A stretch of DNA of 32,000 bases, from positions 720,001-752,000 of the forward strand of contig CP064995.1 of assembly GCA_016700015.1 (NCBI GenBank). The letters are read 5' to 3'. The translations under genes were made by a program, and so were the position numbers. The stretch's first letter is position 1. The number at the start of each line of letters is the position of its first letter. The notes beneath the pieces were generated by a model. It was not told where the DNA came from and made no database searches. It saw only the letters and a program-made list of their open reading frames with translations. Below, one piece after another: positions 1 through 32,000 of this stretch. The stretch comes from Candidatus Saccharimonadota bacterium. Its GTDB lineage: Bacteria > Patescibacteriota > Saccharimonadia > Saccharimonadales > Saccharimonadaceae.

Positions 1-230
1 TTTATATATTCAATGGCATCGGGAAAGGGCTCAACATCATCAAGTATCCCAGCACGTAGCAGTTCGTCGACGCGCCGCATTGCTTCCTCGGCTGTCGCCG
101 CACCCCAAGGATCATCATCAGCGTAGAGCGCCGAGAGCCCGACCGCAGTGCCGTATTCACGATTGTAGGCATCGATAATCAGATGACCAGACGGGATAAG
201 TGTATCGTCACAATCATGGGCTAGTACCAA
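1..230 (-). CDS. HAD-superfamily hydrolase, N-terminal part only (gene runs off the left edge)
   Basis: Not in the ORF track because it has no ATG. The minus-strand frame is open from 230 to position 1 and reads (L/M)VLAHDCDDTLIPSGHLIIDAYNREYG... DCDDT fits HAD motif I (DxDxT) placed at the extreme N-terminus. Start guessed as TTG at 230-228. No clear SD. Confidence 0.35.
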   Translation of the reverse strand, partial: MVLAHDCDDTLIPSGHLIIDAYNREYGTAVGLSALYADDDPWGAATAEEAMRRVDELLRAGILDDVEPFPDAIEYI

Positions 231-247
231 TGTTTCAAGCTTTTGTC

Positions 248-2059
248 TCACAGATTTTTGATATACTCGCCCAGATCATCGAACGATACTTTCTCCTCAC
301 CCTGCTGTGTGCGAACACTCACCTGACGTGCTTCCTTGTCTTTTGGTCCGATAATAAGCTGGACTGGGATTTTCATAGCAGCTGCCTCACGAATCTTCTT
401 ACCAAGGCTTTCATTTCGACCATCCGTTGTAAATCGTACTTCGTTGTATTTAAGTGGTTGCATTAGAACGACATCTGATAAAATCGATGTTATTTCATCA
501 ACATATTCTTTGACGGTGTCGTTAATGGTCAAAATACGGACTTGCTCCGGTGCAGCCCAGAACGGAAACCAGCCGCCCGTGTGCTCGATAAATACACTAA
601 GAAAACGCTCAATCGAGCCAAGGAGCGCACAGTGGATCATGACTGGCCGAGCCGCTTGCCCATCAGCATCGACATACTCAAGCCCAAATCGCTCCGGCTG
701 AACAAAATCGAGCTGTACCGTTGCGACTTGATGTTCGCGCCCAATGGCATCGGTAGCCATAAAATCAATCTTGGGCCCATAGAAGGCCGCTTCACCGTCT
801 TGCTCAAAGTAATCTAGCCCGTTTGCAGTAACCGCGTCTTTTAGTTGTCGCTGGGCAGACTCCCACAGCTCGCTTTCACCGAGATAGGCATCACCATCAT
901 CGCGGTAGCTTAGTCGCACCCTTAACTTCATGCCAAGCTGGCCATAAAGCTCACCCGCCGCAGCTAACAGTCCATTAACTTCATCATTAATCTGATCTTG
1001 ACGACAAAAAACATGACTATCATCTTGAGTAAGTGATCGGACTCGATTGAGTCCACCCAGCTCGCCGGTCTTTTCGTCTCGGTAATCAGTGGTGGTTTCA
1101 AGAAAACGTAGCGGCATATCACGATAGCTCCGCGGTCGCGAGGCAAAAATTTGTGTGTGATGTGGGCAGTTCATAGGTTTTAAAGCCATCTCATCGCTGG
1201 TTTCTTGGCTTTTGACTAGAAATAGCTCACCACCAAATTTTGCCCAGTGACCTGACTTTTCATATAGGTCTTTTTTAGTGATATGAGGTGTCCAAACTGC
1301 CTCAAAACCGCGAGATTTACGGAGTTGATTGGATAAGCCGGCGACTTTCTCGCGCAGAATCGTGCCGCGAGGGGTGAACAGCGGCAAACCAACCCCAACA
1401 AGCGGAGAAGTCGTATAGAGGTCAAGTTCGACTCCAAGTCTGCGGTGATCACGAGCTTTTGCTTCTTCGAGCATTTTAAGATGAGTATCGAGTTCTTCCT
1501 GGCCAGCGAACGCCACTCCATAGAGTCGCTGCATTTGCGGGTTGGTTTCTTTGCCTCGCCAGTAGGCACCAGCCACGCGCATAAGCTTGAAGACGCCTGC
1601 CTTGCCTGTACTTTCGACGTGAGGACCGCGACAAAGGTCGGTGAAATCACCATCGGTGTAAAATGACACATTCTCTACGGCTGCATAACCGTCGGCGATC
1701 GTACCCATTTCGGAAGCATCTAGGTCTTTAGCAACTGTTGTGCCGGCGCGTTTTAGGTCGTTAAGCAACTCCACCTTATATATTTGTTTGGCAGCTTCGG
1801 CCCAATGAATCGCCTCGTCGACTTGTTTTTCGCTGCGCTCAAATGGATAATTTTCGCCAATGACCTTGCGCATTTCAGCCTCAATTTTTGGGAAATCGTC
1901 CTCAGATATTTTTACTCCCGGTATATCGATATCATAATAAAAGCCATTCTCTACCACTGGGCCGACCCCAAAACGAGCTTCCGGCCATAAATGCTGCACC
2001 GCCTGTGCCATAATGTGGGCCAGGCTGTGTCGCATTTGGTGTAGCTGATCTTCATCCAT
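248..2059 (-). CDS. thrS: Threonine--tRNA ligase (ThrRS), short form lacking the N-terminal TGS domain
   Basis: 603-aa ORF. Starts directly at the editing-domain HxxxH region (HQMRHSLAHIMAQAV). Class II core strings are present (ALKPMNCPHH, RVRSLTQDDSHVF, FYGPKIDF), as is a C-terminal anticodon-binding domain (PEQVRILTINDT...). A-rich SD AAGGAAAAA lies before the ATG. Confidence 0.95.
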   Translation of the reverse strand: MDEDQLHQMRHSLAHIMAQAVQHLWPEARFGVGPVVENGFYYDIDIPGVKISEDDFPKIEAEMRKVIGENYPFERSEKQVDEAIHWAEAAKQIYKVELLNDLKRAGTTVAKDLDASEMGTIADGYAAVENVSFYTDGDFTDLCRGPHVESTGKAGVFKLMRVAGAYWRGKETNPQMQRLYGVAFAGQEELDTHLKMLEEAKARDHRRLGVELDLYTTSPLVGVGLPLFTPRGTILREKVAGLSNQLRKSRGFEAVWTPHITKKDLYEKSGHWAKFGGELFLVKSQETSDEMALKPMNCPHHTQIFASRPRSYRDMPLRFLETTTDYRDEKTGELGGLNRVRSLTQDDSHVFCRQDQINDEVNGLLAAAGELYGQLGMKLRVRLSYRDDGDAYLGESELWESAQRQLKDAVTANGLDYFEQDGEAAFYGPKIDFMATDAIGREHQVATVQLDFVQPERFGLEYVDADGQAARPVMIHCALLGSIERFLSVFIEHTGGWFPFWAAPEQVRILTINDTVKEYVDEITSILSDVVLMQPLKYNEVRFTTDGRNESLGKKIREAAAMKIPVQLIIGPKDKEARQVSVRTQQGEEKVSFDDLGEYIKNL

Positions 2060-2417
2060 GATTATTTTTCCTTTTCTTTAATTTGTCAGTCAGAGATACT
2101 ATCGCCAGAAAAACAGAACCAGCGACCAGCGAGTTGATAACCACGCCCATAGGGTAAATCCTAACCTCGTGGCATATGCTACAACCATGGTTGCTTGATG
2201 TGCGCGCGGGAAAACCAGTGTTGGTTACTGGGTCATATGCCGATGTACCTTTAGTGTACGATTCTGCTGAGCCTTGACCCGTGTTGATAGTAAATGAAAG
2301 AGGTGTTGAGAATGGAAAACGACTCACTACACCAGAACCTTCTGTGTAGAGTGGGTACTGGGTTGGAAGCAACAAAAAAATAGCGATTATTATAACCATA
2401 CTCAGCCTAGTAGGCAT
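2052..2417 (-). CDS. Hypothetical small membrane/secreted protein (121 aa), translationally coupled to thrS
   Basis: I moved the start to the internal ATG at 2417 because a strong SD AAAGGAGGTG lies 5 nt upstream. Hydrophobic N-terminus (MVIIIAIFLLL). C-terminal TM plus basic tail (VAGSVFLAIVSL..KLKKRK). The stop overlaps the thrS ATG by 8 nt. Confidence 0.5.
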   Translation of the reverse strand: MPTRLSMVIIIAIFLLLPTQYPLYTEGSGVVSRFPFSTPLSFTINTGQGSAESYTKGTSAYDPVTNTGFPARTSSNHGCSICHEVRIYPMGVVINSLVAGSVFLAIVSLTDKLKKRKNNHG

Positions 2418-2585
2418 ATACACCTCCTTTGCAGGGCAAAAGCAAACCATGCTCTGCATATACGCCTCGGGCCACAGTAGTAGCGGTTCCACCTTGGCTA
2501 TTCTCTTGTCCCAGACTGTTTACGTGCGTCTGCGGCCGCTGTCACGTGCTCCAGAGGTGGTTAGCCTCTCTCATTGCCTGTTGAT
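2418..2585 (-). promoter_or_regulatory. Putative T-box riboswitch leader with Thr (ACC) specifier
   Basis: The minus-strand RNA contains AAGGUGGAACCGCU (plus coords 2482-2495), matching 11 of 13 specified positions of the T-box core AGGGUGGNACCGCG. A hairpin AGAGG-CUAACCA-CCUCU (plus 2553-2569) exposes ACC followed by A. thrS lies downstream. No U-tract terminator was found. Confidence 0.45.
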
Positions 2586-2613
2586 ATAGTAGCAAACCCT
2601 CGCCCAATTGCAA
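2586..2613 (-). promoter_or_regulatory. Sigma70-like promoter for the T-box leader/small ORF/thrS unit
   Basis: Minus strand reads TTGCAA (2613-2608), 16-nt spacer, then TGcTACTAT (extended -10, hexamer 2591-2586). Confidence 0.4.
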
Positions 2614-2636
2614 ACCCCGCCCCTGTTTGCTATGAT
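2608..2636 (+). promoter_or_regulatory. Sigma70-like promoter for tRNA-Val
   Basis: TTGCAA (2608-2613), 17-nt spacer, TGcTATGAT (hexamer 2631-2636). The tRNA 5' end is 12 nt downstream. Confidence 0.5.
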
Positions 2637-2647
2637 ATGAAAAGTTT

Positions 2648-2724
2648 GGGCGATTAGCTCATTTGGCTAGAGCGTGGCATTGACGTTGCCAAGGTGATAG
2701 GTTCGAATCCTATATCGCCCACCA
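2648..2724 (+). tRNA. tRNA-Val (anticodon GAC), CCA encoded
   Basis: Hand-folded cloverleaf: acceptor GGGCGAT/ATCGCCC, D arm GCTC..GAGC, anticodon arm TGGCA-TTGACGT-TGCCA, T arm ATAGG-TTCGAAT-CCTAT, discriminator A, then CCA. Confidence 0.9.
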
Positions 2725-2727
2725 AAA

Positions 2728-2762
2728 GAAAATACCTACCCTTGTGGTGGGTATTTTCTTTT
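2728..2762 (+). terminator. Rho-independent terminator after tRNA-Val
   Basis: 13-bp stem GAAAATACCTACC / GGTGGGTATTTTC, loop CTTGT, followed by TTTTG. Confidence 0.8.
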
Positions 2763-2832
2763 GTGTCGCAGTATACGGATTTAAACCTAGCACGTACAAG
2801 CGAAGCGAGTTGTGATAGGTGTTTTTCTTTAT

Positions 2833-3369
2833 TTATACAGTTACTGCTAAAGCCGCTACTACAAAGCTGATATGTGACAAGAAAATATAGGTTATTTCAA
2901 AATATATGAAGTCTCGCCGACGCATCCAACCATACAATATAACCACGAGCATAATCCCACCGATGATAGCCTCGGCAAGTTGATATCGCGGCAATACTAT
3001 AGCAAATACACAAGTCGCCACAAGCATAAGAAATCCCATTAGATAAGCAATTATGCTATGCGCTAGCCTTTCGTATGATCGGCGAGGGGGTACAACTCCT
3101 ACGAGTAATTCCAGCTCAACAATCGTAATGAGTAGTAGTGTCACATATCCATTTCCAATACGCGGGCCGATATAATAGAGAGTCGATAGTGCAAATAACG
3201 GTCCACAAAGCCATAAGACCGTCCTAAAGTAGCGAAGATTCTTTTGAGTGGCAAGCTCACTCAGCGTAAGCCGCGACCCCTTTTCATGTTCGTCTAGCAC
3301 AAACTTTATCCAAAGGATCATGGAAAATATAGTACCGACAATCACTGGATACAGAGCCCAATTGTTCAT
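2833..3369 (-). CDS. Hypothetical polytopic membrane protein (178 aa)
   Basis: ORF with about 5-6 hydrophobic segments and no recognisable catalytic motif. An extended -10 TGaTATACT (hexamer 3382-3377) sits 7 nt before the ATG, suggesting a leaderless mRNA. Confidence 0.6.
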   Translation of the reverse strand: MNNWALYPVIVGTIFSMILWIKFVLDEHEKGSRLTLSELATQKNLRYFRTVLWLCGPLFALSTLYYIGPRIGNGYVTLLLITIVELELLVGVVPPRRSYERLAHSIIAYLMGFLMLVATCVFAIVLPRYQLAEAIIGGIMLVVILYGWMRRRDFIYFEITYIFLSHISFVVAALAVTV

Positions 3370-3485
3370 AGCCTATAGTATATCACCTCTGTTACGGTAA
3401 GTTTTCCAACTTTTTCCACATACCAATACTACACCAAACAGGATCGAATATTCATGTCACGATATATAACTGAAAGTACCTATGC

Positions 3486-3514
3486 TTGACAAAATATACC
3501 GCTTGTGCTACAAT
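3486..3514 (+). promoter_or_regulatory. Near-consensus sigma70 promoter
   Basis: TTGACA (3486-3491), 17-nt spacer, TGcTACAAT (hexamer 3509-3514). The ATG at 3521 lies 6 nt after the -10. Confidence 0.65.
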
Positions 3515-3520
3515 GTAAGT

Positions 3521-3646
3521 ATGAGTAAGAATACTACCCATACAACCACCACTAAGCCTTCTGCCCTCGACAGCTTCAGCCTGTCATTTGAATACGATAT
3601 GAGCTGGAGTGACGTCAAAAAGCACACCAAGGGTCGTACGCTCTAA
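3521..3646 (+). CDS. Leaderless 41-codon ORF with Thr run (MSKNTTHTTTTKPSALDSFSLSFEYDMSWSDVKKHTKGRTL); may instead be a small RNA
   Basis: Below the ORF-track size cutoff, so I translated it by hand. It is bracketed by the strong promoter (3486-3514) and an intrinsic terminator (3666-3695). No SD is present, and the ATG coincides with the expected transcription start. Confidence 0.4.
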   Translation: MSKNTTHTTTTKPSALDSFSLSFEYDMSWSDVKKHTKGRTL

Positions 3647-3665
3647 GTATAGGCACAAACCGAAA

Positions 3666-3695
3666 AATGCCCCTCAAACAAGGGGTATTTTGTTT
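3666..3695 (+). terminator. Rho-independent terminator of the mini-ORF transcript
   Basis: 9-bp stem AATGCCCCT / AGGGGTATT (one G-T pair), loop CAAACA, then TTGTTT. Confidence 0.65.
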
Positions 3696-3740
3696 CCCCA
3701 GCTGGTCGACTGTTATCCACTAGCATTTTCACTAGCGGTA

Positions 3741-3756
3741 TGACAATATATAGACA
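3741..3756 (+). promoter_or_regulatory. NrdR-box-like imperfect palindrome overlapping the nrdR-like start codon
   Basis: TGACAATATATAGACA. The central 11 nt ACAATATATAG match the core of the NrdR-box consensus as I recall it (acaCwAtATaTwGtgt). Only one box was found, not the usual tandem pair. Confidence 0.3.
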
Positions 3757-4319
3757 TGTTTTGTGTAAATTGTTTAACCCCTCATACTGATGTTGCGAAT
3801 TCTCGCCCTCACAAGCGTACCCCCACCGTCTGGCGACGACGCAGGTGCCCGCAGTGCCAGCACATTTTTTCGACAACAGAGATGCCTGAACCAACTTCAA
3901 ACCTGCAAATACACAATACCGCCACGGACGGCTCCGCCACATTTAACCCTGGCAGGCTGGTCATAAGTATCGCGAATGCCTTTCAGCATAACGAAGCAAA
4001 AGGAAAACAAGAAGCATGGGAGCTCATGCAGACCGTTACGGGAATTCTGGTGAGCGACTGCCGAAACGAGACAACGGTGCACGATATCGCTACTGTTACC
4101 CACCAAATATTGCAGAACTACGATAGCGCTGCTGCCATAAGCTATGCCTTGCAACACGGCCTACTAAAGGAGGTGCGTCGGCGCGGTAGACCAAGTGTTA
4201 GCGCTGCTTCTTCGCTAATTTCTCCCGCTTCGCCCGCTCCTGAGACGCAAGTGTCGCCTTTTCAGTCACATCGAACCGGTCGAGATACCTTCCGAACGCC
4301 AAATGAGTCTGGGCATTGA
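3756..4319 (+). CDS. nrdR: NrdR-family transcriptional regulator (zinc ribbon + ATP-cone-like) with ~50-aa low-complexity tail
   Basis: The N-terminus MFCVNCLTPHTDVANSRPHKRTPTVWRRRRCPQCQHIFSTTE matches the NrdR pattern CxxC..D(S)R....RRRR.C..C...F.T.E. It is followed by an ATP-cone-like segment (DGSATFNPGRLVISIANAF...). The last 122 nt overlap the convergent GT2 gene. Confidence 0.65.
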   Translation: MFCVNCLTPHTDVANSRPHKRTPTVWRRRRCPQCQHIFSTTEMPEPTSNLQIHNTATDGSATFNPGRLVISIANAFQHNEAKGKQEAWELMQTVTGILVSDCRNETTVHDIATVTHQILQNYDSAAAISYALQHGLLKEVRRRGRPSVSAASSLISPASPAPETQVSPFQSHRTGRDTFRTPNESGH

Positions 4320-5865
4320 ATGAAGCAATTGCGCTGTAGCACACTGATGTAATCGGCATAAGCAGCCACTGCAGCACCATACCAATCGTACGACGCCTTT
4401 TGTAGCGCTCGGGACGAGGGGGTAGCATCTTAAGCATGAGAAGAATAGTGATAAACAACCCAACCATCGCAACCTGCTGAATATAGCTGACCACGATGGG
4501 CAGTGAATGCGCCGTGATGTCCCGCTTTGACTGCGGATTAAGGAGAAGCGGTACCCACCCCCCAAAGGTGACGAGGATAGCAGTGGTAGCAAGGGTGACG
4601 TGGCTATCGACAAGCCTTACAAAACGCGCTAGGCCTTCGAAAAATGGCACATTGCGCGACTTCGTAAACAGCCGTACCGCTACATATGGGATATCGGACA
4701 CGCCATATCCCCAGCGACGCAACTGCTTGAACTGTGCGACGAGCGTTTTGCGTAGCGTATCCGCCATCACCGCGTCTTGGTACACGGGTACATGGATCGG
4801 GACAACGCTATAATTACCCGAGAAATAAAAATAACTGCGCCAAAACTGGTGTCCATCTTCGACAATACTTCGCCTACTCCAAAACCCCATTTCGACCAGC
4901 GCATCGAGTGGCTGGGAGTGTGCGGCAAAATTACGCAGTGTATGAGGACGCATACTGCTAATAATCGTCCAAAATGAATTACCAGTCGCGATCACACGCA
5001 TCGGCGCCGGTGCATCCCATATATTGCCAAAGTAGAGTGCGATCGGCTGGTAGGACACGTGCTTACGATCATCTTGCACGATGTATTCATAGGCAACGTA
5101 ATCGAAGTAGGTGGGGTGCGGGCGATTGTCACAGTCAAGAGTTGTGACTATTACCCTACTGTAGGATAGATGATGCTTGTCGCACCATTGACGAAGCCTG
5201 TGCCCGGCGTAGGTAATATTGGGCCCCTTACCACTCTGCAACTCATCGGGCAGCCCATCGGGGTGCTTAACGATCTCGAATGCTTCAAACTTGCCCGTGT
5301 ACTCGCGCTGCAGACGCCGTGCGGTCACCTCTATTCCTTCCCCACCCCGTTCTTCATAAGCCAAGAAGATAATCATGCGCGCGGCATCAGCACTTGAGGC
5401 TAGTACGGACTCGATTGTCGGCTGAATCACATCGTAGGCTTCGTTATAAGCAGCAATAATAATAGCGTGGTGGAGCGTCGAGGGCTTAGGATAACTGGAC
5501 GGATCGGCCGCCATAAGTCGTAAGTTGTCTTTATGCTCGCGGGACCCAAAAGCGCGTGAACTGGCACCATGAAGCCGATCATAGCTCTTAACAGGGGTCT
5601 CGAGATCACTGAGCCTTTCATGCCAATCCACCTTTTGAGCGCGTGACAGCTGCGAGTGTCCAACAATTGTATGGTACGATATGCCAATCGATTTGATGAA
5701 AAACGTCATGATAATAAGCAGCAGGTAGATAGCAGCGGCAAACGGAGACGTTATTGATAACACAATCAATAGTAGTATCATGCCATAGCTGACAATTGCG
5801 GGAAGAATCTCGAACAAACGATACAATTTACTACGTCGAGTTAGTGGAAGTTCGAGGTCAATCAT
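4198..5865 (-). CDS. Membrane-embedded family-2 glycosyltransferase, processive-synthase type
   Basis: 555 aa. GT-A strings AIIIAAYNEAYDVIQPTIESV and TTLDCDN, plus a QxxRW motif (QFKQLRRWGYG). Two N-terminal and several C-terminal TM segments. Confidence 0.8.
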   Translation of the reverse strand: MIDLELPLTRRSKLYRLFEILPAIVSYGMILLLIVLSITSPFAAAIYLLLIIMTFFIKSIGISYHTIVGHSQLSRAQKVDWHERLSDLETPVKSYDRLHGASSRAFGSREHKDNLRLMAADPSSYPKPSTLHHAIIIAAYNEAYDVIQPTIESVLASSADAARMIIFLAYEERGGEGIEVTARRLQREYTGKFEAFEIVKHPDGLPDELQSGKGPNITYAGHRLRQWCDKHHLSYSRVIVTTLDCDNRPHPTYFDYVAYEYIVQDDRKHVSYQPIALYFGNIWDAPAPMRVIATGNSFWTIISSMRPHTLRNFAAHSQPLDALVEMGFWSRRSIVEDGHQFWRSYFYFSGNYSVVPIHVPVYQDAVMADTLRKTLVAQFKQLRRWGYGVSDIPYVAVRLFTKSRNVPFFEGLARFVRLVDSHVTLATTAILVTFGGWVPLLLNPQSKRDITAHSLPIVVSYIQQVAMVGLFITILLMLKMLPPRPERYKRRRTIGMVLQWLLMPITSVCYSAIASFNAQTHLAFGRYLDRFDVTEKATLASQERAKREKLAKKQR

Positions 5866-6242
5866 GAACTATGGCCTAGCTGCATGACCGCAAGCGCATA
5901 CGATGCCGCGATGCAAAGCATCACGATACCTATCCAACCGATGATCTGGGCAGTTTGGCGTCGTTCCATATTGTGTAGTTTTACCATGAGTCCAAGGTGG
6001 CCCGCTACAACAACAATACCAAAAAGCACAAACGTCAGCAGATACTGCCAGTGAGATTTGTAAAAATGCGCCTCACCAAAGGCGGTATAGCGAGAATAAA
6101 CAGTCACGTCGCTCGAGCGAATATTGAGGCCGACAACGAATAGATAGATAATACCTGTCAGCACCAGAGTCGCCGAGAGCAGCAAAAAAGGCCGGTCGAG
6201 CAGCACGCGTTTGATGGTTATTTTGAAATTTGACTGTTCCAT
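5862..6242 (-). CDS. Hypothetical 4-TM membrane protein, ATGA-coupled to the GT2 synthase
   Basis: 126-aa ORF with four hydrophobic segments. Its TGA overlaps the GT2 ATG (ATGA at 5862-5865). Confidence 0.6.
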   Translation of the reverse strand: MEQSNFKITIKRVLLDRPFLLLSATLVLTGIIYLFVVGLNIRSSDVTVYSRYTAFGEAHFYKSHWQYLLTFVLFGIVVVAGHLGLMVKLHNMERRQTAQIIGWIGIVMLCIAASYALAVMQLGHSS

Positions 6243-6255
6243 AGTGTCATATAAT

Positions 6256-6331
6256 TGGAGCCGCTGACCGGGATTGAACCGGTGACCTACGCTTTACGAA
6301 AGCGCCGCTCTACCAGCTGAGCTACAGCGGC
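6256..6331 (-). tRNA. tRNA-Thr (anticodon CGT), CCA encoded, discriminator U
   Basis: Hand-folded: acceptor GCCGCTG/CAGCGGC, D arm GCTC..GAGC, anticodon arm GCGCT-TTCGTAA-AGCGT, T arm ACCGG-TTCAATC-CCGGT. An extended -10 TGgTATAAT (hexamer 6352-6347) lies upstream. Confidence 0.9.
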
Positions 6332-6389
6332 ACAGTACCCTGACACATTATACCACTGGCGATAGATAAAATAAATTGTCGGAGCAGTG

Positions 6390-6418
6390 TTGATTATAGG
6401 GGTGAAAACTGCTATGAT
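6390..6418 (+). promoter_or_regulatory. Sigma70-like promoter for tRNA-Asp
   Basis: TTGATT (6390-6395), 17-nt spacer, TGcTATGAT (hexamer 6413-6418). Confidence 0.5.
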
Positions 6419-6433
6419 ACGTGAGAACAACAT

Positions 6434-6511
6434 GCGCTCGTAGTGAAGCTGGTCTATCACGCCTCCCTGTCACGGAGGAGATCGCCGGTTCGAATCCGGT
6501 CGGGCGCGCCA
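6434..6511 (+). tRNA. tRNA-Asp (anticodon GTC), CCA encoded
   Basis: Hand-folded: acceptor GCGCTCG/CGGGCGC, D arm GTGA..TCAC, anticodon arm CCTCC-CTGTCAC-GGAGG, T arm GCCGG-TTCGAAT-CCGGT. Confidence 0.9.
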
Positions 6512-6549
6512 AAGTAAAATACCTATCACAATGATAGGTATTTTACTTT
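6511..6549. terminator. Bidirectional intrinsic terminator (tRNA-Asp on plus, zinc-ribbon/sodA unit on minus)
   Basis: Perfect 18-bp stem AAAGTAAAATACCTATCA / TGATAGGTATTTTACTTT with loop CAA. The A/T runs give a U-tract in both orientations. Confidence 0.8.
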
Positions 6550-6558
6550 AATATCCTG

Positions 6559-6861
6559 TCACATGCTTGCCGGATGAACACTCGGAACAATCTTCTTAGT
6601 TATAGAATCAACGTATAGTCGATAGGCCGGCCTTAACTCTTTCTCGTAGATTATTAGTGTACCTAAAACTCTATTACACTTTTGACAAATAAGTTCCCTG
6701 CCCTTTGGTACGATGTCGATAAATCTATCTACATACATACGGCGCAAGTTACCCGGTCCGTCTTTTTGGTAGAAGGCAATATGGTCACCACAGTGTTCGC
6801 ATGACACTTCCAAGGTACGAGACCACCCACCACGGGCCTCTGAAAAGTTATCTTTTTTCAT
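6559..6861 (-). CDS. Hypothetical CxxC...CxxC zinc-ribbon protein (100 aa)
   Basis: Two CxxC pairs (SCEHCGDH and ICQKCNRV). I chose the start at the internal ATG (6861), which is embedded in the last codons of sodA (14-nt overlap). Confidence 0.55.
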   Translation of the reverse strand: MKKDNFSEARGGWSRTLEVSCEHCGDHIAFYQKDGPGNLRRMYVDRFIDIVPKGRELICQKCNRVLGTLIIYEKELRPAYRLYVDSITKKIVPSVHPASM

Positions 6862-7465
6862 TAATTCCGGCGATTGGATCGTACCGCTCCGCAACAAACT
6901 CCCAATTCACCACTTCCCACCAGCGGTTGATATAGTCGTCACGCTTGTTCTTGTAGTCCAAATAATAAGCATGCTCCCATACATCAAGCCCCATGAGCGG
7001 CTCGCCCTTGCCTTCCATCATGGGCGTATCTTGGTTGGGCATAGCCATAATTTCAAGATCACGTGTTAGCCACACCCAACCACTACCAAAAAGGCCGGTT
7101 GCTTTAGCAGTAAATTCTTGTTTAAAGGCATCGAAGCTTCCCCACTTCTCAGTAATTACCTCTGCAAGCACACCCCCCGGTTCGCCACCTGCGCCTGGTG
7201 CCATACATTGCCAGAATAAACTATGGTTATAGTGGCCACCTCCGTGGTTGCGTATCACTACTCTGACAGACTCAGGTAGCGATCCAATATTTGCAAGAAG
7301 TTCTACTAGAGGAATATGCTGCAAATCAGGTTCTTGATCGAGCGCAGCATTCAACTTATCGACATACGTCTGGTGGTGTTTAGCATGGTGAAGTCGCATT
7401 ATCTCGCTACTTATAGCCGGTTCAAGTGCCGTGTACTCATAGGGTAAATCGGGAAGACTGTACAT
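6848..7465 (-). CDS. sodA: Fe/Mn-family superoxide dismutase
   Basis: LPDLPYEYTALEPAISSEIMRLHHAKHHQTYV and DVWEHAYYLDYKNKR signatures. 205 aa. SD AAAGGAA upstream. Metal specificity (Fe vs Mn) cannot be decided by eye. Confidence 0.95.
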   Translation of the reverse strand: MYSLPDLPYEYTALEPAISSEIMRLHHAKHHQTYVDKLNAALDQEPDLQHIPLVELLANIGSLPESVRVVIRNHGGGHYNHSLFWQCMAPGAGGEPGGVLAEVITEKWGSFDAFKQEFTAKATGLFGSGWVWLTRDLEIMAMPNQDTPMMEGKGEPLMGLDVWEHAYYLDYKNKRDDYINRWWEVVNWEFVAERYDPIAGINEKR

Positions 7466-7479
7466 GCTTAGCTATTCCT

Positions 7480-8526
7480 TTACTTTTTCTCTTCGATACT
7501 AATGTATTCAGTAATTTTGTCAGCTTTTTTCAGATTCTCAAGGTTTTTGGTGAACGTTGCGAGTGGGATATGAAGGTAGGAAAAACTAACCTGAGTATCA
7601 TTCTTTTCGAGTACTTTCACAAAATAATACCCGTCATCGGTGCTGCTTTTCATGAGACCAGAAACTTGACCTTTGTCCAATTTATAAACTTCAGAGACCT
7701 GCAGCCCCCCTGAAACCCCCGTATTGCTAATAAGCCCAGTCTGGCCGACAACCACTTTTGCGCCGGGTAGGGCACCAATCTGATCGGCAACTTTGGCAAA
7801 ATCTGCACCAGTGCTTACTACCAGCGGCGCCGCGGCATCAGCTTGTTTTTTAGCGTCTTCGTCGACCGCAAATGCCACGCGTGTCCGAATAATTCCCTGC
7901 TCGATTGCCAGTCGGTAGTCAGATGGAGACCAGCCATAAATCATTTGCGACGACGCATCGTACGTTTCCTGTGATATTCGGCCATTTGTGGTATTGCGCT
8001 GTTGGTCAACAACTTGATCGATATCTTTTTCGCTCACCGATATCTTCTTATCACGTGCAATTTGCTTCGCATAGGCATAAGCAATGGCTTTATTCAAGGA
8101 TTCACGCTTAATGTACGACAACTGACGCTGTCCATCGGCCGAAGAAGCTTTAATTTCGTCGTATTTACTAAGATAGTATTCTGAACCCCTATATTGTACG
8201 AGATAGTCACTAAACCGTACTTGTTCACCATTGACGACAGCAACCGGTACAGGGAGAATGCGAGTGACACGGTACATGAACGTGGTTGAATTTTGCATAA
8301 TATAGAGCTGCCACCAGCCGACGAGGGCAAGAACTATTGCAGCACCAACAATCACGAGTAGCGCATTGATGACAAGCTTGTGACGAGTGTACTGGATTGG
8401 ATATTTGAATTTCCTACCCCCCGCAAGGATCTTTTCGCGATGCTCTGCCACCGTCTCATTCGTAATACGAGATGGACCCGTGTCATCATGTTTGCGGCGA
8501 AGTGTTTTAATCGATAGTTTCTTCAT
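7480..8526 (-). CDS. Membrane-anchored parvulin-type peptidyl-prolyl isomerase (PrsA/SurA-like)
   Basis: N-terminal TM (LLVIVGAAIVLALVGWW), a SurA-N-like middle region, and a C-terminal parvulin-like segment (GADFAKVADQ...GQVSGLMKSSTDDGYYFVKV). Start set at the ATG at 8526, which has AAGGA 5 nt upstream. The ORF-track start at 8568 is the alternative. Confidence 0.6.
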   Translation of the reverse strand: MKKLSIKTLRRKHDDTGPSRITNETVAEHREKILAGGRKFKYPIQYTRHKLVINALLVIVGAAIVLALVGWWQLYIMQNSTTFMYRVTRILPVPVAVVNGEQVRFSDYLVQYRGSEYYLSKYDEIKASSADGQRQLSYIKRESLNKAIAYAYAKQIARDKKISVSEKDIDQVVDQQRNTTNGRISQETYDASSQMIYGWSPSDYRLAIEQGIIRTRVAFAVDEDAKKQADAAAPLVVSTGADFAKVADQIGALPGAKVVVGQTGLISNTGVSGGLQVSEVYKLDKGQVSGLMKSSTDDGYYFVKVLEKNDTQVSFSYLHIPLATFTKNLENLKKADKITEYISIEEKK

Positions 8527-9046
8527 ATGATCCTTGTGGTTGAGGCTTTGTTGCCTGGTTAACTGCATCTTGGAGGCGATTATAAATTTTGGCGGGATGT
8601 TCAGCGTTATGTATCACGAGGTCACCGACAAATGTCTGAATAACAATGGTACCAAAACCGAATATTTCACCACTAAAGCCTGGTATATTATAGCTTATGT
8701 TTTGGATCTTCGCGAGACTTAGTTCGACAACATCCGTGCCGAAAAAGCCTTTTTGCGTCACCTGGCGTATACGCTGATCGGTAACAATATAGTAGGTGAA
8801 GCGCCACATAAGGAAATAGTAGGAAAAACATAGAAGCCCAAAGACGAATCCGCCGATTGGCAACAAAAACAACTCAAGGTTCTGCGGCCATAGAAGCGGC
8901 GGTAGCGAAGTAAGCGCAAAAGGAATGAGCAATAAGTAAAACCCCTTGCGCATGGCAATAATATGACGACGGAAGACGAACAACAGTCGCTCACCCTCGC
9001 GCTGTCCATTGAATGATTGTTCTGATTCGTTGGCTTCTCTTGGCAT
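8507..9046 (-). CDS. Membrane protein with bacterial PH-like (DUF304/YdbT-type) domain
   Basis: Two TM segments followed by YYIVTDQRIRQVTQKGFFGTDVVELSLAKIQNISY..GFGTIVIQT, the usual pattern of membrane-flanked bPH domains. The ATG lies 5 nt after the tRNA-Arg CCA end. Confidence 0.55.
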   Translation of the reverse strand: MPREANESEQSFNGQREGERLLFVFRRHIIAMRKGFYLLLIPFALTSLPPLLWPQNLELFLLPIGGFVFGLLCFSYYFLMWRFTYYIVTDQRIRQVTQKGFFGTDVVELSLAKIQNISYNIPGFSGEIFGFGTIVIQTFVGDLVIHNAEHPAKIYNRLQDAVNQATKPQPQGSYEETID

Positions 9047-9051
9047 ATGTT

Positions 9052-9128
9052 TGGTACCCCGGGCAGGAGTTGAACCTACAACCTTTTCCTTAGGACGGAA
9101 CTGCTCTATCCAATTGAGCTACCGAGGC
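9052..9128 (-). tRNA. tRNA-Arg (anticodon CCT), CCA encoded
   Basis: Hand-folded: acceptor GCCTCGG/CCGGGGT (first pair G-U), D arm GCTC-AATTGGATA-GAGC, anticodon loop GTCCTAA, T arm GTAGG-TTCAACT-CCTGC. There is one mismatch at the top of the anticodon stem. Confidence 0.85.
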
Positions 9129-9167
9129 ATACCTTACTTATTATATGTTGCCGCTATGCTTCTGTGG

Positions 9168-9227
9168 CCAATTGGATAGAGCAACTGCTTATTTTCGCTG
9201 AAGGCTCCCCAATTGAGCTACCGAGGC
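9168..9227. repeat. Scrambled partial copies of the tRNA-Arg 5' half (non-functional remnant)
   Basis: CCAATTGAGCTACCGAGGC at 9110-9128 (inside the tRNA) is repeated exactly at 9209-9227. TGCTCTATCCAATTG (9102-9116) recurs inverted at 9169-9183. The region does not fold as a cloverleaf. Confidence 0.6.
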
Positions 9228-9266
9228 GGACATTCCTATTATATCATCCTACCCCTGTATATACTG

Positions 9267-9776
9267 TCAGCGGGTGAACTTTTCGTTGAGCACGCTATAG
9301 TCGTAGAGCTCGTCATCGGAAAACCAGTGGTCGATTTCTTGCTGAGCTTCTTCGGGGTCGCCGCTAGCATGAATGAGATTTGGGATACCCTTGCCCTCAT
9401 TATCGGCGTAGCCAAAGCTCATGTGCGAGAAATCACCCCGTATCGTACCTGGTAATGCACTCTTTGGTTCGGTGGTACCGACTAGCTTGCGCACTAACCC
9501 TACTGCTTCTACTCCTTCGAGCACCATGGCGATAACCGGTCCTTGCACCATCATCTCGAGCGTAATATCAAACTTGTCTTGGCCGCGCCGGGTGATCATT
9601 TTGCCGATTTCTTCGTAGTGCTTATAGTAGTGCTCTTTGGTTGGGGCAATCATTTTGGTGGCGACAATTTTGAGCCCAACACGCTCGAAACGTGACAGTA
9701 TTTCGCCAACAATCCCCCGCTGGATAGCATCTGGTTTAAAAACGATCAGTGTTTTTTCAACTGGTGTATTCTTCAT
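9267..9776 (-). CDS. ndk: Nucleoside-diphosphate kinase
   Basis: LIVFKPDAIQRGIVGEILSRFERVGLKIV and the active-site region NLIHASGD. 169 aa. Confidence 0.95.
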   Translation of the reverse strand: MKNTPVEKTLIVFKPDAIQRGIVGEILSRFERVGLKIVATKMIAPTKEHYYKHYEEIGKMITRRGQDKFDITLEMMVQGPVIAMVLEGVEAVGLVRKLVGTTEPKSALPGTIRGDFSHMSFGYADNEGKGIPNLIHASGDPEEAQQEIDHWFSDDELYDYSVLNEKFTR

Positions 9777-9887
9777 ATTTTTCCTTATTTAACTTACCTT
9801 ATTGTAGCAAAAGAAAGCGTACAACAATAATAAACCGGCAACACGCTATCGTTTGGCGAGCTGGTACGCTATGCTAAGAATATGTAC

Positions 9888-10796
9888 ATGTCGGAACTTA
9901 TCATCGATTTTATCGAGCACCTCGAAGTTGAGCGCGGTCGCTCGGCAAAAACTGCCGAAAACTACCGTCGCTACTTAGAACGGTTCATCGAATTTGCCGG
10001 CGATATACCGGTTGATCAAATTACCAGCGAACGGGTACGCAAATACCGCTTGTGGCTCAACCGCTATGTTGGTGAATTCGGCGACGAACTCGCAACCATC
10101 ACCCAGAGTTATCACCTGATTGCGCTGCGCGGTTTTCTCGCTTATCTTGGCAAGCGCGACATAACCGCACTCAGCCCCGACAAAATCGAGCTACCAAAAG
10201 TCCATCGCAAACAAGTAACGTTTCTTCACTATGAAGAAGTCGAGCGCATGCTTGATGCCATACCGGGTGACGAAGCGCCACAACATCTGCGTGACCGGGC
10301 AATCATGGAACTATTGTTTTCGAGCGGCCTGCGCGTTTCAGAGCTGATCAACCTCGATCGTGGGCATATTAATACGAAGAGACGCGAATTTATGGTAAGG
10401 GGCAAAGGCCAAAAGGATCGCCCAGTCTTTATTAGCGAAACGGCTGCAGCTCATGTTGAGACGTATTTGGCTTGTCGAGCGGACTCACTCGCCCCACTCT
10501 TCCTTAACTACAGCCGCAATAGTATTGCTGATACCTCTGGTAATTATCGTCGCTTAACGCAGCGTAGTGTGCAGCGCATGATAAGCCGCTATGCTAAGCT
10601 TGCTGGTATTACCAAACACGTCAGTCCCCATACCATGCGTCATAGCTTTGCAACTGATTTACTGATGAATGGTGCCGATATCCGCAGCGTCCAGTCGATG
10701 CTTGGCCATAGCAGCATCAGTACCACACAGGTGTATACGCACGTTACCGATGCACACCTACGCGACGTGTACGAGAAATTTCATAGCAAAGACTAG
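9888..10796 (+). CDS. xerC: Tyrosine recombinase, XerC/XerD family
   Basis: SAM-like N-domain (IEHLEVERGRSAKTAENYRRYLERF) and catalytic C-domain (RDRAIMELLFSSGLRVSEL, HTMRHSFATDLL, GHSSISTTQVYTHV). XerC and XerD cannot be told apart by eye. I prefer the start at 9888 (7 nt after TGcTAAGAA, leaderless); the ORF-track start at 9882 is the alternative. Confidence 0.85.
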   Translation: MSELIIDFIEHLEVERGRSAKTAENYRRYLERFIEFAGDIPVDQITSERVRKYRLWLNRYVGEFGDELATITQSYHLIALRGFLAYLGKRDITALSPDKIELPKVHRKQVTFLHYEEVERMLDAIPGDEAPQHLRDRAIMELLFSSGLRVSELINLDRGHINTKRREFMVRGKGQKDRPVFISETAAAHVETYLACRADSLAPLFLNYSRNSIADTSGNYRRLTQRSVQRMISRYAKLAGITKHVSPHTMRHSFATDLLMNGADIRSVQSMLGHSSISTTQVYTHVTDAHLRDVYEKFHSKD

Positions 10797-11962
10797 GGCT
10801 TGGTTGGGTCGCAGCCGCCATCGTTGTAGTCAGTGGGGTCAAGTGCAACAATGAAGCTTTTGCAGAAGTTGTGAGTGATATCAACAGTCGCACGCGGATA
10901 GAGTAGTCCTTCATTTGGGTCAACCAGTTCTACCCTGGCATCGACACGACGGAATACATCTGCTGCTCTTCCGGTTGAGTCAATCGATGGCTGTACACCA
11001 TTGAAATCAACTGAACCGCCACTGGAATTCTCGAGTATAATCTTGTAGTCTGCGGCATTGTAGATAGCGGTAATACGAAGGTATGCTCGACGATTCTTCA
11101 TATCACCATCCATTCCAATCGGATCGGGTAGCTTAATCCTTGCTTCACATGCATAGCCGTCATTGACAAAATCAGCAGCGCAGCGCACCAATGACGGTGC
11201 GAGCGTGCCGGATCGTCTGCCATCAGCTGCAAAATTTAGCGTGGTCACGCCTGAGCTATTGGGATATAGGTAGAGGGTATGCGATGCACCATCATTGTCG
11301 AAGTCGGATTGACGAAAACCGGTGCTACTAAACTGCATGAGCTGGAGACGCATGAGCGGAGGATTAGCAGCGTTGCCAGTATTATCCCAATCTACAAGCT
11401 TTGGTAGTAATGGTGAAGCGACGTTACTCAGCGCGGGTTTTTTAAGTGGACTAGCGGGGTCTTTTGCATACCAATAGAAGTGAACCGTGTCGAATGCATC
11501 TGAACTTGCAACTGTCAGTGGTACAACATTTGATTCATCAAGCTTAAGTGTCCCACGATAGTCACGCGTGTTACGACTAATTTTTACACAAGTATATGAC
11601 TGTTGGAAATCAGTTCCGTTTGCACCTAGTGAAGTTTTTAGGTAGACTTCTCCGTTAGCTTCTGCCTTGACAATTTTGGCCGCACTGACTGTTGTACACG
11701 TCGGCTCTCCGGCTAGCACAGTACAGGCATCAGAAGCTGCATCAGCCGCACACGCGGCAAGTACCCGTTTACCATCTTCGATACCTGCAAGTGCAGAGTC
11801 GTAGGCTCCCTGTGACAACTCGTTGTCGTTACTGCGACTTTGCTCAAGCGACATAATCTTCATGAAACTGACGGTGACAGTGATAAATAAAAGCACTGCA
11901 AACATGACAATAACAAGGGCAGTCGCACCTCGTTCTTTACCGCGATAAGTAGTGTGTATCAT
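10793..11962 (-). CDS. PilX-like minor pilin / pilus-associated protein
   Basis: N-terminus KERGATALVIVMFAVLLFITV resembles the PilX N-terminal pattern (RGxxLxxxLxxLxxL). Last gene of the pseudopilin run. ATGA-coupled to the upstream gene. Confidence 0.6.
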   Translation of the reverse strand: MIHTTYRGKERGATALVIVMFAVLLFITVTVSFMKIMSLEQSRSNDNELSQGAYDSALAGIEDGKRVLAACAADAASDACTVLAGEPTCTTVSAAKIVKAEANGEVYLKTSLGANGTDFQQSYTCVKISRNTRDYRGTLKLDESNVVPLTVASSDAFDTVHFYWYAKDPASPLKKPALSNVASPLLPKLVDWDNTGNAANPPLMRLQLMQFSSTGFRQSDFDNDGASHTLYLYPNSSGVTTLNFAADGRRSGTLAPSLVRCAADFVNDGYACEARIKLPDPIGMDGDMKNRRAYLRITAIYNAADYKIILENSSGGSVDFNGVQPSIDSTGRAADVFRRVDARVELVDPNEGLLYPRATVDITHNFCKSFIVALDPTDYNDGGCDPTKP

Positions 11963-12654
11963 AAATTACCTCTTCCCCCAGCTCGTAGTATTGTTGTAAA
12001 CTCTCCCACCGTACAATAGTCAAAGTTAGTGCTACTATCAGTTGGTGGCTTACATTGTACGCCCGCATCGGCATCAACTTGCGTGGTATCTTTTTCGTGG
12101 GTGCCGAGTACCATATGAACACTGTAAAGCCCCCTCCCTGACGCATCACTCGCAATCGTAACAATTGTCAGAGAATAGATAGCAAAGTCGCGCCCATTGG
12201 TACTTAGTAGCTCCGTTACTTTCATGGCGTCGGGAATGACAGTAGGAGCGGGGTCACCCAAGCAGAGACTCGCTCCTGGATCGATAACACGCACGAATGT
12301 CACAGGATTGCCATTATAGGTTATCTTGGCCGCAACGGTGTTATCTAGCAGTGCCGCAGTGTTCCACAGGTAAGAAACTGTACCAGTACACAGCCTTCCT
12401 GTCTGTTGGTCTCCAATTTCTGAAGGTGCCGGGTTGTTAATAGTCTTCGAGTCCGATGCGAGAACGTCACGTTTCATGAGGTCTGTGATATCGCGAGTTA
12501 TCTGATTCAATGTCTTGTTAGTCACCCCCTTTGTGTAGAGCTTACCCGCATGAATAGTAAGATACAGAATGGCAAGCAGCAAAACAGACATGAATGCCAT
12601 TACAAGTGTTAGCTCTACAAGGGTAAATCCACGCCGCGAGTTATGTTTTATCAT
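11959..12654 (-). CDS. Prepilin-type minor pilin (PilW-like)
   Basis: Class III signal: MIKHNSRRG|FTLVELTLVMAFMSVLLLAIL (G-1, F+1, E+5). Confidence 0.7.
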   Translation of the reverse strand: MIKHNSRRGFTLVELTLVMAFMSVLLLAILYLTIHAGKLYTKGVTNKTLNQITRDITDLMKRDVLASDSKTINNPAPSEIGDQQTGRLCTGTVSYLWNTAALLDNTVAAKITYNGNPVTFVRVIDPGASLCLGDPAPTVIPDAMKVTELLSTNGRDFAIYSLTIVTIASDASGRGLYSVHMVLGTHEKDTTQVDADAGVQCKPPTDSSTNFDYCTVGEFTTILRAGGRGNL

Positions 12655-13219
12655 AAAGCCTCACTATTGTCCCTACTGTCATCGGCACACTCTGTCCAGG
12701 CGCATCCCAACAGGCATGAATATATATGTCATAGGCAGTGACCCCTGTACCGCCATCTTCCGCTCTGGCTACCTGCACCCACATACCATCAGACTTCTTA
12801 GTTTCAAAGTCTATCTTTGCATAGGCCTGTGCTGCTTGATAACTTGTCGATGAAGCTTTAACAATCACATAACCCTCCGCATCGGTCGCATCAGGTACTA
12901 TGACAAATCCGTTGGCACCACTTGTACTAATCTGGTCAACTTCGGGGCATACCGTACTATTAAGCCCAAGCGGATCGGCAGTCACAAGACTTTTTACGTC
13001 AGTCCAGCGTACAGAAGCTGTATCGCGGAGATAACGAATAAGTTCTGCTTGCCCATCGATCTGTTGACGTACCAGTGATTTTTCAAGGCTGCGCTGGGAT
13101 ACCGCAACACCCTGATTGAGGATCATGATCGTCGTAACGGCAGCAAGTGAAAAAATAGCAAAAGCAAGTACTAACTCAACAACCGTATCGCCCCTCCAGC
13201 TTACACGTCTCACTAACAC
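12641..13219 (-). CDS. Pseudopilin-like protein (PilV-like position) with atypical +1 residue
   Basis: MLVRRVSWRG|DTVVELVLAFAIFSLAAV has G-1 and E+5 but Asp at +1. Overlaps both neighbouring genes. Confidence 0.55.
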   Translation of the reverse strand: MLVRRVSWRGDTVVELVLAFAIFSLAAVTTIMILNQGVAVSQRSLEKSLVRQQIDGQAELIRYLRDTASVRWTDVKSLVTADPLGLNSTVCPEVDQISTSGANGFVIVPDATDAEGYVIVKASSTSYQAAQAYAKIDFETKKSDGMWVQVARAEDGGTGVTAYDIYIHACWDAPGQSVPMTVGTIVRLYDKT

Positions 13220-13935
13220 TCACTTTCTGGCGCAAAAAGCACTCCGCTACTATTCGCCGCGTCTGAAGCAAGTGTCACGCCTGTCCTACCACCTCCGGGC
13301 ATGAGCCCGGGATTACTGACACATATCCTAAATCCAGGCTTATCTGCAATAGTTCCGACAATATCTGACGGCACCTTATCGGCCTCGGCAAGTACATACG
13401 TGTGTAGCTGACCATTTGTTGGCGTGCGGGCAATCAAGATGCTAAAGGCCAGAGGTGAACTGCCGCCCTGCGGAACGAGCTGCGTCGACCAGCCAATCGT
13501 ATAACGTTCAGATTCGGGGCTGACAACTAGCTTTGCATCACGAAACACTTGGGCGTCATCATCGCCGCTTAGTGTAGCTGCATCCACGGTGGCGTATACC
13601 TGCGCCGAACTAACACTGTAGCCATCTGCTGAACTATAGATAACCCGACCCACAATTGTGCAATCACTCGTGCCCCTTCCCGTATCTGTCGTTTCGCCTA
13701 CAGTAATCTTTCCGTCTTTACATACTGCGTCTGGTTCACGAGAATTATTGACGTTTGCCACGAGGTTGTATTGACCCTGAAGATAGTCTTGAAATGAGTT
13801 GACAGCATCGTGATAACGCTCTCGGTTAAGGGCCGTGCTAACACCAGCAAGTAGTACGGCCATGACGAGCCCGGTAATACCCAGGAAGAGTATCACCTCA
13901 ATAACCGAAAACCCCTTGGCTACTCTGATGCCCAT
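13213..13935 (-). CDS. Prepilin-type minor pilin (FimT/FimU/GspH-like position)
   Basis: MGIRVAKG|FSVIEVILFLGITGLVMAVLLAG (G-1, F+1, E+5). Confidence 0.7.
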   Translation of the reverse strand: MGIRVAKGFSVIEVILFLGITGLVMAVLLAGVSTALNRERYHDAVNSFQDYLQGQYNLVANVNNSREPDAVCKDGKITVGETTDTGRGTSDCTIVGRVIYSSADGYSVSSAQVYATVDAATLSGDDDAQVFRDAKLVVSPESERYTIGWSTQLVPQGGSSPLAFSILIARTPTNGQLHTYVLAEADKVPSDIVGTIADKPGFRICVSNPGLMPGGGRTGVTLASDAANSSGVLFAPESEC

Positions 13936-13947
13936 ATCTGTAATCGA

Positions 13948-14853
13948 TTATATCATAAGCGTGTTGAGAAGTGTGTCAGTCCAGGAAAAAACCGTTCTAA
14001 TAAGCGCATCGCCCCACAGCAACGCTATACTAGTACCGAGAATAAGAAACGGCCCGAATGGAATATGAGCATGACGATGTAGTTTGCCTCCGGCTGCCAA
14101 GGGAATGAGCATAAAACATCCCAGCAAATTTGCAACAAACAAGGCCAAAAATGCCAGCTCACCCTTGCCAACAAAAAGCGCGAGTCCGATGCCTAAAATA
14201 CTATCACCAAGCCCTACCCAGCCAAACAATGAAAATAGAAAATACAGCCCTGCCATTAACGCCAATGCTATGACGAGCGAAATGAGCAGCTCGGGACTGA
14301 TTCCGAGTGCAATCGCCCGGTAGGTAGAATATACTACAGCAACTGCTATCAATAGGATATTGACCGAAAACGGCAGTAAGAACCATTTAGCATCATACAT
14401 AAACAAAACTGCCATTACTACACAGGCGACTAGCCACAAACCGAGACTTATCACTCCAAAGCTGGTATCTGTCCCATACGGCCAAAATAAGTACGAGACA
14501 GTGAAGGTTACCGCTAATCCAACTTCCAGCAGTATCTCTGCACTTCCAATAGGAGCACGACAGTAACGACATCTTCCCCCGAGACTTAACCAGCTAACAA
14601 TCGGCACTAGATCATACCATGCCAGGATATGGTGACAATGAAGGCATCTGGAACGATCTTTGCTTATTGGACGACGAGTAAGAGGCCTCAGCCTCTGGAG
14701 TTCTTGTTGACTGATCGTCTCGCCATGCGCCTTGTCTTCTACTAGCTGGTGGGCGCGCAGTCGCCACACCTGAGCCCCTGCAAAGCTGCCCATAAGCGCG
14801 CCAAGCCACGCTATCGTCCCAATCATAAGAAGTTTATCCATACACCTTATCAT
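13948..14853 (-). CDS. pilD: Prepilin peptidase (A24 family)
   Basis: N-terminal CxxC...CxxC region (CLHCHHILAWYDLVPIVSWLSLGGRCRYCRAPIG), a polytopic body, and a GxGD-like motif (VGLGDSILG). Confidence 0.9.
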   Translation of the reverse strand: MIRCMDKLLMIGTIAWLGALMGSFAGAQVWRLRAHQLVEDKAHGETISQQELQRLRPLTRRPISKDRSRCLHCHHILAWYDLVPIVSWLSLGGRCRYCRAPIGSAEILLEVGLAVTFTVSYLFWPYGTDTSFGVISLGLWLVACVVMAVLFMYDAKWFLLPFSVNILLIAVAVVYSTYRAIALGISPELLISLVIALALMAGLYFLFSLFGWVGLGDSILGIGLALFVGKGELAFLALFVANLLGCFMLIPLAAGGKLHRHAHIPFGPFLILGTSIALLWGDALIRTVFSWTDTLLNTLMI

Positions 14854-14854
14854 A

Positions 14855-14884
14855 ACAAAAACCCCCTATCAGGAGGAGGTTTTT
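14855..14884 (-). terminator. Intrinsic terminator/attenuator between pilA and pilD
   Basis: Minus-strand RNA: AAAAACCUCC - 8-nt loop - GGGGGUUUUU (one G-U pair). The U-run extends into the pilD ATG at 14853. Confidence 0.55.
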
Positions 14885-14904
14885 GTGGAAGAATCACTGA
14901 GTTA

Positions 14905-15369
14905 TTATGATTCGAGACAGTATCCGCTGTTTGAGCCACCCTCAAGCTTAGTCACTATAGCCGCTTGACGCGCGGTCCCCTTTGCAAGTGTTACCTTACC
15001 CTCCGCTCCTACGGTGTCACATTTTGTTCCTACATATACGGTGACTTCGGCGTCATTTGCCGTTACATCACCCGTTGCTGCCGCTTTTACAACAATACTT
15101 GTCGTATTGTCGGACTTACTTGTCGCATACTGATCAAGAAGGGTCTTACCTACCAGCTCACCAATGCTCTTCCCTCTGTTATTGCTTGACCACGAGTTGA
15201 TTGCTGATGCCACAATACTCACATCATTCTTGCGTGCCGTGTCGCGCTGGCTAGCATGTAACGCTGGCAATGCGATGAATACCATCAGAAATATCAGAGC
15301 AGCGATCGCCAACACCAACACTACCTCGATGATTGTAAATCCCTTTTGTTTCAGTTCTTGCTTGCTCAT
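14905..15369 (-). CDS. pilA: Major type IV pilin
   Basis: MSKQELKQKG|FTIIEVVLVLAIAALIFLMV (G-1, F+1, E+5). 154 aa. C-terminal Cys pair (GTKCD ... GYC). It has its own promoter and terminator. Confidence 0.85.
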   Translation of the reverse strand: MSKQELKQKGFTIIEVVLVLAIAALIFLMVFIALPALHASQRDTARKNDVSIVASAINSWSSNNRGKSIGELVGKTLLDQYATSKSDNTTSIVVKAAATGDVTANDAEVTVYVGTKCDTVGAEGKVTLAKGTARQAAIVTKLEGGSNSGYCLES

Positions 15370-15418
15370 CGTAGTAATATTTCCACCTTCCCTCTTAGAG
15401 CTTATTACCTTGAGTACT

Positions 15419-15448
15419 ATGATACCGCACGTGGCTATCGCGTGTCTA
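15419..15448 (-). promoter_or_regulatory. Candidate pilA promoter
   Basis: Minus strand: TAGACA (15448-15443), 18-nt spacer, TATCAT (15424-15419). About 40-nt leader with SD GGAAGGTGGA. Confidence 0.4.
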
Positions 15449-15455
15449 GACTTTT

Positions 15456-16664
15456 CTAGTTGATTCCGCCTACTAGGCTGTAGATTGGGAACAAAATTGC
15501 CCCCACCATACCACCGGCAAAAACAGCGAGCACCACCATTAGGACGGGTTCAATCGCTGTTGAAATTGACTTAATCTCTTCGTCGAGCTCATCCTCAAAT
15601 ACCTGAGCTGTCTTGCCCATCATCTCGTCGATCTTACCCGATTGCTCACCAATCTTGATCATCTGTGGTACCATCGGTAATATATAGGCTTCTGGTTGAA
15701 GCGCGACGCTAAGCGCCTTACCGCCTTTTACCTTCTCAGCTGCGCGCATAATACCAGCCGCAATGATTGTGTTATTGGTACCTTCACTGCTGATACGCAG
15801 CATGTCGAGCATCCCGACACCAGTAGAAAGTAGTGTCTGACCAGTCCGCGTAAAACGCGCCATATAGAGTTTGCGAAACATCCCACTGAACAATGGTATG
15901 TTAAGCTTTACAGTGTCTTTGAATTTAATACCGGCATCAGTCTTGAAGTACTGTATTGTAAAGTAAATGACGATACCGATGACAATGATCGTCAACCACC
16001 AGAAATTGATGATGAAATTTGCCGCCGCAATCATCATCGCTGTTAGAAACGGCAAAGATTTATGCATGTCATCATACAGCTTGGCAACCTGTGGTACTAC
16101 AGCAACAAGCATAAACGTCATAACTCCAATAATGACAAGTAATACAATGCCCGGATATACCATCGCGCCACGGATTTTGCCCATCATGGCTGCATCTTTT
16201 TCCTTTTGGGTAGCGATCCGCTTCAAAGCTTCGTCAAGCGTACCCGATGCCTCACCTGCTGATACCAGCGCGAGTACAATTTTGTCGAAGACCTCTGGGT
16301 GTTTACCAAATGAGTCACTCAGGGTATGACCACCCTCGACATCAGCGATCACCTCTTCGACAACTCGCTGCATTTGCTTGTTCTGTGTTTGTTCGAGTAC
16401 GGTATGCATACTTTGGGCAAGGGGCAAGCCGGCACCAATCAGAGTTGAAAGTTGACGCAAGAAAATAATCTTATCTTTAGTTGTAACACGGCCAGTTAGT
16501 TTGGCGATTAATGAACCGTTCTCGTCAATCTCTTTAATGTCGAGCGGCATAAGCCCCTGTTCAATTAGCACTTTAGCAGCTGCCGATTCGCTGTCGGCCT
16601 GTACCATCGACTTAACCACGCTGCTACTGGCCTTGTCACGAGCTTCGTAGTTGAATTTCTTCAT
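15456..16664 (-). CDS. pilC: Type IV pilus platform protein (GspF/PilC family)
   Basis: 402 aa with a duplicated T2SS-F domain (FLRQLSTLIGAGLPLAQSM and FTRTGQTLLSTGVGMLDML) and 3-4 TM segments. Confidence 0.9.
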   Translation of the reverse strand: MKKFNYEARDKASSSVVKSMVQADSESAAAKVLIEQGLMPLDIKEIDENGSLIAKLTGRVTTKDKIIFLRQLSTLIGAGLPLAQSMHTVLEQTQNKQMQRVVEEVIADVEGGHTLSDSFGKHPEVFDKIVLALVSAGEASGTLDEALKRIATQKEKDAAMMGKIRGAMVYPGIVLLVIIGVMTFMLVAVVPQVAKLYDDMHKSLPFLTAMMIAAANFIINFWWLTIIVIGIVIYFTIQYFKTDAGIKFKDTVKLNIPLFSGMFRKLYMARFTRTGQTLLSTGVGMLDMLRISSEGTNNTIIAAGIMRAAEKVKGGKALSVALQPEAYILPMVPQMIKIGEQSGKIDEMMGKTAQVFEDELDEEIKSISTAIEPVLMVVLAVFAGGMVGAILFPIYSLVGGIN

Positions 16665-16665
16665 T

Positions 16666-17736
16666 CTATCCTCTCATAAGCCTTTCGAACTCTGTTAGGT
16701 CGACGGCAAATTCACGCGCTTGATCGTAAGTTACCGTGCCACTTTGCACAAGACTTACAAGTGTACGATCCATGGTTTGCATGCCTTGATCTGCCCCAGT
16801 TTGGATAATAGCATCAAGCTGGTGGCTCTTGCCTTCGCGGATAACGTTGCGAACTGCTGGATTAGCGATGAGCACCTCTGCTGCCACAACACGTCCACCA
16901 CCGATAGCTGGCACCAAACGCTGACTACAAATAGCCATCAATATATTAGCGAGCTGGGACCGGATCTGAGGCTGTTGATGGGGCGGAAATACGTCAATCA
17001 TACGATCGATACTTTGGGCAGCGCTGTTGGTGTGAAGGGTAGCAAACACGAGATGCCCAGTCTCGGCGATGGTGATAGCCGCGCTGATTGTTTCGAGGTC
17101 ACGCATCTCACCGATCAATACGACATCAGGATCTTGACGAAGCGAACTACGCAGCGCAGCCGAAAATGAATAAGTGTCGTAATGCACTTCACGCTGAACT
17201 ACAACCGATCTTTTCGATTTATGCGTAAATTCGATTGGGTCCTCGATGGTAATGATGTGCTGTGATTTTTCAGTGTTGATCTTGTCAACAAGTGCAGCCA
17301 GCGTCGTCGACTTACCGCTTCCGGTTGGTCCGGTCACTAGCACAAGACCGCGCGGATAGTCAGCGAATGTTAGGACGACCTGTGGCATGCCGAGCTCGGT
17401 TACTGATTTGATCTCATTAGGGATAAGGCGTAGTGCTGCAGCTAAATTGCCACGCTCATGAAAGGCATTGACGCGAAAACGCCCAAGTACACCAAATGCA
17501 AAGCTAAAGTCAAACTCCTTGTCTTTGAGCAAAATCTGTTGCTGGTCTTGGTCGAGGATGGCAAAAATAAGACTTTCAACCTGCTGCTCATCAAGTGGGT
17601 TAAAACCAGCAACTGGCGTCAGCGAACCGTCAATGCGCAGCATAGGAGGCAATCCGACCTGAATATGAAGGTCGCTTGCGCGCTTCTTCACGACTTCTTC
17701 GAGCAGTATTTCGATTCGTAGTTCTTGATTTTGCAT
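16666..17736 (-). CDS. pilT: Type IV pilus retraction ATPase (PilT family)
   Basis: 356 aa with no N-terminal extension. Walker A GPTGSGKSTTL, Walker B VLIGEMRD, His box ETGHLVFATLHTNS. Confidence 0.9.
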   Translation of the reverse strand: MQNQELRIEILLEEVVKKRASDLHIQVGLPPMLRIDGSLTPVAGFNPLDEQQVESLIFAILDQDQQQILLKDKEFDFSFAFGVLGRFRVNAFHERGNLAAALRLIPNEIKSVTELGMPQVVLTFADYPRGLVLVTGPTGSGKSTTLAALVDKINTEKSQHIITIEDPIEFTHKSKRSVVVQREVHYDTYSFSAALRSSLRQDPDVVLIGEMRDLETISAAITIAETGHLVFATLHTNSAAQSIDRMIDVFPPHQQPQIRSQLANILMAICSQRLVPAIGGGRVVAAEVLIANPAVRNVIREGKSHQLDAIIQTGADQGMQTMDRTLVSLVQSGTVTYDQAREFAVDLTEFERLMRG

Positions 17737-17748
17737 TGCCTCTCCCTT

Positions 17749-19512
17749 TTAGACCGTATCTGATGTCACCCTGTTAACTTCTTCGAGCGTTGTAATGCCC
17801 TGTAGTGCTTTGAGGTAGCCGTCTTGTCGCATAGTAATCATACCCTGCTCAACAGCTTTACGTTGAATCTCAGCGCTCGTTGCTCGGGCGACGATGAGCT
17901 GTTGGATCTCCTCGGTCACATCCATCACCTCATACAGGCCGGCGCGTCCACTATACCCGTGCGGAGTCGCTGGCGTGTCATGTCCCTTCACTAAAGTATA
18001 AGCTGTTTGGCCTGCCAGTGGCAAGTCCTTATACCCAAGATCAGCCGATACACGAGCGATGTCTTCTTTGGTCCGGGGAAGCAAATGGCCCACATTATCG
18101 ATAATACTTTTAGTCTCAAGTGGACTCGACCAGTACGCATCACGCTTAGGGCCCACACGACGCACTAGACGTTGTCCAATAATAGTATTGACGGTGCTAG
18201 CAATCAGAAATGGCTCGATCTCCATGTCGAGAAGCCGTGGCAAAACCCCTGCCGCACTGTTGGTATGGAGGGTGCTAAAAACCAAGTGGCCCGTTAGCGC
18301 CGCCTGAACACCAAGATTGGCAGTTTCGCTGTCGCGCATCTCACCTACCATCACAACGTTTGGATCTTGGCGCAAGATCGAACGTAGGCCTGAAGCAAAT
18401 GTTAGTCCAACCTCGGCATTGACCTGGATTTGGTTCACGCCATCCATTTTGTACTCGACTGGGTCTTCCAATGTAACAATGTTGATGGTCTCGTTTTTAA
18501 TTTCTTTGATAAGCGCATACAAGCTCGTCGATTTACCGCTACCGGTCGGACCAGATGTCAGCAGCATGCCGTTGGGGCGCTTGAGACCTTTGCGGATCGT
18601 ACGTAGCGCTCGACCAGCATAGCCCATTTCCTCAAGATCAAAGCTATTACCAGTTTTGTCGAGCAAACGAATGACGCATTGTTCGCCCCAAACAACAGGG
18701 CTAATCGCGATACGCAGGTCAACTTCCTTATTCCCCACCTTAACGGCAAACTGACCATCTTGTGGCACGCGATGCTCGTCGATCTTCAAACTGGATAAAA
18801 TTTTTATTCGGCTAATCAGTGCTGGTTCAATACTTTTTGGTAACTGCATAACTTCTCGTAGTACGCCATCAATCCGACAGCGGATTTTGAGCGCCTTCTC
18901 AAGAGGTTCAATATGAATATCGCTGGCACGACTTTTAACAGCATACTCTAGGATAGTACTCAGCGCTCGGCTGATTGGAGAGTCTTGAACAATTGTTTTT
19001 ATATCACGACTTGATTCGCTATCAGCTTCCTTCTGCGATACCTGTGCAGCAACATCGACACTAGAAAGGTCAGTCTTGTACTGATCAAGCACGTGTCGAA
19101 CACCCGCTTCAGATGCCATAAAAACTTTGAGTGGGCGCTGAATACGATTTGCAAGGTAATCCACCGCTTGGACATTGTTGGCATCGATCATCGCCACAGC
19201 AAGTCGATTCTGAACTTCTGCTAACGGCACAGCCATAAACCGCTCGGCAATATCAGATGGTAGTAGTGACAAGATCGCTTGATCGACAATTGTACTCGTG
19301 AGATTGACGTATGGCACGCCCGATACTTGGGCAATAGCGTGAGTTAGAAGCTCATTATCGATAACGGCTGTCTGTGTTAGGACGCTAAGCAAGGGTTTGT
19401 TGGCTTTGGCCGACTCTTCGCTCGCTTTTGTGAGCGCATCAGTACTAACCAACCCCTCCTCCTGCAAGAGAGCGATGAGCTTTTGTTGGATGTCGTCGGT
19501 CATGAGCGCCAT
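17749..19512 (-). CDS. pilB: Type IV pilus assembly ATPase (GspE/PilB family)
   Basis: 587 aa. N-terminal T2SS-E N-domain, Walker A GPTGSGKSTSL, Walker B VMVGEMRD, His box ALTGHLVFSTLHTNS. Confidence 0.9.
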   Translation of the reverse strand: MALMTDDIQQKLIALLQEEGLVSTDALTKASEESAKANKPLLSVLTQTAVIDNELLTHAIAQVSGVPYVNLTSTIVDQAILSLLPSDIAERFMAVPLAEVQNRLAVAMIDANNVQAVDYLANRIQRPLKVFMASEAGVRHVLDQYKTDLSSVDVAAQVSQKEADSESSRDIKTIVQDSPISRALSTILEYAVKSRASDIHIEPLEKALKIRCRIDGVLREVMQLPKSIEPALISRIKILSSLKIDEHRVPQDGQFAVKVGNKEVDLRIAISPVVWGEQCVIRLLDKTGNSFDLEEMGYAGRALRTIRKGLKRPNGMLLTSGPTGSGKSTSLYALIKEIKNETINIVTLEDPVEYKMDGVNQIQVNAEVGLTFASGLRSILRQDPNVVMVGEMRDSETANLGVQAALTGHLVFSTLHTNSAAGVLPRLLDMEIEPFLIASTVNTIIGQRLVRRVGPKRDAYWSSPLETKSIIDNVGHLLPRTKEDIARVSADLGYKDLPLAGQTAYTLVKGHDTPATPHGYSGRAGLYEVMDVTEEIQQLIVARATSAEIQRKAVEQGMITMRQDGYLKALQGITTLEEVNRVTSDTV

Positions 19513-19520
19513 AGTAGTTC

Positions 19521-19754
19521 CTACTGTGCAGCGCCAGACCCGCCGATAACTGTTTGAACCGTTGGATTGATGGCGTCTTTGTTGAACACCTTATCGCTCG
19601 GTGCAACAACATCGGACTTTACTTTTGAAGCAACAGGCACCTTCACACCCTTTTCTTCGAGCTTGAGCCCAGGAATTTGATCACCGATTAAAAAAGCAAT
19701 GAGTGCCGTCATACTCGCGATCAGAATAATCATCGCGATATCACTTTTTTTCAT
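19521..19754 (-). CDS. Hypothetical single-TM protein (77 aa) between the pilO-like gene and pilB
   Basis: MKKSDIAMIILIASMTALIAFLIG TM followed by a Lys/Val-rich tail. ATGA-coupled to the upstream gene. Occupies the position of PilP-like accessory proteins but shows no recognisable motif. Confidence 0.5.
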   Translation of the reverse strand: MKKSDIAMIILIASMTALIAFLIGDQIPGLKLEEKGVKVPVASKVKSDVVAPSDKVFNKDAINPTVQTVIGGSGAAQ

Positions 19755-20437
19755 GATTTACTCGCTTTCTTTTTCCCATCACTGACAGGGACAATTTGGT
19801 CTTTAAGCTGGACAGTAACACCAGGCAAATAGTACGCATGGGCGTTAAGGGTCATTGTGTACTTCTCGTCAGTTTTTTCGAGCATCATTGTATCAATATC
19901 AATCGTACGGATTGATTTTTCCATGCGGGTAAGCATATCTTTGAGGCTATTGGCATCGCGAGCTGAAACAGTGACAACAAGGGGTATCGTCCCAAGCTGA
20001 CCACTGTCGGCTTCATCGACAACTGCTTGAACATTGATCGATTCTACATTCACGCCGGAGGCTCCTGCAAGAAGGTTCTGTTGTAGCGACGAACCAAGCG
20101 CTAGTGCGTTCGGGTCAGCGGGAAGCGCGTCGAGCACAACCTGCAGTGCTTTGTCTTCGGGTCGTGCCTTAATTGAGTTTAGGGCATCGTTTGATTCGTA
20201 CACCCGAACATTCTTCACAAGCTCATCCGCAGTGGCGATATTTGATTTTACAGTGGCGGCCGTATCGTTGAGTTTACTAATGACTTTCATTTTATAGACA
20301 ATATGTTGCGTGAGAAAAATAGAAAGCACAGCACATACCCCTAGAACCGCTGACATGCCGGCAATCCACATAAACATCGTACGGTTGGAGTTAGCGATGA
20401 TTTGGCGCTTCTTCATGCCGGGTTGTGGTGTAGCCAT
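19751..20437 (-). CDS. PilO-like pilus alignment protein
   Basis: Start moved to the ATG at 20437, one nt after the pilN stop. One TM (MFMWIAGMSAVLGVCAVLSIFL), a coiled-coil-like segment, and a C-terminal globular part. Call rests on gene order after pilM-pilN. Confidence 0.55.
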   Translation of the reverse strand: MATPQPGMKKRQIIANSNRTMFMWIAGMSAVLGVCAVLSIFLTQHIVYKMKVISKLNDTAATVKSNIATADELVKNVRVYESNDALNSIKARPEDKALQVVLDALPADPNALALGSSLQQNLLAGASGVNVESINVQAVVDEADSGQLGTIPLVVTVSARDANSLKDMLTRMEKSIRTIDIDTMMLEKTDEKYTMTLNAHAYYLPGVTVQLKDQIVPVSDGKKKASKS

Positions 20438-20438
20438 A

Positions 20439-21164
20439 CTAGTTGCCCTCCGTTGTGTCTTTAGCCTGTTGGCTAAATAGTGAGTCTGGTACACGGGTTC
20501 GTGAATCGGTCACATCGATCTTGTTCGTCGGTGTAACAACTTTAATCGACTGAAGCGTATTGTCGAAAAGCCCTTCAGGATACGTGAATGATAGTGAGAA
20601 TCTCAAGACCTTTCCTCCGTTGGCTCCTTCACCGTAACTGGTTTCGCCCATGATTACTTTATCGGTAAGTGTCACCGACGATAAGTCGTCGCCACTACCA
20701 CTCTCTAGTTTCGTGTTGAGGATAGTTTTTCGAAATGTTTCGGTAGCTGGATAGCCGTTTACTGCCGAGCCTTCGATTGTGAGATTTTTGGTCTCAGGAT
20801 CGAGTTTAATATTTGATATCTTGATGTCGTTCGGCGCTGGTGGATTGATTGCAGCAAGCAGATCAAAGACGCGCGAATCGATTGATTTATTCTGGTGGAT
20901 GTCCGAGATTTTAGAGAGCTGATTTTGGATTGTCAGTACATTCTCGATATTATCGATTGATTGAAAAGTTTTGAAATCTTTCTTAATATTATCGCGCACA
21001 ACTGTCTCAGTAATCGCCTGACCACCAAGGAAAAGTGCCAAGAGCGCTACAACTCCACCGGCAGTGACACCAATAACGATCGCCAGCGTGATTGCCATAT
21101 TGCGCATTTTCTGCGCACGAATAAAAGCTTGCTTTACATCAGGGATAAGGTTTACTTCGATCAT
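20439..21164 (-). CDS. pilN: PilN-like pilus alignment protein
   Basis: MIEVNLIPDVK (PilN-type INLLP-like start) followed by a single TM. ATGA-coupled to pilM. Confidence 0.7.
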   Translation of the reverse strand: MIEVNLIPDVKQAFIRAQKMRNMAITLAIVIGVTAGGVVALLALFLGGQAITETVVRDNIKKDFKTFQSIDNIENVLTIQNQLSKISDIHQNKSIDSRVFDLLAAINPPAPNDIKISNIKLDPETKNLTIEGSAVNGYPATETFRKTILNTKLESGSGDDLSSVTLTDKVIMGETSYGEGANGGKVLRFSLSFTYPEGLFDNTLQSIKVVTPTNKIDVTDSRTRVPDSLFSQQAKDTTEGN

Positions 21165-22207
21165 AGCTCACCACTCCTTTTGGCAAGTCCAATCACGGTG
21201 GCAAACTCGGTAGCGACCGGGCCAAGCTGTTTTTGATCATTCTCGGTCATTTGAATACCTTGCCAGGGGTTAGCTACATGCACTTGCTTGCCGACCTTTC
21301 CAGCCAGGTAGCTGTCGAACTGCGGAATAGCTGACGCAAAACCAGCCAGTAACACTCCTTCAGTAGTAACACTCGGATAGCGTGTTTCAAAAAATTTGAT
21401 CGATTTGGTAATCTCTCCGGCGAAATTATCGAGTGTAGTTTCAAGTGCTCGTAACACCTGTCCTTCAAGTCGATCGGGGGCAAGGCCGAATTTGAGAATA
21501 AACTGTCGAGCCTGATCATCTTGGACATTCAGGTTAGAAACAGTTGCCTTAACAAATGAACTAATACCGGTGGGAATGGTACGAATGAGCCGAGGCGCAT
21601 CGCCATATACAATAGCGATATCGGTCGAGTTTTCACCCATATCCAGCTGTACGACTGCACCTTGCGAACCTTGCACTGTCAGCGCGCGAACCATGGCAAT
21701 CGGATCGGGCTCGGCAGCAATAACATTAAGCCCAAGTGCCTCAACCATTTCGAGCCGCTCCTCACTATACGTTTTAGATACGCTTGAAAGTAATACTTCC
21801 TGCTGGTTTTGTGCTCTCAGCGATACACCAAGGAGTGCCCAGTCGACTTTAGCTTCATCGACCGCCATTGGAATATACTGGTCAATCTGATACTTCATCG
21901 TGGATTTTAGTTCTGATTCACTCGACATGGGTACGTCGATAATTGTTGTGAAGGTTTTGCTTGACGGAAGGCCGATCACGACATTTTTGGTTTTAATACC
22001 ACTCTGACCTACGGCTGTCATGATAACTTCTGAAACCTTACGTCGCGCCTCTTCAGAGTCACTGCCAGTAAGCCTGCTGTCAACCGGTGCATAGCCGTAA
22101 TGATCTAATACCCAGCCACTTGCAGCCTTCTTTAGTTGCACGACACGAATGGCGTTAGTGCCAATATCCAGTGCAAAGAAATCGCCCATCCCTTTTAGCA
22201 TACTCAT
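21161..22207 (-). CDS. pilM: Type IV pilus actin-like ATPase PilM
   Basis: 348 aa with FtsA/actin-like phosphate motifs (ALDIGTNAIRVVQL, LDMGENSTDIAIV). Confidence 0.85.
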   Translation of the reverse strand: MSMLKGMGDFFALDIGTNAIRVVQLKKAASGWVLDHYGYAPVDSRLTGSDSEEARRKVSEVIMTAVGQSGIKTKNVVIGLPSSKTFTTIIDVPMSSESELKSTMKYQIDQYIPMAVDEAKVDWALLGVSLRAQNQQEVLLSSVSKTYSEERLEMVEALGLNVIAAEPDPIAMVRALTVQGSQGAVVQLDMGENSTDIAIVYGDAPRLIRTIPTGISSFVKATVSNLNVQDDQARQFILKFGLAPDRLEGQVLRALETTLDNFAGEITKSIKFFETRYPSVTTEGVLLAGFASAIPQFDSYLAGKVGKQVHVANPWQGIQMTENDQKQLGPVATEFATVIGLAKRSGEL

Positions 22208-22216
22208 ATTACTCTT

Positions 22217-22246
22217 TAGTATACATAAGCGATATGTATATTGGCA
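22217..22246 (-). promoter_or_regulatory. Possible internal promoter ahead of pilM
   Basis: Minus strand: TTGCCA (22246-22241), 18-nt spacer, TATACT (22222-22217). Confidence 0.3.
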
Positions 22247-22267
22247 AGTGTTTTTACTCCTATGGCA

Positions 22268-24592
22268 TTAGTATCGCGGTGGGAGCTCAGTGATACTTTT
22301 CGTCTTCCACACGCCGTTCGTGGCCGAAACACGGTGCGACCATATATAGGTATCGGCTCTCATGTCGAGTACTTCGGCTGGCGCGCCAGCGCTACTGAAA
22401 GTTCGTTTTAGCAGTAGGCTACCCGCGACTATCGGACCAGTTACGCGTAAATCTTGCTTGCAATCATTCGCCGTCAGAGGTTCGCTGTGTTCATAGCAAG
22501 TATCAATTACCCCACCCGGAGCAACAAGCCAAGCGTCTATATTTCTAACGTTCTGGGAGATACGGATTGCATTTGCAATAATCACAAACTGTTCGATATT
22601 CTTATCAGTCCCTGTCAGAACGCCGTTTGGAGCATTGAGTGACGAAGCAATCGTGACAACACCACTTGAATACACCACCTGGTTTGCCACATAGTCTGCC
22701 GATGTTAGTGTAACATCACCAACATCTCGCCTAGTGACACCGCTAGGTATGGTCGGCTTCGTAAAGTAAGCTTTGATGTCGGGGACAGTACCGATTTGTG
22801 CACCAGAACCGAAATTACCGAGCGCAGCTGTATTGTTGGCGAATGTTAGCCGACTCCATGAAGCGGCCGTGCTAGTTGCTCCAGCCGCATTGAGACCAGA
22901 ACCCGATGCAACACTAGCAACCACACTGGGTGCGAGAACTGAGTATTCGCCCCAAGAGCCAAATGTTCTTACCGCTCCGCCACTATTCACTGTCAGAAGA
23001 CCAGACTCTACGCGAGACAACAGGTTGGTGGCAACTGTAGTACTTGAACCGACTCTCAGATCATTACCCCACACCTGGACTAGCGGCTTTTGCCCTATAA
23101 GCACACAGGCCGGATCGGCAATACGCCTAGTAGTATCACTTGCTGCACTCGTAGTGTAATCAAAATGCCGGACAGCAACAACACGACAAATCTTCTCGCC
23201 AATCACATTGGCACTTGTGGCGATAGCTTCTGTATCGATTGTTTTGTCCGACGTAATGATTTCTGTTCCCTGTGCGTTGCTGCCATTTTTTAATTTAGAC
23301 AGCTTACAGTTCGTTGATTTGACCTGTGTGTAGGTGGTAGAGAGCCAGTCGCATACCGTCTGGGTACCGCCATAGCTCACTTGAGCAAAACTGCCGTGCG
23401 CACCAATTTTGTTGAAATGCACCGCAAAATTCGGCAAAGGATCATTCTTGCCTATCACAAACTCATAGACCGTCCACTCTGTGGCGGTTTCGGGTGTATT
23501 GCCGTTGCGATACACCATGTCAGTAGTTGCGACAGTGTCACCAACCGAGATCGTACTGCGCTTTGAAGCGTCGAGTAGGCTAGAATACGGCTCGTAGTTG
23601 TAGTCGGAGTGGATTCGGGCACACACGTCGCTCGTGGCATGCAAACTGCTGTCATTGTACGAAAATGGCTGCCATACCAGCCGTTGACACAAGTTTTTTC
23701 CTATATCGGCAGCTGTCACTGTATAAAGCCCGAATGGGTCGGTGATACTCCAAGATGTATTACTATTGAAGGCCTTGGGTTGGTCAACCCCTATCGAGCC
23801 ACTCCAACTACCTGTACGCTGCGAGGCGTCCCACATATTTTGAGCGGACGCTCCCGATGTAAAGTTACTAATTGTCATACTATGGCTCCACTCTAATTTA
23901 TCGCCCGGAAAGGCATCGATTAGACTGCCACTACCTGTCGAACCATCGCTGCGAGTATAAAAGACCTGCGTTGCAGCCGATGATGTCCAGGAATTTGCTC
24001 GACCGGCACGGGTGACATATACATTGACAACCTCTGTATAGCAGGCACCTTTTGTGCCATTCTGGGAGAAGCAGCGGTAAATACCTACTTGGAGGGTAGT
24101 TGTTACTGGACTGCTAGTAGTATTAAGCGGGACGGAACTAATATTGAGTGTAGCTGTAATCTCACCCCCCTTTGTTGACCAGTTGCTCGCAGCCGGACTT
24201 GGCAAAGTACCACGAGACAGCGTCGTACTACTGAGGTTTGAAAGAAGCGTCGCGTTAGGAGCATCCGTTCTCACATCGACTGCCTTTACATCACCGGGAC
24301 TACCATATTTACAACCATAGACCGATCCCCTAATTGAAACATCTACTGTTTGTGCATCACTCGAAACGTTCACTGTATCGTTATAATAGCTCGCGCTGTT
24401 TGTGAACCATATTGCACCACGTGCACCGAATGCGGTGCCCTCCCCCCAATAGCATAGGTTATAGGCATTTTGTTCAGCAGTGTTATATGGCACACGATTA
24501 TCGGCGAAGACCTCTACCGACGGTATAATCGCACCGGCTACACTAAGTAACATAAGTACAAGTAGTGTCACGATTAAGTGGGATCGACTCAT
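22268..24592 (-). CDS. Large secreted protein of unknown function, paralog B (774 aa), T4P-linked
   Basis: Signal peptide MSRSHLIVTLLVLMLLSVAGAIIPSVEVFA. The C-terminal ~390 aa align with the 25155-27347 protein (CRVVAVRHFD, PLVQVWGNDLRVGS, SWGEYSVLAP, AWLVA, VTGPIVA, PAEVLDMRAD, ELPPRY). The N-terminal half is divergent. Confidence 0.8.
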   Translation of the reverse strand: MSRSHLIVTLLVLMLLSVAGAIIPSVEVFADNRVPYNTAEQNAYNLCYWGEGTAFGARGAIWFTNSASYYNDTVNVSSDAQTVDVSIRGSVYGCKYGSPGDVKAVDVRTDAPNATLLSNLSSTTLSRGTLPSPAASNWSTKGGEITATLNISSVPLNTTSSPVTTTLQVGIYRCFSQNGTKGACYTEVVNVYVTRAGRANSWTSSAATQVFYTRSDGSTGSGSLIDAFPGDKLEWSHSMTISNFTSGASAQNMWDASQRTGSWSGSIGVDQPKAFNSNTSWSITDPFGLYTVTAADIGKNLCQRLVWQPFSYNDSSLHATSDVCARIHSDYNYEPYSSLLDASKRSTISVGDTVATTDMVYRNGNTPETATEWTVYEFVIGKNDPLPNFAVHFNKIGAHGSFAQVSYGGTQTVCDWLSTTYTQVKSTNCKLSKLKNGSNAQGTEIITSDKTIDTEAIATSANVIGEKICRVVAVRHFDYTTSAASDTTRRIADPACVLIGQKPLVQVWGNDLRVGSSTTVATNLLSRVESGLLTVNSGGAVRTFGSWGEYSVLAPSVVASVASGSGLNAAGATSTAASWSRLTFANNTAALGNFGSGAQIGTVPDIKAYFTKPTIPSGVTRRDVGDVTLTSADYVANQVVYSSGVVTIASSLNAPNGVLTGTDKNIEQFVIIANAIRISQNVRNIDAWLVAPGGVIDTCYEHSEPLTANDCKQDLRVTGPIVAGSLLLKRTFSSAGAPAEVLDMRADTYIWSHRVSATNGVWKTKSITELPPRY

Positions 24593-24600
24593 GGAAATCG

Positions 24601-25083
24601 TTATCCTTCACCTTTCGGCGGATTGGCAGTGCTTGTCTGATAGGTCTTAATGGAAATTTCGAGTTGTTCCACGCTGCTCACGCCCCGCAGATTAGTATTA
24701 ACATATACACCCTTATCGACATTAGACTTCAGTGAACTAAGATAACTAGTGGCGATGACGGTATTACCGTCAACTAAGCTTTTCTGTGTCAGTATATAGA
24801 GACAGGTCGAGTCATCCCTGTAGCCACTACGCGATACAATTGTCTTCTCGAGCTGGGACAACCTGGCAGGCTGCTTACTGATATCATCGAAAGCAGCATT
24901 GTATTGATCGACAATCTTCTTATCGCATACGTCTGCAACTAACCTCACCTGTTGCGAAGGTTGCTTGATGCCGATATAGCCATAACCGAGCAGCACGCTG
25001 CCAACAGCTCCACCGACAAAGACACAGCAAAGAATGAGCACAAAGGCTACTTTGCTAAAACCGGCTGATATACGATAAGGCAT
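24601..25083 (-). CDS. Hypothetical N-terminally anchored protein (160 aa) between the two paralogs
   Basis: Start moved to the ATG at 25083, which has SD GGGAGGA 7 nt upstream. TM VAFVLILCCVFVGGAVGSVLLGYG followed by a soluble domain. Confidence 0.55.
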   Translation of the reverse strand: MPYRISAGFSKVAFVLILCCVFVGGAVGSVLLGYGYIGIKQPSQQVRLVADVCDKKIVDQYNAAFDDISKQPARLSQLEKTIVSRSGYRDDSTCLYILTQKSLVDGNTVIATSYLSSLKSNVDKGVYVNTNLRGVSSVEQLEISIKTYQTSTANPPKGEG

Positions 25084-25154
25084 AGACTTTCCTCCCAAAC
25101 TACTTGTGCTTACATATGTATTTAGTATAACAGCCGTATTAAGCTTGCACCACC

Positions 25155-27347
25155 CTAATACCGTGGTGACAGTTCTCTTAGTGACCGTGTGACCCACTTA
25201 CCATTGCTGACTGAAACTCGATGGGCCCATAGAAAGGCATCGCTCCGGAGATCGATGACTTCGGCAGGGTTGCGGGCGTTTCCTGCAGTCCGCCGCAAAA
25301 ATAATTGTTTAGCAACAATCGGGCCCGTTACTATAAGTGGACGCCCGCATATATTAGTCGTTAGTTGATCAGATAAGTGTTCGTCACATGTGCTAACATA
25401 GCCAGCAGATGCCACGAGCCACGCGTTAACTGTTTGCACGGTGTCACGGATAATAATGTTGCCAGTGGCAATAATTACCATTTGAGAAATAGTCGTTTCA
25501 TCGAGTAGTGTAGGATTGGGATGAACTATATCTCGGTCAATAATAACTGTGCCCTTAACGTAGTGGACACCGGGACTATAGGCACTAATTATGTGATTAC
25601 CGCTGTATACCGTTGTATCTGCGGAGGGCTTCGAACCAAAGTATTGCTCCATATCGGGGAGACCCCCAACAAACAACGGTGCACCAAACTGACCCAGTGT
25701 TGGCGCAGTATTTGAAAACGTCAGTTTACTCCAGGCACTCTGCGCGCCCGGCAGACCCAGTCGGTTAAATCCCGATCCCGAAGAAAATCCGTTGATTGAG
25801 TCCGGTGCTATGACCCCATATTCACCCCAAGAACCCGTAGCTCCATCTCCCGACAACATCATGCCGCCTACTATACTGCTAGCGATATTGGCACTAGTGC
25901 TGGTGGCACTCCCAACTCTCGTATCATTACCCCATATTTGAACAGTTGGCCTCTTGGCAATCTTTACGCAAGCTGGGTATGATACCCGGCGCCAGGCCGT
26001 CGACATGTTAGGAAAATCAAACGAACGAACAGCCAGCATACGACACACTATATCGCCAAGGGAATAGTCGTCAGCGCGTATAGGTATGGCGTCGGTAATT
26101 GACGTATCGCCTCTGTCAAATATCAAACTACCGTTTGCTGTCCGTGACTGACACACAATATTACCCGCAGCTCCTGGGAGTGTCCTTAACCAATCGTTGC
26201 ACGCCTCACCGGCATCGGCGTAACTAGCAAGCGCAAAGGCATAACCATCAATCGACTGATTGAACACACCCGCCAGAGGAAAGCTTTTCCCCCTTGGTAT
26301 TACAAACTGGTAGGCGCCGTACCTTGAGCTATAGTCAGCTTTTTCACCAGAATTATGCACAATCTCGGTTGGCACTACTGATTCACCCAAACTCAGTGTT
26401 GTCATAGAAACACCCTTAATTTTTGTACTCGGCAACAAGTTGTTAATCCCACAGCGGCTGGCAGCGTTAATACTATCGTAAGGCAGCTTGAACTGAATAA
26501 CATTGTTAGTATACACATCGGTGAGTACAAAATTGTATCGGTGGCCTTTGGTATGAGTAAAAACAAACGTGTCCGTCATGCCGTTGCCCGATGACGGCGT
26601 ACTAAAGTTCTGACGAATACCCGTATCGATATCCTCGACATACGCAGACATAGTACGACTATACTGTGCGGCACCATCACTACTACTAGCGTCATTATCT
26701 GGGTCATATACAATAATACTCGCCGTCCCAGTGTCGGCTGTACATGGCGCTGCAAACGGTAGGCTGTAAGTAAAAAAGTTGCCGCAGCCATCGTCATTTG
26801 CCTGACGGCATCGATCTTGGTTAAGAATGGCAAATCGCTCATCGTTGTCAGCACTTGAATATCCAATGAGACCCCCATCTGGCAGCCCTAGGCGAAAGCC
26901 ACGGCGATTGGAATCGGAGATAAGCGAGAACTTTACAAGTGCTTTGTATTTCTTGCTGTCAGCGTTGTAATGAAATTCACTTGCAGGTACCCAGAAACTA
27001 CCGGCTGTCGAACCGCTATTATTGTCGCACATAGTCCACGGCGACGAAGCACCCGCTACTGGTGAGTCGACTTGGATGCCACGAGGACGGTCATCACACC
27101 AAAACGTAACACGCACATTACTGCCCGGTGCGGTGTCGAGGTAGATTGGGATACCAGTGCTCTTAGCACCGCTCACATCGTCAGTATTTGCTAGATAGTA
27201 CGATACATTAGCACCACCAAACTCAGCTTTGTCGGGGCCGTTGTTCGATATCGCCTGCACGTGATGCTGAAATACCGTCACCCCAATACCCGTCGTCAGC
27301 ACAACAAAGACCACTACCCACCACTTACGACCGTGAACGCGTTTCAT
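25155..27347 (-). CDS. Large secreted protein of unknown function, paralog A (730-733 aa), first gene of the T4P supercluster
   Basis: N-terminal signal/TM segment KWWVVVFVVLTTGIGVTVFQHHVQA. C-terminal module shared with paralog B (CRMLAVRSFD, PTVQIWGNDTRVGS, SWGEYGVIAP, AWLVA, VTGPIVA, PAEVIDLRSD, ELSPRY). I prefer the start at 27347 (7 nt after TATAAT); 27356 is the alternative. Confidence 0.8.
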   Translation of the reverse strand: MKRVHGRKWWVVVFVVLTTGIGVTVFQHHVQAISNNGPDKAEFGGANVSYYLANTDDVSGAKSTGIPIYLDTAPGSNVRVTFWCDDRPRGIQVDSPVAGASSPWTMCDNNSGSTAGSFWVPASEFHYNADSKKYKALVKFSLISDSNRRGFRLGLPDGGLIGYSSADNDERFAILNQDRCRQANDDGCGNFFTYSLPFAAPCTADTGTASIIVYDPDNDASSSDGAAQYSRTMSAYVEDIDTGIRQNFSTPSSGNGMTDTFVFTHTKGHRYNFVLTDVYTNNVIQFKLPYDSINAASRCGINNLLPSTKIKGVSMTTLSLGESVVPTEIVHNSGEKADYSSRYGAYQFVIPRGKSFPLAGVFNQSIDGYAFALASYADAGEACNDWLRTLPGAAGNIVCQSRTANGSLIFDRGDTSITDAIPIRADDYSLGDIVCRMLAVRSFDFPNMSTAWRRVSYPACVKIAKRPTVQIWGNDTRVGSATSTSANIASSIVGGMMLSGDGATGSWGEYGVIAPDSINGFSSGSGFNRLGLPGAQSAWSKLTFSNTAPTLGQFGAPLFVGGLPDMEQYFGSKPSADTTVYSGNHIISAYSPGVHYVKGTVIIDRDIVHPNPTLLDETTISQMVIIATGNIIIRDTVQTVNAWLVASAGYVSTCDEHLSDQLTTNICGRPLIVTGPIVAKQLFLRRTAGNARNPAEVIDLRSDAFLWAHRVSVSNGKWVTRSLRELSPRY

Positions 27348-27430
27348 ACCCTGCATTATATACCATAAGCGAATTACTGAGTAAGTCTCCCTCCTGTTTC
27401 ACTAATTCCATAGCAATATCTCGTCACCAC

Positions 27431-27439
27431 TGTTATAAT
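27431..27439 (+). promoter_or_regulatory. Extended -10 element for ychF
   Basis: TGTTATAAT ends 8 nt before the ychF ATG. No SD lies in between. The -35 is weak (TAGCAA). Confidence 0.4.
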
Positions 27440-27447
27440 AATCTGCT

Positions 27448-28530
27448 ATGAGCTTATCTATTGGTATCGTGGGCCTGCCCAATGTTGGCAAGTCAACACT
27501 ATTCAATGCCCTCACTAACAATGATATTTTGGCGGCGAATTATCCATTCGCCACAATCGATCCGAATACAGGCGTGGTACCTGTGCCCGACAAGCGCCTT
27601 GGTATGCTCGCACGCATGTACAATGCCGAGCGAGTCATCCCCGCTACCGTCACCTTCGTTGACATCGCCGGGCTCGTCGCTGGTGCCAGCAAGGGCGAGG
27701 GCCTTGGCAACAAGTTCCTGGCCAATATCCGCCAGTGCGACGCCATCGTCCATATTGTGCGAGCATTTGAAAATACTGACATTTTACATGTGGAAGATAG
27801 CGTCAATCCGCAGCGTGATATCGAAACCATCAATACCGAGCTAGCGCTCGCCGATATTCAAACCATCGACACCCGACTGGTGCGGCTTACAAAAGAAGCA
27901 AAAAGCGACCCCAAGGCAAAAGAAACTGTCGCTTACCTAACATCACTCAAGCAGCTCCTTGAGTCGGGCAAGCTACTCAATCAGCAAAGTGATCTCGATC
28001 CAGAAATCATTCGCGATCTGCACCTGCTGACAGCAAAACCAGTGATTTATGTGTTCAACGTCAACGAAGAAACACTAGTCGATGAGGCAAAAAAGCGCGA
28101 GCTACGGGCACTCGCCCAGCAGAGTCATGCACTGTTTATCTGCGCCAAGCTTGAAGATGAAATAAAAGGACTCAATCCAGCTGACGCAGCAGAATTGCTC
28201 GCTGCCTACGATATTCCCGAAGCAGGCCTGGTGCAAATGATTCATGCCGCCTACGATATATTGGGACTACAGAGTTACCTGACAGCCGGCCCCAAAGAAG
28301 TGCGCGCTTGGACGATCAGGCAAGGCGCGACCGCACCACAGGCCGCAGGTGTTATCCACACTGATTTTGAAAAAGGCTTCATAGCCGCACAAGTTGTCGA
28401 CTATTTCGACCTTGTTGCCGCCGGCTCTGAAGCAGCGGCTAAGGCTGCCGGCAAAGTTGCGACCGTGGGGCGCGACTACGTGATGCAGCCAAACGATGTC
28501 GTTGAATTTCGCTTCAATGTGAGCAAATAA
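27448..28530 (+). CDS. ychF: Redox-regulated ATPase YchF (Obg-like)
   Basis: GIVGLPNVGKSTLFNALT P-loop, DIAGLVAGASKGEGLGNKFL, and a C-terminal TGS-like domain (KEVRAWTIRQGATAPQAAGVIHTDFEKGFI). Confidence 0.95.
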   Translation: MSLSIGIVGLPNVGKSTLFNALTNNDILAANYPFATIDPNTGVVPVPDKRLGMLARMYNAERVIPATVTFVDIAGLVAGASKGEGLGNKFLANIRQCDAIVHIVRAFENTDILHVEDSVNPQRDIETINTELALADIQTIDTRLVRLTKEAKSDPKAKETVAYLTSLKQLLESGKLLNQQSDLDPEIIRDLHLLTAKPVIYVFNVNEETLVDEAKKRELRALAQQSHALFICAKLEDEIKGLNPADAAELLAAYDIPEAGLVQMIHAAYDILGLQSYLTAGPKEVRAWTIRQGATAPQAAGVIHTDFEKGFIAAQVVDYFDLVAAGSEAAAKAAGKVATVGRDYVMQPNDVVEFRFNVSK

Positions 28531-28546
28531 CTTCACATAAAAAAAG

Positions 28547-28593
28547 CCTGGCCGCCTCATCCTCTGTATTGCTACAGAGAACAAGGCGCCAGG
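28547..28593. terminator. Compound hairpin terminator between ychF and the convergent minus-strand unit
   Basis: Outer stem CCTGGC(C)GCC / GGCGCCAGG encloses inner hairpin CTCTGTA-TTGC-TACAGAG. An A6 run on the plus-strand 5' side becomes a U-run for minus-strand transcripts. Confidence 0.6.
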
Positions 28594-28600
28594 TTATATG

Positions 28601-28635
28601 GGCTCGCTCACAGTCCTAAGGACTACAAGCGAGCC
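28601..28635 (-). terminator. GC-rich long hairpin immediately after the LPXTG gene
   Basis: GGCTCGCTCACAGTCC-TAA-GGACTACAAGCGAGCC forms a 16-bp stem (8 perfect outer pairs, three G-U pairs in the inner part when read as minus-strand RNA). It has no U-tract. It lies inside the high-GC block, 6 nt past the stop codon. Confidence 0.55.
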
Positions 28636-28641
28636 GTTCGG

Positions 28642-30615
28642 CTATCCCTCGACGCGGCGGAGGCGCCGGTTCGCCAGCAGCAGACCAGCACCAAGGGCCA
28701 TGAGCCCCAGACTGATCCACAGCGGCAAACTGATATCGCTACCCGTGTTGGGCAGCTGCTGGCACGTAGCCAGTTCAGCCGCGTCGAGCTTGACGCTCTT
28801 CACGGTCGGCTCGCCGACCAGTATCCAATGAGCCCGGTTGGGGTCATTTGTGTACTTGCTGTCCGCCAGAACCTGGGGGACAGAATACGTGCTGGTCTCA
28901 ACCAGCTTCGTACCTTCGGTGCAGGACACCGAATTAGCAACATCACTGCTGACCAGCACGGTCTTAGGACCGGGGTTAGGCGGCATCGGCGGGGTCACCG
29001 GGCACTCCGACTGATCGGTCGCAAAGTTGGCCTGCAGGTAGGGCTCGAAGCCCGCAACCGTAGGACCAAACGACAGATCCACCATCGCATAGGTCGTGGT
29101 GAACTGCTCGGTGGCGCCAGGCGCGACCGTGAACTGACCCGAGATGTTCTCGGTGTTCACAAGGTCGTCACCCCAGAGCACCAGCACCGAAGGGTTAGCC
29201 GCTGGGTTAGCGACCTTCACCACTCCGCCGCACGTCTTGGTGACGATCAGGGGCGCCAAGTCCTTGTTGGGAACCTGGCACACCACACCGTTGTCAGCTG
29301 GCAGCGTGAAGACCTTCGGCGCCGTGGTGCCGTCAGACCAAGTGGTCCGAACAGTGTCACGGAGCGTCGCTACCTTCTGACCCTTGTCGTTCACTGACCA
29401 AGTGTACTTGTCGGTGTCGGTGGTAGCGTCCCAAACGGGCGGGACAACCGCACCACCGGCCGGGTTGCACCGGTCAGTCGACGCGGGCTGCGTGGGAATG
29501 GCCACCTTCTCGGGCGTGAACGTGTAGACCACGCACTCCGAAGGCAGCGGGTTGTCCGGGCCATACTCGGTCCGACTCAACTCGGTGCCATCAGGGCCGC
29601 GAACGACCAGCGTCACTCCGTAGAGTCCCTGCGAGGGCAGCTCAAGACTGATACCATCAGCGACGGGGTTCCACCCGAAGGTAAGGAACTCTTCGCCCTG
29701 GTACACGGCGATCGCATACCACTCACTGCCAGCCGGGTAGCCGACGAACGAGCCGCACAGCTTGACGGTAGCGACCGGACATGACGCCTTCTCGGCATCG
29801 GTCATGGCACGGGTCTGGGTCTCAGTGGTCGTCACAGCGTGAGCCGGATCAAGCACCCAGGCCGTTCCAAGAGCGTTGAGCATCTTGGGCGTGCTGGTGA
29901 CGGTCCGCGTCTGCTCGACCGTTCCGGTCGGACAGCTCTTAGCCCCATCAGTCCAGTCACCAAACGAAACGTCGGGCGGCGGCTGTGGACCGGCACACTG
30001 GGACTTCTCGTCCGCCGTCATGTCGCGGTTACGCGACTCGGTCTTCGTGGTCCACTCGGACTCAGGAGCATCGACGTACTGACCCACCGAGTCGCCCCAC
30101 ACCTGTGGGATAGTGGTAACAGTACGAGTCTGGACAACCGTTGCGGTTGCGCAGCTCTTGGCCCCATCGACCCAGTCGGTCGTGACCGTGCGCGGGCCAG
30201 GGTTGGCCGGCACACAGTTCAACGCCCCGAAGGTCACAGTCCGCGTGTCGGTACCGGCCTGGTTCGCCCACTTCAGGGCGAACGTGACCGTACCGCCGGC
30301 CGTGGTGTAGACACCGAGGTCGATAGTGAACTGCTCGGTGGCACCCACCTTGACGGTCTTGGTTCCACCCGACTTGCTGGCCACCGTTGCAGTGACCACC
30401 ATGTCGAGGCCAGAACTAGCCGGCTCAGTGTTGGTGAACGTAGCGTTCACCTGCACGCCTGAGTTGCTACAGACAGCCGTAGCCGACTGAGACGTCGACC
30501 ATGCGTAGGCCATGCGAGGACTGAGGCTCACGCCGATCACGGCGATCACCAAGATCGCCAGCCAGCGCCCTACGTTCACACGCCACTTGGGCGCACGATG
30601 CGTTGTTGCACTCAT
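28642..30615 (-). CDS. LPXTG-anchored cell-wall surface protein with Cys-bracketed repeat modules
   Basis: 657 aa. Signal peptide (RWLAILVIAVIGVSLSPRMAYA). C-terminal sorting signal LPNTG + TM (ISLPLWISLGLMALGAGLLLA) + basic tail NRRLRR. Internal repeats present. SD-like GGAAGGGG before the ATG. Confidence 0.85.
   Translation of the reverse strand: MSATTHRAPKWRVNVGRWLAILVIAVIGVSLSPRMAYAWSTSQSATAVCSNSGVQVNATFTNTEPASSGLDMVVTATVASKSGGTKTVKVGATEQFTIDLGVYTTAGGTVTFALKWANQAGTDTRTVTFGALNCVPANPGPRTVTTDWVDGAKSCATATVVQTRTVTTIPQVWGDSVGQYVDAPESEWTTKTESRNRDMTADEKSQCAGPQPPPDVSFGDWTDGAKSCPTGTVEQTRTVTSTPKMLNALGTAWVLDPAHAVTTTETQTRAMTDAEKASCPVATVKLCGSFVGYPAGSEWYAIAVYQGEEFLTFGWNPVADGISLELPSQGLYGVTLVVRGPDGTELSRTEYGPDNPLPSECVVYTFTPEKVAIPTQPASTDRCNPAGGAVVPPVWDATTDTDKYTWSVNDKGQKVATLRDTVRTTWSDGTTAPKVFTLPADNGVVCQVPNKDLAPLIVTKTCGGVVKVANPAANPSVLVLWGDDLVNTENISGQFTVAPGATEQFTTTYAMVDLSFGPTVAGFEPYLQANFATDQSECPVTPPMPPNPGPKTVLVSSDVANSVSCTEGTKLVETSTYSVPQVLADSKYTNDPNRAHWILVGEPTVKSVKLDAAELATCQQLPNTGSDISLPLWISLGLMALGAGLLLANRRLRRVEG
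29779..30189 (-). repeat. Tandem ~65-aa protein-level repeat inside the LPXTG protein
   Basis: aa 143-207 (TVTTDWVDGAKSCATATVVQTRTVTTIPQVW...RDMTADEKSQC) versus aa 216-279 (VSFGDWTDGAKSCPTGTVEQTRTVTSTPKML...RAMTDAEKASC). A more diverged third copy lies near the C-terminus (SCTEGTKLVETSTYSVPQV...LDAAELATC). Confidence 0.55.
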
Positions 30616-30796
30616 GCTTCACACCCCTTCCAGGGATTGAACGTGAGATGATCAGATTGTCAAATGCGCCTGTCATCCAGGCAAGCGCAATTACTGCGAC
30701 AGCCCGATCAGGCACTCACCCCACCCCACGTGTCGGCAGGGTAGATGCTTTGGCTATATTAGCATATTGTAGATTAAATGTAAATAGTATTCTATA

Positions 30797-31522
30797 CTAC
30801 TTATGTTTTAAAGTCTGTAGCACAAAAAATCGCTCGTGATTGCCTTTGCTACCCTTCACATCACTGTCTGCTTTATCAACAATAATATAATAATTCTTCA
30901 CCCATTGTTCGAAACTTTTTAGTATGTCACGACGCACACGGTCATTTTTAATCACCCCGCTCGTGCCTACTTGGGCTTTAGTTGCCTCAAACTGCGGCTT
31001 CACCATCGCTAGTACCGTGGTAGTTGGGCAGCATAGGGTGGCAATATAGGGCAAAATATCACGCAAGCTTACAAAACTGACGTCTATCACTACAATGTCG
31101 GGGGTCAGTAGTGGCCGAAAACTGCGAATATCGGTTTTTTCGTGTAGTTCTATGCGCGCATCGCCGCGCAGACTCGGGTGCAGCTGATCGGTACCGACAT
31201 CGACAGCAATCACCTTTTTTGCGCCGTGTTGCAGAGCATAATCGGTAAATCCACCGGTGCTACTACCGACGTCGAGCACTACTTTACCTGCAAATGATAC
31301 CGTAAACATGTCAGCCACCGATGCAAGCTTTAGCCCGGCCCGGCTGACATAGCGTTCGCTCGCTGTCAGTTCTAATTCGTCATTCTCGTCGACAAAATAC
31401 CCCGGTTTACTGACCAGTTTACCCTGCACTGACACCTTACCAAGGCGTATCCAGCTCTCGGCCTGCGAGCGCGTAGGCGCCAGCCCGGCTTTCACAACCG
31501 CTTGATCAAGTCGAATCTTCAT
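30797..31522 (-). CDS. tlyA: TlyA-family rRNA 2'-O-methyltransferase (hemolysin A-like)
   Basis: S4-like N-terminus (RLDQAVVKAGLAPTRSQAESWIRLGKVSVQGK) plus an FtsJ-type SAM-binding motif (VLDVGSSTGGFTDYALQHGAKKVIAVDVG). Confidence 0.85.
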   Translation of the reverse strand: MKIRLDQAVVKAGLAPTRSQAESWIRLGKVSVQGKLVSKPGYFVDENDELELTASERYVSRAGLKLASVADMFTVSFAGKVVLDVGSSTGGFTDYALQHGAKKVIAVDVGTDQLHPSLRGDARIELHEKTDIRSFRPLLTPDIVVIDVSFVSLRDILPYIATLCCPTTTVLAMVKPQFEATKAQVGTSGVIKNDRVRRDILKSFEQWVKNYYIIVDKADSDVKGSKGNHERFFVLQTLKHK

Positions 31523-31534
31523 ACCCTTATGGTA

Positions 31535-32000
31535 TCAGGGATACATAATCTGCTCAATCTGGCGCGCCACATTGGCAATATAGGCATAGGAATAGCCTTT
31601 AGTCATGATCGTCAAAACATAACTACCCTTTGGCCCATACACGATCGCCGTGTCATGCACGTAGTCCCACAAAAATCCTACTTTGTCGTACACCGTGCCC
31701 TTGACTCCTGTTGGAATACCATAGCGGTAGGTGTGTGTGCTGAGTGAGTGCAACAGGTGGTCACGGTACGCACCGCCTACCAAACTGCCATTTTCCAGAC
31801 CAATCATAAACTTTGTCAGGTCGGCCGCTGTGGTATGTACCGCTTCGGGGTGCGTAAAGGTCGTACCGCTACTAAACCCAAGCGAATAGACATAGTTATT
31901 CATGGCATCGCGTCCGAACTGGCTGAGCCACTCCACAGCACACGGGTTAGTACTGGCAATCGTCATACGGTCGAAACAGCCGCTAACCGTCGTATCGAGC
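31535..32000 (-). CDS. Serine hydrolase / class A beta-lactamase-like protein, C-terminal part (gene runs off the right edge)
   Basis: The frame stays open upstream of the track's ATG to position 32000 (..DTTVSGCFDRMTIASTN..). SxN-like STN and KTG-like KVG (YDKVGFLWDYVHDTAIVY) elements are spaced as in class A beta-lactamase-fold proteins. Confidence 0.5.
   Translation of the reverse strand, partial: LDTTVSGCFDRMTIASTNPCAVEWLSQFGRDAMNNYVYSLGFSSGTTFTHPEAVHTTAADLTKFMIGLENGSLVGGAYRDHLLHSLSTHTYRYGIPTGVKGTVYDKVGFLWDYVHDTAIVYGPKGSYVLTIMTKGYSYAYIANVARQIEQIMYP

Follow-up and report, generated by a model that had tools for sequence, protein, structure and literature searches.

A Saccharibacteria-wide protein family encoded beside type IV pilus genes and its candidate role at the pilus tip

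What do two large exported proteins, encoded together with a small one directly upstream of the type IV pilus (T4P) genes of a Saccharimonadales genome, contribute to the pilus or to the surface of the cell? Saccharibacteria are the best-studied group of the ultrasmall epibiotic Patescibacteria, and in the oral strain TM7x the current candidates for the pilus tip are modular pilins. Saccharibacteria depend on type IV pili to attach to their hosts, to move and to survive (PMC9894109, PMC10633639, PMC11623550). The family described here, linked to pilus genes across dozens of species and carrying the marks of a PilY1-type tip protein, would be a concrete candidate for host recognition in environmental Saccharimonadales. 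The locus was analyzed within a stretch of 32,000 nucleotides (contig CP064995.1, positions 720,001 to 752,000), which we call the window.

Three genes between ychF and pilM

The genes ychF and pilM flank three co-oriented minus-strand genes with products of 733, 160 and 774 aa (Table 1), and the open reading frames (25155-27356, 24601-25197 and 22268-24592) lie where a sequence-only reading of this DNA had placed them. The frame of the small gene is open for 198 aa, but the orthologue alignment and the GGGAGG motif favour the ATG at 25083, in agreement with the 160 aa and the Shine-Dalgarno sequence first read. In the 733 gene the first ATG is overlapped by a TATAAT box, so that translation may start at Met4 (27347), in agreement with the length of 730-733 aa given earlier. 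The ychF region also holds the gene of an LPXTG surface protein (657 aa, with a Gram_pos_anchor match) at 28642-30615.

Table 1. Features of the window, with positions counted from its first nucleotide.
Feature	Position	Strand	Basis or remark
Gene of the 733-aa family member ('733-type' head lineage)	25155..27356	-	ORF; orthologues in L005 (62% identity) and L006 (49%)
C-terminal module of the 733-aa protein, aa 433-720	25197..26060	-	BLASTP; tblastn of the 774 module
Extreme C-terminal tail of the 733-aa protein, ...KWVTRSLRELSPRY-COOH	25158..25196	-	Translation; family tail logo
Gene of the 160-aa partner protein	24601..25083	-	GGGAGG Shine-Dalgarno 7 nt upstream of ATG at 25083; orthologue alignment
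Gene of the 774-aa family member ('774-type' head lineage)	22268..24592	-	ORF
C-terminal module of the 774-aa protein, aa 464-761	22310..23203	-	Conservation in family alignments
Extreme C-terminal tail of the 774-aa protein, aa 762-774, KTKSITELPPRY-COOH	22271..22309	-	Proposed donor strand or docking peptide
Sigma-70-like promoter element TTGCCA-18-TATACT	22218..22247	-	In the 60-bp gap from the 774 gene to pilM; scan match 10/12
pilM, first gene of the pilM-N-O-B-T-C-pilin-pilD-minor-pilin cluster	21161..22207	-	PF11104 PilM_2, E 1.6e-39
389-aa PilX/PilK/GspK-type minor pilin without Glu5	10793..11962	-	Leader ...KERG↓ATALV
Three core minor pilins with Glu5 (231, 192 and 240 aa)	11959..13935	-	Leaders RRG↓FTLVE, WRG↓DTVVE, AKG↓FSVIE

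BLASTP aligned the two large proteins with 168/439 identities (38%, E 4e-86; residues 346-774 against 319-733) and found no significant alignment between their N-terminal ~320 aa. By region, identity is 17.6% in the N-terminal part, 26.1% in the middle and 43.1% over the last ~310 aa, and tblastn of the 774 module against the window returned the module of the 733-aa protein at 42% identity (E 1.7e-74). This bears out what had been read from the translations, namely a C-terminal module common to both proteins (here over the last ~440 aa) and N-terminal parts that can barely be aligned; all of the motif blocks then listed were found in both translations, the ELPPRY and ELSPRY termini included. 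The description of the N-terminal parts as Cys-rich was overstated, as each protein has 12 Cys (1.6%), 4 of them in the shared module. These four form two conserved pairs, which in the 774-aa protein are 469/496 and 699/711, and several polar residues of the module are invariant (D511, E549, N586, Q668, D686, R730, E740, R745 and D747).

We refer to the part of each protein ahead of the module as its head. Among orthologues of the 774 type, identity is 74% in the head and 66% in the module, and among those of the 733 type it is 71% and 55%. In either lineage of orthologues the head shows at least the conservation of the module. On these identities, the two large proteins are two old paralogue lineages and not hypervariable heads. 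The idea of variable heads holds for the family as a whole, across which head architectures differ, but not within orthologous lineages. Between near-identical strains, diversification focused on the head was not borne out, with just 6 and 4 substitutions that are evenly spread. Free swapping of head modules was likewise rejected: since single-linkage clustering merged most heads through intermediates, the heads of the family are mostly diverged relatives. The window and 6/32 species loci (L005, L007, L010, L011, L013 and L028) carry tandem paralogues whose heads differ, and domain searches recognised no domain in the heads of the 733- and 774-aa proteins.

In the 160-aa protein a short basic N-terminus leads into one transmembrane helix, followed by a helical domain of ~120 aa with a predicted location outside the membrane; the stop codon of its gene lies 8 nt before the 774 start codon. 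A comparable ORF of 143-221 aa is found just upstream of 23/39 large genes, the start of which it often overlaps. The partner in L011 is a true TPR protein (TPR_2, E 3e-11); the window protein has no Pfam or NCBIfam match and falls in a second partner subgroup, in which the alignment shows conserved Cys residues. By its sequence the small protein is a helical or TPR-like partner anchored in the membrane, and its gene recurs together with that of the large protein, a point that the sequence-only reading had not recognised.

A large family with a near-invariant C-terminus

An exhaustive profile search returned 5,457 clusters (50% identity) with the C-terminal module at E<=1e-3 and 2,648 at E<=1e-30, with members of 320-1209 aa. 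Most of the members listed have divergent or longer N-termini, so that only the C-terminal ~300-440 profile positions match. Word-indexed homologue searches had suggested a rare family (only 6, 11 and 7 matches), and the exhaustive search overturned this.

Domain searches gave the family no annotated relative. The large window proteins had no Pfam match at E<=0.1, no NCBIfam match at E<=1 and no PHROG match at E<=0.1; the family profile matched none of the PDB sequences at E<=10, and in 47 diverse family members no Pfam match fell on the module at E<=0.01. The PilY1 propeller was not among the Pfam families listed at E<=5 for these 47 members and had no match in the window proteins. DUF7305 was considered and set aside, as it was a sub-threshold match (E 0.012) in the distant member P0018, appeared in 1/47 members even at E<=5, and no literature mention of it was found. 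A phage tail-fibre origin was unsupported as well, with no relatives in PHROGs or viral contigs. The earlier statement that no known domain can be recognised holds for Pfam, NCBIfam, PHROG and PDB sequence searches, and no well-characterised family unrelated to pili matched the module. Head architectures vary across the family, with lengths of 560-1322 aa, DUF11-, DUF7507- and CARDB-like modules and a vWA subgroup, in which the heads of P0065 (32.8 bits) and P0114 (33.0 bits) score above the Pfam gathering cut-off of 23.8.

With only 17 sequences, AlphaFold modelled the conserved module at a pLDDT of ~33, which was resolved with a 99-sequence alignment that gave the 774-aa protein a mean pLDDT of 87.1 and a pTM of 0.64. 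The model shows residues ~35-500 as a succession of beta-sandwich domains and gives residues 464-774 just ~17 strands and four helices; within the module, short beta-strands pair up at 620-743 and a helix follows at 746-759. In the model these paired strands are compatible with a beta-solenoid. The Foldseek PDB matches were tandem Ig-like arrays (integrin alpha legs, PrgB, antigen I/II and CfaE) with low TM-scores of 0.1-0.2. With these arrays, the DUF11/DUF7507/CARDB matches and vWA, the heads resemble adhesins.

Both large proteins carry what reads as a Sec-type signal peptide, at aa 1-35 of the 733-aa protein (M..KRVHGRKWWVVVFVVLTTGIGVTVFQHHVQA↓IS, cleavage VQA↓I) and at aa 1-30 of the 774-aa protein (MSRSHLIVTLLVLMLLSVAGAIIPSVEVFA↓DN, cleavage VFA↓D), with AXA-like sites, and 151/162 family members examined have an N-terminal hydrophobic segment of the Sec type. 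A class III pilin leader (G[FM]T[LI]xE-type) was found in 0/162 members, and neither window protein has an N_methyl match in Pfam. Beyond the cleavable-looking signal peptide there is no membrane anchor in the family. The window proteins also lack a sortase substrate signature, with nothing after ELPPRY or ELSPRY, no LPXTG and no Gram_pos_anchor match.

The extreme C-terminus follows a near-invariant consensus, ...T-x-x-x-x-E-L-P-P-R-[Y/F/L]-COOH, and is rich in beta-branched residues. Among the 162 members examined, Thr is found at -11 in 154, Glu at -6 in 153, Leu at -5 in 151, Pro at -3 in 161, Arg at -2 in 150, and Y, F or L at -1 in 161. In the 774-aa protein the tail has a pLDDT below 50 in both AlphaFold models and is predicted to be disordered, while the rest is modelled confidently. 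We rejected a sortase, exosortase or rhombosortase sorting signal, as no transmembrane segment follows the tail, and an outer-membrane beta-signal, as the organism is monoderm and the cluster is without a secretin.

Association with pilus genes

Homologues of the large proteins are strongly syntenic with T4P genes, as the earlier proposal of a link to the pilus would lead one to expect. The distance from the family gene to the start of pilM is 53-94 bp in 24/32 species-level loci, and in 2 further loci of the 32 pilM lies within 1.2 kb. The slot between ychF and pilM is also held by P0014 and P0017, which have only 23-29% identity to the window paralogues, and by P0085 and P0060, representatives from the exhaustive search. 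In four more loci the family gene lies beside minor pilins, directly upstream of a four-gene minor-pilin set that includes the 389-aa pilin homologue (L028, L035) or directly upstream of a homologue of this GspK-like pilin (L033, L034). In the window and the 24/32 loci, where the family gene adjoins pilM, ~8-10 kb separate it from the minor pilins of this co-oriented cluster.

The statement that these genes head the pilus operon was right in that they are directly upstream and co-oriented, but a conserved promoter-like element (-35 CTTGC, -10 TATAAT, ~10 nt to the ATG) separates the family gene from pilM. It is present in all 24 intergenic regions aligned, the alignment drawing on 22/24 pilM-adjacent species loci, L001, L003 and the window. 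Because this element lies directly upstream of pilM, a separate transcription unit is possible and co-transcription of the family gene with the machinery genes is not assured; the family genes may be an adjacent upstream unit with read-through rather than a strict operon head. By eye, a GCTTATGGTATATAAT sequence similar to the pilM promoter motif is seen upstream of the 733 gene, and a pattern search gave no support beyond chance for a shared motif there. In S. epibionticum, which is in culture, the gap between ychF and pilM is 12 bp and the family gene is absent at that locus, and T4P-1 is essential and functional (PMC10633639); a family protein encoded at that position is thus not universally required.

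Further along the cluster, the 389-aa protein and the three Glu5 minor pilins make up a GspH/I/J/K-like set, in which the 231-aa pilin has an N_methyl match. The counterpart of the 389-aa pilin in S. epibionticum, SEML1_0116, takes the same place in the operon and is assigned a GspK pilin domain (ECOD e3ci0K3) and a galactose-binding-like insert (PMC10633639 Table S2). The 389-aa pilin continues for ~40 residues beyond its conserved C-terminal motif. PilT is present in the cluster of the window, and no PilY1, secretin or PilP was found there, consistent with the secretin-less system without PilY1 that had been read before.

A candidate tip protein and its alternatives

We infer by analogy that the large proteins are non-pilin pilus-tip proteins of a Saccharibacteria-wide family, working like PilC/PilY1 and MshQ, a proposal that we regard as evenly balanced between right and wrong. 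After export, the conserved ~300-aa C-terminal module would be seated on the minor-pilin tip complex, and the last ~13 residues would be inserted as a donor beta-strand into the 389-aa GspK/PilX-like pilin that lacks Glu5. This insertion would fix the large protein to the tip of the pilus, and it may license the initiation of pili as well. The N-terminal beta-sandwich chains, or vWA in one subgroup, would face outward and attach to the host bacterium at its surface, the two paralogues giving two binding specificities, and the small membrane-anchored protein may keep the large protein, or the C-terminal peptide of that protein, at the membrane until loading. We are more tentative, and on balance doubtful, about the wider claim of a previously unrecognised Saccharibacteria class, in which tip proteins without the PilY1 fold would insert an invariant ELPPR[Y/F]-COOH strand into a GspK-like pilin after handover by a membrane-anchored, TPR-like chaperone with specificity for this C-terminal peptide, and with heads that set the host.

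The invariant, disordered extreme C-terminus fits the docking mode of PilC/PilY1, in which the last ~10-12 residues strand-complement PilK/PilX (PMC12918778), and MshQ and similar large unrelated proteins are proposed to dock likewise (PMC12918778; PMC13190605). The PilC/PilY1 proteins (Neisseria PilC1/2, Pseudomonas and Acinetobacter PilY1, Myxococcus PilY1.1-1.3) are, like the family, large, Sec-exported and non-pilin, are encoded with core minor pilins or a pilus cluster, commonly occur as multiple paralogues per genome, join a conserved C-terminal part to an N-terminal part that varies (vWA in some members), and end in a conserved peptide, which in PilC/PilY1 is used for beta-strand complementation. 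The gene arrangement in L028, L035, L033 and L034 is that of pilY1 with fimU-pilVWX. PilC/PilY1 differ in their C-terminal ~500-aa modified seven-bladed beta-propeller (PF05567), whereas the family has no propeller, Pfam match or PDB similarity and a module of ~300 aa that is apparently made of solenoid-like short strands and a helix. The family also belongs to a monoderm organism without a secretin, usually sits upstream of pilM and not inside a minor-pilin operon, and has the small partner gene. Because the module is not a beta-propeller and is without sequence relation to PilY1, the equivalence is analogy and not homology. MshQ of the Vibrio MSHA pilus is likewise a large non-pilin, unrelated to PilY1 and encoded beside GspI/J/K-like minor pilins, and its docking through the extreme C-terminus was proposed from modelling (Ellison et al. 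2026, PMC12918778); no sequence relation to the family was detected, its domain content is different and its system is diderm.

Counting against the proposal, the own C-terminus of the 389-aa pilin might supply the complementing strand, as that of T2SS GspK does, and the Pro-Pro of the tail would be out of the ordinary within a beta-strand. The S. epibionticum locus and the promoter-like element upstream of pilM weigh on the same side. The head conservation within lineages also makes a weaker case than expected for a host-recognition determinant under diversifying selection. If the proposal is true, the newly proposed rule that pilus initiation involves C-terminal strand complementation would come to cover a monoderm phylum and a new fold, and the invariant tail is a simple, testable handle on it.

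The large proteins could instead be secreted or surface proteins that work independently of the pilus, as adhesins or host-wall enzymes with a catalytic or wall-binding module, and are merely co-located and perhaps co-regulated with it. The conserved promoter upstream of pilM points to a separate transcription unit, the invariant polar residues of the module could form an active or binding site, strands 620-743 may form a beta-solenoid, a fold common among polysaccharide-degrading enzymes, and the LPXTG protein gene is a second surface-protein gene near ychF. We nevertheless consider this explanation unlikely, since the association with T4P genes recurs in two independent contexts, pilM and the minor pilins, among proteins only 23-30% identical. 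No enzyme family was found by Pfam, NCBIfam, PHROGs or the PDB sequence profile, a free adhesin would have no wall-anchoring signal to retain it on the cell, and an enzyme role leaves the invariant, disordered C-terminus unexplained.

A structural part of the envelope-spanning machine, either a conduit through the wall or surface layer or a partner of PilN/PilO that replaces PilP/PilQ, would account for a gene that adjoins pilM-pilN-pilO in most genomes, for the missing secretin and PilP, and for the strong conservation of the C-terminal module. Tandem paralogues with different heads and the varied head architectures, vWA included, speak against such a part, as does the company of the relocated gene, which goes with the minor pilins and not with the machine genes. 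The essential T4P-1 locus of S. epibionticum is without such a gene, and the signal peptide is the only, and a cleavable-looking, membrane segment. We consider this explanation improbable. Least probable is a cargo that the machinery presents or releases in the manner of a type II secretion piston: the proteins are Sec-exported without an anchor and encoded with a T4P/T2SS-type machine, and T2SS substrates sit on a GspK-containing tip (PMC12918778), but in a monoderm there is no second membrane to cross, an invariant peptide at the C-terminus suits a stably retained protein better than a released one, T2SS cargo is without strand complementation (Ellison et al., PMC12918778), and PilT is present, with twitching known in relatives (PMC9894109).

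The non-pilin tip protein that we favour would also differ from the tip-located adhesive modules proposed for monoderm or Tad pili, such as S. sanguinis PilB (vWA) and PilC (lectin), N. lyticus TM7x PilX1/PilX2 and TadG/CpaL, some of which have vWA or beta-sandwich/lectin-like heads as well. These proteins are themselves pilins, built of a pilin helix at the N-terminus and a globular pilin domain, and PilB has a class III leader, in contrast to the Sec-type signal peptides, the distinct C-terminal module and the 0/162 pilin leaders of the family. Identity with PilX1/PilX2 was rejected, as both contain pilin domains and the equivalent of PilX1 in the window is the 389-aa pilin, at the end of the cluster. 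Sortase-anchored adhesins (antigen I/II, PrgB and the LPXTG protein of the window) share with the family the tandem Ig-like beta-sandwich arrays, the structures that Foldseek matched best; the family differs from them in having no LPXTG, C-terminal transmembrane segment or basic tail, and in ending with ELPPR[YF]-COOH.

Three genes between ychF and pilM

The genes studied here encode two large paralogues of 733 and 774 aa and, between them, a small partner. The small gene can be read as a 198-aa ORF, and an internal ATG at 25083 lies where orthologues begin, with a GGGAGG box 7 nt upstream, so the product is 160 aa, as the sequence-only reading had proposed. The gene's stop codon and the start codon of the 774 gene lie 8 nt apart. 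BLASTP aligned 439 aa of the large proteins, 38% of them identical (E 4e-86), in their C-terminal part only, and identity by region was 17.6% N-terminally, 26.1% in the middle and 43.1% over the last ~310 aa. Every motif block previously listed for both proteins was found, while Cys-rich was too strong a description, as the 12 Cys in each protein are not unusually many. Two Cys pairs fall within the conserved C-terminal ~300 aa of each protein, hereafter the module, and are kept throughout the family of proteins carrying it. GC content of the three genes (0.46–0.49) matches that of the window (0.49).

Positions of genes and noncoding features in the window
Feature	Position	Strand	Remark
657-aa LPNTG gene	28642-30615	-	between tlyA and ychF
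ychF	27448-28530	+	divergent from the three-gene set
Promoter-like match	27347-27375	-	5′ of the 733 gene
733-aa family gene	25155-27356	-	ORF between ychF and pilM
Small-partner gene, 198-aa ORF	24601-25197	-	ORF between the 733 and 774 genes
774-aa family gene	22268-24592	-	ORF just before pilM
Promoter-like element	22218-22247	-	gap between the 774 gene and pilM
pilM	21161-22207	-	downstream of the 774 gene
PilO-like gene to pilB gap	19513-19750	-	238 bp
389-aa pilin gene	10793-11962	-	last minor pilin
XerC-type recombinase gene	9882-10796	+	convergent with minor-pilin genes

The promoter-like element before pilM (−35 CTTGC, −10 TATAAT) is kept in 24/24 aligned gaps of 53–94 bp between a family gene and pilM, drawn from the window and retrieved genome loci L001, L003 and L005–L036. 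The consensus is CTTGC.T.TA...TT..GTATAAT..~10 nt..ATG, conserved despite only 25–30% identity between the flanking family proteins. This conservation suggests that the pilus machinery genes probably have their own promoter, and with the −10 box ~10 nt from the start codon, the pilM leader would be very short. No terminator-like site was found in the window's 774-pilM gap, so read-through into pilM is possible. Upstream of the 733 gene, GCTTATGGTATATAAT is similar to the pilM promoter core (GCTTATGTATACT), a likeness to which a pattern search lent no statistical support. TATAAT here overlaps the first ATG (27356), and translation may therefore start at Met4 (27347).

The family and its genomic neighbours

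Neither large protein matched Pfam (E ≤ 0.1), NCBIfam (E ≤ 1) or PHROGs (E ≤ 0.1), and the family profile matched no PDB sequence at E ≤ 10. Few relatives came up in word-indexed searches, whereas 1.84 billion representatives searched exhaustively with an HMM yielded 5,457 clusters at E ≤ 1e-3 (2,648 at E ≤ 1e-30), with members of 320–1209 aa. Among the matches listed, most with divergent or longer N-termini align only at the C-terminal ~300–440 profile positions. Across 47 diverse members the module had no Pfam match, and the heads (the N-terminal remainder) occasionally matched DUF11, DUF7507 or CARDB. One head subgroup is vWA (P0065, 32.8 bits; P0114, 33.0 bits; both above the Pfam gathering cut-off of 23.8), and its member P0017 has the DxSxS...T...D pattern. 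Among named relatives, a Candidatus Saccharimonas protein is closest to the 733-aa protein, and all 32 retrieved loci belong to Saccharibacteria or Patescibacteria MAGs. Within orthologous lineages heads are conserved at least as well as the module, and near-identical strains show few, evenly spread substitutions.

In 24 of the 32 species-level loci, pilM starts 53–94 bp past the family gene; two have one extra gene in between, one has the contig end inside the family gene, and five lack pilM. Of these five, L028 and L035 have the family gene immediately 5′ of four minor-pilin genes that are orthologous to those of the window and keep their order, L033 and L034 have it immediately 5′ of a gene homologous to that of the 389-aa pilin, and L029 has no pilus gene close to it. 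The slot between ychF and pilM is also held by P0014 and P0017, only 23–29% identical to the window paralogues, and by P0085 and P0060, representatives from the exhaustive search. Two family copies occur in 6/32 loci, as in the window.

An ORF of 143–221 aa precedes 23 of 39 large genes, frequently with start-codon overlap, and its products carry one transmembrane helix at the N-terminus together with a helical domain, one subgroup being a TPR protein proper. Since TPR domains bind C-terminal peptides (e.g., the EEVD and PTS1 receptors), it is an attractive idea that the small partner may act as a chaperone. Cassettes of small partner and large gene also occur away from pilM in host-associated Saccharibacteria, such as a goat jejunum MAG (L028 5356–17165; L033 615–4743). 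Two of these flank a second minor-pilin set in L028, the alternative pairing being with a lone GspK-like pilin in L033; their large proteins are longer (822–1322 aa) and the tails slightly different (ELAPRY, ELPVRY).

Predicted structure, C-terminal tail and candidate function

The AlphaFold model of the 774-aa protein (99-sequence alignment; mean pLDDT 87.1, pTM 0.64) begins with a signal-peptide helix and a chain of beta-sandwich domains to ~residue 500. Within the module, strands at 505–548 are followed by a loop-rich segment containing short helices, then by paired short strands at 620–743 and a helix at 746–759, and the tail (762–774) has pLDDT <50. Foldseek with the whole model gave tandem Ig-like arrays of integrins, PrgB, antigen I/II and CfaE at low TM-scores, and similar viral matches, all describing the head only. 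The tail consensus in 162 family sequences is G-R-(hydrophobic)-Q-T-V-Y-T-T-E-L-P-P-R-[Y/F/L], with Thr at −11 in 154, Glu at −6 in 153, Leu at −5 in 151, Pro at −3 in 161, Arg at −2 in 150 and Tyr/Phe/Leu at −1 in 161. A Sec-type hydrophobic N-terminus was present in 151 of these sequences and a pilin-type leader in none.

In PilC/PilY1 the last ~10–12 residues strand-complement the Glu5-less PilK/PilX pilin, and both pilus assembly and retention at the tip require this peptide (Ellison et al., bioRxiv 2026, PMC12918778); myxobacterial models agree (PMC13190605). In PilY1-less systems the strand either sits in cis on GspK or is proposed to come from an unrelated large protein, for example MshQ (PMC12918778). 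The family shows a comparable pattern: its members are Sec-exported and non-pilin, their genes accompany pilus genes in two separate genomic contexts (the minor-pilin set being one), they join a variable outward part to a conserved C-terminal part and end in an invariant unstructured peptide, and they belong to a system with a GspK-type pilin and without PilY1. Based on export, synteny, architecture, tail and this pilin complement, we rate PilY1-like pilus-tip proteins as the likeliest function, with middling confidence. The family fold is not a propeller and homology to PilY1 is not detectable, making this an analogy only; alternatively, the complementing strand may come from the 389-aa pilin itself rather than from the tail. 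Three further points call for caution: head conservation within orthologous lineages is no lower than that of the module, S. epibionticum has no family gene at its T4P-1 locus, which is essential (PMC10633639), and the pilus machinery genes probably have a promoter of their own.

It is unlikely that the large proteins are pilus-independent secreted adhesins or enzymes. An envelope component of the pilus machine is less probable still. Cargo presented or released by the pilus machinery is very improbable. Our literature searches turned up no account of a protein of this kind from Saccharibacteria, and the tip proteins proposed in the TM7x study, the modular pilins PilX1 and PilX2, are different proteins from those of this family.

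Pilus cluster and chromosomal setting

Following pilM are PilN-like and PilO-like genes, pilB, pilT, pilC, a 154-aa major-pilin-like gene, pilD and four minor pilins, three with Glu5 and the last (389 aa) without. The window proteins that were scanned included neither a secretin nor PilY1. From tlyA through the PH-domain gene, the genes follow the order of the T4P1 locus of Southlakia epibionticum (SEML1_0102–0120; compared with Table S1 of PMC10633639), which at the corresponding positions lacks the three studied genes and an LPXTG gene. Its protein at the operon position of the 389-aa pilin is a GspK-type pilin by ECOD (PMC10633639).

The 657-aa protein has a classical sortase signal (LPNTG, hydrophobic segment, RRLRR). 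Its gene has a GC content of 0.628 versus 0.49 for the window and 0.44–0.52 for each other gene, suggesting that it was acquired horizontally, perhaps from an actinobacterial, high-GC donor; a large gene also fills the tlyA-ychF slot in L003 and L006. The XerC-type gene encodes a tyrosine recombinase and shares 4 nt with the gene for the 389-aa pilin; since S. epibionticum has the same arrangement (SEML1_0117–0118, xerC then ndk), it is taken as a conserved neighbour on the chromosome and not as a mark of a mobile element. Where the window has its 238-bp spacer between pilB and the PilO-like gene, a 75–105-aa gene of unknown function is called in related loci (L001 14804–15121, L003 14704–14931) and in S. 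epibionticum (SEML1_0107).
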